Shown piece after piece: positions 1 through 21,983 of a DNA stretch of 21,983 nucleotides. Position numbers and translations under genes: made by a program. The stretch is from the UHGV virus genome UHGV-1604392; one strand, written 5' to 3'. Positions within the stretch are counted from its first letter, which is position 1. Each line of letters begins with the position of its first letter. The notes under the pieces were generated by a model. That model searched no databases, had not been told where the DNA came from, and saw nothing but the letters and a program-made list of their open reading frames with translations. Origin of the DNA: a virus.

Positions 1-1119
1 ACATTGAACACGCTATTCGTCGATAAAAACTTGCGTTTTCACGGCCTGATGCAGGCATTTTCCCGCACCAACCGTATTTATGATGCAACTAAAACCTTCG
101 GTAATATCGTCACTTTCCGGGATCTGGAACGCTCAACTATTGATGCCATAACGCTGTTTGGTGACAAAAACACCAAAAATGTGGTGTTAGAAAAGAGTTA
201 TACAGAGTATATGGAAGGCTTTACTGATGCTACTACTGGTGAAGCTAAACGCGGCTTCATGACAGTAGTTTCAGAACTGGAACAACGGTTCCCTGACCCT
301 ACCAGTATTGAAAGTGAAAAAGAGAAGAAAGACTTCGTTAAACTGTTTGGCGAATACCTGCGTGCCGAGAACATCCTGCAAAACTATGATGAATTTGCCA
401 CGCTAAAAGCCCTGCAACAAATCGATCTTAGCGATCCTGTTGCGGTAGAAAAATTCAAAGCAGAACATTATGTGGATGATGAAAAGTTCGCTGAATTGCA
501 AACAATTCGTCTCCCTGCTGATCGCAAGATTCAGGATTATCGTTCTGCCTATAACGATATTCGCGACTGGCAGCGCCGTGAGAAAGAAGCTGAGAAAAAA
601 GAGAAATCAACCACTGACTGGGATGACGTAGTTTTTGAGGTCGATTTGCTGAAGTCTCAGGAAATAAACCTGGATTATATCCTTGGACTGATTTTCGAAC
701 ACAACAGACAAAATAAAGGCAAGGGCGAAATGATCGAAGAGGTCAAACGCTTAATTCGTTCAAGCCTAGGGAACCGTGCTAAAGAGGGCCTGGTGGTCGA
801 TTTTATTCAGCAAACGAACCTGGATGATTTACCGGACAAAGCCAGCATCATTGACGCATTCTTTACGTTTGCTCAACGCGAACAGCAACGTGAAGCAGAA
901 GCATTGATAAAAGAAGAAAATCTCAATGAAGATGCAGCAAAACGCTATATTCGCACGTCTTTAAAACGCGAATATGCCACCGAAAATGGCACAGAATTAA
1001 ACGAAACATTACCAAAACTTAGTCCGTTGAATCCGCAATATAAAACGAAAAAACAGGCAGTTTTCCAGAAAATCGTCTCGTTTATTGAGAAGTTTAAAGG
1101 CGTAGGCGGAAAAATATAG
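1..1119 (+). CDS. hsdR: Type I restriction enzyme R subunit (HsdR), C-terminal part; the 5' end lies upstream of the window
   Basis: Frame is open from the window edge to TAG at 1117-1119. An SF2 helicase motif VI-like QAFSRTNR sits near the start of the fragment, followed by a long helical C-terminal region as in HsdR proteins. Confidence 0.75.
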
Positions 1120-1135
1120 CCCAATTCGTGTTTTT

Positions 1136-1163
1136 CTTGCGGGTTCTTAATTAAACCCGCAAG
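1136..1163. other. Perfect inverted repeat (10-bp stem cttgcgggtt/aacccgcaag) just after the hsdR stop; no U-tract after it on either strand
   Basis: Read directly from sequence; a T-run precedes rather than follows the stem, so it is not a canonical intrinsic terminator. Confidence 0.3.
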
Positions 1164-1198
1164 AGACCGTGGGGTTCCAAATGGCTAATATACTCCCC

Positions 1199-1285
1199 TT
1201 ACCCATGAGCGACGATGCCGCCAAAAGTGATAGAGAACAGCCAGAAATAGATCGCGGCCATAATGATTTTGAATGCCGTGCTCAT
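1199..1285 (-). CDS. 28-aa hydrophobic peptide (MSTAFKIIMAAIYFWLFSITFGGIVAHG), single predicted transmembrane helix; below the 60-aa ORF-track cutoff
   Basis: ATG at 1285-1283 preceded by AGGAG 8 nt upstream; TAA stop at 1201-1199; lies downstream of a C1-operator-like site and a promoter-like TTGCTC-17nt-TAAAAC. Confidence 0.4.
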   Translation of the reverse strand: MSTAFKIIMAAIYFWLFSITFGGIVAHG

Positions 1286-1313
1286 ATTTTCAGCTCCTGT
1301 GATTGATTGGATA

Positions 1314-1344
1314 CATGCCGCGCCTTGCGGCATGTTTTTATTTT
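1314..1344 (+). terminator. Rho-independent terminator (8-bp GC stem catgccgc/gcggcatg, loop gcctt, then TTTTTATTTT) for plus-strand transcripts
   Basis: Stem and T-tract read from sequence; the same hairpin lies in the 5' leader of the minus-strand peptide mRNA. Confidence 0.55.
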
Positions 1345-1367
1345 CACTTTCTCTGTTTTAAAAATCA

Positions 1368-1384
1368 ATATTTATTAGAGCAAT
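1368..1384 (-). promoter_or_regulatory. P1 C1-repressor operator-like site (reverse complement ATTGCTCTAATAAATaTT, 1 mismatch to the 17-bp consensus as I recall it)
   Basis: Motif match; near-identical 27-bp module recurs at 9421-9447. Confidence 0.6.
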
Positions 1385-1890
1385 TATTGCTGGTGAAGAA
1401 GCGCATTTTCATACTCCCTGACCATTAACGTAAGCACGCCGTGCCTCCTGAAAACACGCGCCACTTCAATCTTATCTTCCAGCGCGAACGCGATTTTACT
1501 TAGACCAATTTTCTTAAGGAGATCAATCTTTGCTGGGCCGTCATTTCTGTCATCGGTGGCAGGACGCATAGATAGCAAAGGCTCAGCCCCGTTTGTTACG
1601 TACTTCCGCAGCCAGGCTCGTGTTTTATCCCTTGCGATCTCACAGCGCCCGGTTACAAACCAGACCGTGTAAACGTTAAATAACTGGCGCACCATATCAA
1701 TAACTGGAGTGATGGGAGTATCGGTGTCACAGGCGAGATTAAACTCGTTCCAGTCCTTTGTTAATGCACCTTTACCTAGTGGCGGAAGCAAATGCAGTCT
1801 GTCTTCAGTTGCCTCTGATATTGTTCCATCAATATCGACTATGACGATATACGGACGTTCCTGGTGTGCGTGTTTATTGAAAATACTCAA
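1384..1890 (-). CDS. HAD-superfamily polynucleotide 3'-phosphatase (phosphatase domain of T4 polynucleotide kinase type), no kinase domain
   Basis: Motifs IVIVDIDGTIS (DxDGT), CDTD, WFVTGR and DDR, in the order I recall for the T4 Pnk phosphatase domain; TTG start at 1890 with GAGGAGG 5 nt upstream. Confidence 0.75.
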   Translation of the reverse strand: MSIFNKHAHQERPYIVIVDIDGTISEATEDRLHLLPPLGKGALTKDWNEFNLACDTDTPITPVIDMVRQLFNVYTVWFVTGRCEIARDKTRAWLRKYVTNGAEPLLSMRPATDDRNDGPAKIDLLKKIGLSKIAFALEDKIEVARVFRRHGVLTLMVREYENALLHQQ

Positions 1891-1909
1891 ATGCCCTCCT
1901 CATTGGACC

Positions 1910-1943
1910 AAAAAAATGCTGGTGGGCGCACTCCACCAGCATT
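1910..1943 (-). terminator. Rho-independent terminator on the minus strand (10-bp stem atgctggtgg/ccaccagcat followed by U7), between the 420-aa gene and the phosphatase gene
   Basis: Perfect 10-bp inverted repeat with a 7-nt loop; the A7 run at 1910-1916 gives U7 after the stem on the minus-strand transcript. Confidence 0.6.
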
Positions 1944-1962
1944 AAAAGTGACACTGTAACTA

Positions 1963-3225
1963 TTAGCGGACGTAAATAGTGCCGCCGTTCTCTTTTTCCC
2001 ATGCATCGCTAAGTGCATAGCAAACATCAAGAAGTCTTCTTGCCGCTGTTTCCTCTAAACCCAATTCGACAACCAACTGCTCATGACGGCGGGTAACCAC
2101 ATCAAACAGGGTATGCAGCCCTTTAGTTGCCAGATCATCAATGAATTCCGGTTCGAACGGCAGCTCTGCATCTGCCAACATAACCTCTTGCGCCCACTCA
2201 ACTCGACGGACCAGTTCCGGGCGGCGGCTTTCCATCTCTTTACAGATCAATTCATGGAAGAACTCTACCCAACCTTCCGGCTGGAACTCGCGGAAAATTG
2301 CCAACGGCTGGAAGTTTGGCATCAACCATTCGTTGATTCGGATATCAATGGCATAGCCCATGTCGCAGCAGAACTGATAAGCAAAGTCCAGCTTAGAAAC
2401 GATATAAGGACGCTCGTTATTGAACTCTTTAGGCGATGAGATCCCATAAGCCAGGAGGCGCGGGAAGAAGGAGATTTGCCCTAACGTCGGATGAAGTTTG
2501 CTTGCAGGGAAACGGCGCTCAGTAATGCCATACATTTCCTTCTTGAGCGTCGCAAATTTGGCATTCTCATTAACCAGCGCGGTAACCTCTGCTTTTTTAT
2601 TAGCAAATGCCACGCGCGCCTCGCTTGCATCTTTAATAGTTTTTTTGAGCTGTTGGTTAAGGTCGGCGACCTGCTTACGCAGTTCCTGTCGCTCGCTTTT
2701 AGCTTTGTTATAGCGTTTCTCAAGGTTAAAAGGATCAAGTTTCATGATCTCTTTATATTGAGATTTTAGCGTTGAAATCTGTGAGTTCCGCAGTTCAACC
2801 ATCGCGGTCATTTCATTGAGTTTTGTTTCCAGCTCAATGCTTATACGTTCGGCATTATCAGCACGCTGGTTGGCGTCATGCATCGCATCGTCGATCGCGT
2901 CCTGTTGCTGGCGTTTCAAATGTTCAATTTGCAGCTGAAGCTCTTCAATTTCTTTACCCTTCAGACCAAGATCCAACTGCATATTTTCAGCTGCATCTAC
3001 CAGGGAGTTATGGCTATCAGCTTCTGCGTTATAAACATCAATAAGCTGTGCGTGAAGCATCTCCGCTGACTGAACCGCATTATCAAAAAAACGTGCTGTG
3101 AGGTCATCACAACTAACGCGGCGTTGCGCGGCCCGGATGTTCTGGATAATGGCCGGGATACCGGCATTCAAGACATCAGGGATAGATACATTTTCGATTG
3201 ATTGCTTTTGTGCTGAAGTGCTCAT
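1963..3225 (-). CDS. 420-aa protein: long N-terminal coiled coil (about residues 30-225) plus C-terminal globular domain of unknown function
   Basis: Long ORF; heptad-rich E/K/Q/L sequence; its ATG lies 1 nt after the stop of the upstream 72-aa ORF (tight coupling). No catalytic motif recognised. Confidence 0.75.
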   Translation of the reverse strand: MSTSAQKQSIENVSIPDVLNAGIPAIIQNIRAAQRRVSCDDLTARFFDNAVQSAEMLHAQLIDVYNAEADSHNSLVDAAENMQLDLGLKGKEIEELQLQIEHLKRQQQDAIDDAMHDANQRADNAERISIELETKLNEMTAMVELRNSQISTLKSQYKEIMKLDPFNLEKRYNKAKSERQELRKQVADLNQQLKKTIKDASEARVAFANKKAEVTALVNENAKFATLKKEMYGITERRFPASKLHPTLGQISFFPRLLAYGISSPKEFNNERPYIVSKLDFAYQFCCDMGYAIDIRINEWLMPNFQPLAIFREFQPEGWVEFFHELICKEMESRRPELVRRVEWAQEVMLADAELPFEPEFIDDLATKGLHTLFDVVTRRHEQLVVELGLEETAARRLLDVCYALSDAWEKENGGTIYVR

Positions 3226-3226
3226 T

Positions 3227-3445
3227 TCAAAGTTCCGTATTAGCTTGTGCTTCGGTCATTTTTCCTAAGTATGAAGGAGGAAGGACTACGCAATTTGTAT
3301 CCAGTCCCTCACCTATGGCAGCCTGTAAAATTCTGGCTAAGGTGAGTCTCTTGTTGCGATACCTGGTGATGACATGCCTGATACCGCCGGTCGGCGTAAC
3401 AAAGGCGATCAGCCAGTAGTGATATTTCCGTCGGAATGGCCACAT
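3227..3445 (-). CDS. 72-aa basic small protein, translationally coupled to the 420-aa coiled-coil gene
   Basis: ORF begins right after the operator/palindrome region and ends 1 nt before the next start; function unknown. Confidence 0.55.
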   Translation of the reverse strand: MWPFRRKYHYWLIAFVTPTGGIRHVITRYRNKRLTLARILQAAIGEGLDTNCVVLPPSYLGKMTEAQANTEL

Positions 3446-3459
3446 AGTGCACCCTTTAG

Positions 3460-3476
3460 ATTGCTCTAATAAAAAA
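3460..3476 (+). promoter_or_regulatory. C1-operator-like site (ATTGCTCTAATAAAaaa)
   Basis: 14/17 match to the operator consensus; inverted relative to the site at 3509-3525. Confidence 0.45.
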
Positions 3477-3500
3477 CGTGATGAGTGTACATCACGTTTT
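3471..3500. repeat. Perfect palindrome AAAACGTGATG-agtgta-CATCACGTTTT (11-bp arms) between two inverted operator-like sites
   Basis: Read directly; could be a bidirectional terminator (GC stem flanked by T-runs on both strands) or a dimeric protein-binding site. Confidence 0.5.
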
Positions 3501-3508
3501 AAAAATAT

Positions 3509-3525
3509 GGAATTATTAGAGCAAT
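3509..3525 (-). promoter_or_regulatory. C1-operator-like site (reverse complement ATTGCTCTAATAAtTcc)
   Basis: Motif match immediately upstream (on the minus strand) of the 72-aa/420-aa operon. Confidence 0.55.
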
Positions 3526-3526
3526 A

Positions 3527-4228
3527 TTATTCTGATTCTCGCTCAAAAAACGAGCTAATAAGGGGAAGCCAATCCTCTGACACTTCGCGAGGTCGCGGTT
3601 TGCCGTGGAAAAAGATTATTCGGCAGTCCTTTGGTAATGCCCCATTCCCCCTGGAGTAACGCGCGCTCGCATATTTTGAACCAGGTTCCACAACATCGGC
3701 CTTGTAACTTACAAACCATCCTGGATACAGATCCTGAAATGCTGGTGTATCATCGCCCATAACCTTCCGTAAGAACCCCTGATCACCCCAGCACTCAGTA
3801 GTGACACAACGAGAAATCCAACCTTCCGGATCTTGCCAGAATGAACTCCAGATATGCGCTTTTACACTATTTGGTATCCACAGGGCACCGCTACCACGAT
3901 ATTGTGGATGGTAAAAATCCCTAAGCATGGTGAAGCTGGTTGGTGGATTCTCAAGGATTGGGCGTATATCACCGGCAATAACTGTGTCCAAATCCAGATA
4001 GAACAGATCATCTGTTATATCCGGTCGGAACAACTCGATTTTCGCCCACCAGCCACGGCACTTTTGCCACTGGTTGATCAATGGGACAACTTTGACGCCA
4101 GGTACATGTAAACGCTTCAGGTCTGTCAGGCAAATAATTTCATAGCCTTTTGGCAGTTGATTAACCAGCCACTGCACATCGGAAGCGTTATAGTCACCAC
4201 CAGAGCGAAAAACTAAAGCAATCTTCAT
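3527..4228 (-). CDS. Putative glycosyltransferase-like protein (DxD-type motif YLDLDTV), 233 aa
   Basis: N-terminal [13 protein letters not shown]... followed by LDLD resembles nucleotide-sugar transferase folds; its start overlaps the stop of the phosphatase remnant (ATGA overlap). Confidence 0.55.
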
Positions 4229-4509
4229 GCTGCACCATCACCTTTCACTTTCATCAATGTCAGGTTTCCGCAAAATACGGCACCAGTGTCGATATACTGC
4301 TGATTCCAGAATGTCTTCGGGCTTTTCACCGGAGTGTGACCAAAGATAAAACGATCTGCGCCCGAAATTTCGCCACCAATATCATCCATCGAATCACTGA
4401 TACGCTCGCGCGCCCAGACAACGTTGAAAAGCGGCACCTCCTTACCGAATTGATATTCATTATCCGGATAGTCGGCATGGGCTATAACCTTTTTTCTGCC
4501 CTTCAGCCT
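4225..4509 (-). pseudogene. ppp: C-terminal half of a lambda-type Ser/Thr protein phosphatase (metallophosphatase); frame open without a usable start, N-terminal catalytic motifs absent
   Basis: Translation ...[23 protein letters not shown]...[15 protein letters not shown]...[21 protein letters not shown] closely matches the lambda phosphatase C-terminus as I recall it; the frame opens only after a TGA at about 4510 and overlaps the end of the upstream ORF. Confidence 0.6.
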
Positions 4510-4810
4510 TCATTTTCCCGGCGGTTGCTTTTGAACGTTTCCCTCCGTTAGGCGTTGCATGCAACAGCTCATAGATGTCAGGGTGCTTGCGTTCGATGTA
4601 ATCAAAAATGAAAACCTGCTCGAAGTGCTCGCAATTTCCGTCGCGCAGGTCTGGGTTCTTTGCCAGTGCTGCAAGTGCCTTCGCATGTGGAGAAACTTCT
4701 TTTACCGGCGCAAGCGATAAGAATGGATCCTTTTTGGTTTTTGGCCTGGACCGCCCCTTATTTCGACGCTCACTAAAAGCCTGAAACTCTTCCTCAGTAA
4801 AGCGCAACAT
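4460..4810 (-). CDS. 116-aa ORF; appears to be a degenerate N-terminal phosphatase domain (KKD...RDGNCEH...LL..NGG echoes lambda phosphatase but lacks GDxHG/GDxxDRG/GNHE)
   Basis: ATG at 4810 two nt after the stop of the upstream gene; ends in a different frame from the downstream phosphatase remnant, across an A6 run (about 4491-4496). Confidence 0.5.
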
Positions 4811-4812
4811 AA

Positions 4813-5058
4813 TCAGTCAAATCCTGCCGGTCGCATGCCATATTTACGCTGTTTTGCGGCCTGCTCTTCCCTGTGCCATTGCGCACATTCAGCGTCACAA
4901 TAAATGCCTGATTCAATCGATTCATTGCAGTAACGACACTTCCCTGTAAATACCTGGCTCACGACCTGTGCCTGCTTTCTGATGTTATCGATGGCCATGT
5001 CTTTGAGAGCTTCTAACTGATTCATGCTCAGCTCTGCATCATCAACACGTTCTGCCAA
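4813..5058 (-). CDS. Small zinc-ribbon protein (coiled-coil helix plus CxxC-x9-CxxxC), TraR/DksA-like architecture
   Basis: TTG start with GAGGAA 7 nt upstream; four Cys in a C-terminal cluster after a helical N-terminus. Confidence 0.55.
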   Translation of the reverse strand: MAERVDDAELSMNQLEALKDMAIDNIRKQAQVVSQVFTGKCRYCNESIESGIYCDAECAQWHREEQAAKQRKYGMRPAGFD

Positions 5059-5115
5059 TTTTGTTTCCTCGTGAAGAACCTACTTAAGGGCAGAATGATA
5101 CATTCCACAATCAAA

Positions 5116-5132
5116 ATTGCACTAATAATTTT
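5116..5132 (+). promoter_or_regulatory. C1-operator-like site (ATTGCaCTAATAAtTTT) in the promoter region of the zinc-ribbon operon
   Basis: 15/17 match to the operator consensus; overlaps a candidate -35 for the minus-strand promoter (-10 TATCAT). Confidence 0.4.
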
Positions 5133-5204
5133 CTTTTATTAAGTTAAATATTCAACAAATGACTAGCAGTAGAATCACCATCATCTATTTCTGGCAGGCT
5201 GACT

Positions 5205-5750
5205 ATGGCTACATCAATCACTACAACCCAAAGCACCCGGCAATATCCTCTGTCGCGGTATGACGACCGCAACATAGCCGATCCAATACTCAGGGCAGAG
5301 CTGCGCAAAGAGGTGATGCTTATGTGTGAATCGAACGACAAGAATCTGACGATTTATTACGTTCTTCCCGATGAGCAATATCGCCCGGATTTGCTGGCTT
5401 ACCGTATGTGGGGCATACCTGTTGTGCCTCCCCGTTCCCTAATACGGGGACACTCTGCGGTCGATTTTTTGACGGGGGACGACTCATACCCCGTGGCATC
5501 TGGCTTCTTAGGCCGCTACCATCATCAGATCATCGTTTGCATTTACTTTAATGGTCAGTTTCTAAACCGCCGCAAAGTCGCTAACCATGACGAAAACCCT
5601 GAAAAAAACGCCCACCCGAAGATGGGCAAACTGGAAGCTCGTAACGCACTTCGGCGTTGCCACTTAGGCGCATGGTCAACCTGGCAACTCGGTGGTTTGT
5701 CTGGGAGGACTAGGCCCAGCCATGCTTACCGCCGCGCCTGTCGCGGCTAA
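5205..5750 (+). CDS. Doubtful ORF; only the first ~70 codons look protein-like, the rest is rare-codon rich and overlaps a hairpin cluster
   Basis: No convincing Shine-Dalgarno; downstream part rich in CTA/ATA/CGG/AGG codons with R/H/W/G-rich translation. Confidence 0.2.
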   Translation: MATSITTTQSTRQYPLSRYDDRNIADPILRAELRKEVMLMCESNDKNLTIYYVLPDEQYRPDLLAYRMWGIPVVPPRSLIRGHSAVDFLTGDDSYPVASGFLGRYHHQIIVCIYFNGQFLNRRKVANHDENPEKNAHPKMGKLEARNALRRCHLGAWSTWQLGGLSGRTRPSHAYRRACRG

Positions 5751-5801
5751 CAGCTAAATCGCTCTATAAATCACGATTCATTGAGGCTATATTACACTAA
5801 T

Positions 5802-5818
5802 AAATTTATTAGAGCAAT
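5802..5818 (-). promoter_or_regulatory. C1-operator site, exact 17/17 match (reverse complement ATTGCTCTAATAAATTT), overlapping the methyltransferase stop codon
   Basis: Exact consensus match read from sequence. Confidence 0.65.
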
Positions 5819-8178
5819 ATACCCAAAACGTCATGAGCTACACCTCGAGTGTCTCCCTTACAAGACACAGAACGTCTGGCAAAAAGAGGTTCCACTCTGA
5901 AGCCACTGTCATGATAAAGCTCTCTGATGTTTGGCGCGCCACTGTTAGTAATGAGAACCTTTGCACCTCGACGATGAGCATCCGTCAACAGAGACACCAG
6001 GCGTTTTTGCTCTTCAAACTTAAAGTCATGACCGGAATAGTTCGTGAATCCCTCTGTATTTGGAAGCGGTTCATACGGCGGATCGCAAAAGATGACATCT
6101 CCTTCTCCGGCAGCTTCAATCACCGCTGCAAAATCACCGCATACAAACTCAGACCGCCCTTCCGCACCGAGGAAGGCTTCCATCTCCTGTAATGGGAAAT
6201 ACGGAGTTTTATACTTCCCATAACCGACATTGAACTCACCGGCCTGGTTGTAGCGCGTCAATCCGTTAAAACAATGTCGGTTCAGGAACAAAAACGCCGC
6301 TGCGCGATGTAAATCATCATAGACTTGTTTGTTAAACGCATTCCGTACTGCCAGGTATCCTTCCTGTGTGTTGTAGTCCTGGAAGAAACGATGTGCCAGA
6401 GTGATAAGTGAATGCGCCTCGCGTTGCAGAGTCTTGTAAAAGTTAATCAGGTCAGCATTCACATCATTTAGCAGATTTTCCTGGTATCCGGCATTCATGA
6501 AGACAGCTCCGCCACCAACGAAAGGTTCAATCAAGCGCTTCCCTTCTGGCAAATAGCGAAAGATTTGTTCCAGAACACCAAATTTTCCACCAGCCCATTT
6601 GAATATAGACCGTTCGAATTCTGCCGCTGGTTTAACTTTTCGCTCTTTTGTTTCACTTCCTTCTTTCTGCCGACATACGGCCTTAGTAATCTGATCGCCA
6701 ATCCAGCGCATTACTGGTATTGCCATACTATTGCCGATCGCTTTGTAACGCGGTCCGTCAGCTGCAAGCATCGCGGCCTCTTCTTCGCTTAAATCTGGAT
6801 AGTGATTGCGAAGATATGCCAGTTCATCTGAATTAACTTTTTTACGCTTTTCCGTAGGGATCAACGTATGCCCATCAGGAAAACCTTGCAGCCTTTCACA
6901 TTCGACAGGGGTAAGACGGCGGACAGCTACTTCTGCGTTTCTTACTTCATAGCAAACAGCTGTTGGATTTTTAGCCATTAGAGATGGTGAAGTATTCTTA
7001 GTTGCAGCATGTTGTGTACCGCTCATACGCTCAGGAAAAGCCAATGTAACAAGATGCTCATGGCTTTCTTGCTCACGTGCCCGCAATGTACCATGCCCTT
7101 CTGACCAAAAACCTGCTCCTGTGCTGCTAAAAACGGCAAGATCAGTGGCATCTTTAAAATCTCTTGCCTTTACTGTCGATGCGGTTTCATCGTCAATATA
7201 TTCCCCAAATGCTGCCATCCTGAAAGCGTTTACGGCTTTCGTCGATTTCATACCGGGTGGCATGTCAGCGTGTAGGCATGGATTTAGGCTTTCGCCACTG
7301 ATTGCAGCGCCATTTGCAATAATGGCGGAAGCGATTTCCTTCTTTTTTCGGCTCGGCGCAATATTCCGGCGCACGCCTTCGAACTCAAAAAGTACCGTTG
7401 CGGGATCGAGGTCTGTTCGAGCACTTGCGACAACAAACACGCATCGGCGTCGTTGTGCCACTCCGAAGTATTGGGCATCAAGGATTCTCCAGGCCACTTT
7501 TCGCTGCGGTCCATAAATACAACCACACTGCGGCCACTTTGGAGCATGGCAACCGGTTTTGATATCCCACCGCCAGAACGCGTTACTTTTTCCTGATTCA
7601 GGTCGATCACCTGGTTCGAATGGCGCATCTTCTCCAGCCAATCCGGCAAGGAAACATCCGAAGGCGTTATCTGCCGATGACAAGACTCCTGGGACATTTT
7701 CCCAGACGATAACGGCTGGTTTGAGAAATGACTCAGCCCGTTTGTCGTCAATTGCATTTGCAAGCTCCACATACTTTAAAGTTAGCGCGCCACGCTCATC
7801 ATCAAGCCCACCACGTAATCCAGCGATACTGAATGCCTGACAGTTATGGACCACCGCACCATTGAGGATATAGGAATGATCACCTTCGACTTCTATGTTG
7901 TATACAGTATCTAGGCCTACCGATTTAAACTCTTTGACTGTTCGTAAAAGCATTCCATGAGCCAATCTTGATTTACGTGACAATTTCTGCGGGCAGATTG
8001 TTACCTGATAATAATTCCGTTGATTTACCACGCGATCCTCAATCACTTTTTTGGGCTCAACTTCAATAAAGCTGACCGAAGAAACATAACCACAAGTCTG
8101 TGACAACTCCGCAACGCCCCAAGCAATACTCGCGGCTTCAATTCCACTGCAAACAGATCCATAGCACAGCTCTTTCAC
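5809..8178 (-). CDS. dmt: Bifunctional DNA methyltransferase: N-terminal C5-cytosine MTase domain fused to C-terminal Dam-like N6-adenine MTase domain (P1 Dmt-like)
   Basis: C5 motifs [42 protein letters not shown] and catalytic NCQ; C-terminal [15 protein letters not shown] and DPPY motifs of Dam-type enzymes. GTG start overlaps the stop of the upstream rdgC-like gene. Confidence 0.85.
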
Positions 8179-9080
8179 TGCTTAGCCTCTCCACCAAGGG
8201 CATTTACCAGAGCATCAACCAGGCACGAAATTTCACTGGTCAACAGGAAGAAATCTGCGTCCAGTCGCTGCGCAACATCTTCACTATCAATATCAGAGTT
8301 CTGCTCAAGCAATTCATCCGCAAATTTGACGCTGGTAAGGCTGAAGTTATGGTCCAGTGTAAATTTAATGCGGTTCTGCCAGTCGAGTGCCAACTTAGTG
8401 ACGAGCTTGCCAGCTTCCAGGTGTGTGGAAATTTCATCGCTTCCCAAATCCTGCTTTTTCACTCGGGCAATACCGCCATCCTCAAGCACTGCCTTAAGTT
8501 CTGCCGCATCCCCCATTTGAAATCCCTGTGGAGCACTACCATCACGTACCCAGTCGGTCAGCGTTAATTCAATGGGATTTTCAACACTCAGGGGAACAAC
8601 AGGAAGAGAACCCAGAGACTTACGCATAAGCGCGAGCATATCCTCTGCCTGCCGCGCGCTGGCATTGATATAGATACGTTTAGTTGAACCATCGTAGATC
8701 GCCTGGATAACAGAAAACTTTGAAAAAGCCCGTGGCAGAAGAGAATGCAGAACTTCGTCTTTCAGGGAATCCTTCTCTGTTTTCTTCAGTTTACGCGCTT
8801 GTTCTTGCTCAAGTTTTTCAATTTTTTCTTGAATAGCTCGCTGGATAACCGGCGGGGGAAGAATTTTTGTTTCGCGCTTTGCTTCAACAAGGATAAAACC
8901 ATTTCCATGCATAGCGATAACTTCGGAATTATCACCAAATGGCGATACAAAACCGAACTTGGCCATATCCTGACTACCGCATGGCGTGAAAAGGATCATT
9001 TTCTTTTTATCTTCTAAGTCGGTCAGATCCGCCTCACGAGAAAGTTTATAAATAGTAATGTTTTTCCAGTGCTTAAACAT
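8175..9080 (-). CDS. rdgC: RdgC-family recombination-associated DNA-binding protein homologue (302 aa from ATG at 9080)
   Basis: Strong similarity to E. coli RdgC as I recall it ([13 protein letters not shown]..., [13 protein letters not shown]..., [27 protein letters not shown]..., [10 protein letters not shown]...). The ORF-track start at 9194 is an upstream extension. Confidence 0.85.
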
Positions 9081-9357
9081 GTTGTAACCCTTGAATATCA
9101 ACCACAGAAAGCTCGTCTTTGTAGAAAAAGGCCAGGTTGTGGCCCCCCCTCGTTTGAGCGTATGAGCTGGGACCAATTTCGTTCTTCCAGACAAATGGCT
9201 TTAAATCCGTACGGCGAAGCATAAAAACGCGATTTGTTCCGCTCTGATTCCCAATGAGGCAAAAGCCTTCTTTCACCTTGATAGCCTGCAAGTTGTCGAG
9301 TTCACCGCTGGTTACACGGCTATCGAACTCCTTGCGGCTTATTAGCTCCATCTGCAT
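9073..9357 (-). CDS. 94-aa protein of unknown function, first gene of the rdgC-dmt operon
   Basis: ATG at 9357 with GGAG 7 nt upstream; lies downstream of an operator-like site; overlaps the rdgC start by 8 nt. Confidence 0.5.
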
Positions 9358-9428
9358 CTGACGACTCCAAACAAATGCCCATTGAAGGGCGATGGCTGAA
9401 TGGTACCGAAAACACGACATAAAAAACA

Positions 9429-9445
9429 ATATTTATTAGAGCAAT
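9429..9445 (-). promoter_or_regulatory. C1-operator-like site (reverse complement ATTGCTCTAATAAATaTT) with TTGCTC-17nt-TATGTC promoter-like elements
   Basis: Same 17-mer as at 1368-1384; sits between the divergent minus- and plus-strand operons. Confidence 0.6.
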
Positions 9446-9525
9446 TATGCAATAGTTAACGCCATGTAGACCACAAGTAACCTAAGTTAAAATAACGAAA
9501 ACCAGAGCAAATAATTGGTGATGAC

Positions 9526-9810
9526 GTGGCAAGTATTGCAACAAAAGACAGCATTTGTTCGGGGCACGGAGGATTCCCATCCAGGCCTCCTGTAGAGAGT
9601 GAACCACTACTTAAAGTCAACGGAGTCGAAGTGTTAGTTGATGGTAAGCAATATGCACAGCATACCGATGGAAACAGTACGCACGGTGGGCAAGCTATAT
9701 CAACCAGGGCATGGTTTACCGTCAATGGTAAAGGGGTCGTATGCGTTGGTGACCCTGTTTCATGCGGCTCTACCGTAGCGTCAGGAGACGGCCTGGTTCA
9801 GGTAAGTTAG
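9526..9810 (+). CDS. PAAR-like small beta-rich protein (94 aa)
   Basis: Repeats of VNG...V.VGD strands (LKVNGVEVLVDG, FTVNGKGVVCVGD) plus CSGHGG and THGG motifs resembling PAAR spike-tip proteins; GTG start. Confidence 0.45.
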   Translation: MASIATKDSICSGHGGFPSRPPVESEPLLKVNGVEVLVDGKQYAQHTDGNSTHGGQAISTRAWFTVNGKGVVCVGDPVSCGSTVASGDGLVQVS

Positions 9811-9818
9811 GAGATATC

Positions 9819-10607
9819 ATGCTGGAAAAAGACTACCAGTTATCCGCATATAAAAAATTGGCCGCTGCCGGTGGGATGAAAACACCTGGTGCCATAACAT
9901 CGGCACGAAACAGTGCTAACACGGCAAAACAGCTTGCAGAAGAATTGACCGGATTAATTTTGGATACAATTGTCTATCCCGACACTATTACCAGCTATGT
10001 TTCAACGATCAGAACAACCACAGCCGGCTTAACGAACATTGGAGAACTGGCAACTAAGCACGCGGACCTGTTGGCTGGTTATGCAGATCTGTCAATGCTG
10101 CTTCAACTCGATATTGGTTGGGATGTTTACTGCCGTGCTAATGAGCGAGAAGTTTCAGAACTGCCAATCTCTATTGCCATTGGTGATGTGACTATTACTA
10201 AATCGCTTGAGGACGCTGTAAACGCGCTTAATACATCAAGTTTAGTCGCTGCTATGGGGGAGATTAACCAGACCCTTAACACTGGCTCTGAAAGCTCGTC
10301 AGGTACTGGTTCAGGCGGCGGCACTGCCATTCCCCCACCAGCACTAACAGAAAAGCAAATTGAAGCTCTGAAAGTAGCAACTGAACAGTTTGGGGGAGTT
10401 TTCAACCAAACAACAGCGCCCACAGTTGCATTGCAACAGCAGTATGAACGGGCGAAGGAAAGCGCCAGCATAGCCATAACTGCTTATGGCCATGCTATTG
10501 GTACCGCGCTTGCGGAAGCATCAGCAAATAAGACCAGCACAGCCAGCGCAGTCGCCGCTTTGGTTCCTGATTCTGTTCTTGATGAATTAAACAAAGCGGC
10601 ACAGTAA
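9819..10607 (+). CDS. 262-aa protein of unknown function with an internal Gly/Ser-rich linker (SESSSGTGSGGGTAIPPP)
   Basis: ATG at 9819 with AGGAG 6 nt upstream, 8 nt after the previous stop; no catalytic motif recognised. Confidence 0.6.
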   Translation: MLEKDYQLSAYKKLAAAGGMKTPGAITSARNSANTAKQLAEELTGLILDTIVYPDTITSYVSTIRTTTAGLTNIGELATKHADLLAGYADLSMLLQLDIGWDVYCRANEREVSELPISIAIGDVTITKSLEDAVNALNTSSLVAAMGEINQTLNTGSESSSGTGSGGGTAIPPPALTEKQIEALKVATEQFGGVFNQTTAPTVALQQQYERAKESASIAITAYGHAIGTALAEASANKTSTASAVAALVPDSVLDELNKAAQ

Positions 10608-10646
10608 CAAAGGACTTCATTGATAATTTTTCTTCAGGAGGAAGAC

Positions 10647-11069
10647 ATGTCATTCTTTTCTACGTTAAAAACAGCTTTGTCTTTGAAGGAGAAACTTGCT
10701 GCTACTGGTGTTCTTGTTCTGATTTGCGCACTTGTTGGTGCTGGGTTTGCGTGGGAACGTCATCAGCTAAAGCAAGCCATGGAGAAAATTGGCAGTCTTG
10801 ATCAGGCTGTTAAGGAACGTGATAAGTCAATAATGGATCTTAACCAGACCATTGAGACGATGAACAAAGCAGAGCAACATTTTCACAGCCAGGAAGTGAA
10901 AAATGAATCAGAACAAGCCAAGTATGCTGACAGGCAAATGGAACGAAAAGCTGAAGTTCAGAAACAACTTGTTGCGGCGGGTAATGTTCGCCAGCGTATT
11001 CCTGCTGACACTCAGCGGTTGCTCCGGGAGTCGATCAGCGAATTTAACGCCGACGCCGACAAAGGTTAA
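10647..11069 (+). CDS. i-spanin-like protein: N-terminal transmembrane helix followed by periplasmic coiled coil (Rz-like)
   Basis: ATG with AGGAGG upstream; hydrophobic segment TGVLVLICALVGAGFAW then charged coiled-coil region; C-terminal ...RQRIPADTQRLLRESI resembles Rz C-termini. Confidence 0.55.
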   Translation: MSFFSTLKTALSLKEKLAATGVLVLICALVGAGFAWERHQLKQAMEKIGSLDQAVKERDKSIMDLNQTIETMNKAEQHFHSQEVKNESEQAKYADRQMERKAEVQKQLVAAGNVRQRIPADTQRLLRESISEFNADADKG

Positions 11070-11235
11070 CCACCCTGCCCCAAAAAGTGCATTTATGTGC
11101 AGGATGCCAGAGTTTAGCAGTGAATATTTTGATGATCTGCCAGCGTATATCCTCGATACAGAAACGATGCTGATGGGGATTAACAGGAAGAATCACAACG
11201 TTAATGATTACAACCGAGCTATTAGCGGTAACTAA
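10984..11235 (+). CDS. o-spanin-like outer-membrane lipoprotein (Rz1-like), +1 frame, overlapping the 3' end of the i-spanin-like gene
   Basis: Signal peptide with lipobox LTLSGC (MFASVFLLTLSGCSGS...), Pro-rich mature region; overlapped out-of-frame arrangement. Confidence 0.5.
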   Translation: MFASVFLLTLSGCSGSRSANLTPTPTKVNHPAPKSAFMCRMPEFSSEYFDDLPAYILDTETMLMGINRKNHNVNDYNRAISGN

Positions 11236-11246
11236 AAGGGATTTTT

Positions 11247-11639
11247 ATGTCTGATAAAGTAACAGTAAAGCAAACTATCAACAAAGCGACTTCAATCTAC
11301 AAAATTGAGCAAATCACTGTTGGCAAGCCAGGATCTGAACAATACCGTCGTGCTTTCGAGCTTGCCGATCAGCTTGGTTTAAAATACCCGGATTGCATCG
11401 AGCATGTATTTCCGACCTATGCTGATGAGCAATGTACTCATGTTCTTACCGAAGAGGATTTTTTCAGCACTGAAGAACGAGAAGGCGTTGATCGCTGCAT
11501 TGGTGTGATTTGCTCTTCAGTGAGTTATGAGTTATTCCCTAATGTCCATGAAGATGGTGGTATTGGATACCAATTCCTGTACGAAGGCGATGAGCTTAAA
11601 TGTTATGAACATGGTCTTCTTATCGAAAGCGTAGAATAA
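11247..11639 (+). CDS. 130-aa acidic protein with five scattered Cys, unknown function
   Basis: ATG with AAGGGA upstream; last gene before a terminator and the plasmid origin. Confidence 0.6.
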   Translation: MSDKVTVKQTINKATSIYKIEQITVGKPGSEQYRRAFELADQLGLKYPDCIEHVFPTYADEQCTHVLTEEDFFSTEEREGVDRCIGVICSSVSYELFPNVHEDGGIGYQFLYEGDELKCYEHGLLIESVE

Positions 11640-11651
11640 TATGACTTCCTT

Positions 11652-11680
11652 CCAACCGGCTTTGTTGGCCGGTTTATTCA
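11652..11680 (+). terminator. Rho-independent terminator (stem aaccggc/gccggtt followed by TTTATT)
   Basis: Inverted repeat plus T-rich tail directly after the 130-aa gene stop. Confidence 0.5.
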
Positions 11681-11683
11681 ACT

Positions 11684-11760
11684 TATCCACAGCATAGATC
11701 CAATAAACAGATCCTAAAGAGAACCTAGGAAGATCCAAAGAAGATCCCGGATCGCTGTAA
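11684..11760. promoter_or_regulatory. Plasmid origin core: consensus DnaA box TTATCCACA (about 11684-11692) followed by a cluster of five GATC (Dam) sites in AGATCC-type repeats
   Basis: Organisation matches the P1 oriR layout (DnaA box, GATC heptamers, then iterons). Confidence 0.55.
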
Positions 11761-11794
11761 GCCGCGTCATTACTGGCCTGAAATGGGATCAACA

Positions 11795-11898
11795 TTGACT
11801 ATACGCGATTTTATGTTGACTGTGCACGATTTATTGTTGACTGCACGCGATTTATTGTTGACTATACGCGACAGAAACATTGACTGTAAGCGATTTTA
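11795..11898 (+). repeat. incC-type iterons: five direct repeats of about 19 bp (TTGACTryrCGCGATTT-like) at 21-22-bp spacing, upstream of repA
   Basis: Repeat starts at about 11795, 11816, 11837, 11858 and 11880, read from sequence. Confidence 0.8.
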
Positions 11899-11974
11899 GA
11901 GTCTGAATATTCACAGCTGTTGATAACAGCCATCCAAATTGACGTCAGGCCGCGCCACACATGGAGAAACTGCG

Positions 11975-12859
11975 ATGCCGGAAGAAAGTAAAGGCTTCCT
12001 TAGCGTTGAAGAAGTTGCAGGAAATACAGGAGAAATCCACAGCCTGAAGCCCAATAACAACAGCACTATACAACCCATCGCTTTGTTGCGCTTAGGTGTG
12101 TTTGTGCCAACCTTAAAATCTACCAATGTGGCGCTACGTCGCGGATCGTCAGTTACTACAAACACAACGAACGCAACCGAAGAACTATCAAGCCTCAAAA
12201 TTGTTGAGCAGGAAGGCTATGAGGGAATTGAAATTCATGGTCCACGCCTGGATATGGATACTGATTTTAAGGTGTGGGTGGGCATAACCTCCGCGTTGTT
12301 TGACTACGCACCTGATGATGACGGCATAATCACCCTGCCATTCTCCGAGTTTGCCGATCGATGCGGCTATCCACGTAAGCGCCTTTCAAAGGCGTTCCGT
12401 AAAAGTATTGATGACTCTCTGACACGCATTCAGCAGACAGTTGTCAAATTCCGCTTCCCGGCGGCAAAAGGTCATCTCAATAACATTAACGTCAACTTGT
12501 TGGCATATAGCAGCCTGAATACCGAGCTTGATGTTATCGAGATCCAGCCGCAGAAACAGCTATCTGAACTTTACTATGTTGACTATAAGCGAATCCTGAA
12601 GCTGAAGATGCTGGATAAACTAGGGCGCAAAGAGACGGCCAAGGTACTGTATACATTCTTTGAGGCTCTACCCGCCAACCCGGCACCTGTCAGCATTGAG
12701 CGCCTTAGAGCGAGGCTTAATCTCAAATCATCCGTTAGCGTGCAAAATAGCGTTATCAGAAAAGCCATGAAAGATTTGGAAGCTATTGAATATCTTAAAT
12801 TTTCAGAGATAAAAAACGGCAGGAAAATCGGCTTCCAGATCCATAAGCGCAATCCATAA
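11975..12859 (+). CDS. repA: Replication initiator RepA (P1 RepA family), about 294 aa from ATG at 11975
   Basis: Flanked by iterons on both sides; LRLGVFVP and GPRLDMDTDFKVW segments match P1 RepA as I recall it; GGAGAAA 8 nt upstream of the ATG. The ORF-track start at 11939 is a TTG inside the iteron region. Confidence 0.85.
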   Translation: MPEESKGFLSVEEVAGNTGEIHSLKPNNNSTIQPIALLRLGVFVPTLKSTNVALRRGSSVTTNTTNATEELSSLKIVEQEGYEGIEIHGPRLDMDTDFKVWVGITSALFDYAPDDDGIITLPFSEFADRCGYPRKRLSKAFRKSIDDSLTRIQQTVVKFRFPAAKGHLNNINVNLLAYSSLNTELDVIEIQPQKQLSELYYVDYKRILKLKMLDKLGRKETAKVLYTFFEALPANPAPVSIERLRARLNLKSSVSVQNSVIRKAMKDLEAIEYLKFSEIKNGRKIGFQIHKRNP

Positions 12860-12861
12860 TA

Positions 12862-13118
12862 TTGACTATATGCGATAGCGAGAAGTTGACTATAGGCGAC
12901 ATTCGTTGACGCTGGTGGATTTTTGCTGGCGTCAATATTCTGCAAGTCGCTATTGAGATGGCTTTTAGGGGCATTTCATCGCGTATAGTCAACGTTTCTC
13001 CCGACAATATCTTACATAGTCGATCTTTGGTGGAGTTAAATCGACTACAGTCAACTTTTGACTGTAGGCACATCGCGCATAGTCAACTATTCACATTAAC
13101 CTTCGCGCATAGTCAACA
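12862..13118. repeat. incA-type iteron array: about nine copies of the same motif in both orientations (TTGACTATA... and ...TATAGTCAA), downstream of repA
   Basis: Copies counted by eye, starting at about 12862 and ending at about 13118. Confidence 0.75.
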
Positions 13119-13151
13119 TTTGCGCGGTTCTCATCAAGCAGTGGTATTGAT

Positions 13152-13961
13152 ATGCAAGAAGAGAAACAACACTACCTCTACGTTCTGGTGCCAGAGAACG
13201 GAGATACTTTTAAAATCGGCATTTCATGTGGTCCATTGGCACGGTTTAAAGGGCTACAAGTGAGTCCCGATTTTGCGCTTTCACGGGTCTATCGTGGTAC
13301 GCGTTTGGCAATGGTTAATCTTGAGCGGGCTTTACACGCAACCTTTTTCCCCTGGAATGCGCCGTGGGAGAAAAGCGCCGGTGGCGGGCATACTGAATGG
13401 TTTACACGAGAGTGTCTTGATAAGGTTTTGGCTTATATCGAATATCTAAATGATATGTGGGGAGGGATTCTCGAGCGCATTAAGTCGAATGATTTACTTC
13501 AGCGTCCAGTAGATGCTGCTTGCTCTTTCGAAAAAGAGCTGGATGTTACTTCTATCGTGACTTTCAAAGATGACGCAGGAATGAGGGACGTGGCTTATGT
13601 CTCCATATCTGGCTATGAACCGGACGCGATCCGCGCTCAATGTGAATTGCTGAAAGCAATGTTTATGCTTCGGACTAAATATCCCTGGGATACAGGGCGG
13701 GTGTGCTTCCCTATGGAAGAGTTAACCGCCACCATTGATTCCCAGCTTTACCACGATAATCCAGAGAAGTTTTTTAGCCTTTTAGCCGATAATGGGCTTA
13801 ACTGTGTGTCCGGGCTGGGGCGAAGTAGAATCCAACATGCCTCGCTCTTCGGTCCCTTCTTTTACGATCGACACGGGTACTTTGAGGCTGAACTTCCGGC
13901 GCTTACGCGTGCTATAGATACTATCGATTTCGAACGATTATTCGCTGCTCTTAGCAAATAA
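13152..13961 (+). CDS. T5orf172/GIY-YIG-superfamily domain protein (N-terminal ~100 aa) with C-terminal domain of unknown function, 269 aa
   Basis: YLYVL...(10 aa)...KIGIS spacing typical of GIY-x10-YIG, Arg 8 residues later (GPLAR), then ...NLERALH...TEWF; followed by its own terminator. Confidence 0.65.
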   Translation: MQEEKQHYLYVLVPENGDTFKIGISCGPLARFKGLQVSPDFALSRVYRGTRLAMVNLERALHATFFPWNAPWEKSAGGGHTEWFTRECLDKVLAYIEYLNDMWGGILERIKSNDLLQRPVDAACSFEKELDVTSIVTFKDDAGMRDVAYVSISGYEPDAIRAQCELLKAMFMLRTKYPWDTGRVCFPMEELTATIDSQLYHDNPEKFFSLLADNGLNCVSGLGRSRIQHASLFGPFFYDRHGYFEAELPALTRAIDTIDFERLFAALSK

Positions 13962-13965
13962 CACT

Positions 13966-13990
13966 GATGCCCCTGAACGGGGCTTTTTTG
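13966..13990 (+). terminator. Rho-independent terminator (GCCCC-tgaac-GGGGC followed by TTTTTT)
   Basis: Read directly from sequence, 5 nt after the stop codon. Confidence 0.7.
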
Positions 13991-14129
13991 TGCCCTCCTT
14001 GTAACTCTCAATCGTGCAAAATGAACCAAACATGCAGAGAATGCTATGTACAAGCATCTACGCATACATTATTATTTTATGCAGCATTTTTAATTAAATT
14101 CAAAAATACAGCATAAAGGATGACTTTCG

Positions 14130-15326
14130 ATGAGTGATTCCAGCCAGCTTCACAAGGTTGCTCAAAGAGCAAACAGAATGCTCAATGTTCTGACTGAACA
14201 AGTACAGTTGCAAAAGGATGAGCTACACGCGAACGAGTTTTACCAGGTCTATGCGAAAGCGGCACTGGCAAAATTGCCTCTACTGACTCGAGCGAACGTT
14301 GACTATGCCGTGAGTGAAATGGAAGAAAAGGGTTATGTTTTCGATAAACGCCCTGCTGGCTCTTCAATGAAATATGCGATGTCAATTCAGAACATCATTG
14401 ACATATATGAACATCGCGGAGTGCCAAAATACCGGGATCGCTACAGCGAAGCGTATGTGATTTTCATCTCCAATCTTAAAGGCGGTGTGTCAAAAACTGT
14501 ATCGACGGTTTCTCTGGCGCATGCAATGCGTGCTCACCCTCATCTTCTGATGGAAGATTTAAGGATTCTGGTTATTGACCTTGATCCGCAATCTTCAGCA
14601 ACGATGTTTTTAAGCCATAAACACTCTATTGGTATCGTAAACGCAACATCTGCACAGGCTATGTTGCAGAATGTAAGCCGTGAAGAGCTGTTAGAGGAGT
14701 TTATTGTTCCTTCTGTTGTACCTGGGGTTGACGTTATGCCTGCGTCGATTGACGATGCCTTTATTGCATCCGATTGGAGAGAGCTGTGCAATGAGCATCT
14801 ACCGGGTCAGAACATCCATGCAGTCCTGAAAGAAAATGTGATTGATAAGCTGAAGAGCGATTATGACTTTATCCTCGTTGATAGTGGTCCTCACCTTGAC
14901 GCCTTCCTGAAAAATGCTTTGGCCTCGGCCAATATACTGTTTACACCTCTGCCGCCTGCAACGGTTGATTTCCACTCATCGCTTAAATACGTTGCCCGCC
15001 TTCCTGAGTTGGTGAAACTCATTTCGGATGAAGGCTGCGAGTGCCAGCTTGCGACTAACATTGGTTTTATGTCCAAGTTGAGTAACAAGGCAGACCATAA
15101 GTATTGCCATAGCCTGGCTAAAGAAGTGTTCGGTGGGGATATGCTTGATGTCGTCCTCCCTCGCCTTGACGGTTTTGAACGCTGCGGCGAGTCTTTTGAC
15201 ACTGTTATTTCAGCTAACCCGGCAACGTATGTTGGTAGTGCTGATGCATTGAAGAACGCGCGAATTGCTGCGGAAGATTTTGCTAAAGCAGTTTTTGACC
15301 GTATTGAATTTATCAGATCTAACTGA
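14130..15326 (+). CDS. parA: Partition ATPase ParA (type Ia, with N-terminal DNA-binding extension)
   Basis: 398 aa; deviant Walker A KGGVSKT; sequence matches P1 ParA as I recall it. Confidence 0.95.
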   Translation: MSDSSQLHKVAQRANRMLNVLTEQVQLQKDELHANEFYQVYAKAALAKLPLLTRANVDYAVSEMEEKGYVFDKRPAGSSMKYAMSIQNIIDIYEHRGVPKYRDRYSEAYVIFISNLKGGVSKTVSTVSLAHAMRAHPHLLMEDLRILVIDLDPQSSATMFLSHKHSIGIVNATSAQAMLQNVSREELLEEFIVPSVVPGVDVMPASIDDAFIASDWRELCNEHLPGQNIHAVLKENVIDKLKSDYDFILVDSGPHLDAFLKNALASANILFTPLPPATVDFHSSLKYVARLPELVKLISDEGCECQLATNIGFMSKLSNKADHKYCHSLAKEVFGGDMLDVVLPRLDGFERCGESFDTVISANPATYVGSADALKNARIAAEDFAKAVFDRIEFIRSN

Positions 15327-15342
15327 GGAGTAAGAAACCCCC

Positions 15343-16344
15343 ATGTCAAAGAAAAACAGACCAACAATTGGGCGAACCCTTAATCCTTCAATATTAAGCG
15401 GATTTGATAGTTCTTCAGCCTCTGGCGATCGAGTCGAGCAGGTATTCAAGTTATCAACTGGTCGCCAGGCCACATTTATTGAAGAGGTAATACCTCCGAA
15501 CCAGGTAGAAAGCGATACCTTTGTTGATCAGCATAACAACGGGCGTGACCAGGCATCTCTTACGCCAAAATCATTAAAAAGTATCCGAAGCACTATTAAG
15601 CATCAGCAATTTTACCCTGCAATAGGTGTTAGACGGGCTACAGGGAAAATTGAAATTTTGGATGGTTCCCGGCGTCGAGCTTCTGCCATCTTAGAGAACG
15701 TAGGGTTGCGGGTTTTAGTCACGGACCAGGAGATCAGCGTTCAGGAAGCGCAAAATTTAGCGAAAGACGTTCAGACAGCATTGCAGCACAGCATTCGAGA
15801 AATAGGTCTGCGTTTGATGCGAATGAAAAATGATGGGATGAGTCAGAAGGATATTGCAGCCAAAGAAGGGCTGTCTCAGGCGAAGGTCACGCGTGCTCTC
15901 CAGGCAGCGAGTGCTCCGGAAGAATTAGTCGCCCTTTTCCCTGTGCAGTCGGAATTAACCTTTTCGGACTACAAAACGCTTTGTGCTGTTGGCGACGAAA
16001 TGGGGAACAAGAATTTAGAGTTTGATCAGCTTATTCAAAACATATCCCCGGAAATAAACGACATCTTATCCATTGAAGAAATGGCCGAAGATGAAGTTAA
16101 AAATAAAATCCTGCGCTTGATAACAAAGGAAGCCTCACTACTCACGGATAAAGGTTCTAAAGATAAGTCCGTAGTTACTGAATTATGGAAATTTGAGGAC
16201 AAGGATCGCTTTGCAAGGAAGCGCGTGAAAGGCCGTGCATTTTCTTATGAGTTTAATCGACTTTCAAAAGAGCTACAGGAAGAACTCGACAGGATGATTG
16301 GGCATATCCTTAGAAAGAGCCTCGATAAAAAGCCGAAGCCTTAA
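15343..16344 (+). CDS. parB: Partition protein ParB (centromere-binding)
   Basis: 333 aa; start 17 nt after the parA stop with GAGGAG upstream; sequence matches P1 ParB as I recall it. Confidence 0.95.
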   Translation: MSKKNRPTIGRTLNPSILSGFDSSSASGDRVEQVFKLSTGRQATFIEEVIPPNQVESDTFVDQHNNGRDQASLTPKSLKSIRSTIKHQQFYPAIGVRRATGKIEILDGSRRRASAILENVGLRVLVTDQEISVQEAQNLAKDVQTALQHSIREIGLRLMRMKNDGMSQKDIAAKEGLSQAKVTRALQAASAPEELVALFPVQSELTFSDYKTLCAVGDEMGNKNLEFDQLIQNISPEINDILSIEEMAEDEVKNKILRLITKEASLLTDKGSKDKSVVTELWKFEDKDRFARKRVKGRAFSYEFNRLSKELQEELDRMIGHILRKSLDKKPKP

Positions 16345-16348
16345 ACTT

Positions 16349-16433
16349 TCGCCATTCAAATTTCACCATTAACCGACTGTTTTTAAAGTAAATTACTCTA
16401 AAATTTCAAGGTGAAATCGCCACGATTTCACCT
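16349..16433. other. parS: Partition site parS: heptamer box A (ATTTCAC/ATTTCAA), hexamer box B (TCGCCA) and a central AT-rich IHF-binding region
   Basis: TCGCCATTCAAATTTCAC...TTTTTAAAGTAAATTACTCTAAAATTTCAAGGTGAAATCGCCACGATTTCAC matches P1 parS architecture. Confidence 0.85.
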
Positions 16434-16487
16434 TGGATTTTACCTTCCTCCCCTCCTCCCGAAAAAAATAAAAAAATTGCTTGTCAC

Positions 16488-16520
16488 GAGAAAGTCAACA
16501 AGTGACTTTCAATAAAATCT
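16488..16520 (+). promoter_or_regulatory. Putative P1-type late promoter: inverted repeat AAAGTCA-n5-TGACTTT (activator site) immediately upstream of a TAAAAT -10, no -35
   Basis: Inverted repeat at 16491-16509 and -10-like element at 16513-16518, about 50 nt upstream of the structural gene start. Confidence 0.5.
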
Positions 16521-16569
16521 CTTCCGAAAAGGGATTCACACAAGTGCCTTGTGTTTAAGGAAGAGTAAA

Positions 16570-18276
16570 TTGAGTAACTTACGCGAATACCAGAATCGTA
16601 TTGCAGATATCGCAAAACGCTCTAAAGCAGTGCTTGGCTGGGCAAGCACTGCGCAGTTCGGTACTGATAACCAATTCATTAAAGGTGATGCCGCGCGTGC
16701 CGCATCTATCCTTGAAGCTGCACGTAAAGACCCAATTTTTGCGGGTATCTCTGATAATGCCACCGCTCAAATCGCCACAGCGTGGGCAAGTGCACTGGCT
16801 GACTACGCCGCAGCACATAAATCTATGCCGCGTCCGGAAATTCTGGCCTCCTGCCACCAGACGCTGGAAAACTGCCTGATTGAGTCCACCCGCAATAGCA
16901 TGGATGCCACTAATAAAGCGATGCTGGAATCCGTCGCAGCAGAGATGATGAGCGTTTCTGACGGTGTTATGCGTCTGCCTTTATTCCTCGCGATGATCCT
17001 GCCTGTTCAGTTGGGGGCAGCTACCGCTGATGCGTGCACCTTCATTCCGGTTACGCGTGACCAGTCCGACATCTATGAAGTCTTTAACGTGGCAGGTTCC
17101 TCTTTTGGTTCTTATGCTGCTGGTGATGTTCTGGACATGCAATCCGTCGGTGTGTACAGCCAGTTACGCCGCCGCTATGTGCTGGTGGCAAGCTCCGATG
17201 GCACCAGCAAAACCGCAACCTTCAAGATGGAAGACTTCGAAGGCCAGAATGTACCAATCCGAAAAGGTCGCACTAACATCTACGTTAACCGTATTAAGTC
17301 TGTTGTTGATAACGGTTCCGGCAGCCTACTTCACTCGTTTACTAATGCTGCTGGTGAGCAAATCACTGTTACCTGCTCTCTGAACTACAACATTGGTCAG
17401 ATTGCCCTGTCGTTCTCCAAAGCGCCGGATAAAGGCACTGAGATCGCAATTGAGACGGAAATCAATATTGAAGCCGCTCCTGAGCTGATCCCGCTGATCA
17501 ACCACGAAATGAAGAAATACACCCTGTTCCCAAGCCAGTTCGTTATCGCGGCTGAGCACACGGTACAGGCGGCGTATGAAGCACAGCGTGAATTTGGTCT
17601 GGACCTGGGTTCCCTACAGTTCCGCACCCTGAAGGAATACCTGTCTCATGAACAGGATATGCTGCGTCTTCGCATCATGATCTGGCGTACTCTTGCGACC
17701 GACACCTTTGACATCGCTCTGCCGGTTAACCAGTCCTTTGATGTATGGGCAACCATCATTCGTGGCAAATTCCAGACTGTATATCGCGACATTATTGAGC
17801 GCGTTAAATCTTCTGGTGCGATGGGGATGTTTGCTGGTGCTGATGCAGCATCTTTCTTCAAACAGTTGCCGAAGGATTTCTTCCTGCCAGCCGAAGACTA
17901 TATCCAGACTCCGTATGTTCACTACATCGGTACCCTGTTCGGTAACGTGAAAGTGTACGAAGTACCTGCTGGTATTTGTAAGAACTTAACGACAGAGAAC
18001 ATTCAGTTCAGTTCGATGGATGTGCTGTGCTACGTTCGTGATGAAAATCCGGGTAAAGCAGGCTTCGTGACTGGTGATGCTGTCCCGGCCATCCCGTTCC
18101 AGCATCCGACCACTCCGGCGCTGGTCAACCGTACCACGCTGTGGGGTTCGGCTATCAACGATATGCACCCACGCAACGGCGCTGATTACTTCACTCGTGT
18201 AACGCTGACAATGGCCAAAAAAGGCGGGCTTAACTTCATAAGCGGCGACACGATTGATGCCGGTGACTCTGAGTAA
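16570..18276 (+). CDS. Large virion structural protein, probably major head protein precursor (about 568 aa from TTG at 16570)
   Basis: First gene after the late promoter, TTG with AAGGAAGAG upstream; Ala-rich N-terminal region consistent with a cleaved propeptide. Assignment rests on size and position, not a diagnostic motif. Confidence 0.5.
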   Translation: MSNLREYQNRIADIAKRSKAVLGWASTAQFGTDNQFIKGDAARAASILEAARKDPIFAGISDNATAQIATAWASALADYAAAHKSMPRPEILASCHQTLENCLIESTRNSMDATNKAMLESVAAEMMSVSDGVMRLPLFLAMILPVQLGAATADACTFIPVTRDQSDIYEVFNVAGSSFGSYAAGDVLDMQSVGVYSQLRRRYVLVASSDGTSKTATFKMEDFEGQNVPIRKGRTNIYVNRIKSVVDNGSGSLLHSFTNAAGEQITVTCSLNYNIGQIALSFSKAPDKGTEIAIETEINIEAAPELIPLINHEMKKYTLFPSQFVIAAEHTVQAAYEAQREFGLDLGSLQFRTLKEYLSHEQDMLRLRIMIWRTLATDTFDIALPVNQSFDVWATIIRGKFQTVYRDIIERVKSSGAMGMFAGADAASFFKQLPKDFFLPAEDYIQTPYVHYIGTLFGNVKVYEVPAGICKNLTTENIQFSSMDVLCYVRDENPGKAGFVTGDAVPAIPFQHPTTPALVNRTTLWGSAINDMHPRNGADYFTRVTLTMAKKGGLNFISGDTIDAGDSE

Positions 18277-18302
18277 TCAGGGGAAGTTCTCCGTTTAACA
18301 TA

Positions 18303-18321
18303 GCGCCCCCGTGCGGGGCGC
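18303..18321 (+). other. GC-rich hairpin (GCGCCCC-cgtgc-GGGGCGC) between the first and second structural genes, no U-tract
   Basis: Read from sequence; possible partial terminator or processing/stability element setting relative expression. Confidence 0.4.
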
Positions 18322-18336
18322 ATAACAGGGAAAGTT

Positions 18337-19926
18337 ATGTCTCAATATTCAATTCAACAGTCATTAGGTAATGCATCCGGCGTCGCGGTTAGCCCGATCA
18401 ATGCCGATGCGACGTTATCTACCGGTGTTGCATTAAATAGCAGCTTGTGGGCTGGTATTGGCGTATTTGCGCGTGGCAAGCCGTTTACTGTTCTTGCGGT
18501 TACTGAGTCCAATTACAAAGATGTTCTCGGCGAACCGCTGAAGCCGTCTTCCGGCTCACAGTTCGAACCAATTCGTCATGTGTACGAAGCAATTCAGCAA
18601 ACCGCTGGTTATGTTGTTCGTGCTGTTCCGGATGATGCGAAGTTCCCGATTATTATGTTCGATGAATCAGGCGAACCGGCTTACAGTGCGTTGCCATACG
18701 GTTCTGAAATTGAACTTGATAGTGGCGAAGCCTTTGCTATCTACGTTGATGATGGTGATCCGTGTATTTCACCTACCCGTGAGTTAACCATCGAAACGGC
18801 AACAGCGGACAGCGCGGGTAATGAACGCTTCCTCTTAAAACTGACCCAGACGACTTCGCTCGGTGTGGTAACGACCCTGGAGACACACACTGTGTCTTTG
18901 GCGGAAGAAGCGAAAGATGACATGGGCCGCTTGTGTTATCTGCCTACGGCTCTGGAAGCCCGTTCTAAATATCTGCGTGCGGTTGTTAATGAAGAGCTGA
19001 TTTCGACAGCGAAAGTAACAAATAAAAAATCGGTGGCATTCACTGGCGGTACCAATGGCGATCAGTCGAAAATCTCAACCGCTGCTTACCTGCGTGCGGT
19101 TAAAGTGCTGAATAATGCGCCGTACATGTACACCGCTGTTCTTGGCTTGGGCTGCTATGACAATGCGGCTATCACCGCATTAGGTAAAATCTGTGCAGAT
19201 CGCCTGATTGATGGCTTCTTTGATGTCAAACCGACATTGACGTACACGGAAGCGATCTCTGCTGTTGAAGATACCGGTTTACTTGGTACCGATTATGTAA
19301 GCTGTGCTGTCTATCACTACCCGTTCTCCTGCAAAGACAAATGGACCCAATCCCGTGTGGTCTTTGGTCTGTCTGGCGTGGCGTATGCGGCGAAAGCTCG
19401 TGGCGTCAAGAAAAACTCTGATGTCGGCGGTTGGCATTACTCACCGGCTGGTGAAGAACGTGCCGTCATTGCTCGTGCGTCAATTCAACCGCTGTATCCG
19501 GAAGATACCCCGGACGAAGAAGCAATGGTCAAGGGCCGTCTCAATAAAGTATCTGTTGGCACCTCTGGCCAGATGATCATCGACGATGCTTTAACTTGCT
19601 GCACGCAGGATAACTATCTGCACTTCCAGCACGTCCCATCCCTGATGAATGCAATCAGCCGTTTCTTTGTCCAGTTAGCCCGACAGATGAAGCATAGCCC
19701 GGACGGTATTACTGCGGCTGGCCTGACTAAAGGGATGACCAAACTTTTAGATCGCTTTGTCGCCTCCGGCGCTCTGGTGGCTCCTCGTGATCCTGATGCT
19801 GACGGTACAGAACCGTATGTGCTGAAAGTTACGCAGGCGGAATTCGATAAATGGGAAGTAGTCTGGGCCTGCTGCCCGACTGGCGTAGCCCGTCGTATCC
19901 AGGGCGTACTGCTGCTTATTAAGTAA
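18337..19926 (+). CDS. Putative contractile tail sheath protein (529 aa)
   Basis: Size and loose motif resemblance to myovirus sheath proteins (AFTGGTNGD, HYSPAGEE); tentative. Confidence 0.45.
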   Translation: MSQYSIQQSLGNASGVAVSPINADATLSTGVALNSSLWAGIGVFARGKPFTVLAVTESNYKDVLGEPLKPSSGSQFEPIRHVYEAIQQTAGYVVRAVPDDAKFPIIMFDESGEPAYSALPYGSEIELDSGEAFAIYVDDGDPCISPTRELTIETATADSAGNERFLLKLTQTTSLGVVTTLETHTVSLAEEAKDDMGRLCYLPTALEARSKYLRAVVNEELISTAKVTNKKSVAFTGGTNGDQSKISTAAYLRAVKVLNNAPYMYTAVLGLGCYDNAAITALGKICADRLIDGFFDVKPTLTYTEAISAVEDTGLLGTDYVSCAVYHYPFSCKDKWTQSRVVFGLSGVAYAAKARGVKKNSDVGGWHYSPAGEERAVIARASIQPLYPEDTPDEEAMVKGRLNKVSVGTSGQMIIDDALTCCTQDNYLHFQHVPSLMNAISRFFVQLARQMKHSPDGITAAGLTKGMTKLLDRFVASGALVAPRDPDADGTEPYVLKVTQAEFDKWEVVWACCPTGVARRIQGVLLLIK

Positions 19927-19935
19927 GGGAATACA

Positions 19936-20751
19936 ATGAGCAAAAACTTTTTTCAATCCGGGGCATTTTTGGGGAATGGACTGTCCCGTTTCGCTTTGAA
20001 CTCTGATCCTGTGCAGCTGATGGAGTCTGCCCGAGCAAGCGCCGAACCGCCAACAGATCCGGTTATTAATAATAATCCGGAACCGGCGGCACAGACTAAC
20101 GATAACGTTCCATCTGATCCGGCTCCTGAGCAAATCCTGGAAGAGAAAGACGGTAAAGAATGGACCGTTGAACAGGCGCACCAGATGATTCTGGAAGCTG
20201 CAAATCGAAGTGCTATGCAGAATGCGTTGAGTGATGCGGCCGACGCCGTTTTCGCCTGGGCTGATAGCGGTGATCTGACTTTCGACTCCCTTGATGGTTT
20301 CGTTCAGGCTATCGCTGGTATCTCTGATGACGACGACTCCGAAGTTACAGAAGAACAGGACGATGCCTATAACGAAGCATGGGCAAATGTTGCTGACTTC
20401 CTCGCAGCATGCGGTGTAGATGATGACATGATCGAAGCACTGGCTGACGATGAAGACGACGACGCAGCTGCTGATGTTGGTGCCTCTATCGCTGGTTTAG
20501 ATAGCGACGACCGCGACGAACTGGAAGCGGCGTTTGTTGTTGCTGGCACTTCTGATGAAATGCTGACTGAAGCATTTAAGAAGGTTGTTCGTAATGGTGA
20601 GATCAAACTCATCCGTAAACGCCTGCGTAAAAAACGTCTGACTGCAGCTCAAAAATCGGCGCTGAAAAAAGCGCGTCGAAAAGCCCAGACCGGCGCGGCA
20701 AAACTGGCCCGCAAAAAGTCAATGAAACTGCGCCGTAAGCGCCTCGGCTAA
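19936..20751 (+). CDS. Highly acidic protein (Asp/Glu runs) with a polybasic K/R-rich C-terminal tail, 271 aa
   Basis: Composition read from translation; ATG with AAGGGA upstream. Confidence 0.6.
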   Translation: MSKNFFQSGAFLGNGLSRFALNSDPVQLMESARASAEPPTDPVINNNPEPAAQTNDNVPSDPAPEQILEEKDGKEWTVEQAHQMILEAANRSAMQNALSDAADAVFAWADSGDLTFDSLDGFVQAIAGISDDDDSEVTEEQDDAYNEAWANVADFLAACGVDDDMIEALADDEDDDAAADVGASIAGLDSDDRDELEAAFVVAGTSDEMLTEAFKKVVRNGEIKLIRKRLRKKRLTAAQKSALKKARRKAQTGAAKLARKKSMKLRRKRLG

Positions 20752-20786
20752 AGGAGGAGGCCGGAGAACTCCGGCCTTTAACTTGA

Positions 20787-21368
20787 ATGGCACCTATACC
20801 TTATGGGGTTTACAGCCAGGCTGACGGTGTATCACTATTTCTGAAAGTTACTTTAACGAACTCTCAGTACCAGGTTACCGGATATATCAGCCAGGGGGCG
20901 GCAATGAACATGGCCCAGAATTGGGAAGCGCCGTTTACCGGTATGTCCATGGGGTCTGTTGCTGGTGCTTTCAGTGGTTTTGCGCAGGTTGGTACTGAAA
21001 CAACGTCGGTGGCCCGTTGGAACAGCTTAATGGTTTGGGAGGGGGGAACACCGCCGACTTTCACGCTGCCAGTAACTTTCATCGCTTTGTTTGACCCATT
21101 CACGGAGGTTTCAGGAGCTATCGCCGCATTGTCAGCGATGATTAGCCCGGAACTTAAAGATGCCAGTATTGGTGGTCGAATCCCGGAGCGTGTGACGCTA
21201 AACATTGGTCGCCGGATCAACATCATTGATGTCGCTATCCAGGACATAAGTTTCGATCTCGATGCACCCAGGGACAGCAATGGGCATTTCCTGAAAAACA
21301 CCGTCAACCTCCAGTTGACCGGTTCTTCGATATATAACAGCTCCGATATTGTTCGGGCGTTCCAGTAA
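20787..21368 (+). CDS. 193-aa protein of unknown function in the structural operon
   Basis: ORF has no adjacent Shine-Dalgarno; an AGGAGGAGG lies 27 nt upstream, separated by a hairpin. Confidence 0.5.
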   Translation: MAPIPYGVYSQADGVSLFLKVTLTNSQYQVTGYISQGAAMNMAQNWEAPFTGMSMGSVAGAFSGFAQVGTETTSVARWNSLMVWEGGTPPTFTLPVTFIALFDPFTEVSGAIAALSAMISPELKDASIGGRIPERVTLNIGRRINIIDVAIQDISFDLDAPRDSNGHFLKNTVNLQLTGSSIYNSSDIVRAFQ

Positions 21369-21379
21369 AAGGATTTTAT

Positions 21380-21889
21380 ATGGGGCACAATAACACTAAG
21401 GGAAACCGTAAATTTATTAAGGGCCGCTATACTGCCAACGCGGCCAAAGGCGAACGACTGGTATCTTCTGAATTCCAGCTCACTTTTGCAGGCCATGAAG
21501 ATATCAGCGTACTGGTTCGCACGTCGCAAATTCCTGAAATGACCCGCGAGGATGTGGAGGACTATGGTCCGAATGGTGTGAAGTTCAACCAGCACGGTCC
21601 AATTCGAAACTCTGGGGAAATCCAGGTCCAGTGCGTGGAGACTATCGAAGGCGATATTCTTCAGTTCATTAAAGATCGCATTGCGGCGAAGGACTATGTT
21701 GATATCACGATGGCTGCTACCCCTGAATCCAAATCTTCCGGGGTTAACGCTGTGACAAAAGCTGCTACAACAATTGAAATGTTGGACTGCAAAATCTACA
21801 GTGATGCAATCGACTTTAGTACCGAAGATGTGACTGCCGCTGTGCGCCCGTCACTTCGTATCGTCTACAACTGGATTGATTGGGATTAA
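21380..21889 (+). CDS. 169-aa protein of unknown function, possibly a tail tube/structural protein
   Basis: ATG with AAAGGA upstream; followed by a strong terminator. Confidence 0.55.
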   Translation: MGHNNTKGNRKFIKGRYTANAAKGERLVSSEFQLTFAGHEDISVLVRTSQIPEMTREDVEDYGPNGVKFNQHGPIRNSGEIQVQCVETIEGDILQFIKDRIAAKDYVDITMAATPESKSSGVNAVTKAATTIEMLDCKIYSDAIDFSTEDVTAAVRPSLRIVYNWIDWD

Positions 21890-21908
21890 GAGTCATCCCT
21901 TGTATTTT

Positions 21909-21935
21909 AAAGCTCCTTCGGGAGCTTTTTTATTT
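21909..21935 (+). terminator. Rho-independent terminator (AAAGCTCC-ttcg-GGAGCTTT followed by a T-run)
   Basis: Read directly from sequence. Confidence 0.65.
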
Positions 21936-21983
21936 GGAGAGGAAAGGGTGCATTGAGGATACCTGACACACGAAGAGTGGCGG

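What the first reader, a model, noticed from the sequence alone, without database searches (positions are those of the whole stretch)
1199..1384. Operator-regulated 28-aa membrane peptide whose mRNA is fully antisense to a plus-strand terminated transcript (type I toxin-antitoxin-like layout)
A 28-aa hydrophobic peptide with a strong AGGAG site is encoded on the minus strand between hsdR and the phosphatase gene. A canonical plus-strand terminator (1314-1344) lies beyond its 5' end, so transcription continuing out of hsdR would be antisense to the whole peptide mRNA. The same hairpin sequence sits in the peptide mRNA leader. This resembles small-toxin/antisense-RNA pairs, or an induction-specific membrane-damaging peptide.
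Basis: partly seen in the sequence, partly recalled or inferred. Interest (0 to 1): 0.5.

Follow-up and report, generated by a model that had tools for sequence, protein, structure and literature searches.

The report
Phage P1 early promoter with small membrane-peptide gene
This is the known repressor-controlled Op88/PpmgT early promoter of a P1-like plasmid-prophage, followed by a conserved RNA hairpin and a small, uncharacterised membrane-peptide gene; a restriction gene cassette inserted head-on next to it creates the antisense overlap, so it is not a toxin-antitoxin pair.

Summary
These are a 28-aa hydrophobic ORF (1285->1199, minus strand) with AGGAG 8 nt upstream, a plus-strand hairpin plus T-run (1313-1345), and a C1 operator (1368-1384). 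The window is a P1-like phage-plasmid, and the 190-bp stretch is P1's annotated Op88/OpmgT operator with promoter P1pmgT. In P1 this unit heads the pmgT operon, and the peptide's stop codon lies on pmgT's ribosome-binding site. Here the pmgT-humD block ("variable region 8") has been replaced by a convergent type IC hsd cassette, so the peptide cistron is orphaned and faces hsdR. Diverged P1-like phages, such as Cronobacter phage JK004, keep the same order of operator, promoter, hairpin, SD and a hydrophobic ORF. There the ORF is 53 aa, is under purifying selection (dN/dS 0.22-0.39) and overlaps the next gene by ATGA. The hairpin covaries and fits the peptide-sense RNA slightly better. The T-run that makes it a "terminator" is the complement of the -10 box and discriminator, and occurs only in the P1 clade. 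I found no antisense promoter. The type I toxin-antitoxin reading is not supported. An induction-specific small membrane peptide remains plausible. Interest is modest.

The parts
1..1119 (+). 3' part of hsdR (type IC restriction subunit). This is the last gene of the convergent hsd cassette that replaces P1's pmgT-humD block.
   Evidence: The ORF at 4..1119 is listed. RefSeq names it 'HsdR family type I site-specific deoxyribonuclease'. The cassette layout is seen in phage phi456.
1136..1163 (.). Stable hairpin (CTTGCGGGTT-N8-AACCCGCAAG) in the hsd-specific spacer. It has no T-run on either strand, so it is not a canonical terminator.
   Evidence: The sequence is and the fold. The terminator scans do not list it.
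1195..1201 (.). Recombination junction at the left edge of P1 'variable region 8'. Homology with P1 ends at about 1195, at the peptide's stop codon.
   Evidence: Breakpoints are seen. Alternative downstream contexts are seen. Variable region 8 is described in PMC9603915.
1199..1285 (-). 28-codon ORF for a single-helix hydrophobic peptide, MSTAFKIIMAAIYFWLFSITFGGIVAHG. It corresponds to the transmembrane part of a 53-aa protein found in diverged P1-like phages.
   Evidence: The ORF is intact in 163 of 165 loci anchored independently of it.
1294..1298 (-). Shine-Dalgarno AGGAG, 8 nt upstream of the ATG.
   Evidence: The sequence is. Within the P1 clade only single-locus changes touch it. The sister clade keeps GGAGC at the same place.
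1299..1310 (-). Conserved linker CCAATCAATCAC between the hairpin and the SD. Its function is unknown.
   Evidence: CCAATCA(ATCA)C is conserved in nearly all lineages compared.
1313..1335 (.). Hairpin ACATGCCGC-N5-GCGGCATGT. On the minus strand it is the predicted 5'-terminal stem-loop of the peptide mRNA. On the plus strand it is the stem of a terminator-like site.
   Evidence: Covariation in the sister clade is shown.
1336..1345 (.). On the plus strand this is the T-run TTTTTATTTT of the terminator-like site. On the minus strand it is the -10 hexamer GAAAAT (1345-1340) plus the AAAAA discriminator of promoter P1pmgT.
   Evidence: The P1 annotation was mapped onto the window. The hexamers are conserved while the spacer varies.
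1363..1368 (-). -35 hexamer TTGATT of P1pmgT, abutting the operator.
1368..1384 (-). C1 repressor operator Op88/OpmgT (ATTGCTCTAATAAATAT). Its last base is shared with the pap stop codon.
   Evidence: The same 17-mer is found in Cronobacter phage JK004.
1384..1890 (-). pap, a HAD/PNKP-type phosphatase and the upstream neighbour on the same strand.

Best explanation
The region is the C1-repressed early transcription unit Op88/P1pmgT of a P1-like phage-plasmid. In the lysogen, C1 sits on the operator (1368-1384), which abuts the -35 hexamer (TTGATT, 1368-1363), and keeps the unit off. This step is established for P1 Op88. On induction, transcription starts about 7 nt after the -10 hexamer (GAAAAT, 1345-1340). 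That places the start at the foot of the hairpin at 1335-1313, so the mRNA would begin with a stem-loop. A stem-loop at the 5' end is the kind of structure known to protect E. coli mRNAs from decay that depends on a free 5' end (inferred). An unstructured CA-rich linker and a strong SD then drive translation of a 28-aa peptide that consists of a single hydrophobic, probably membrane-spanning, helix (inferred). In P1 the peptide's TAA lies inside pmgT's SD, 9 nt before the pmgT ATG. In diverged relatives the 53-aa version overlaps the next gene by ATGA. The cistron therefore normally leads an accessory early operon and is probably translationally coupled to it. In this window a convergent type IC hsd cassette has replaced pmgT-humD. 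This leaves the peptide as the only cistron of the unit, and its transcript runs antisense into hsdR. The reverse complement of '-10 box + discriminator + 5' hairpin' reads as an intrinsic terminator, and it probably does stop hsdR read-through. The resulting antisense overlap is a by-product of the cassette swap, not a dedicated toxin-antitoxin circuit.
For: Identity of the region: it matches the P1 pap-pmgT intergenic region at 97%, and P1's annotation places OpmgT (former Op88) and P1pmgT/P2pmgT there.

Promoter: across 29 leader haplotypes the -35 and -10 hexamers of P1pmgT are conserved. Nearly all variation falls in the 17-nt spacer and in P2pmgT's putative -10.

Conserved order: every lineage examined has operator, -35, 17 nt, nAnAAT, a hairpin 5-8 nt later, CCAATCAC, GGAG, ATG and a hydrophobic ORF. 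The lineages are the P1 clade, JK004, L122-124 and L186-191.

Hairpin: at least four unrelated stem sequences occupy the same position. On 8 sister-clade sequences, 97.9% of cells are paired, 3 of 6 pairs carry double changes and 0 of 500 shuffles reach the observed covariation score. In the opposite orientation pairing falls to 89.6%, because G.U pairs become A.C. Four of five stem variants keep the sense fold better than the antisense fold.

Peptide: there are seven 53-aa homologues, all exactly 53 aa. The N-termini align without gaps, with M1, K6, A11 and W15 invariant and a pairwise E of 3e-4. dN/dS is 0.22-0.39, with Fisher p of 3e-4, 1e-3 and 0.03.

Coupling: P1-type loci read TAAGGGGGATGCATG. 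The 53-aa clade has an ATGA overlap.

Cassette swap: in phi456, hsdM..hsdR lie between the peptide ORF and phd/doc on the opposite strand. This interval is variable region 8 of P1-like phage-plasmids (PMC9603915). pmgT, pmgU and pmgV are non-essential by CRISPRi (PMC10695390).

T-run: an A-run before the hairpin is found only in the P1 clade.
Against: No transcription start site, translation or stability data were available, so the promoter start and the role of the 5' stem-loop are inferred. Within the P1 clade, selection on the 28-aa product is not demonstrable: there are 8 synonymous against 14 nonsynonymous variant types, omega is about 0.5 and the binomial p is 0.087. Codons 1-21 are nearly invariant even at wobble positions, with pi of 0.002-0.008 against 0.046 in pap. 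This hints at a constraint at the nucleotide or RNA level that the model does not explain. The P1-clade peptide lacks the hydrophilic tail, which is a well-conserved part of the 53-aa protein (tail omega 0.15-0.33), so it may be a remnant. One stem variant (L155) favours the antisense fold.
Confidence: 0.6

Rival explanations
1. Type I toxin-antitoxin-like module. The peptide is a membrane toxin, and the long 3' UTR of hsdR, terminated at 1313-1345, acts as the antisense antitoxin that neutralises leaky peptide mRNA in lysogens.
For: The peptide is small, hydrophobic and SD-led. A read-through hsdR transcript would be fully complementary to the ORF and SD. hsd-type loci keep the promoter hexamers.
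Against: No dedicated antisense promoter was found. About 72% of homologous loci are P1-type and have no convergent gene. Sister-clade loci lack the opposite-strand T-run. IncF plasmids keep hsdR with the region cut by IS1 at 1278, so the terminator and ORF start are dispensable for hsdR. C1 repression already provides silencing. The peptide matches no toxin family. The SD is only weakly paired in the predicted fold.
Confidence: 0.1
2. The 28-codon ORF is a decaying remnant of the 53-aa gene, truncated when the downstream block was exchanged. Only the promoter, operator and leader matter. Any peptide made has no function of its own, beyond perhaps loading ribosomes for pmgT.
For: The conserved tail is missing. 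Omega of about 0.5 is not distinguishable from neutral. Codons 22-28 are the most variable part, and several variants carry charged residues in the helix end (G22D, G23D, G28R). Alternative C-terminal fusions exist. The flanking genes are non-essential.
Against: The ORF, SD and ATG are intact in 163 of 165 loci. In hsd-type loci, where no downstream cistron remains, the promoter, SD and ORF are still kept. The common polymorphisms are mostly synonymous.
Confidence: 0.22
3. The unit's role in hsd-type elements is antisense transcription. On induction the C1-controlled promoter fires into the 3' end of hsdR and lowers HsdR. This would relieve restriction of newly replicated, not yet modified phage DNA.
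For: The geometry fits. The scan finds no minus-strand terminator-like site between the ORF stop and 503-486, which lies inside hsdR. The promoter hexamers are kept in hsd-type lineages, and one sublineage has -35 TTGACC, which is closer to consensus.
Against: The promoter and ORF predate the hsd insertion and are conserved without it. An untranslated transcript downstream of the ORF would be a likely target for Rho. No data bear on HsdR levels.
Confidence: 0.08

Closest known systems
Bacteriophage P1 C1-controlled operator Op88 (OpmgT) with promoters P1pmgT/P2pmgT
   Same: It is the same locus. The window matches the P1 pap-pmgT intergenic region at 97% identity and carries the same 17-bp operator and promoter hexamers, directly after pap.
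   Different: In P1 the unit drives pmgT-pmgU-pmgV. Here those genes are replaced by a convergent hsd cassette. The P1 reference annotation lists neither the small ORF nor the hairpin.
Type I toxin-antitoxin systems (hok/sok, ldr/rdl, tisB/istR, ibs/sib)
   Same: Both have a hydrophobic peptide of under 60 aa, and here an overlapping complementary transcript is possible.
   Different: There is no dedicated antisense RNA gene or promoter. Silencing is by a protein repressor. The antisense arrangement is not conserved among homologues. There is no sequence match to any toxin family.
Translationally coupled leader cistrons and small membrane proteins at the head of phage early operons
   Same: The ORF is short and SD-led. 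Its stop overlaps the next gene's SD (P1) or start codon (ATGA in the 53-aa clade). It is expressed from a repressor-controlled early promoter.
   Different: The product itself is conserved as a membrane helix plus tail in the sister clade (omega 0.22-0.39). It is therefore more than a passive upstream ORF there. In this window no downstream cistron remains.
5'-terminal stabilising stem-loops of E. coli mRNAs (for example the ompA 5' UTR hairpin)
   Same: The hairpin is predicted within 0-3 nt of the transcription start in every lineage. The structure is conserved through covariation while the sequence changes.
   Different: The start site is inferred from promoter spacing only. In the P1 clade the same DNA also reads as an intrinsic terminator for the other strand.

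Membership tests
Type I toxin-antitoxin system | Small (<60 aa) hydrophobic, membrane-targeted toxin ORF | tested here: met
   The ORF is 28 aa with GRAVY 1.40 and forms a single hydrophobic helix.
Type I toxin-antitoxin system | Dedicated antisense or sRNA gene with its own promoter, overlapping or adjacent to the toxin gene | tested here: not met
   No sigma70-like promoter was found on the plus strand of window 1-1400 or in the P1 locus. The single weak antisense match in JK004 is within the chance expectation and is not conserved in P1.
Type I toxin-antitoxin system | The toxin/antisense arrangement is conserved among homologous loci | tested here: not met
   P1-type loci (about 72%) have pmgT on the same strand and nothing convergent. 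The sister clade lacks the opposite-strand T-run.
Type I toxin-antitoxin system | Toxin mRNA is translationally locked, with the SD sequestered or requiring processing | tested here: inconclusive
   The MFE fold pairs only part of the SD weakly. The MFE structure has an ensemble frequency of 0.0036, and the z-score of -2.1 probably owes much to the 5' hairpin.
Type I toxin-antitoxin system | Sequence membership in a described toxin family | tested here: not met
   There are no Pfam or NCBIfam hits at E<=10 except an irrelevant HTH_Tnp_IS630 match at E=0.33. The PHROG hit has E=0.16. HMMER against 1.84 billion representatives finds only near-identical E. coli sequences.
Type I toxin-antitoxin system | Toxicity of the peptide, rescued by the antisense RNA | not testable with these tools
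   This needs expression experiments.
P1 C1-controlled operator/promoter unit (Op88/OpmgT) | 17-bp asymmetric operator matching ATTGCTCTAATAAATTT | tested here: met
   The site at 1368-1384 (minus strand) has 1 mismatch. The window holds 7 sites against 0.09 expected.
P1 C1-controlled operator/promoter unit (Op88/OpmgT) | Orthology to the annotated P1 locus | tested here: met
   Window 1195-1420 matches P1 84257-84482 at 97.3% identity. OpmgT and P1pmgT/P2pmgT are annotated within that stretch.
P1 C1-controlled operator/promoter unit (Op88/OpmgT) | Functional sigma70 promoter overlapped by the operator | tested here: inconclusive
   The hexamers TTGATT and GAAAAT with a 17-nt spacer are conserved while the spacer varies. 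The generic scan does not reach its threshold for them. There are no transcript data.
Intrinsic (Rho-independent) terminator, plus strand | G+C-rich stem-loop followed directly by a U-tract | tested here: met
   The stem has 10 pairs, 6 of them G-C, and is followed by TTTTTATTTT. The hairpin folds at -15.8 kcal/mol.
Intrinsic (Rho-independent) terminator, plus strand | Conserved as a terminator in related loci | tested here: not met
   The hairpin is conserved, but the adjacent T-run is absent in JK004, L122-124 and L186-191. P1 has the site with no upstream plus-strand gene.
Translationally coupled leader cistron | Stop codon overlapping or abutting the start signals of the next gene on the same strand | tested here: not met
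   This feature is met in P1-type loci (TAA within the pmgT SD, ATG 9 nt on). It is also met in the 53-aa clade (ATGA). In this window no same-strand cistron follows.

The most novel reading that the evidence does not exclude
In hsd-carrying P1-like plasmids the orphaned C1-controlled unit has been co-opted as a two-way antisense switch with hsdR. In the lysogen the hsdR 3' UTR mops up leaky mRNA for a membrane-active peptide. On induction the derepressed promoter both produces that peptide and drives antisense transcription that lowers HsdR, protecting replicating phage DNA from its own restriction enzyme.
Probability: 0.1. Interest if true: 0.55.

Novelty: new member of a known kind. Interest (0 to 1): 0.3.

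Why it matters
P1 is a classic model phage and a widespread phage-plasmid that carries resistance genes. This analysis shows that the reference P1 annotation omits a small ORF and a conserved RNA hairpin at a known C1-controlled promoter. The ORF belongs to an uncharacterised family of 28-aa and 53-aa membrane peptides, which is under purifying selection in sister lineages. The unit marks the exact left boundary of a cargo-exchange hotspot, variable region 8. If the peptide is active, it would be a new early, induction-specific membrane effector of P1-like phages. If it is not, the locus is still a clean example of how a cassette swap creates antisense overlaps that resemble toxin-antitoxin layouts.

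Tried and rejected
Family searches of the 28-aa, 44-aa and 53-aa forms against Pfam, NCBIfam and PHROGs gave nothing meaningful.

Rfam at E<=10 gave only a GcvB-like chance match (18 bits against a threshold of 42) and ncS01.

Protein searches with the window's 44-aa ORF returned only relatives at 89% identity or more. The sister clade was reached through synteny (Pap tblastn to Cronobacter phage JK004) and then a profile search.

Pap in genome contigs gave only two near-identical Escherichia loci.

An exact sister-clade SD motif found nothing in IMG/VR. A megablast of a sister-clade locus against plasmids found nothing, so its host is unknown.

Literature searches found no description of the peptide and no fine-scale transcript map of this region. 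The P1 genome paper is not held.

I looked for a conserved antisense promoter inside the ORF. CATAAT at 1259-1264 has no usable -35 and is not conserved in JK004, so I rejected it.

I considered the hairpin as a terminator for pap and rejected it, because no U-tract follows it on the minus strand.

I considered the longer 44-aa ORF (ATG at 1333) as the real gene and rejected it. Its start lies inside the hairpin and has no SD. The upstream extension has no counterpart in the sister-clade proteins, which begin at the position of the 28-aa start.

Full report
**What is in the sequence.** The window is a P1-like phage-plasmid (Punavirus). Window 1100-1420 matches 19 phage records and 890 of 5,426 complete E. 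coli genomes, mostly on plasmids. The plus strand carries the 3' end of hsdR, with its stop at 1119. The minus strand carries pap (1384-1890), a HAD/PNKP phosphatase.
- The 28-codon ORF runs from 1285 to 1199 and encodes MSTAFKIIMAAIYFWLFSITFGGIVAHG, with AGGAG (1298-1294) 8 nt upstream.
- A plus-strand terminator-like site has its stem at 1313-1335, followed by TTTTTATTTT.
- A C1 operator sits at 1368-1384.
- An AGGAG-led hydrophobic ORF of this size arose in 0.4% of 500 shuffles of the window.

**What the locus is.** The stretch 1195-1420 is 97% identical to the pap-pmgT intergenic region of phage P1. The P1 annotation places three elements there: the monovalent C1 operator OpmgT (former Op88) and two predicted sigma70 promoters, P1pmgT and P2pmgT. 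Mapped onto the window, P1pmgT has its -35 hexamer TTGATT at 1368-1363 and its -10 hexamer GAAAAT at 1345-1340. Among 29 leader haplotypes from IMG/VR contigs these two hexamers are conserved. The 17-nt spacer between them, and the putative -10 of P2pmgT, take most of the substitutions. That pattern is what a working P1pmgT promoter would show. The P1 reference annotates neither the small ORF nor the hairpin. Other records call the ORF 'hypothetical protein' or 'membrane protein'.

**Three genomic contexts.** Homology with P1 stops at window position ~1195, which is the peptide's stop codon.
- *P1-type loci* made up about 72% of 101 loci anchored on pap. The stop is followed by GGGGGATGC and then the pmgT ATG. 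The TAA therefore lies inside pmgT's ribosome-binding site.
- *hsd-type loci* include this window. They made up about 26% of the same set and are found in 221 of the 890 E. coli genomes with a match. A convergent type IC hsd cassette fills the whole interval up to phd/doc and replaces pmgT-humD. This interval is the published 'variable region 8' of P1-like phage-plasmids (PMC9603915). pmgT, pmgU and pmgV are non-essential by CRISPRi (PMC10695390).
- *Conjugative IncF plasmids* carry hsdR followed by window 1150-1278 at 100% identity and then IS1, which removes the ORF start, the SD and the hairpin. The P1 annotation already noted this identity with the sequence downstream of hsdR in R124/3 and EcoDXXI.

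Other protein variants read through the stop position into unrelated tails. The 3' end of the ORF is therefore a recurrent recombination junction.

**Distant relatives settle the architecture.** Cronobacter phage JK004 has a Pap protein 72% identical to the window's, and the same layout follows its pap gene:
- the identical 17-mer operator;
- a -35 hexamer TTGTTT and a -10 hexamer AATAAT;
- a hairpin with a different sequence;
- CCAATCAATCAC, then GGAGC;
- an ATG opening a 53-aa ORF whose stop overlaps the next gene's start as ATGA.

A profile search found seven such proteins, 64-87% identical and all exactly 53 aa. Each has a hydrophobic N-terminal helix and a conserved hydrophilic tail. They sit in ~90-kb P1-like contigs. 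In some of these pap is absent, so the cassette travels with the downstream operon rather than with pap. The window peptide aligns with their first ~21 residues without gaps. M1, K6, A11 and W15 are invariant, WLFS is shared with P0022, and the pairwise E-value is 3e-4. Among the 53-aa genes dN/dS is 0.22-0.39, with Fisher p values of 3e-4, 1e-3 and 0.03. In that clade this is a real protein-coding gene.

**The hairpin.** At least four unrelated stem sequences occupy the same position, 5-8 nt after the -10 hexamer.
- On eight sister-clade sequences, 97.9% of cells pair, three of six pairs carry compensatory double changes, and no shuffle out of 500 reaches the observed covariation score.
- Read in the opposite orientation, pairing drops to 89.6%, because four G.U cells become A.C.
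- Four of five natural stem variants keep the peptide-sense fold more stable than the antisense fold; one does the reverse.
- The A-run that precedes the hairpin on the peptide strand is the T-run of the 'terminator' on the other strand. It is simply GAAAAT plus the AAAAA discriminator, and it exists only in the P1 clade.

The conserved element is thus a stem-loop at the predicted 5' end of the peptide mRNA. Its terminator appearance on the plus strand is specific to one lineage. The sequence is nonetheless canonical and would very probably stop hsdR read-through in this window.

**Is the 28-aa product itself under selection?** The data are weak.
- Of 165 loci anchored independently of the ORF, 163 keep it intact.
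- There are 8 synonymous against 14 nonsynonymous variant types. Omega is about 0.5 and the binomial p is 0.087.
- Codons 22-28 are the variable part and include G22D, G23S, G23D and G28R, mostly in hsd-type loci.
- Codons 1-21 are almost invariant even at wobble positions. Their pi is 0.002-0.008, against 0.046 in pap and 0.026-0.049 in the leader.

I cannot explain this nucleotide-level conservation. It might reflect constraint on mRNA structure, use of the stretch as a homology anchor for cassette exchange, or a single recent allele.

**The type I toxin-antitoxin reading.** The peptide resembles a type I toxin only in size and hydrophobicity.
- No sigma70-like promoter for an antisense RNA is found on the plus strand.
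- The one weak antisense match in JK004 is within the chance expectation and is not conserved.
- The convergent arrangement is absent from most homologous loci.
- Silencing is already provided by C1.
- No toxin family matches the peptide.
- The predicted leader fold leaves the SD largely accessible.

I therefore rate this reading at about 0.1.

**Most likely mechanism.** C1 represses P1pmgT through Op88; this is established for P1. On induction a transcript starts at the foot of the hairpin, is stabilised by that 5' stem-loop, and is translated into a small inner-membrane peptide; these steps are inferred. In P1 and the sister clade the terminating ribosome is handed on to the next gene, which is inferred from the overlapping signals. 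In this window the downstream genes have been replaced by a head-on hsd cassette. The peptide is the only cistron left, its transcript runs antisense into hsdR, and hsdR read-through ends at the reverse complement of the promoter-plus-hairpin. The antisense overlap is real as geometry but is best read as a by-product.

**Verdict.** The operator and promoter are already known. The small ORF, the hairpin and the 28-aa/53-aa peptide family are uncharacterised, but they are of a familiar kind. Interest is 0.3.

Noticed in passing
window 1150-1278; locus L120 (NZ_LS992186.1): Conjugative IncF plasmids carry hsdR followed by this stretch at 100% identity and then IS1. The IS1 cuts inside the peptide ORF. 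This suggests that the type IC hsd cassette of R124-like plasmids was captured from a P1-like phage-plasmid, bringing a fragment of P1 sequence with it.
   Followed up: partly
window 1136-1163: An 11-bp G+C-rich hairpin lies 17 nt after the hsdR stop. It has a T-run before it rather than after it on the plus strand, so it is not a terminator in either direction. It may act as a 3' end-protecting structure for hsdR mRNA or for the peptide mRNA.
   Followed up: no
window 1222-1285 (ORF codons 1-21): This stretch is nearly invariant at all three codon positions across about 160 loci. Its pi is 0.002-0.008, against 0.046 in the neighbouring pap gene. Coding constraint alone does not predict conservation this strong, and I have no explanation for it.
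   Followed up: partly
window 3460-3525: Two inverted C1 operators (Op86a and Op86b in P1) flank a hairpin, ACGTGATG-N5-CATCACGT, which has an A-run on one side and a T-run on the other. This looks like a bidirectional terminator for pmgQ embedded in the C1-controlled pmgR promoter region.
   Followed up: no
window 1915-1943: A strong minus-strand terminator (11-bp stem followed by TTTTT) lies between pmgS and pap. pap would therefore need read-through or its own promoter to be expressed.
   Followed up: no
window 5116-5132, 5791-5818, 9429-9445: Four further C1 operator matches occur here, including an overlapping pair at 5791-5818. The site at 9429-9445 has exactly the same sequence as Op88.
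   Followed up: no
proteins P0009-P0013, P0029, P0030, P0032; loci L082, L113: In some P1-like elements the peptide ORF continues past residues 18-28 into unrelated tails, one of which is a DUF551 protein. In others it is interrupted at codon 20 by an insertion. The 3' end of the ORF is thus a repeatedly used exchange point.
   Followed up: partly
L121 3745-4059 (JK004) and equivalents in L122-L124, L186-L191: The gene coupled to the 53-aa peptide encodes a protein of about 104 aa. It has weak hits to winged-helix families and to the PHROG 'Ren-like exclusion protein' (E=7e-4). This hints that the C1-controlled operon is an accessory or host-takeover unit.
   Followed up: no

Follow-up and report, generated by a model that had tools for sequence, protein, structure and literature searches.

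Pap of a P1/P7-like phage-plasmid, a single-domain PNKP-type phosphatase encoded behind a conserved terminator-like hairpin

The gene pap of phage P1 (P1_gp094, YP_006560; AAQ07559 in P7) was named for 'P1 acid phosphatase' in 2004, and its product is now called '3'-phosphatase' in RefSeq. The older name goes back to the class B/C acid phosphatases such as AphA and e(P4), which combine the HAD fold with small caps. Kinase-less phosphatases of the PNKP type are known from eukaryotes, where yeast Tpp1 and plant ZDP unblock 3'-phosphate DNA ends for the host polymerase and ligase, and these DNA 3'-phosphatases provide a precedent for an enzyme such as Pap. The best match to Pap in the PDB, by sequence and structure alike, is Pnkp1 from Capnocytophaga gingivalis (PDB 4xrp), a kinase-phosphatase of the Pnkp1-Rnl-Hen1 RNA repair complex that works with a ligase and a methyltransferase, partners which are absent here. 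Pap also shares its Pfam family and fold with the C-terminal domain of T4 polynucleotide kinase-phosphatase (Pnkp or PseT; PDB 1ltq, 2ia5, 5uj0). For T4 Pnkp the roles of D165, D167, S211, K258 and D278 in catalysis have been described, RNA>p is its physiological substrate, and 3'-mononucleotides, e.g. 3'-TMP, are hydrolysed as well (PMC3592404).

The window analysed here, a stretch of 21,983 nt (UHGV-1604392), is a P1/P7-like phage-plasmid, and one of its ORFs is pap, which belongs to the core accessory genes of such elements. The nucleotide sequence is 98% identical to P1, P7 and SJ46, where it is annotated as pap or 3'-phosphatase, and the identical 507-nt coding sequence, with the same 168 codons' worth of protein and the same TTG start, is called by PGAP and in the P1/P7 records. 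The P1/P7 neighbours pmgS, pmgR, Op86 and Op88 are likewise present, and the protein cluster 99% identical to Pap comprises 2547 member sequences. Pap is therefore re-identified here, as it has been catalogued in P1 since 2004 with a family assignment already in RefSeq. The original prediction, which did not name the ORF as this long-annotated gene, had described a 168-aa ORF with a TTG start and a GAGGAGG ribosome-binding site, all of which are present at 1384..1901; the strand, which it left unstated, is the minus strand for all of the following features:

1384..1890, minus strand: pap coding sequence of 507 nt, 168 aa, TTG start (ORF call, translation)
1895..1901, minus strand: Shine-Dalgarno site GAGGAGG, 4 nt before the pap TTG (read from the sequence)
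1910..1943, minus strand: intrinsic-terminator-like hairpin between pmgS and pap, with an 11-bp stem, a 7-nt loop and a T7 run

The start codon lies at 1890-1888, with an in-frame TGA four codons further 5' (1902-1900). As neither ATG nor GTG precedes the DIDGT motif (D19), TTG is the sole canonical start of pap. It is also kept in two diverged loci (L011/L012), there preceded by AAGGAGG or GGAGG, so that TTG behind a strong Shine-Dalgarno site represents a conserved weak start.

Pap is a cytoplasmic single-domain enzyme from the PNKP branch of HAD (DxDxT) phosphatases and has no kinase module. A profile search, as suggested with the original prediction, led to Pfam PF25109 (HAD_PNKP) with 46.5 bits against a gathering cut-off of 27.6 (E 5e-12), the match covering Pap residues 13-158 and profile positions 1-139 of 143, and to PHROG 415/505, both 'polynucleotide kinase' families. 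Pnkp1 and T4 Pnkp were the PDB sequence matches, and a Foldseek search with the AlphaFold model of Pap (pLDDT 88.7) gave 4xrp, 5uj0 and 2ia5 as its top matches (E 7e-8 to 1e-5). Phage 'kinase/phosphatase' proteins were matched in a BFVD fold search with TM up to 0.80, and searches of NCBIfam profiles and of PADLOC with Pap gave no match. The best profile, sequence and fold matches are T4 Pnkp and Pnkp1 and not the unrelated sugar-phosphatase subfamilies that would have spoken against the original prediction. Identity to the T4 phosphatase is about 20-24%, and Pap differs from the bifunctional T4 enzyme in lacking the N-terminal P-loop kinase: the phosphatase domain begins at residue 13 of 168, and no Walker A/P-loop motif (GxxxxGK[ST]) was found in the Pap sequence, in agreement with what had been predicted. 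Unlike the setting of T4 Pnkp, the P1-like phage has no partner RNA ligase.

Both the HAD motifs and the CDTD/DDR signature that had been noted before could be located and aligned to T4 Pnkp. The former are DIDGT (19-23), VTGR (79-82), K121 and E138-D139, and CDTD (54-57) and DDRND (113-117) align to T4 C184-D187 and D250-D254, with an insert between motif I and CDTD that is about 16 residues longer in Pap than in T4 Pnkp. Among 55 Pap homologues D19, D21, T23, R31, D57, T80 and R82 (aligned to T4 D165, D167, T169, R176, D187, S211 and R213) as well as R109, D113, R115, D117, K121 and D139 (T4 R246, D250, R252, D254, K258 and D278) are invariant. Every T4 active-site residue compared has a counterpart in Pap; at the position of T4 D277 this is a glutamate, E138, which is nearly invariant. 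Four of these T4 residues, R176, D187, R213 and D254, are family-specific, essential and located outside the HAD motifs, and their equivalents in Pap, R31, D57, R82 and D117, belong to the invariant set. With pN of 0.12-0.31 for pap while synonymous sites are saturated, the Pap family is under strong purifying selection.

The name 'acid phosphatase' would suit an enzyme that acts on free 3'- or 5'-NMP/dNMP instead of polymer ends and thereby salvages nucleotides or adjusts their pools while the phage grows lytically. In Foldseek the PNKP matches are indeed followed by class B/C acid phosphatases and nucleotidases (AphA, e(P4), a deoxyribonucleotidase-like protein), a weak match to Pfam Acid_phosphat_B is recorded for Pap and for many relatives, some relatives adjoin dUTPase, UDG, ThyX or dGTP-diphosphohydrolase-like genes, and hydrolysis of 3'-TMP by T4 Pnkp would fit as well (PMC3592404). 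However, the Acid_phosphat_B match (PF03767) reaches only 14.9 bits against a gathering cut-off of 27, and the four PNKP-specific residues R31, D57, R82 and D117 are invariant. In addition, AphA and e(P4) are secreted nucleotidases, AphA being periplasmic, whereas the N-terminus of Pap, read directly, has no signal-peptide-like stretch, and the small T4-like insert after motif I, judged from alignment and model, would suit macromolecular substrates. A nucleotidase role is thus unlikely, and 'acid phosphatase' is a poorer label for Pap than '3'-phosphatase'. Polynucleotide and nucleotide substrates are nevertheless not separable by sequence, because T4 Pnkp also cleaves 3'-mononucleotides.

By homology to T4 Pnkp, D19 would attack the terminal phosphomonoester to give an aspartyl-phosphate, with D21 as general acid/base, T80 and K121 holding the phosphate and Mg2+ bound by D139 together with D19. 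On DNA or RNA ends Pap would in this way remove the 3'-phosphate, and probably 2',3'-cyclic phosphate as well, and leave a 3'-OH. As P1 has neither a 5'-kinase nor a ligase of its own, the product would go to host enzymes that need a 3'-OH, which for DNA ends would be polymerase and ligase and for RNA ends 3' exonucleases, poly(A) polymerase or the CCA-adding enzyme. Such a hand-off would make Pap an end-unblocking accessory enzyme instead of a complete heal-and-seal system. An end-unblocking 3'-phosphatase in a C1-repressed operon, dosed by terminator read-through and the TTG start, is the best explanation of the locus, to which we assign a probability of roughly 0.6.

Control of pap can be traced to the upstream end of its transcription unit, for which the following features were found:

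1963..3225, minus strand: pmgS (shtB in P7), encoding a 420-aa coiled-coil protein and preceding pap within the operon
3227..3445, minus strand: a feature whose basis includes PMC9024508
3460-3476, plus strand: C1 operator Op86b (operator pattern search, and P1 annotation by offset)
about 3496-3524, minus strand: predicted promoter PpmgR, flanked or overlapped by Op86a and Op86b
3509-3525, minus strand: C1 operator Op86a (operator pattern search, and P1 annotation by offset)

The operator pattern search gave seven matches where 0.09 were expected, and pap closes the C1-repressed unit pmgR-pmgS-pap; with Op86a and Op86b upstream of this unit, the induction-controlled operon proposed for the phosphatase is supported. 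The gene pmgS is nonessential, and a Pfam search with PmgS returned no family; weak PADLOC matches of PmgS to LmuB most likely reflect coiled-coil noise.

The hairpin between pmgS and pap is formed by two arms (1915-1925 and 1933-1943) with 11 perfect pairs, one more than the 10 bp first described for the terminator directly ahead of pap, and is followed by the T7 run at 1916-1910. Its stem combines an 8-bp G/C-rich core with three A-T pairs, six of the pairs being G-C in total; the predicted energy is -17.7 kcal/mol, and the 86-nt region folds at z = -3.4. The hairpin is kept across about 80 P1-like loci and in the two diverged lineages L011/L012. In the P1-like loci the loop occurs in at least five variants, whereas the stem has one change only, a G-U pair that retains pairing, and an alignment of four sequences with L011/L012 showed one compensatory change from G-C to A-U and two wobble changes, a covariation that rests on a small number of independent lineages. 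Hairpin, T-run and TTG thus persist in lineages with saturated synonymous sites, and conservation of the intergenic region between pmgS and pap (68%) equals that of coding DNA. Not every P1-like locus combines terminator and TTG: in a diverged one (L010) the ATG of pap overlaps the upstream stop codon and there is no terminator. A long-range stem between the conserved GUUACAGUGUCAC block and the Shine-Dalgarno site and start codon, which would hide the ribosome-binding site, was seen in a single-sequence fold only; this pairing is not retained in L011/L012, the consensus fold showing the terminator alone, and the idea was dropped.

Expression data come from public P1vir RNA-seq (preprint), in which pap lies about 2.0-2.7 log2 below pmgS and 2.8-3.4 log2 below pmgT, both as fold changes that are not length-normalised. 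At 10 min pap is induced alongside the C1-controlled early genes, when late genes are silent, and in an hfq mutant its change parallels that of pmgS and runs counter to that of pmgT. Attenuated read-through, as originally predicted, is therefore plausible from the conserved hairpin, U-run and TTG, the one compensatory change and the dip of pap in RNA-seq, the latter again in unnormalised fold changes. After inactivation of C1 most transcripts from PpmgR would stop at the hairpin, and the fraction reading through would be translated from the weak TTG, resulting in a low early dose of Pap.

Alternatively, the hairpin might merely end or stabilise the pmgR-pmgS transcript and pap might have a promoter of its own that escaped recognition. 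Hairpin and U7 run do resemble a strong terminator, and a conserved GTTACAGTGTCAC block just 5' of the hairpin is loosely similar to the -22 box (AAGTTACTT) of LPhot, a late promoter of P1. This similarity, however, extends to only about five of eight specified positions, a sequence scan found no sigma-70-like site between pmgS and pap, and the P1 and P7 annotations have no promoter there. Early induction while late genes are silent and the joint response of pap and pmgS in the hfq mutant also argue against a separate promoter, which we regard as distinctly unlikely. A specific candidate, an Lpa-dependent late promoter before the hairpin, was rejected, as TAGTTACAG fits about 5/8 of the -22 box of LPhot/LPpmgL and is unannotated in P1/P7.

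For the biological role of the enzyme, a counter-defence task in RNA repair had been proposed: like T4 Pnkp, Pap would heal tRNAs that anticodon nucleases such as PrrC, RloC or colicins have cut to 2',3'-cyclic-phosphate or 3'-phosphate ends. Family and active site are common to both enzymes, RNA>p is the T4 substrate, pap is expressed early, one relative (L126) is two genes away from an RNA ligase and another (L006) lies near a Tad6-family anti-defence gene, and phosphatases of another fold serve phages as counter-defences. But healing would occur here without sealing: tblastn with five kinase domains, one RNA ligase and one DNA ligase as queries revealed no homologue of a 5'-kinase or of a ligase for RNA or DNA (all E > 0.1) in the targets (the window, L173, L003, L001 and L002), which comprised the window, all but about 15 kb of the closest plasmid (about 81 kb scanned) and P1/P7 segments. 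Neither a kinase nor a ligase is annotated in the closest plasmid and the P1/P7 segments, and an exonuclease homologue was not found in the same element. The window itself holds only the 3' end of hsdR. In the type IC cassette of a relative, hsdM-hsdS-hsdR, neither prrC nor another extra gene is annotated, and the roughly 120 bp that separate hsdS and hsdR leave little space for one. E. coli RtcB needs a 3'-phosphate or cyclic phosphate to join ends; Pap would block this repair route because the ends that RtcB requires lose their phosphate. Furthermore, pap is dispensable for plaque formation with no phenotype in laboratory plating, and neither PADLOC nor NCBIfam matches Pap. Repair after anticodon nucleases is thus not borne out, with no kinase, ligase or prrC found and a gene that is dispensable in the laboratory, and is to be considered very unlikely.

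In phages, PNKP-type phosphatases usually stand alone, with a length of about 150 aa. The median length of 139 representative Pap relatives is 154 aa, about 5-7 of them having two domains with an N-terminal kinase-type part (five with a recognisable P-loop), and in diverse viral loci 73 of 77 phosphatase ORFs encode 100-215 aa and the other four 288-319 aa. JK_61P of Escherichia phage Jk06 (157 aa) and a PTXU04 'phosphatase' (164 aa) show the single-domain fold of Pap (TM 0.78-0.84). Stand-alone members from other phages share 28-37% identity with Pap and occur in different contexts with no shared neighbour: across 80 diverse viral loci no conserved partner gene was found, the largest neighbour cluster (9/77) coming from near-identical phages, and ligases and nucleases were only sporadic when 149 neighbour clusters were tallied by Pfam family. 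Apart from the RNA ligase in L126, enzymes acting on nucleic-acid ends beside relatives are a Rv2179c-like 3'-5' exonuclease (L010, L095) and an ATP-dependent DNA ligase (L150), and these neighbours count in favour of the end-unblocking 3'-phosphatase. Most relatives have no informative neighbour.

Kinase-less PNKP-type phosphatases form 3200 clusters at 50% identity and are spread over thousands of phage lineages. In the literature, neither enzyme assays for Pap or any stand-alone phage member nor reports on the in vivo action of kinase-less phage enzymes were found. For pap itself our analysis adds little beyond confirming the better family label of a known gene; P1 is genetically tractable, and work on Pap in this phage could clarify what the whole stand-alone family does. 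It is conceivable, if highly improbable, that these proteins are self-sufficient counter-defence enzymes, not pieces of a repair pathway, which erase phosphate marks made or sensed by host immunity at 3' termini. Candidate marks would be the 3'-pyrophosphate put on tRNA CCA ends by toxSAS/CapRel-type toxins, or 2',3'-cyclic-phosphate RNA fragments serving as damage signals, and after their removal host CCA-adding or decay enzymes might restore or clear the RNA. Terminator and TTG would then act as a dosage limiter for an enzyme harmful in excess. Early expression, dispensability, the lack of a kinase or ligase partner and the occasional anti-defence or 3'-exonuclease neighbours are compatible with such a function. 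The 'phage phosphatases' described as counter-defence in a 2026 preprint are Macro-domain ADPR-1''-phosphatases in NARP1 operons and are unrelated to Pap.

Downstream of pap, the window departs from P1, as seen from these features:

1368-1384, minus strand: C1 operator Op88, abutting the pap stop codon (operator search, P1/P7 annotation)
1412-1383, minus strand: promoter-like PpmgT, opening the next transcription unit (P1/P7 annotation, sequence scan)
1313..1335, plus strand: second hairpin of 9-10 bp, with a T-run on the plus strand only (sequence scan)
4..1119, plus strand: 3' part of a type IC hsdR, EcoR124I-like residues 668-1038 (E 1e-239 to 2w00)

In P1 Op88 is followed by the pmgT-humD block, whereas the window has a small membrane ORF (1199..1333, minus strand) and then hsdR, which is convergent with pap and takes the place of that block. 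The window also lacks two blocks of 2.0 kb and 9.2 kb that complete P1-like plasmids have and that contain, among others, essential tail genes and ban. These deletions could be taken to mean that pap is a decaying or inactive remnant of a probably defective element, but the ORF is intact, its protein is 99% identical to the common P1-family form, all catalytic residues are present and the family is under strong purifying selection, so that decay is almost certainly not the explanation. The second hairpin sits between the Op88 promoter and the small membrane ORF and, judged from its sequence, might halt transcripts that come from the hsdR side and would run into pap in antisense direction.

The phosphatase ORF was predicted from sequence alone to start with TTG behind a GAGGAGG ribosome-binding site and a perfect 10-bp terminator hairpin. 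All of these elements are real and lie on the minus strand, the hairpin being perfect with a stem of 11 bp instead of 10.

1384..1890 (-): pap ORF, 168 aa, TTG start
1901-1895 (-): ribosome-binding site GAGGAGG, 4 nt ahead of the pap start codon
1915-1925 and 1933-1943 (-): arms of the hairpin directly upstream of pap, whose perfect 11-bp stem encloses a loop of 7 nt and is accompanied by a T7 run

TTG is the sole canonical start, because the frame, closed by a TGA stop four codons upstream, contains neither ATG nor GTG ahead of the DIDGT motif; the identical CDS is called in P1, P7 and PGAP annotations. The 2.1 kb surrounding the ORF are 97-99% identical to P1, P7, SJ46, RCS47 and other Punavirus records, where it is named pap and described as either 'putative P1 acid phosphatase' or '3'-phosphatase'; the latter is also the NCBI name of its cluster at 99% protein identity (2547 sequences). 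What was noticed is thus a catalogued gene found again, its operators and family also being on record before. Conservation of the terminator and TTG start and the RNA-seq dip at pap, both described below, are candidate small additions.

The assignment to the PNK 3'-phosphatase family held in profile and structure searches. Pap scored 46.5 bits against Pfam HAD_PNKP (threshold 27.6) and 14.9 bits, below the threshold of 27, against Acid_phosphat_B; PHROGs places it in 'polynucleotide kinase' families, and the only significant natural-protein matches in a PDB sequence search were Pnkp1 (4xrp) and T4 Pnkp (1ltq, 5uj0). With the AlphaFold model (55 homologues, pLDDT 88.7), Foldseek ranked Pnkp1 and the T4 phosphatase domain at the top, followed by the acid phosphatases AphA and e(P4), and the best BFVD matches were phage 'kinase/phosphatase' proteins, many of 150-250 aa. 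These second-tier acid phosphatase matches, and the fact that 3'-TMP is a substrate of T4 Pnkp, would suit a mononucleotide phosphatase, a reading that we consider unlikely but the strongest of the alternatives. As predicted, the 168-aa sequence contains no P-loop. Residues of the T4 enzyme were located in Pap from the HMMER alignment.

Residues of Pap and their T4 Pnkp counterparts
D19: D165
D21: D167
R31: R176
C54-D57: C184-D187
T80: S211
R82: R213
D117: D254
K121: K258
E138, D139: D277, D278

In T4 Pnkp, D165 is the nucleophile and D167 the acid/base, the phosphate is held by S211 and K258, and Mg2+ is bound by D165 and D278 (PMC3592404). The matched Pap residues are invariant among the 55 homologues save C54, D55, T56 and E138. 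Non-synonymous divergence of pap is 0.12-0.31 where synonymous sites are saturated, so Pap is under purifying selection; that pap is an inactive remnant is highly improbable.

The proposed induction-controlled operon was likewise recovered, with seven occurrences of the C1 repressor operator consensus in the window against 0.09 expected.

3509-3525: operator Op86a, bracketing with Op86b the predicted promoter PpmgR upstream of pmgR and pmgS
3460-3476: operator Op86b
3227..3445: pmgR, downstream of predicted PpmgR
1963..3225 (-): pmgS, downstream of predicted PpmgR
1368-1384: operator Op88, abutting the pap stop codon and controlling the next promoter

This layout puts pap at the end of an early unit under repressor control. 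PmgS (1963-3225, minus strand) has no Pfam family; its residues 70-229, a predicted coiled coil, gave weak PADLOC matches to LmuB, an SMC-like Lamassu protein, most likely through coiled-coil similarity only. In a P1vir infection RNA-seq preprint (Table S1 of 10.64898/2025.12.28.696737), pap was induced at 10 min alongside C1-controlled genes.

Log2 fold changes in P1vir infection of the wild-type host, not normalised for gene length
pmgR: 7.96 (10 min), 9.36 (20 min)
pmgS: 8.21 (10 min), 10.04 (20 min)
pap: 5.52 (10 min), 8.08 (20 min)
pmgT: 8.93 (10 min), 10.84 (20 min)

The drop at pap, with recovery at pmgT, is consistent with partial termination and a new promoter further on; transcription of pap from a promoter of its own rather than by read-through seems unlikely. 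In an hfq-mutant host at 10 min, pmgS was up 2.4-fold and pap 3.8-fold, with pmgR down to 0.49 and pmgT to 0.30 of wild type (same preprint); an Hfq effect on the pmgS-pap region, perhaps at the U-rich terminator, is a possibility.

The hairpin has a predicted energy of -17.7 kcal/mol. Two diverged phage-plasmid lineages (L011, L012; Pap 72-78% identical) share the order pmgR-pmgS-(72 to 75 nt)-pap; their spacer shows 68% identity, the same level as coding DNA, and they retain the hairpin through one compensatory G-C to A-U change and two wobble changes, together with the U-run, the TTG start and a GGAGG site. The loop comes in at least five variants among about 80 close P1-like loci, against a single change in the stem arms, which preserves a G-U pair. 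An exception to the layout is the more distant P1-like locus L010, which lacks the terminator and whose pap starts with an ATG that overlaps the stop codon before it. Two extra genes (L010 7135-8001) separate pmgS from pap there, one encoding an exoribonuclease.

An exhaustive HMMER search with the phosphatase gave 3200 clusters at E <= 1e-3. The 139 non-trivial top matches had a median length of 154 aa and included about 5-7 proteins of two domains in which the C-terminal half holds the phosphatase, five of them with an N-terminal P-loop; across 80 diverse viral loci, 73 of 77 phosphatase ORFs encoded 100-215 aa. Stand-alone is thus the normal form of Pap-type phosphatases. A jumbo-phage comparative survey described 'PKN-HAD' family HAD phosphatases as usually kinase-fused, besides a separate stand-alone family (PMC7824862).

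No evidence was found for a complete RNA-repair function. Repair of anticodon-nuclease damage, the role originally suggested, has a precedent in T4, but no kinase, ligase or target nuclease was found: tblastn with Pnk kinase (five domains), RNA ligase and ATP-dependent DNA ligase against the window, about 81 kb of the closest complete plasmid and P1/P7 segments gave only E > 0.1, none of these targets carries a kinase or ligase annotation, and the hsdM-hsdS-hsdR cassette of a relative leaves little room for prrC, and none is annotated there. As pap is also nonessential by CRISPRi, and by deletion as cited there (PMC10695390), we regard this role as improbable. The main text of the P1 virion proteome paper does not mention pap. 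Gene neighbours of Pap relatives are not conserved, and the informative ones are nucleic-acid-end enzymes in every case: an Rv2179c-like DEDD 3'-5' exoribonuclease (E 3e-50) in the pmgS-pap interval of L010, a diverged phage-plasmid of the P1 type whose Pap is 58% identical; a weaker Rv2179c-like match (27.3 bits, cut-off 27) directly after the homologue in the unrelated locus L095; an adjoining ATP-dependent DNA ligase in L150; and an RNA ligase two genes away in L126. The best reading is a 3'-end-unblocking enzyme, which would act on DNA, RNA or free nucleotides as candidate substrates and whose 3'-OH product would be taken up by host enzymes. What such kinase-less phosphatases, very common in phages, do in vivo could conveniently be tested in P1. 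A single case links a stand-alone homologue to anti-defence: in a lambdoid-like metagenomic phage (L006, 8666-9268), the third gene downstream of the homologue belongs to the Tad6 family (Thoeris anti-defence).

Compared with the complete P1-like plasmid locus L003, the window lacks two blocks, with junctions at 4484-4488 and about 5416. The first (2.0 kb) comprises most of ppp, all of pmgP/pmgO/pmgN and part of pmgM, leaving stubs of 70 aa (ppp) and 116 aa (pmgM), and the second (9.2 kb) genes 26, 25 and 7, more baseplate genes, ban/dnaB, three tRNAs and a TerB-like gene; pmgL is thereby fused to the dmt region. These junctions occurred in 0 of 5426 complete E. coli genomes, and the element is probably a defective deletion derivative.

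On the other side of pap, an hsdR fragment (4-1119, plus strand) is nearly identical to residues 668-1038 of EcoR124I HsdR (type IC). Relatives carry a complete hsdM-hsdS-hsdR cassette (L003 7702-13119) between phd/doc and pap, in place of the P1 pmgT-humD block, and, according to the P1 record, the sequence next to pap and doc corresponds to that bordering the EcoDXXI and R124/3 hsd loci; these 'plasmid' R-M loci thus seem to be carried on P1-like backbones. Two further features follow Op88.

1199..1333 (-): small hydrophobic ORF after the Op88 promoter, 28-44 aa, MSTAFKIIMAAIYFWLFSITFGGIVAHG, annotated 'membrane protein' in SJ46
1313-1335: 9-10 bp hairpin preceding this ORF, with a T-run on the plus strand only

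Together they are the conserved leader that opens the variable region beyond pap.

Follow-up and report, generated by a model that had tools for sequence, protein, structure and literature searches.

The region analysed here, from a P1-like phage-plasmid, is its pmgR-pmgS operon, and the evidence suggests that the "morphogenetic" label of its two products looks wrong and that they act on phage DNA within the cell. The reading we prefer, to which we give about an even chance, is that pmgR-pmgS is an early operon acting on intracellular phage DNA, in which PmgR would serve as the partner or regulator of PmgS. The misleading name has spread to PHROG and to RefSeq ("PmgS-like head morphogenesis"); we call it misleading because PmgS carries a Rad51-type helix-hairpin-helix (HhH) domain and belongs to a recombination-module family, because both proteins are absent among the named virion proteins, and because PmgR and PmgS are strictly paired and diverge in parallel.

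Identity and layout of the locus

Within the window, by which we mean the whole 21,983-nucleotide stretch of viral DNA, the region shows ~98% nucleotide identity to positions 82232-83714 of phage P1 and ~98% to both P1 and P7 across 2.6 kb. The annotation of P1 pmgR-pmgS with the C1 operators Op86a and Op86b goes back to Lobocka et al. in 2004; the locus has been known and annotated since that year, and the original prediction as written is not new. The two proteins, which the original prediction could not assign to a known family, are P1 PmgR and PmgS and match PHROG 3177 (E = 4.3e-47, residues 1-72) and PHROG 1660 (E = 1.7e-194, residues 1-420), respectively. Homology to a P1 backbone gene pair is clear, but this pair does not have a "known housekeeping function".

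The P1 operon (GenBank AF234172) shares with the window the ORF lengths of 72 and 420 aa, the 1-nt junction, the operators, the pmgQ and pap neighbours, and the terminator, and the gene order is syntenic: pmgQ - Op86a/b - pmgR - pmgS - pap - Op88. Only the surroundings change: the window has hsdR in place of pmgT-V downstream of Op88 and lacks large blocks of P1 upstream of pmgQ. The neighbourhood of pmgR-pmgS in P1 is enzymatic, not structural: pap encodes a PNKP-type phosphatase and ppp a phosphoesterase, and PmgM shows likeness to the VRR-NUC and Holliday-junction-resolvase families. The elements of the locus are listed below.

3509..3525, minus strand: C1 operator Op86a (OpmgRa), ATTGCTCTAATAATTCC, 14/17 to the consensus, annotated in the P1 record
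3496..3524, minus strand: sigma-70 promoter PpmgR, predicted only, from the GenBank annotation
~3473..3500, minus strand: 11-bp hairpin between the operators, with an A-run and a T-run on its flanks, from folding
3460..3476, plus strand: C1 operator Op86b (OpmgRb), ATTGCTCTAATAAAAAA, 14/17, inverted relative to Op86a, annotated in P1
3452..3456, minus strand: AAGGG resembling a Shine-Dalgarno site, 6 nt before the start codon (ATG) of pmgR, read from the sequence
3227..3445, minus strand: pmgR, 72-aa ORF
1963..3225, minus strand: pmgS, 420-aa ORF
1915..1943, minus strand: intrinsic terminator of the pmgR-pmgS unit; its 11-bp stem has 6 G-C pairs and is followed by T7
1368-1384: Op88, C1 operator match from the operator scan

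The 72-aa ORF, the 1-nt gap and the 420-aa ORF that had been proposed were all recovered, with a junction that reads CTT TGA A ATG (stop codon, one nucleotide, start codon). The strong terminator claimed for the end of the module was recovered as well (-18.8 kcal/mol, z = -3.7).

Operators, promoter and hairpin

Scanning the window for matches to the 17-bp asymmetric P1 C1 operator consensus ATTGCTCTAATAAATTT returned seven sites, against 0.09 expected from shuffles. Two of them account for the paired, inverted operator-like sites of the original prediction. Op86a begins 2 nt past the pmgQ stop codon and overlaps the predicted -35 element of PpmgR, which consists of a -35 hexamer TTGCTC at 3519-3524, a 17-nt spacer, and a -10 hexamer TAAAAC at 3496-3501; since this -10 element lacks the final T, a promoter consensus scan did not report PpmgR. 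The P1 GenBank record describes OpmgRa and OpmgRb (formerly Op86a and Op86b) as C1 operators "controlling expression of pmgR and pmgS", and the P7 record also annotates C1 operators here; a literature search on Op86 returned no primary paper and nothing else of relevance. As annotated in GenBank, pmgR-pmgS would be repressed by C1 and derepressed on induction, which agrees with the expression on induction that had been expected from operator control. The P1 record gives the pair an early C1-controlled promoter, and a late promoter is not annotated.

The hairpin between the operators (-13.4 kcal/mol, z = -5.0) was more stable than any of 200 shuffles. It appears terminator-like for the incoming ppp-pmgQ transcript, whereas a transcript from PpmgR would start within the hairpin and so lack its 5' arm. 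The operator-hairpin-inverted-operator layout is retained in a relative with 53% protein identity, a relative with 27% identity has a different perfect 15-bp inverted repeat in place of the operator layout, and a hairpin analogous to that between the operators is present in L004.

Architecture of PmgR and PmgS

PmgR is an 8.3 kDa protein of 72 aa with a pI of 10.1, in keeping with the basic character noted earlier. Its AF2 model (mean pLDDT 86) contains a β-hairpin, a helix, a strand, and a short helix. We found no match for it in Pfam, NCBIfam, or PADLOC, and a sequence search of PDB chains found no homologue of either PmgR or PmgS. PmgR appears to be confined to the P1 lineage and a small number of more distant relatives.

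PmgS (420 aa) is acidic, with a pI of 5.2. It comprises, in order, a long helical region of the coiled-coil type, an unmatched α/β domain, and a C-terminal (HhH)2 domain; this three-part architecture is new here. The AF2 model from which the boundaries were taken is of moderate quality (pLDDT 74, pTM 0.43, 9 sequences).

2530..3105, minus strand: PmgS residues 41-232, a pair of long helices at 41-146 and 165-232, from DSSP of the AF2 model
2176..2523, minus strand: PmgS residues ~235-350, α/β domain with three main strands followed by helices (AF2)
1981..2163, minus strand: PmgS residues ~355-415, five-helix (HhH)2 domain

The two long helices bear out the coiled coil of ~200 residues that had been described. 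The low-confidence segment between them holds the most conserved motif of the family, KEIMKLDPxxL (residues 158-168), in which K158, E159, L163, D164, P165, and L168 are invariant. Searches of PmgS against Pfam, NCBIfam, and PADLOC returned only coiled-coil noise (TPR, LPP, SMC, Rad50, LmuB), far under the cut-offs. The α/β domain contains the conserved motifs RINEWLxP and RPELVRRVEWA, and structure and family searches with it gave no match.

The C-terminal part had been described as globular and without a recognisable catalytic motif; it is globular, but its last ~60 residues can be recognised as a five-helix fold with two helix-hairpin-helix units. This (HhH)2 five-helix type is also that of the Rad51/RadA/Dmc1 N-terminal domain, the NusA AR domains, and the RNAP alpha-CTD, and by virtue of this domain PmgS is likely a DNA binder. 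In such domains, Gly-hydrophobic-Gly motifs in the hairpins make contact with DNA phosphates. Members of the P1 lineage have degenerate hairpin glycines, with ELGLEETAARRLL versus KGIGxKTAxxI in relatives; the window PmgS reads ELGLEETA at the hairpin, and Pfam makes no HHH_5 call on it. The KGIGxKTA hairpin motif is present in most PmgS relatives, and HHH_5 matches 19 of the 62 members scanned. The degenerate glycines may mean that the predicted DNA binding is weakened in the P1 lineage. (HhH)2/SAM-like domains are also able to mediate protein contacts, as in NusA AR and the alpha-CTD.

Pairing of PmgR with PmgS

In every inspected relative with a PmgR homologue, this homologue lies directly upstream of a PmgS homologue, and the adjacency holds even in relatives without PmgQ; near the recombination-module clades of the PmgS family PmgR was never found. 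The identities of PmgQ/PmgR/PmgS to those of the window in three relatives were 67/52/53, 56/36/27, and 57/30/26%; therefore PmgR and PmgS diverge together, and faster than PmgQ. This strict pairing with parallel divergence is new here. An N-terminal PmgS motif, [RK]RVxxDDLxx[RK]F, occurs only in clades with PmgR, and the two proteins are opposite in charge. Taken as sequence evidence, these features point to PmgR as a dedicated partner or regulator of PmgS, and PmgS may be restrained by PmgR. We also considered that PmgS might be restrained in one of two alternative ways, by an -AA tail at its C-terminus or by PmgR, and rejected this idea on finding that the L061 clade has both.

The PmgS family in recombination modules

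The PmgS family comprises 122 representative clusters, and all 62 of those scanned matched PHROG 1660. In 33 of the 37 non-P1 viral loci, the gene for a RecE-like/YqaJ, ExoVIII, or PHROG-255 exonuclease is found no more than 1.3 kb away on the same strand, and some loci also have RecT or a different annealing protein as a direct neighbour. In other temperate phages the PmgS family is thus found inside exonuclease/annealing-protein recombination modules, an observation that is new here; the members concerned are only 15-25% identical to P1 PmgS, and the link is one of guilt by association. P1 itself has neither an exonuclease nor an annealing gene adjoining pmgS. A literature search for the function of "PmgS-like" proteins found nothing relevant. 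Truncated PmgS clusters (P0008) were considered as natural knockouts and set aside: their representative turned out to be an IS-type junction where a contig ends, and the truncated form is carried by no complete plasmid.

Published genetics and virion data

An in-frame deletion of pmgR is lethal, yields tails and incomplete heads, and is rescued in trans (PMC9024508). This rescue leaves no doubt that the 72-aa ORF is functional. The knockout resembles both the pacA packaging knockout, which also gives tails and unfilled heads, and the adaptor (pmgC) knockout (PMC9024508). pmgR is among the few essential P1 genes without a known molecular role. In contrast to pmgR, pmgS is dispensable: knocking it out leaves plating normal, and "normal restriction" is recorded on EcoA, EcoB, and EcoK hosts (PMC9024508 Table S3). 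Blocking pmgR with a dCas12a roadblock, shown by the authors to be polar on downstream genes, gave an EOP of 0.94, for which a weak roadblock is an equal explanation, as the screen missed four other essential genes.

PmgR was not detected in the virion proteome by LC-MS/MS (PMC9024508), and the head, connector, tail, and baseplate proteins identified and named in the 2026 P1 cryo-EM study do not include PmgR or PmgS (PMC12810830); small or low-copy proteins can go unseen by mass spectrometry and cryo-EM alike. Literature and PDB searches, which bear on this point indirectly, did not place PmgR or PmgS at the portal vertex.

Proposed function and alternative explanations

In the reading that we prefer, C1, as annotated, would bind in the lysogen to Op86a and Op86b, which bracket the predicted promoter. 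The hairpin between the operators would stop transcription arriving from ppp-pmgQ; because read-through would be blocked, the pair would depend on its own repressor-controlled promoter and be expressed early after induction. PmgS would be a long-helical, probably oligomeric carrier of a Rad51-N-terminal-type (HhH)2 domain, predicted to bind DNA, whose family forms the third component of exonuclease/annealing-protein modules in other temperate phages, and PmgR would be its small, basic, dedicated α/β partner or regulator. The target would be the products of replication or recombination from which the packaging substrate arises, and the pair would not be a building block of the particle. Published work shows that PmgR is required for filled, tail-joined heads and that PmgS is dispensable.

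A more specific form of this reading, which we consider rather unlikely, is that the phage requires PmgR solely because it also produces PmgS: unrestrained PmgS would hold phage DNA in an unpackageable state, for example by binding ends or branches, and PmgR would release or tune PmgS, for which it may dock on the P1-clade-specific N-terminal motif. Such an antidote-type relationship would account for three published results: deleting pmgR is lethal, deleting pmgS does no harm, and neither does a polar CRISPRi knock-down of pmgR. If true, part of the block in P1 that is labelled "putative morphogenetic" would instead be a nin-like region of DNA metabolism. P1 serves widely as a chassis for transduction and delivery, and the removability of pmgR together with pmgS bears on the minimisation of its genome.

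The best-surviving alternative, possible but doubtful in our view, is that PmgR is an assembly factor and PmgS an unrelated, dispensable accessory protein that shares only the transcript. The trans-rescued, pmgC-like phenotype of the pmgR knockout speaks for it, and unjoined heads suit a non-virion assembly factor equally well; in addition, the P7 counterpart of the pair is shtA-shtB, annotated "sheath structure/contraction", and the PHROG label of the PmgS family is "head morphogenesis". However, the "morphogenetic" labels are based on map position and were passed on to PHROG, the annotated promoter is early and C1-controlled rather than late, and the tight, co-diverging pairing would be left unexplained if the two proteins were unrelated.

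The host-takeover or anti-defence role put forward in the original prediction, in which PmgS might be, for instance, a Gam/Abc-like inhibitor or decoy of a host nuclease such as RecBCD, with PmgR as its cofactor, seems improbable, and we found no direct support for it. The early, repressor-controlled timing, the dispensability of PmgS in laboratory hosts, the faster evolution of the pair relative to its neighbour PmgQ, and the "third gene" place of the PmgS family beside exonuclease and annealing genes in other phages would all fit such a role. Nevertheless, the pmgS knockout is restricted normally on EcoA, EcoB, and EcoK hosts, neither protein resembles any known inhibitor or has a PADLOC-relevant match, and the defence-related matches do not go beyond coiled-coil noise. 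PmgR is needed for infectious virions, and an anti-defence role leaves both the incomplete heads and the essentiality of pmgR in a restriction-less laboratory host unexplained.

That PmgS-like proteins are a new single-strand annealing recombinase family in RecT's place is very improbable and was rejected: the PmgS-like gene directly follows a YqaJ-type exonuclease in RecE-type loci, the usual place of an annealing gene, and the central domain has three strands then a helix in the AF2 model, but in L006-L008 and L015 RecT separates the exonuclease from the PmgS-like gene, an SSAP of PHROG 2449 is present in 2 of the 13 loci with scanned neighbours, family and structure searches gave no match to Rad52, RecT, Redβ, or Erf in either fold or sequence, and P1 has no partner exonuclease near pmgS.

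Comparison with known systems

PmgS differs from Rad51/RadA in that it lacks the ATPase core and carries the (HhH)2 domain C-terminal to the long helical and unmatched α/β parts. In lambda, gam next to exo-bet fills the "third gene" position of such exonuclease/annealing modules, as abc/arf next to erf does in P22. Like lambda gam and P22 abc, the PmgS-like genes lie on the same strand as, and adjoin, RecE-like/YqaJ, ExoVIII, or RecT genes; however, PmgS resembles neither Gam nor Abc in sequence or fold, and P1 pmgS is not located beside an exonuclease. Homology of PmgR or PmgS to any toxin-antitoxin family was not found. The arrangement nevertheless resembles that of poison-antidote or regulator-effector pairs, where the downstream gene alone makes a small upstream gene necessary: here a small, basic, essential upstream gene is coupled to a larger, acidic, dispensable downstream gene, and the polar roadblock in pmgR, if effective, would mean that loss of both is tolerated. 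The pmgR phenotype, by contrast, is a block in virion completion instead of host killing.

Anatomy of the pmgR-pmgS locus

The locus is genuine, though not new: phage P1 has the same pmgR-pmgS operon, under Op86a and Op86b. The 2.6 kb around the two genes is 98-99% identical to P1, P7, SJ46, RCS47, and others, the P1 record AF234172 names the two ORFs pmgR and pmgS, and the identity of the genes is settled; their P7 counterparts are named shtA and shtB. AF234172 also annotates both sites as the monovalent C1-controlled operators OpmgRa/OpmgRb (formerly Op86a/b), controlling pmgR and pmgS expression, and puts PpmgR, a predicted sigma-70 promoter, in the space that separates them. On the upstream side the locus is flanked by pmgQ (PHROG "glycosyltransferase"), on the downstream side by pap (PNKP-type HAD phosphatase). 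The original prediction described the ORFs, their 1-nt gap, the inverted operators, and the terminator, and it holds in every sequence detail; this anatomy is settled.

Features of the locus in the window
3509-3525, minus strand: C1-operator match, 14/17 to the P1 consensus, upstream of pmgR (consensus scan)
3460-3476, plus strand: C1-operator match, 14/17 to the P1 consensus, inverted relative to the 3509-3525 site (consensus scan)
3227-3445, minus strand: pmgR, 72-aa ORF (ORF call)
1963-3225, minus strand: pmgS, 420-aa ORF (ORF call)
1915-1943: terminator hairpin 3' of pmgS, 11 bp and G+C-rich, with a T-run (-18.8 kcal/mol, z = -3.7)

Seven C1-operator-like sites are present in the window, against 0.09 expected by chance, and the pmgR-pmgS junction reads TGA-A-ATG. 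The 11-bp hairpin between the two operators (-13.4 kcal/mol, z = -5.0) has an A-run on one side and a T-run on the other. The predicted PpmgR (-35 TTGCTC, -10 TAAAAC) is weak and was missed by a consensus promoter scan. Judging from the positions, a PpmgR transcript would begin within the hairpin and hence lack its 5' arm, so that the hairpin could halt ppp-pmgQ transcripts while sparing those of pmgRS.

A relative with 53% protein identity shows the same layout of operator, hairpin, inverted half-operator, and pmgR. No C1-type sites were found in the locus of L003, a relative with 27% PmgS identity; upstream of its pmgR homologue (9704-9750), where P1 has operators, is a perfect 15-bp inverted repeat, AAGATACTAATTTAT, which occurs nowhere else in the 18 kb of L003 and is probably an operator of a different immunity type. 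Since the same position holds a different inverted repeat in so distant a relative, repressor-type control of pmgR-pmgS appears to be kept even with a changed operator sequence.

The PmgS family and its genomic context

A word-indexed search with PmgS returned P1-like relatives only, while an exhaustive profile search gave 122 representative clusters, mostly of 360-470 aa. All 62 members scanned matched PHROG 1660, and their C-terminal matches were to Pfam HHH_5 (19 members) and RNA_pol_A_CTD (13 members); the presence of a (HhH)2 C-terminal domain in the family is settled. The AF2 model of PmgS (pLDDT 74, pTM 0.43) opens with an N-terminal helix, followed by two very long ones (residues 41-146 and 165-232), an alpha/beta domain at ~235-350, and a five-helix C-terminal domain. 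The most conserved motif of the family, KEIMKLDPxxL (PmgS 158-168; window 2722-2754, minus strand), falls in the low-confidence break between the long helices; if the two fold back on each other, that would place it at a helical hairpin's tip. Ala-Ala ends resembling ssrA-type ClpX recognition tails occur in 29 of the 74 full-length family representatives, against 0.6 expected from composition, whereas P1-lineage PmgS proteins end in ...IYVR.

We surveyed 37 viral loci outside P1, many of them close relatives of one another, and 33 of these have a same-strand recombination exonuclease no more than 1.3 kb from the PmgS-like gene. Five architectures were found, four of them with an exonuclease:

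RecE-like (YqaJ domain), PmgS-like, 137-aa unknown
ExoVIII, RecT, PmgS-like
PHROG-255 exonuclease, 129-aa unknown, PmgS-like, PHROG 1372
PmgS-like, 213-aa unknown, exonuclease
Minority, without exonuclease: repressor or DUF2303 upstream, DNA methyltransferase downstream

Neighbours were scanned for 13 loci, and 2 of these carry the SSAP family PHROG 2449. Because RecT or this SSAP family occurs with PmgS-like genes in some loci, the PmgS family is a third component of exonuclease/annealing modules; the co-occurrence makes it very unlikely that PmgS-like proteins are themselves the annealing protein. Chromosomal copies exist in Brenneria, Pectobacterium, Serratia, Yersinia, and Citrobacter.

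Pairing of PmgR with PmgS

PmgR and PmgS are strictly paired. Homologues of PmgR, down to 27% identity, are all ~70-75 aa, several on 85-100 kb contigs, and in every inspected relative that has one it lies immediately upstream of a PmgS homologue, including two clades with PmgS ~22% identical and PmgQ absent; a PmgR profile search found nothing near the recombination-module clades. The PmgQ/PmgR/PmgS identities to the window in three relatives (67/52/53, 56/36/27, and 57/30/26) indicate that PmgR and PmgS change in step and more quickly than neighbouring PmgQ (3527-4228, minus strand; no Pfam match), which keeps 56-67% identity where they fall to ~26-53%. The N-terminal PmgS motif [RK]RVxxDDLxx[RK]F is limited to clades with PmgR and is therefore a candidate docking site for it.

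Function of PmgR and PmgS

Whole-virion cryo-EM of P1 from 2026, stated to identify almost all head-to-tail proteins, names head proteins gp23, DarA, and Hdf, connector proteins Prt, PmgC, and gp7, terminator gp24, sheath gp22, tube BplB, and ten baseplate proteins; PmgR and PmgS are absent from those named (PMC12810830). Neither matched any PDB chain in our search, so a structural role is unlikely for either, a small, low-copy, or disordered component being still conceivable.

We favour, with about as much belief as doubt, a reading in which phage DNA inside the cell is the early target of the pmgRS operon, which has no part in the particle, and in which PmgR is the partner of PmgS. The association of the wider PmgS family with recombination modules is settled, as is the standing of pmgR as a functional, essential gene. 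Among the in-frame P1 deletions of Gonzales et al. 2022, ΔpmgR produced tails, incomplete heads, and zero infectious virions, and was alone among five new essential-gene knockouts in regaining plaque formation when a clone supplied the gene in trans; proteomics of the virion did not detect PmgR, and HHpred gave no result for it (PMC9024508). The main rival, a non-virion assembly cofactor, seems doubtful.

It is rather unlikely that keeping PmgS in check is all that PmgR is needed for, although this would reconcile the lethal in-frame deletion with a harmless polar knock-down. A dCas12a CRISPRi screen, whose roadblocks were shown to be polar on downstream genes, scored pmgR and pmgS as non-essential (EOP 0.94 and 1.2), and by its own listing pmgR is one of five essential genes that it missed (PMC10695390). 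Given the four others missed, an ineffective roadblock accounts for the result equally well. The original prediction of a host-takeover or anti-defence module, in which neither protein had a family, is improbable and survives mainly as a possible anti-nuclease role; ΔpmgS makes infectious virions and shows "normal restriction" on EcoA, EcoB, and EcoK hosts (PMC9024508), and PmgS is dispensable. The interest of the locus is confined to the role of an essential P1 gene and to the testable reinterpretation given here.

Other features of the window

At junctions 4484-4488 and 5416-5417 two P1 blocks are absent: P1 79177-81188 (3' end of pmgM, pmgN-P, 5' part of ppp) and P1 69075-78242 (tRNAs, plp, upl, tciABC, ban, dbn, and tail/baseplate genes 5, 6, 24, 7, 25, and part of 26). 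Such an element would be a defective phage, unless the window is a composite; the best 12 plasmid matches listed cover it only as 4-5 pieces over ~32-35 kb. Around the plasmid replication region, BLAST matches P1 on both flanks of a ~2.3-kb stretch (11770-14030) but not within it, pointing to another type of replicon or incompatibility group.

Within dmt (5809-8178, minus strand), a 276-bp segment without P1 counterpart (7843-8117, Dmt N-terminus) ends ...NGAVVHN|CQAFS, immediately ahead of the C5-methyltransferase motif's catalytic Cys, with a match to the C-terminal block of the Spl DnaX mini-intein at residues 71-112 (E = 3.5e-4). With ~57 aa of normal Dmt sequence gone, the insert looks like a truncated intein remnant; most of it is present in many P1-like plasmids. 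Just past Op88 (1368-1384, minus strand), the window carries the C-terminal part of HsdR, a type I restriction enzyme (4-1119, plus strand), where P1 carries pmgT-pmgV; this fits the P1 record, which notes for this junction a match to DNA beside the EcoDXXI and R124/3 hsd loci.

The P1 block around pmgRS

Like the neighbourhoods of PmgS-like genes in other phages, the surrounding P1 block is enzymatic, with the Pap phosphatase, the NinI-like phosphoesterase Ppp, and the DksA-like zinc-finger protein PmgL.

PmgM/PmgL loci
Window: 4460-4810, minus strand; 4813-5058, minus strand
L001 (relative): 8550-9128
L063 (relative): 4124-4699

PmgM, cut to 116 aa in the window, belongs to PHROG 2363; full-length members resemble VRR-NUC (Pfam 21.2 bits, just below the 23.8 cut-off) and Holliday-junction-resolvase families (PHROG 5702, E = 3e-21 in a relative). 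Several "putative morphogenetic" genes of the block seem to belong to DNA metabolism or regulation, and as a whole it has more in common with a lambdoid nin region than with a cluster for morphogenesis.

Follow-up and report, generated by a model that had tools for sequence, protein, structure and literature searches.

The window, the whole 21,983-nt stretch of DNA that was analysed, contains between positions 4225 and 4810 two reading frames of the minus strand whose relation to each other is the question addressed here: are they the halves of one broken or recoded phosphatase gene, or pieces of two different genes? The original prediction described a lambda-type Ser/Thr protein phosphatase split across two frames at a run of six adenines, with a dead N-terminal half. 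Comparison with phage P1 argues for two genes. The region is probably (a probability of about 0.93) the scar of one 2,017-bp deletion in a P1-like phage-plasmid, formed at 5-bp direct repeats of GTTAT. The scar joins pmgM at codon 109 to ppp at codon 144, out of frame. The junction region is an ordinary, non-functional remnant that consists of two gene pieces, pmgM' and 'ppp. The features of the locus are collected in Table 1.

Table 1. Features at and around the pmgM–ppp junction, in window positions, with the interval that the window lacks
Feature	Position	Strand	Basis
Control region upstream of pmgL: late promoter LPpmgL (5165..5147) and C1 operator O26 (5132..5116)	5116..5165	-	Homology to P1 annotation
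pmgL, intact, 81 aa, TTG start as in P1 annotation	4813..5058	-	0 mismatches in 246 nt against P1 78602-78847
pmgM', truncated pmgM	4460..4810	-	BLASTP against P1 PmgM; phrog_2363
A6 run	4490..4495	-	Native pmgM Lys-Lys codons; identical GGGCAGAAAAAAGGTTAT in P1 79159-79176
Deletion junction, one GTTAT copy kept	4484..4488	-	BLAST blocks and three-way alignments against P1
3' remnant of ppp, codons 144-230 and stop	4225..4488	-	Identity to P1 Ppp; phrog_246
pmgQ (glycosyltransferase in RefSeq annotation), intact, 233 aa	3527..4228	-	Full-length ORF, no internal stop
Lost interval: last 83 codons of pmgM; C1 operator Oppp; predicted promoter PpmgN; pmgN, pmgO and pmgP; first 143 codons of ppp			P1 annotation

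A single break of collinearity with P1

BLAST against the P1 genome (NC_005856) divides this part of the window into two blocks. Window 5300..4484 corresponds to P1 78360-79176 at 99.5% identity, and window 4488..3401 corresponds to P1 81189-82276 at 98.6% identity. The two blocks share 5 bases, and the only break of collinearity lies between them. P1 has two copies of GTTAT, one at each break point (79172-79176 and 81189-81193), the window carries it once (4488..4484), and 2,017 bp of P1 are absent from the window. The same break pattern appears against the closest phage, vB_EcoM-Ro157c2YLVW, and a megablast search of phage records splits the query into a 5' block that matches pmgL/pmgM and a 3' block that matches ppp/pmgQ.

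This arrangement, in which P1 has the short direct repeat at each end of the lost DNA and the window keeps one copy, is that of a microhomology-mediated (slipped-strand) deletion. Replication slippage or microhomology-mediated illegitimate recombination classically leaves such a single retained short direct repeat, and slipped mispairing or illegitimate recombination at GTTAT would produce the loss of 2,017 bp in one step. Besides GTTAT, a looser likeness surrounds the break points (GGGCAGAAA...GTTAT versus GGGCAAGAAA...GTTAT), which probably accounts for one plasmid match that reaches 13 nt across the junction.

The deletion is probably recent, because neither remnant shows accumulated damage. 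The element would also have tolerated the loss, since P1 can grow lytically without the deleted genes: pmgM, pmgO, pmgP, and ppp score as non-essential, while pmgN is non-essential by deletion and essential by CRISPRi (PMC10695390). These assignments are taken from a table in that paper that refers to Gonzales et al. 2022, the main text of which (PMC9024508) does not name pmgM or ppp. The pmgM–ppp block, dispensable in the laboratory (PMC10695390), can also be lost in nature.

What the two remnants retain

The upstream frame is a 116-aa ATG-initiated ORF (4810..4460, minus strand, in the ORF listing) that ends, as originally described, in a frame other than that of the phosphatase tail. It has a confident family assignment of its own, unrelated to phosphatases: it is PmgM, a VRR-NUC nuclease. 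BLASTP against P1 PmgM returns E=9e-82, and the ORF matches phrog_2363 at 6e-73 over profile positions 1-111 of 192. Pfam and NCBIfam searches of the 116-aa ORF gave no match; its identity came from PHROGs and from the direct comparison with P1. PmgM codons 1-109 occupy 4810..4484, with 108/109 residues identical and one mismatch (F72I). They are followed by 7 codons read out of frame (SPCRLSG) before a TAA stop at 4462..4460.

P1 pmgM, which encodes a VRR-NUC / PD-(D/E)xK nuclease and is annotated as a Holliday junction resolvase in P7, has the same start and the same place after pmgL. The truncated gene differs from it in the loss of the C-terminal 83 residues, cut directly before the catalytic GY-PD...IExK, and in the foreign residues added after the cut. 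P1 PmgM aligns with the VRR-NUC structure PDB 4QBL at 3.5e-17, and this alignment pairs GYPD...IELK with GYPD...IEIK and places PD at residues 110-111. The Pfam VRR_NUC match in full-length P1 PmgM (residues 100-160) scores 21.2, below the gathering cut-off of 23.8, so the VRR-NUC assignment rests on the 4QBL match. The retained part of PmgM shows VRR-NUC homology and lacks the catalytic PD...(D/E)xK core: it ends in ...KKGY, and with the break directly behind GY109 the nuclease core has been lost. A protein translated from the start of pmgM would be an inactive 116-aa stub without PD...ExK.

The faint echo of a phosphatase N-terminal half that had been seen in this ORF disappears on comparison. 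BLASTP of the ORF against full-length Ppp gives E=2.4, with an 11-residue match to the wrong (C-terminal) part, and GNCEH, which had been taken for a trace of GNHE, is native PmgM sequence. A single ppp gene whose N-terminal half has decayed beyond recognition, with a frameshift or indel at the A-run, could appeal to this superficial GNCEH/GNHE resemblance and to the adjacency of the two ORFs, and to nothing else. Such a history is next to impossible when the upstream ORF matches PmgM 1-109 at all but one residue and has no significant similarity to Ppp, when the flanks match two P1 loci, separated by 2 kb, at 98.6-99.5% identity, and when the ppp remnant shows no decay at all. The description of the locus as a dead phosphatase or pseudogene holds to the extent that the tail is a start-less piece without catalytic motifs. 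It fails on the N-terminal half, which is not decayed: codons 1-143 are physically deleted.

The tail itself was recognized correctly. It is a frame without a start codon that matches the C-terminus of lambda-type phosphatases, GHTP included, and all 87 of its 87 residues (4488..4228, stop 4227..4225) are identical to P1 Ppp 144-230. Over 264 nt it differs from P1 at one position, and this difference is synonymous. The length of about 95 codons first given to it describes the frame from stop to stop, of which 7 codons are pmgM DNA read in the +1 frame and 87 are ppp. The remnant matches phrog_246 (NinI-like phosphatase) at 1.2e-35. Its match to NCBIfam PRK11439 is partial (94 bits against a cut-off of 326), and it matches 0 Pfam families, whereas full-length P1 Ppp scores 59.4 bits with the Metallophos model. 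Like P1 ppp, it lies immediately upstream of pmgQ, whose ATG overlaps the ppp stop codon (ATGA). Unlike P1 ppp, it lacks the first 143 codons and a start codon and falls short of the Pfam Metallophos and NCBIfam cut-offs; there is neither a complete domain nor a score at family threshold. The frame has no in-frame start upstream because a TGA closes it 7 codons before the junction, and the 87-codon tail would go untranslated.

The missing part of Ppp holds most of its catalytic machinery. The alignment between P1 Ppp and lambda phosphatase 1G5B has E=5.9e-95. Motif I, GDxHG, is GDLHG at P1 Ppp 27-31; motifs II and III, GDxxDRG and GNHE, are GDLIDRG at 56-62 and GNHE at 82-85. All three lie within the deleted codons. 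What remains is the C-terminal homology with the histidine ligands in VIAHAD and GHTP. The 1G5B alignment places five of seven active-site residues in the deleted part. We take the retained histidines to be the equivalents of lambda-PP His139 and His186, and the positions of Asp20, His22, Asp49, Arg53, Asn75, and His76 to fall in the deleted motifs. Even if it were translated, the tail is predicted to be incapable of phosphatase activity. The expectation that a joined product would lack catalytic residues is borne out for both parents, as the 1G5B and 4QBL alignments put the three phosphatase motifs and the nuclease core in the lost DNA.

The ppp tail might still be expressed alone in a new, non-catalytic role, for example from a 70-aa GTG-initiated ORF at 4437..4225 with an adjoining AAGGAGG. 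The profile phrog_16794, built on 59-residue proteins and covering only the C-terminal end of Ppp-like phosphatases, matches remnant residues 28-86 (window 4228-4404, minus strand, E=1e-38), which means that truncated ppp tails are called as genes in other phage genomes too. Expression of this kind is nevertheless highly improbable here. No spacer separates the AAGGAGG from the GTG, and the former consists of native ppp Gly-Lys-Glu codons followed by a Val codon, GTG; no gene is called there in either metagenome contig that carries the junction; the sequence is unchanged from the intact gene and bears no sign of adaptation; and a piece of 70-87 aa from a single-domain alpha/beta sandwich is unlikely to fold. 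Under the deletion reading, the correct annotation is that pmgM' and 'ppp are gene remnants flanking a deletion and not a frameshifted or recoded phosphatase.

Reading frames and transcription across the scar

The A6 run is present at 4495..4490, as the original prediction stated, and the frames do not switch there. The point where the window stops being collinear with P1 is GTTAT (4488..4484), two bases beyond the run on its 3' side. An indel of the sequencing type in the homopolymer is likewise discounted, since P1 has exactly the same run and the break is adjacent to it. Relative to pmgM, ppp is read in the +1 frame. A fusion by -1 frameshift, which had been proposed, is impossible, as TGA and TAG stops near the A-run block the -1 frame and ppp is not read in that frame. 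The locus thus lacks a downstream frame reachable by a -1 shift, and its two-frame arrangement recurs in none of the matching phage, plasmid, or E. coli records.

A shift in the other direction deserves separate consideration. A ribosomal +1 shift or transcriptional slippage on A6 could in principle produce a functional PmgM(1-~108)::Ppp(144-230) fusion. In the +1 frame the 7 codons ahead of the junction are free of stops, and within this stretch lies AAA AAA G, where a tRNA-Lys slip of +1 would enter ppp; the arrangement also persists in more than one sample. Against this, P1 has the A6 run as a normal part of pmgM and needs no shift there, and six adenines are few for efficient slippage. A fusion protein would be without the catalytic residues of either parent, and the -1 shift first suggested runs into stops. 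The juxtaposition was made by a deletion that no matching relative has, so there is no conservation to indicate selection. A functional recoded fusion is for these reasons extremely improbable. Slippage of +1 on the A6 run may occur at a low level, and the possibility of a slip on AAA AAA G into ppp appears to be an accident of where the deletion fell, and nothing suggests more.

The deletion also bears on the transcription of the genes around it. The intact pmgL is the first gene of an operon that now reads into the scar. The promoter LPpmgL and the operator O26 upstream of it are identical to P1, the promoter activity being inferred from the P1 annotation only. A sigma-70 consensus scan of 3400-5500 found no site, and a terminator scan of the same interval found one weak terminator-like site, inside pmgQ. 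The gene pmgQ keeps its own start. Because the deletion removed its own promoter and operator, pmgQ and the genes after it would now be transcribed from the pmgL promoters only.

The gene pmgQ stands apart in its divergence as well. It differs from P1 at 12/702 nt and 4 aa, against 0-1 nt in each of its flanking neighbours pmgL, pmgR, pmgM', and the ppp tail. Such a local increase suggests a mosaic origin, and on the ppp side phage phi456 is the closer relative.

Occurrence of the junction and state of the element

No record spans the junction among the phages (0/19), plasmids (0/613), or E. coli genome records (0/611) that match the query. Because the E. coli set repeats many of the plasmid records, the numbers do not add up to some 1,240 independent records; the phage and plasmid records, all P1-like, come to about 630. 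Among the matches listed, the pmgM and ppp halves always occupy two separate places, about 2 kb apart, and none of these P1-like relatives carries them as one place. The exact 29-mer of the junction is absent from GTDB genomes, IMG/VR, and JGI metagenomes. An exact-protein look-up found the 116-aa product in ENA metagenome contigs: ERZ28621273 scaffold_537, which is 99.9% identical to window 1918-14807 (12.9 kb) and has an identical junction, and ERZ1745231 NODE_7973, which occurs in 2 samples and again has an identical junction.

These occurrences bear strongly on whether the junction could be an assembly artefact, a chimeric or collapsed join of pmgM and ppp in place of a molecule with the 2 kb intact. 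Its absence from the matching phage, plasmid, and E. coli records and from the exact scans would fit an artefact, as would the fact that every contig bearing the junction comes from a metagenome assembly and that such assemblies are broken or contain Ns at a hairpin some 1 kb from it. On the other hand, the two contigs share the identical junction although their names follow different conventions, both flanks are clean, and the shared repeat of 5 bp is far below any assembler k-mer, so that graph collapse cannot create the junction. An artefact is very unlikely. The deletion is real, because the same junction is found in two independent metagenome assemblies, and it is from metagenome assemblies, and from none of the isolate collections searched, that the junction is known.

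The carriers of the junction are at least 99.9% identical to the window, and the deletion defines a small, nearly clonal lineage. With carriers this similar, persistence shows no more than common descent. It is exceedingly doubtful that a P1-derived plasmid lineage has been selected in gut communities in which occasional +1 slippage on A6 yields a non-catalytic PmgM(N-terminal)::Ppp(C-terminal) chimera that, for example, binds a partner of one parent.

[quoted passage not shown] The pmgM–ppp scar has little importance beyond annotation. Its modest value is that of a further P1-like phage-plasmid shedding phage genes through short-homology deletions. Like the defective P1-like plasmids (PMC10879196), the element has a P1 backbone, on which repA, parA, and parB are kept, and has lost phage genes. 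It differs from them in that its three deletions are absent from the plasmid records matching the junction queries.

The second of these deletions lies at window 5416-5417 (ORF 5205..5750, plus strand) and amounts to 9,758 bp relative to vB_EcoM-Ro157c2YLVW, with a 2-bp TA homology. Its effect is to place sequence from downstream of dmt behind the first ~71 codons of baseplate gene 26 and to remove most of gene 26, the tail/baseplate genes 25, 24, 7, 6, and 5, ban, four tRNAs, and several small genes. In P1, genes 5, 6, 24, and 7 score as essential, and 25 and 26 are among the known essential genes (PMC10695390). The loss of these tail genes should leave the element unable to build tails. The third deletion, at window 8118-8126 (ORF 5809..8178, minus strand), removes 918 bp (306 codons) in frame inside dmt at an imperfect 9-bp repeat. 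The resulting 789-aa protein still matches C5-cytosine and N6-adenine methyltransferase domains. The 9,758-bp junction is present in 0/612 matching plasmid records and the 918-bp dmt junction in 0/478; the ERZ28621273 contig carries both, and ERZ27296277 carries the dmt variant. Seen as a 22-kb window with three lineage-specific deletions, one of which took essential tail genes, the element looks like a phage-plasmid in decay, on its way to being a plain plasmid.

A hairpin at window 5427-5452 (CCTCCCCG...CGGGGA) lies 17 nt past the 9,758-bp deletion, and in all three metagenome assemblies the sequence is interrupted or reads N within its loop. The loop in the window is without the hexamer ACAGAC of Ro157c2YLVW; the metagenome contigs L003 and L006 have AGAC on the side of their break that faces the stem, like Ro157c2YLVW. 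This may be a variable or hard-to-assemble spot. In the ERZ1745231 contig, the last 30 nt (L004 3526-3555, beyond window 1910) diverge from the window just downstream of pmgS, and the pap side in that sample may be different or chimeric. Finally, a 371-residue C-terminal part of the R subunit of a type I restriction enzyme (EcoR124_C, E=1e-72) is encoded at window 4-1119 (plus strand), beside the pap-like gene. The stretch 1-1194 is missing from P1 and Ro157c2YLVW at this position and is present in phage vB_EcoM-673R5.

Follow-up and report, generated by a model that had tools for sequence, protein, structure and literature searches.

The region between positions 9429 and 11680 of the viral genome UHGV-1604392 (here called the window: the whole stretch of 21,983 nucleotides that was analysed) raises the question of why a gene for a PAAR-like protein should lie directly beside genes for a pair of proteins that could bridge the inner and outer membranes. 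The earlier note on this DNA had regarded the combination as unusual, and suggested that the operon might be a stand-alone module for envelope disruption or exclusion. The five plus-strand genes that it described are all present, between 9526 and 11639, and they are listed here together with the elements that flank them.

9429-9445, minus strand: C1 repressor operator Op68/Odmt (ATTGCTCTAATAAATAT), mapped by alignment from the annotation of the P1 record and identical to P1
9475-9493, plus strand: candidate Lpa-type late promoter, tentative, AAGTAACCT-AAGT-TAAAAT (-22 box, 4-nt spacer, -10)
9526-9810, plus strand: upfC, GTG start, 94-aa PAAR-type spike tip protein
9819-10607, plus strand: upfB, 262-aa protein, predicted all-helical, with a Gly/Ser linker
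10647-11069, plus strand: ppfA, 140-aa i-spanin (Rz equivalent), with a predicted N-terminal transmembrane anchor and helical periplasmic domain
10903-11235, plus strand: mlp, 110-aa o-spanin precursor (Rz1 equivalent), in the +1 frame
11247-11639, plus strand: upfA, 130-aa acidic, beta-rich protein, accessory member of the cluster
11652-11678, plus strand: terminator-like hairpin (11652-11668) with a T-rich tail at the operon end, a consensus match only
11683-11691: DnaA box, downstream of the operon, where a GATC cluster also lies
11791-11898: five iterons with 21-bp spacing, downstream of the operon
11939-12859: Rep3-type initiator, downstream of the operon

Comparison with known genomes identifies the interval, with a confidence that we would put as very high, as the upfC-upfB-ppfA-mlp-upfA cluster of a P1-like (Punavirus) phage-plasmid, in which a pair of genes for entry and a functionally separate pair for exit are neighbours. 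The DNA is 95-97.5% identical to P1, RCS47 and SJ46 across the entire interval, and gene order and products match those of P1 (NC_005856) and RCS47; in P1 the same five genes, P1_gp066 to P1_gp062, stand in the same order and orientation. Identity to the P1 proteins is 92/94 residues for UpfC, 235/262 for UpfB, 139/140 for PpfA, 108/110 for Mlp and 126/130 for UpfA, UpfB being the most diverged with 27 substitutions in 262 residues. The flanks agree with P1 as well: the C1 operator Op68/Pdmt lies upstream in both, and downstream both have the DnaA box and the GATC part of oriR. Similarity to P1 stops near position 11769, beyond which the iterons and initiator are of a different, Rep3/RepFIB-like type that is shared with RCS47, SJ46 and MH422554. 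The DnaA box, GATC cluster, iterons and Rep3-type initiator agree with the plasmid origin that the earlier note had placed next to the terminator.

The cluster is thus already known in P1, and is ordinary backbone rather than a new envelope-attack module. The order of PAAR gene, upfB, gene for a transmembrane protein and gene for an overlapping lipoprotein is kept in relatives whose UpfB is 57% and 43% identical, and upfB directly follows the PAAR gene in all relatives down to the 43% level. In one of these distant relatives the block continues directly into capsid gene 23, which indicates a late-gene neighbourhood; upfA is absent from the more distant relatives that retain upfC, upfB, ppfA and mlp. 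The combination once called unusual is therefore the normal arrangement in P1-like phages: a PAAR gene beside a spanin pair reflects the P1-like gene layout, in which lysis genes are spread over several operons. All five genes are non-essential in P1 by CRISPRi, with deletion giving the same result for upfC, upfB and upfA, and so there is no phenotype that links them to the roles discussed below.

That the 94-aa protein is PAAR-like was borne out by several independent matches. UpfC matched phrog_281 with an E value of 2.2e-30, and a phmmer search of the PDB returned the P1 UpfC structure itself (9vyi_A, E 2.5e-60, 92/94 residues identical), the T4 gp5.4 chains 5iv5 and 4ku0 (E 6.5e-8 to 9e-8, or ~1e-7) and the PAAR protein 4jiv_D (E 2.9e-4). 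The Pfam PAAR model PF05488 scored 26.5 bits, marginally below its 27-bit cut-off; membership of the PAAR/spike-tip family is given by phrog_281 together with the matches to solved spike tips. The equivalog for type VI secretion PAAR proteins, NF033420, gave UpfC 36.2 bits, well below its cut-off of 124, which argues that the protein is a phage-type tip and no T6SS component. Its presence in the virion is established by the solved structure of the P1 protein: in P1 cryo-EM a monomeric UpfC sits on the trimeric gp5 of the tail spike (PMC12810830), and a second study of the P1 baseplate likewise locates UpfC at the needle tip (10.1101/2025.07.21.665459). Like T4 gp5.4 and the T6SS PAAR proteins, UpfC is a small PAAR-fold cone (~95 aa) that caps a trimeric beta-helical spike; P1 gp5 differs in that it is without the lysozyme domain present in T4 gp5 (PMC9024508, PMC12810830). 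During entry, UpfC would therefore be expected to act as a PAAR-type tip, a single copy of which caps the trimeric gp5 tail spike.

The second gene encodes the 262-aa protein with a Gly/Ser linker that the earlier note had described. The P1 record annotates upfB as a 281-aa ORF beginning at 9762, and the profile phrog_1559 (E 4e-133) begins at residue 20 of that ORF, which supports the 262-aa version over the annotated one; the shorter ORF has GGAG 5 nt 5' of its ATG. The AF2 model (pLDDT 82) is all alpha-helical, and the linker TGSESSSGTGSGGGT (residues 159-170) is its sole long stretch of low confidence. No relative of UpfB was found in the PDB by sequence, a fold search returned nothing but generic helical bundles (E above 0.07), and searches of Pfam, NCBIfam and PADLOC gave no match. 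In one cryo-EM study UpfB is reported as a "tripod" of three trimers on the spike tip (PMC12810830), assigned by fitting an AlphaFold3 model into density of medium resolution; UpfB is not mentioned in the main text of an LC-MS/MS study of the virion, nor in the baseplate preprint 10.1101/2025.07.21.665459. The tripod is a P1 addition relative to T4 gp5.4 and has no solved counterpart. On the basis of that single report, UpfB would form three trimers on the UpfC tip, and the two proteins together may give the contractile tail a sharper, decorated end for piercing the membrane.

The third and fourth genes form the membrane-bridging pair. PpfA has a single strongly hydrophobic segment, which lies near the N terminus (residues ~17-36; mean Kyte-Doolittle hydropathy of 2.35 over 19 residues) and is preceded by Lys residues, so that its hydropathy fits the type II topology (N-in/C-out) of an i-spanin. 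The remaining 104 residues match the Rz-like families phrog_89, 739 and 214 and, weakly, coiled-coil families; the match to phrog_89, "Rz-like spanin", has an E value of 1.2e-25, there is a weak match to the LysB model TIGR03495, and a sequence search of the PDB gave none. Of the mlp gene, 167 nt lie within ppfA and 166 nt past the ppfA stop, which places the pair in the overlapped class, an arrangement also seen in two relatives (L010 and L012). As the earlier note had read it, mlp encodes an out-of-frame lipoprotein with the lipobox LTLSG/C; the frame is +1 and the lipobox Cys is Cys40. Ser is at +2, and a lipobox Cys followed by an outer-membrane sorting residue other than Asp is what is looked for in an o-spanin. 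Mature Mlp is 71 aa long with 6 Pro and one further Cys beyond the lipidated one, and the full protein matches phrog_30284 (E 1.5e-76), phrog_456 and, weakly, P2_Rz1/LysC. The sole Cys of PpfA lies in its transmembrane segment, and it is Mlp that provides the periplasmic Cys of the pair, at least one such residue being expected in spanins for an intermolecular disulfide.

These results agree with what has been catalogued for P1, where PMC9025707, citing Summer et al. 2007, names ppfA and mlp as the spanin genes and places them apart from lyz and lydA-D, in an unlinked operon; the assignment is also found in the SpaninDB supplement (PMC6139136). There the P1 pair gp064 (i-spanin) and gp063 (o-spanin) is classed "ovl", and P1 Mlp, identical in 108/110 residues to the protein here, has a LipoP cleavage at residue 39 with the 39-residue signal sequence flagged "too long". 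Together with the phrog_89 and phrog_30284 matches, the SpaninDB row for P1 upholds the bridging pair of the earlier note. PpfA/Mlp is thus catalogued as the two-component spanin of P1, of the overlapped class, and family membership and topology suggest how it would work. PpfA, an i-spanin that is predicted to be helical and anchored in the inner membrane, would pair with Mlp; the holins (LydA, C, D) and the endolysin Lyz, encoded elsewhere, would first breach the inner membrane and the cell wall, and the spanin complex is then thought to fuse the inner and outer membranes as the final step of lysis.

The pair shares with lambda Rz/Rz1 and P2 LysB/LysC a type II inner-membrane helical protein and a lipoprotein of the outer membrane that is read in the +1 frame, and its overlapped architecture is that of P2 lysB/lysC. 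Unlike the lambda and P2 genes, ppfA and mlp lie outside any holin-endolysin cassette, with lyz, lydA/B, lydC and lydD/E of P1 in other operons. Consistent with this, none of the five proteins matched a holin or endolysin family in Pfam, PHROGs or NCBIfam, and the earlier view that the operon has neither and is not a canonical lysis cassette was right. The proteins themselves also differ from the lambda and P2 spanins: PpfA has no periplasmic Cys, Mlp holds only one, and the Mlp signal is unusually long (39 residues).

Around the cluster, the window lacks ~11.7 kb of the genes that adjoin it in P1, among them gene 5 (spike) and gene 6 (hub). The loss falls at two junctions, 4484-4488 and 5416-5417. 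Relative to RCS47, one gap of ~2.0 kb starts inside the phosphatase gene, with loss of its 3' part, and reaches into pmgM; the other, of ~9.7 kb, takes in most of gene 26, then 25, 7, 24, 6, 5, ban/dnaB, tRNAs, plp and upl. Neither junction is spanned in any of the 612-615 matching PLSDB plasmids, and of 577 matching complete E. coli genomes none spans the 9.7-kb junction. Genes 5 and 6, for the two proteins that carry UpfC, are consequently absent from their usual place.

Could all five genes nevertheless form one stand-alone module for envelope disruption or superinfection exclusion, with the PAAR protein and its partner working with the membrane-bridging pair? The proteins UpfC, UpfB, PpfA and Mlp all act at the cell envelope, the operon has no holin or endolysin, and upfC, upfB, ppfA and mlp are adjacent and co-oriented even where UpfB identity is 43%. 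However, that adjacency is conserved only among P1-like phage-plasmids, which are syntenic throughout, so that it gives no argument for a functional link. UpfC and UpfB are placed in the tail tip of the virion, whereas spanins act from within the infected cell; the 19-residue hydropathy maxima of UpfC (~0.8) and UpfB (~1.0) fall well below the value for PpfA, and with no comparable hydrophobic segment in either, nothing suggests that they reach the periplasm from within. Nor did PADLOC place the five proteins in a known defence system, the sole match, a coiled-coil one of PpfA to PbeC, being insignificant (E 0.012). Such a module is therefore most improbable. The earlier note had itself named, among the outcomes that would speak against it, an operon that is P1 backbone with a membrane pair already assigned as spanins, and that is what the comparison with P1 gave. 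Loci of this kind in phage-plasmid sequences thus offer no grounds for flagging new envelope-attack or exclusion systems, and the importance of the present one is small beyond correct annotation. A non-spanin role for ppfA and mlp, in regulation of lysis or as a surface/exclusion lipoprotein expressed in the prophage from predicted sigma-70 promoters, is also very improbable. The P1 record does describe mlp as "possibly involved in regulation of lysis" and predicts the sigma-70 promoters P1ppfA and P2ppfA, the Mlp signal was flagged as described above, and plaque formation under CRISPRi shows both genes to be non-essential; but under laboratory conditions spanins are expected to be dispensable, all the testable sequence-level features of a two-component spanin were found, and the lysis literature names no other spanin candidate for P1 (PMC9025707).

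A further alternative leaves the identity of the genes aside and asks whether this element still uses them. The element may be a defective P1-like plasmid that has lost its baseplate, spike and helicase genes, leaving the cluster as a relic: UpfC and UpfB would be without their scaffold, and the spanins without a productive lytic cycle. We consider this possible, although less likely than not. The window is without the ~2.0 kb and ~9.7 kb present in RCS47, the missing genes 5, 6, 7, 24, 25 and 26 are tail and baseplate genes, and the junctions have no counterpart among the plasmids and genomes searched. Against this, the visible part of the element is only 22 kb long, so that the missing genes may be located outside it, and the junctions may have arisen in assembly. 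The five ORFs are intact and 90-99% identical to P1, so any decay would be recent.

The fifth gene, upfA, encodes a small accessory protein outside the two pairs. UpfA is acidic and contains Cys, as had been described (pI 4.5, 5 Cys), although the emphasis placed on its Cys content did not hold; Cys as a hallmark of UpfA was rejected since the residues are not conserved in the family. There was no match in Pfam, NCBIfam, PADLOC or a PDB sequence search. A word-indexed search found close relatives only, a scan of genome contigs found near-identical loci only, and an exhaustive search gave a narrow family of ~45 representatives, all without annotation. Its fold is predicted with confidence and the model has no structural neighbour.

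As regards expression, the operator-like site at the start of the interval proved to be the P1 C1 operator Op68/Odmt, though the P1 record assigns it to Pdmt, a divergent promoter, and not to the upfC operon. Given this assignment and the position of the operator 5' of the candidate promoter elements, C1 is not assumed to repress upfC directly. At the other end the proposed terminator does have a hairpin and a T-rich tail, but the scan found 3 such sites against 3.4 expected from shuffles, and it is therefore kept as terminator-like only. The timing of expression of the cluster is probably late. It is very improbable that the lasting association of the tip/tripod genes with the spanin pair is more than synteny and stems from a shared late unit under an unannotated Lpa-type promoter, with UpfA as a new accessory factor in tail-tip assembly or membrane fusion. 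The candidate late promoter has one mismatch to P1 LP23 (AAGTGACTT-TCAA-TAAAAT), in a comparison based on the LP23 annotation in NC_005856 only, and the window holds 4 matches to the late-promoter pattern against 0.59 expected. The box upstream of upfC is degenerate in P1, RCS47 and two other relatives (L003 and L004), so that the -22 box-like motif is nearer to the late-promoter consensus in the window than in P1; L009 and L010, which are distant relatives, have a perfect box 5' of their PAAR gene.

Five closely spaced plus-strand genes are present both in the ORF list and in the raw sequence of the window, as the earlier note had observed; they constitute an already known, conserved gene cluster of phage P1 (NC_005856). 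The features are as follows.

9429-9445, minus strand: C1 operator Op68/Odmt, identical to P1, where it is assigned to the divergent promoter Pdmt
9526-9810, plus strand: upfC, 94 aa, GTG start
9819-10607, plus strand: upfB, 262 aa, GGAG 5 nt 5' of the ATG
10647-11069, plus strand: ppfA, 140 aa, AGGAGG ribosome-binding site
10903-11235, plus strand: mlp, 110 aa, +1 frame, overlapping ppfA by 167 nt and extending 166 nt beyond it
11247-11639, plus strand: upfA, 130 aa, pI 4.5, five cysteines
11652-11668: terminator-like hairpin 3' of upfA
11791-11898: five iterons at 21-bp spacing; a DnaA box and a GATC cluster also lie beyond the hairpin
11939-12859: Rep3-type initiator, downstream of the iterons

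What had been described as an operator-like site is Op68/Odmt itself. The proposed terminator fared less well: the hairpin is there, but the terminator scan showed no enrichment over shuffled sequences.

By sequence comparison, the cluster belongs to the backbone conserved across the genus Punavirus. The interval 9000-12200 is 95-97.5% identical to P1 isolates, RCS47, SJ46, P7 and vB_EcoM-Ro157c2YLVW, and the annotated P1 and RCS47 records have the identical gene order upfC, upfB, ppfA, mlp, upfA, with the uhr-hrdC-dmt operon on one side and the plasmid origin on the other. Identities to the P1 proteins are 92/94 for UpfC, 235/262 for UpfB, 139/140 for PpfA, 108/110 for Mlp and 126/130 for UpfA. 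The order of PAAR gene, upfB, transmembrane/coiled-coil gene and overlapping lipoprotein gene is kept in the relative loci L012 (UpfB 57%; lipobox LTVLVAC) and L010, a distant P1-like locus (UpfB 43%; lipobox MMLSGC), and the four genes are therefore an old neighbourhood within the P1-like lineage. In L010 this block abuts capsid gene 23 with no intervening replicon, whereas in P1 and the window upfA and the plasmid replicon separate the two.

The identification of the 94-aa protein as PAAR-like is borne out. UpfC matches the P1 UpfC chain 9vyi_A (E 2.5e-60, PDB sequence search), T4 gp5.4 (E about 1e-7), the PAAR protein 4jiv_D and phrog_281 (E 2e-30); its Pfam PAAR score of 26.5 bits is marginally under the 27-bit cut-off, and it falls outside the T6SS PAAR equivalog model. 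In the P1 cryo-EM study (2026), UpfC is modelled as a monomer atop the trimeric gp5 spike, and UpfB is assigned to three trimeric "tripod" densities on the tip by AlphaFold3 fit at medium resolution (PMC12810830). The needle tip is likewise the position given to UpfC in an independent preprint, which leaves UpfB unmentioned (10.1101/2025.07.21.665459). Deletion of upfC leaves plaquing unimpaired (PMC9024508, the main text of which does not mention UpfB).

UpfB found no solved relative in sequence or fold searches; its AF2 model (pLDDT 82) is all alpha-helical with a disordered Gly/Ser linker. Among the five it has diverged furthest from P1, as might be expected of a tail-tip part in contact with the host. 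The P1 record gives upfB as a 281-aa ORF from 9762 that overlaps upfC. The 262-aa form put forward in the earlier note is the better call because the PHROG profile for the family starts at residue 20 of the longer ORF, and the ribosome-binding site likewise favours the ATG at 9819. The 19-codon N-terminal extension appears in both the P1 and RCS47 records (window 9762-9818; 3264-3320 in the relative locus L001).

PpfA and Mlp are the pair already assigned as P1's predicted spanins. PpfA has one strongly hydrophobic segment, N-terminal at residues about 17-36, and Mlp, in the +1 frame, carries the lipobox LTLSG|C with serine at +2, in agreement with the type-II-anchored membrane protein and out-of-frame lipoprotein read from the sequence. 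PpfA matches the Rz-like phrog_89 (E 1.2e-25), Mlp matches phrog_30284 (E 1.5e-76) and phrog_456, and both weakly match the P2 LysB and LysC models. In Kongari et al. 2018 (PMC6139136, supplement), P1 gp064 and gp063 are entered as i-spanin and o-spanin of the overlapped class: the i-spanin with a 36-residue N-terminal segment including the transmembrane domain, a 104-residue periplasmic domain and no periplasmic cysteine, and the o-spanin with one periplasmic cysteine and a 39-residue signal, which is flagged as long and for which LipoP puts the cleavage at residue 39. A passage of Bednarek et al. 2022 (PMC9025707) likewise gives ppfA and mlp as predicted P1 spanin genes, from features (Summer et al. 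2007); their operon is unlinked to lyz, lydA/B, lydC and lydD/E, and dispensability under laboratory conditions is expected for spanins (PMC9025707). All five cluster genes were non-essential in genome-wide CRISPRi (PMC10695390). The i- and o-spanin labels of ppfA and mlp are swapped in PMC9025707, and RCS47 mlp is annotated as a 43-aa fragment without a lipoprotein signal (3606-3737 in the relative locus L002).

The earlier note had correctly recorded that the operon lacks a holin or endolysin motif (none of the five proteins matches such families in Pfam, PHROGs or NCBIfam) and had proposed a stand-alone envelope-disruption or exclusion module. Its sequence features are real and its component identifications largely right, but nothing was found to support the module, and by the refuting terms that the note itself set the proposal falls: the cluster is conserved P1 backbone and its membrane pair are the assigned spanins. 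UpfC and UpfB are placed in the virion, whereas spanins act from within the infected cell, so that one pair would serve the beginning of infection and the other its end. Nor is their adjacency evidence for a functional link, since P1-like elements share synteny generally.

The only family match of UpfA is phrog_1453, a PHROG without assigned function; Pfam, NCBIfam, PADLOC and the PDB gave none. An exhaustive search found only 45 matches among 1.84 billion representatives. In the family alignment the invariant positions make an F-x-Y-x-G-D motif and the cysteines are not conserved. The gene is missing from more distant P1-like elements that retain the other four.

A candidate late promoter, AAGTAACCT-AAGT-TAAAAT, lies at 9475-9493, 33 nt 5' of the upfC start, with one mismatch to the annotated P1 late promoter LP23 (AAGTGACTT-TCAA-TAAAAT). 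Four matches to the pattern occur in the window where 0.59 would be expected; one is LP23 and another lies upstream of the gene 26 remnant. A perfect box stands upstream of the PAAR gene in the distant loci L009 and L010 (position 4662). The motif is absent from the P1 record's annotation; P1, RCS47 and the relative loci L003 and L004 have no match upstream of upfC at ≤1 mismatch; their boxes, including that in the aligned P1 sequence, are degenerate. If transcription from this tentative promoter proved to be late and dependent on Lpa, that would agree with roles in virion structure and lysis. Two further one-mismatch motifs, at 16386-16404 and 16580 (minus strand), flank LP23 (16500-18) in the parS-gene 23 interval and occur also in P1 and RCS47.

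Two deletion junctions set the window apart from all P1-like records. Relative to RCS47, about 2.0 kb is missing, taking in the 3' part of the phosphatase gene and reaching into pmgM (junction 4484-4488, 5-bp microhomology ATAAC), and about 9.7 kb at 5416-5417 (2 bp, TA), comprising most of gene 26, then 25, 7, 24, 6, 5, a glycosyltransferase, ban/dnaB, tRNAs, plp and upl. If these deletions are real, the spike and hub that bear UpfC are lost and the element is probably defective. Alternatively, they could be artefacts of a misassembled contig. A search for either junction among 612-615 matching PLSDB plasmids came up empty, as did one for the 9.7-kb junction among 577 matching complete E. coli genomes.

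Similarity to classical P1 stops near 11769, within the origin and past the DnaA box and GATC cluster. Beyond that point the iterons and initiator belong to a different, Rep3/RepFIB-like type, which RCS47, SJ46 and MH422554 share and which is unlike P1 RepA/oriR; the replicon (11769-12859) is swapped relative to classical P1. Between the rep gene and parA lies a 269-aa T5orf172/GIY-YIG-like gene (13152-13961), annotated as "GIY-YIG nuclease family protein" in RCS47; the classical P1 record has no gene in the repA-parA interval. The dmt methyltransferase ORF (5809-8178, 789 aa from GTG) lacks about 0.9 kb of the 1095-aa RCS47 dmt (site 8118-8126); the gene seems to vary naturally in its domains from one P1-like element to another.

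Follow-up and report, generated by a model that had tools for sequence, protein, structure and literature searches.

A T5orf172-domain gene is the last gene of the p0111-type replicon cassette in a P1-like phage-plasmid

Introduction

The T5orf172 proteins are a subfamily of the GIY-YIG nucleases, and in phage ICP1, as well as in many other phages, they are found as free-standing homing endonucleases with shuffled, modular DNA-binding domains, their genes sitting at the boundaries of genetic exchange (PMC10448857). Of particular relevance here is Odn (Gp88) of ICP1, in which a T5orf172 nuclease is joined to a DNA-binding domain that matches the RepA_N domain of the PLE satellite at 42% identity, and which cleaves the PLE origin in an iteron-dependent manner (PMC8263062). 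Cleavage requires E180, marked as the catalytic glutamate by the authors' alignments with characterised GIY-YIG enzymes, and PLE evades Odn by swapping its modular RepA_N/ori cassette (PMC8263062). Odn-like T5orf172/RepA_N proteins are also present in coliphages (PMC10448857).

The present work concerns a 21,983-nt stretch of viral DNA, the whole of which we call the window, and in particular the 269-amino-acid T5orf172 open reading frame that lies in it between incA and parA, hereafter gene X. An earlier note on this DNA, made from its letters alone, had described a GIY-YIG-like gene wedged between the replication and partition modules, and had suggested that it may serve as a single-gene defence or exclusion function.

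How does this locus compare with the system described above? Like Odn, X has a T5orf172 catalytic domain with a conserved glutamate, is built of two modules and is tied to swappable Rep/iteron cassettes; a further common trait may be a specificity module with ties to an initiator of replication, which in X is suggested by structure modelling. A direct analogue of Odn among the relatives of X is P0048, a protein built with Rep3 WH1-WH2 domains. That said, there are clear differences. Namely, Odn carries its binding domain at the N-terminus and its nuclease at the C-terminus, while in X the order is reversed; the binding domain of Odn is a RepA_N domain by sequence, whereas the C-terminal domain of X bears no detectable sequence similarity to any Rep; and Odn belongs to a lytic phage and attacks a satellite, whereas X sits within the replicon cassette of a phage-plasmid, beside the iterons of that same replicon. 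X would be a T5orf172 nuclease of the homing-endonuclease-like or Odn-like kind in a new setting, that is, the replicon cassette of a phage-plasmid.

Results

The gene reported in the incA-parA slot is real, and the motifs on which its first description relied are all in place (Y8-L9-Y10, K21-I22-G23-I24-S25 and R31), together with an additional E82 in TEWF. The coordinates of the gene, its domains and its surroundings are collected in Table 1. The last incA iteron (13103-13117) lies 34 nt upstream of the ATG of X, and parA begins at 14130, downstream of the Ppar promoter and operator. The interval from the last iteron to the ATG holds no recognisable promoter, and neither a promoter nor a terminator was found in the interval from repA to X. 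The terminator that had been assigned to X is a good intrinsic hairpin followed by T6, and a similar hairpin with T6 stands downstream of the orthologue in L051. X is not foreign in composition, its GC content of 47.3% matching the 45-47% of the neighbouring genes. In PHROGs, the whole protein falls into phrog_2876, of unknown function, its N-terminus weakly matching an 'endonuclease' PHROG, while the databases label it either 'GIY-YIG nuclease family protein' or 'T5orf172 domain-containing protein'; a function of X is described nowhere in the literature that we searched.

Table 1. Features of the replicon cassette and of gene X, in window coordinates.
Feature	Coordinates	Strand	Remarks
p0111-type replicon cassette	11778..14027	+	2.25 kb: oriR iterons, repA, incA, X, terminator; replaces the 1.49-kb IncY replicon of P1
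oriR (incC-like) iterons, five	11794..11893	+	consensus GTTGACTATRCGCGA
repA, Rep3/RepFIB-like initiator, p0111 type	11975..12859	+	42% identical to P1 RepA
incA iteron array, six	12861..13117	both	+ at 12861, 12885; - at 12979, 13041, 13073, 13103
gene X (nuclease gene)	13152..13961	+	269 aa, ATG start, weak Shine-Dalgarno, own promoter not recognisable
N-terminal T5orf172/GIY-YIG nuclease domain of X	13152..13463	+	residues 1-104; Y10, K21, G23, R31, E58, H62, E82
C-terminal domain of X	13464..13958	+	residues 105-269; sequence orphan, winged-helix-like by prediction
intrinsic terminator	13969..13993	+	GCCCC-TGAAC-GGGGC then T6; hairpin dG -9.0 kcal/mol
Ppar promoter + ParA operator	14047..14075	+	promoter-like site = annotated Ppar of P1; first P1-identical sequence past the cassette

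Comparison with P1 (NC_005856) places X within a larger unit. Namely, the nucleotide homology between the window and P1, at 94-99%, ends at 11777 inside oriR and restarts at 14028, which is 67 nt beyond the stop codon of X and just past its terminator. X is part of the replicon cassette and its last gene; the picture of a gene wedged between two modules holds as far as its location between incA and parA is concerned, but not in the sense of a separate insert. Of the 13 iteron-like matches in the window, 12 lie in oriR, repA or incA and the remaining one is a stray at 5666, with a chance expectation of 0.94. In P1, there is no gene in the interval between incA and Ppar, and an orthologue of X was not found. 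The interval itself consists of 214 bp of unrelated DNA, in which a search for a decayed X gave no remnant, and its 56-aa open frame has no longer homologue in PLSDB. The X-less allele of P1 is, in other words, not a clean empty site, which counts against a replicon-directed or homing role of X.

The distribution among sequenced plasmids follows the same division. In PLSDB, 401 plasmids encode the X protein at 90% identity or above and about 398 encode the RepA type of the window, the entire stretch from the end of repA through incA and X to the start of parA being present in 389 records (that is, in about 390 p0111-type plasmids with X). About 150 further P1-like (IncY) plasmids match the window from exactly position 14028 onward, and 144 plasmids hold the P1-type interval in place of X. 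The presence of the gene does vary across P1-like replicons, as had been anticipated, with P1 and about 144 IncY plasmids lacking what about 390 p0111-type plasmids carry; of the two findings that the earlier note had named as speaking against its proposal, namely the lack of a profile match and a universal presence at this position, neither was obtained. No p0111 replicon without X was seen in PLSDB, so that X is fixed within the p0111 type and a homing target is not observable, which again counts against the homing interpretation. The slot contains either a member of the X family or nothing, and no alternative cargo.

At the level of full-length proteins, X is rare. A HMMER search of 1.84 billion protein representatives gave 172 proteins at E <= 1e-3, nearly all of them matching the N-terminal ~100 residues only, and besides fragments of near-identical copies only three full-length relatives were present in this set, at 25-44% identity: P0004 (44% identical to the window protein), P0009 (26%, from a Salmonella enterica assembly) and P0011 (26%, from a faecal metagenome). 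Further full-length relatives were found neither by k-mer-seeded searches of 5.8 billion clusters, nor by a GTDB scan, nor by tblastn (including types B and C) against PLSDB. The X family consists of four lineages in all databases searched. What is more, the three relatives are all found at the corresponding place in divergent P1-like elements, in the order repA-incA-X-parA-parB-gene 23, and in all four lineages the start codon of X lies about 20-33 nt past the last incA iteron.

Pairs of these elements allow one to ask with which neighbour X co-varies. Loci L003 and L049 have nearly the same partition proteins (ParA 99.7% and ParB 98.2% identical), yet their RepA proteins are only 39% and their X proteins 27% identical; between the window and L003, the identity is 84% for RepA and 44% for X. 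Judging by these identities in the three replicon types, X tracks the type of RepA and iterons and not ParA/ParB. The backbones of L003 and L049 are 94-98.6% identical around an exchanged segment (6831-9019 in L003, 6656-8944 in L049) that reaches from the oriR iterons as far as 63-84 nt beyond the stop codon of X. By sequence comparison, this pair represents another cassette exchange, independent of that between the window and P1 but sharing its edges. X accordingly sits at the boundary of the exchange tract in two independent swaps on two backbones, the tracts ending 63-84 nt downstream of its stop codon. Both replicon types thus occur on both backbones; the polymorphism of the replicon cassette is an old one, and each type has, or once had, an X of its own. 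In particular, L049, with an IncY-like RepA 83% identical to that of P1, has X, while P1 is without it and holds the 214 bp of unrelated DNA instead.

The assignment of the N-terminal domain, for which a Pfam search had been recommended, is borne out. The PF10544 (T5orf172) profile matches residues 8-92 with E=4.3e-6, its score of 27.6 bits exceeding the curated cut-off of 20, and MUG113 and Tox-URI2 of the GIY-YIG clan match below threshold; of the 105 relatives aligned, 99 also match PF10544. In this alignment, G23, R31, E58 and E82 are invariant and Y10, K21, S44, L61, H62, G79, T81 and F84 are at least 90% conserved, and the window protein has every one of these residues. As for structure, an AlphaFold2 model from a 3-sequence alignment was unusable (pLDDT 51) and was replaced by one from a 30-sequence alignment, which reached a pLDDT of 78.5 overall, with more than 90 in the N-terminal domain, 60-85 in the C-terminal domain and two poorly modelled loops. 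The predicted fold of the N-terminal domain is the GIY-YIG alpha/beta fold, and in BFVD it matches phage T5orf172 proteins, including homing endonucleases with CapR homology and ICP1 ORF88 (Odn).

The C-terminal domain had been called uncharacterised, and in sequence terms it is an orphan: its ~165 residues have no match in Pfam, NCBIfam or the PDB sequences, including a Pfam search made with the C-terminal domains only and a sequence-profile search of the PDB, and the whole X protein is without a match in NCBIfam. A zinc-finger, CapR, DUF723 or HTH domain for DNA binding could not be detected in X. BLASTP and hhalign comparisons of the four X proteins with five RepA proteins of three types, and with ParA and ParB, gave no similarity, although hhalign also missed its positive control, the pairing of Rep3-type tails with P1-like RepA, making this an insensitive test. 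The best structural matches of the C-terminal model are WH1 domains of Rep proteins. Foldseek against the PDB returned nothing significant, with SLX1 at the top of the ranking, ahead of many RepE54 chains and the MSBI1.176 WH1 domain. The model suggests that the domain is probably a winged-helix DNA-binding domain, and its likeness to the WH1 domain of iteron initiators, coming from a model of moderate confidence, should be taken as a lead and not as a demonstration.

A link between T5orf172 domains and replication initiators is also seen among the more distant relatives, whose C-terminal tails are otherwise highly diverse (52 singletons among 106 tails) and in some cases contain HTH_3, MarR or Rep3_N/Rep3_C domains. 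In P0048, a T5orf172 domain is combined with a middle region and with Rep3 WH1-WH2 domains; its gene comes immediately after that of a Rep3-family initiator on an unrelated 59-kb metagenomic scaffold, and over residues 176-430 the protein shows 47% identity (E=7e-64) with the WH1-WH2 part of the neighbouring Rep. P0034, whose residues 1-192 show 52% identity with P0048, is likewise encoded directly after a Rep3 gene, in a different element, while P0132 is a T5orf172-Rep3 fusion and the sole Rep-like gene on contigs of 2-4 kb that also carry a Fic/VbhA pair. Taken together, these three contexts indicate that the association of T5orf172 with Rep3 replicons recurs at least three times, without being universal. 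Indeed, adjacency to a Rep gene can be ruled out as a general property of the subfamily by the contexts of P0013 (a chromosomal, defence-island-like region with Mrr-like, WYL and Ymh-type genes), P0015 (a mobilisable plasmid) and P0017 (a toxin-antitoxin-rich element).

Finally, we compared the evolutionary regime of X with that of its neighbours over 45-46 close loci, taken from IMG/VR, RCS47, one GTDB genome and the window. The pN/pS ratio is 0.33 for X, compared with 0.165 for upfA, 0.055 for parB, 0.021 for repA and 0.002 for parA. X is intact in 38 of the 46 loci and broken in the other eight: in seven the reading frame is cut short by a nonsense mutation (S112* in five loci, W68* in one, and Q228* in the contig of SJ46, which is deposited in GenBank as a phage genome), and in one the gene is split by an element that, by motif inspection, encodes an IS200/IS605-like TnpA together with TnpB. 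The window allele has two private substitutions, Y95 and D213. Between lineages, the N-terminal domains are 35-62% and the C-terminal domains 15-32% identical, which means that the latter diverge about twice as fast. On these measures, X is under selection, with relaxed constraint, and yet dispensable, its C-terminal domain diversifying fastest.

Discussion

The reading that we favour, to which we would assign a probability of roughly 0.42, is that X is a replicon-linked, site-directed DNA endonuclease, Odn-like or homing-endonuclease-like, whose specificity is tied to the type of replicon. It builds on what is observed directly, that is, on the identity of the domain, the conservation of the catalytic residues, the linkage to the cassette, the co-variation with RepA, the boundaries of exchange, the relaxed selection and the pseudogenes. 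Further support comes from the Rep WH1 domains as best structural matches of the C-terminal model, from the Rep3 neighbours of the relatives P0034 and P0048, and from Odn as an experimental precedent. For the nuclease activity, DNA target, mode of transcription and biological role of X, we infer the following. The N-terminal T5orf172 (GIY-YIG) domain would cut DNA, and the C-terminal domain would provide the replicon-type specificity, either by reading DNA of the iteron region or by docking on iteron-bound RepA. In the plasmid state, small amounts of the protein would be produced through transcription that starts at the autoregulated PrepA and reads on across incA, because there is neither a promoter nor a terminator between repA and X and the Shine-Dalgarno sequence is weak; expression in lysogeny, which had been expected from the position of the gene, is plausible by this route. 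The terminator of X would insulate the par operon. The likely targets would be related replicons that are without X or carry a rival cassette, and cutting could have two outcomes: either the competitor would be eliminated in an incompatibility contest, or recombinational repair would copy the cassette into the target, amounting to a drive of the homing-endonuclease kind. Such cutting and co-conversion would explain why X marks the edge of replicon-swap tracts. After fixation, X would decay and could be lost, as in P1.

This proposal has its weak points. In particular, a resident plasmid with the same iterons must itself escape cutting, and the members of the subfamily that do not adjoin rep genes count against a replicon-directed role of X, as does the negative, though insensitive, sequence comparison of its C-terminal domain with RepA, ParA and ParB. 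It is also instructive to compare X with the free-standing GIY-YIG homing endonucleases, such as the T4 Seg proteins, I-TevI and the T5orf172 proteins of ICP1 (PMC10448857), with which it shares an intergenic position beside essential genes. Further common features are the location at the boundary of an exchange tract, the patchy distribution and the frequent decay, and with I-TevI in particular X shares, by prediction, a layout in which a linker connects a GIY-YIG-type nuclease at the N-terminus to a DNA-binding domain at the C-terminus. Unlike the homing endonucleases, X has no zinc-finger, CapR, DUF723 or HTH domain, no clean empty site or target site was found for it, and it is fixed within one replicon type and not polymorphic.

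Could the same principle hold more widely? One can imagine that P1-like phage-plasmids and some unrelated Rep3-type replicons carry "replicon-guarding" T5orf172 nucleases in exchangeable cassettes, with a specificity domain that derives from, or co-evolves with, the iteron initiator, and that these nucleases cut rivals of the same or a competing incompatibility type, decide contests between them and drive the replacement of repA-iteron cassettes. We regard this generalisation as rather doubtful, while noting that it would explain the persistence of the IncY-like and p0111-like types as an old polymorphism on diverged P1-like backbones. Plasmid incompatibility is usually explained by passive iteron titration and handcuffing. 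If the above were true, incompatibility and the modular swapping of replicons would gain an active, selfish component, in the form of a nuclease that accompanies repA and the iterons and attacks or converts competing replicons, and the principle of Odn, a nuclease retargeted to origins through an initiator-like DNA-binding domain, would extend past ICP1 and PLE to conflict between plasmids. Moreover, in E. coli and Salmonella, genes for ESBL and other resistances often reside on p0111-type P1-like elements (PMC9603915), and for this reason the control of the competition between these and IncY P1-like elements affects the spread of such genes.

Would X be better understood as a single-gene anti-phage defence, as the earlier note proposed? 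In that case, X would be a defence or superinfection-exclusion nuclease made from the prophage plasmid, cutting unrelated invaders that its variable C-terminal domain recognises. Its place in a module expressed in lysogeny and its intact nuclease motif would fit such a role, as would its rapid evolution, its frequent loss and its restriction to certain lineages, which are typical traits of genes involved in conflict, and its distant relative P0013 does sit beside Mrr-like, WYL and Ymh-type genes. Nevertheless, no family in PADLOC-DB v2 matches X, even at E values up to 10; the slot holds the X family or nothing, never other cargo, and is not a cargo hotspot; and the strict co-variation with the RepA type, together with the fixed spacing to the iterons in four lineages, is unexpected for a generic defence gene. 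With the want of a promoter of its own, the frequent pseudogenes and a literature that, as far as we searched it, reports no single-gene T5orf172 defence system, we consider the defence function unlikely. 'Exclusion' in the sense of the cutting of rival replicons is possible, and X looks more like a selfish, rival-cutting, replicon-directed nuclease than like an anti-phage defence.

It could also be argued that X has no current function here and is a decaying relic of a once-mobile homing endonuclease, hitch-hiking with the replicon. The relaxed constraint, the nonsense alleles and the one IS insertion point in this direction, as do the weak Shine-Dalgarno sequence with no promoter and the private substitutions Y95 and D213 of the window allele. 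Against a relic stand several observations: the reading frame is open and the catalytic residues are intact over four lineages, down to 25% identity, the pN/pS ratio is still well under 1, and 38 of the 46 sampled copies are intact. A relic is, in our view, an improbable explanation.

The PLE protein CapR, a repressor and a domesticated relative of the T5orf172 homing endonucleases, raises the possibility of a non-cleaving, DNA-binding role for X, which may share with it an origin from homing endonucleases but which, unlike CapR, keeps the complete set of catalytic motifs and is without a CapR-type zinc finger. CapR, and I-TevI acting as a repressor, are analogues for an X that has been domesticated as an accessory of the replicon, binding the incA iterons or the WH1 domain of RepA and tuning copy number, handcuffing or repA expression while cutting DNA hardly or not at all. 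While such an accessory would be in keeping with the co-inheritance and probable co-transcription of X with repA and incA, with the WH1-like C-terminal model (WH1 being the dimerisation domain of Rep proteins), with the P0132 fusion as the only Rep-like gene on its contigs and with the existence of domesticated T5orf172 proteins (PMC10448857), we find it quite improbable, given that the catalytic residues are strictly kept across lineages, that X is dispensable (P1 and 144 IncY plasmids are without it, SJ46 has Q228*, and 8 of 46 loci are broken) and that its pN/pS of 0.33 is much looser than that of repA or the par genes.

Returning to the favoured reading of X as a replicon-linked endonuclease, its nuclease domain also resembles SLX1 and other structure-specific GIY-YIG nucleases. 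The resemblance is one of fold only, at 11-17% identity, and the partners of SLX1 (SLX4 and a RING domain), as well as its biology, are different.

Inactivated and variant copies of the nuclease gene

The nuclease gene is dispensable for a P1-like phage-plasmid, because it is interrupted by premature stop codons in several of the loci that carry a close copy of it. Namely, codon 228 is a stop (Q228*) in the copy on L022, a 103,445-bp IMG/VR contig that we take to be Salmonella phage SJ46, while five other loci have S112* in common and one has W68*. A different kind of interruption is found at 6294-8058 of L045, a single IMG/VR contig, where approximately 1.76 kb stand in place of codons ~99-174. 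By motif inspection, this insert looks like an element of the IS200/IS605 family, its products being a TnpB-like protein of 389 aa and a Y1 TnpA-like protein of 141 aa. What is more, the allele in the window has two residues of its own, Y95 and D213, with H95 and G213 present in all 44 other close copies.

Codons of the nuclease gene that are private to the window allele
Feature	Position in the window
Codon 95 (Y95)	13434-13436
Codon 213 (D213)	13788-13790

The database open reading frame of P0004, the 44%-identical relative encoded in the divergent P1-like element L003, is 311 aa long and includes a 41-aa N-terminal extension (L003 8001-8123) that runs through the incA iterons and reads as repeated AYSQH. 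Translation almost certainly begins instead at an ATG at L003 8124, which aligns with the start of the nuclease gene in the window.

Exchange of replicon cassettes between backbones

When the cassette at 11778-14027 is compared with those of P1 (L001), L003 and a second divergent element, L049, the RepA/iteron cassettes fall into two types, p0111-like and IncY-like, with approximately 40% RepA identity between them. Each type is present on both P1-like backbones, which differ by ~30% in nucleotide sequence, and within a type RepA is 83-84% identical across backbones. Judging from these sequences, there seems to be a long-standing, maintained polymorphism of whole replicon cassettes, in which the end-points of exchange are fixed, one within oriR and the other a short way upstream of Ppar.

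At the right cassette junction, a 31-nt stretch (14003-14033) shows 71% complementarity to the iterons of oriR at 11808-11838 and includes the half-iteron-like AATCGTGCA. This stretch may be a scar left by recombination or a site to which a protein binds. A near-perfect iteron, GTTGACTATAAGCGA, with one mismatch and oriented as the oriR iterons, lies within the repA coding sequence (12578-12592).

The incA-Ppar interval of P1 holds a 65-codon open frame with no start codon (L001 3802-3996), ending ...EEIRVLYAWRMPKHVVTHLAKE*, which is unrelated to the nuclease gene and is kept, unannotated, at no less than 80% identity in 144 PLSDB plasmids.

Finally, P0132, a 537-aa T5orf172-Rep3_N-Rep3_C fusion, is the sole Rep-like gene product of its 2.2-3.8 kb contigs (ENA ERZ1426856 and ERZ1426571), which also hold an RHH gene and a Fic/VbhA pair. 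These contigs may represent a small plasmid whose initiator itself bears a GIY-YIG-type nuclease domain.
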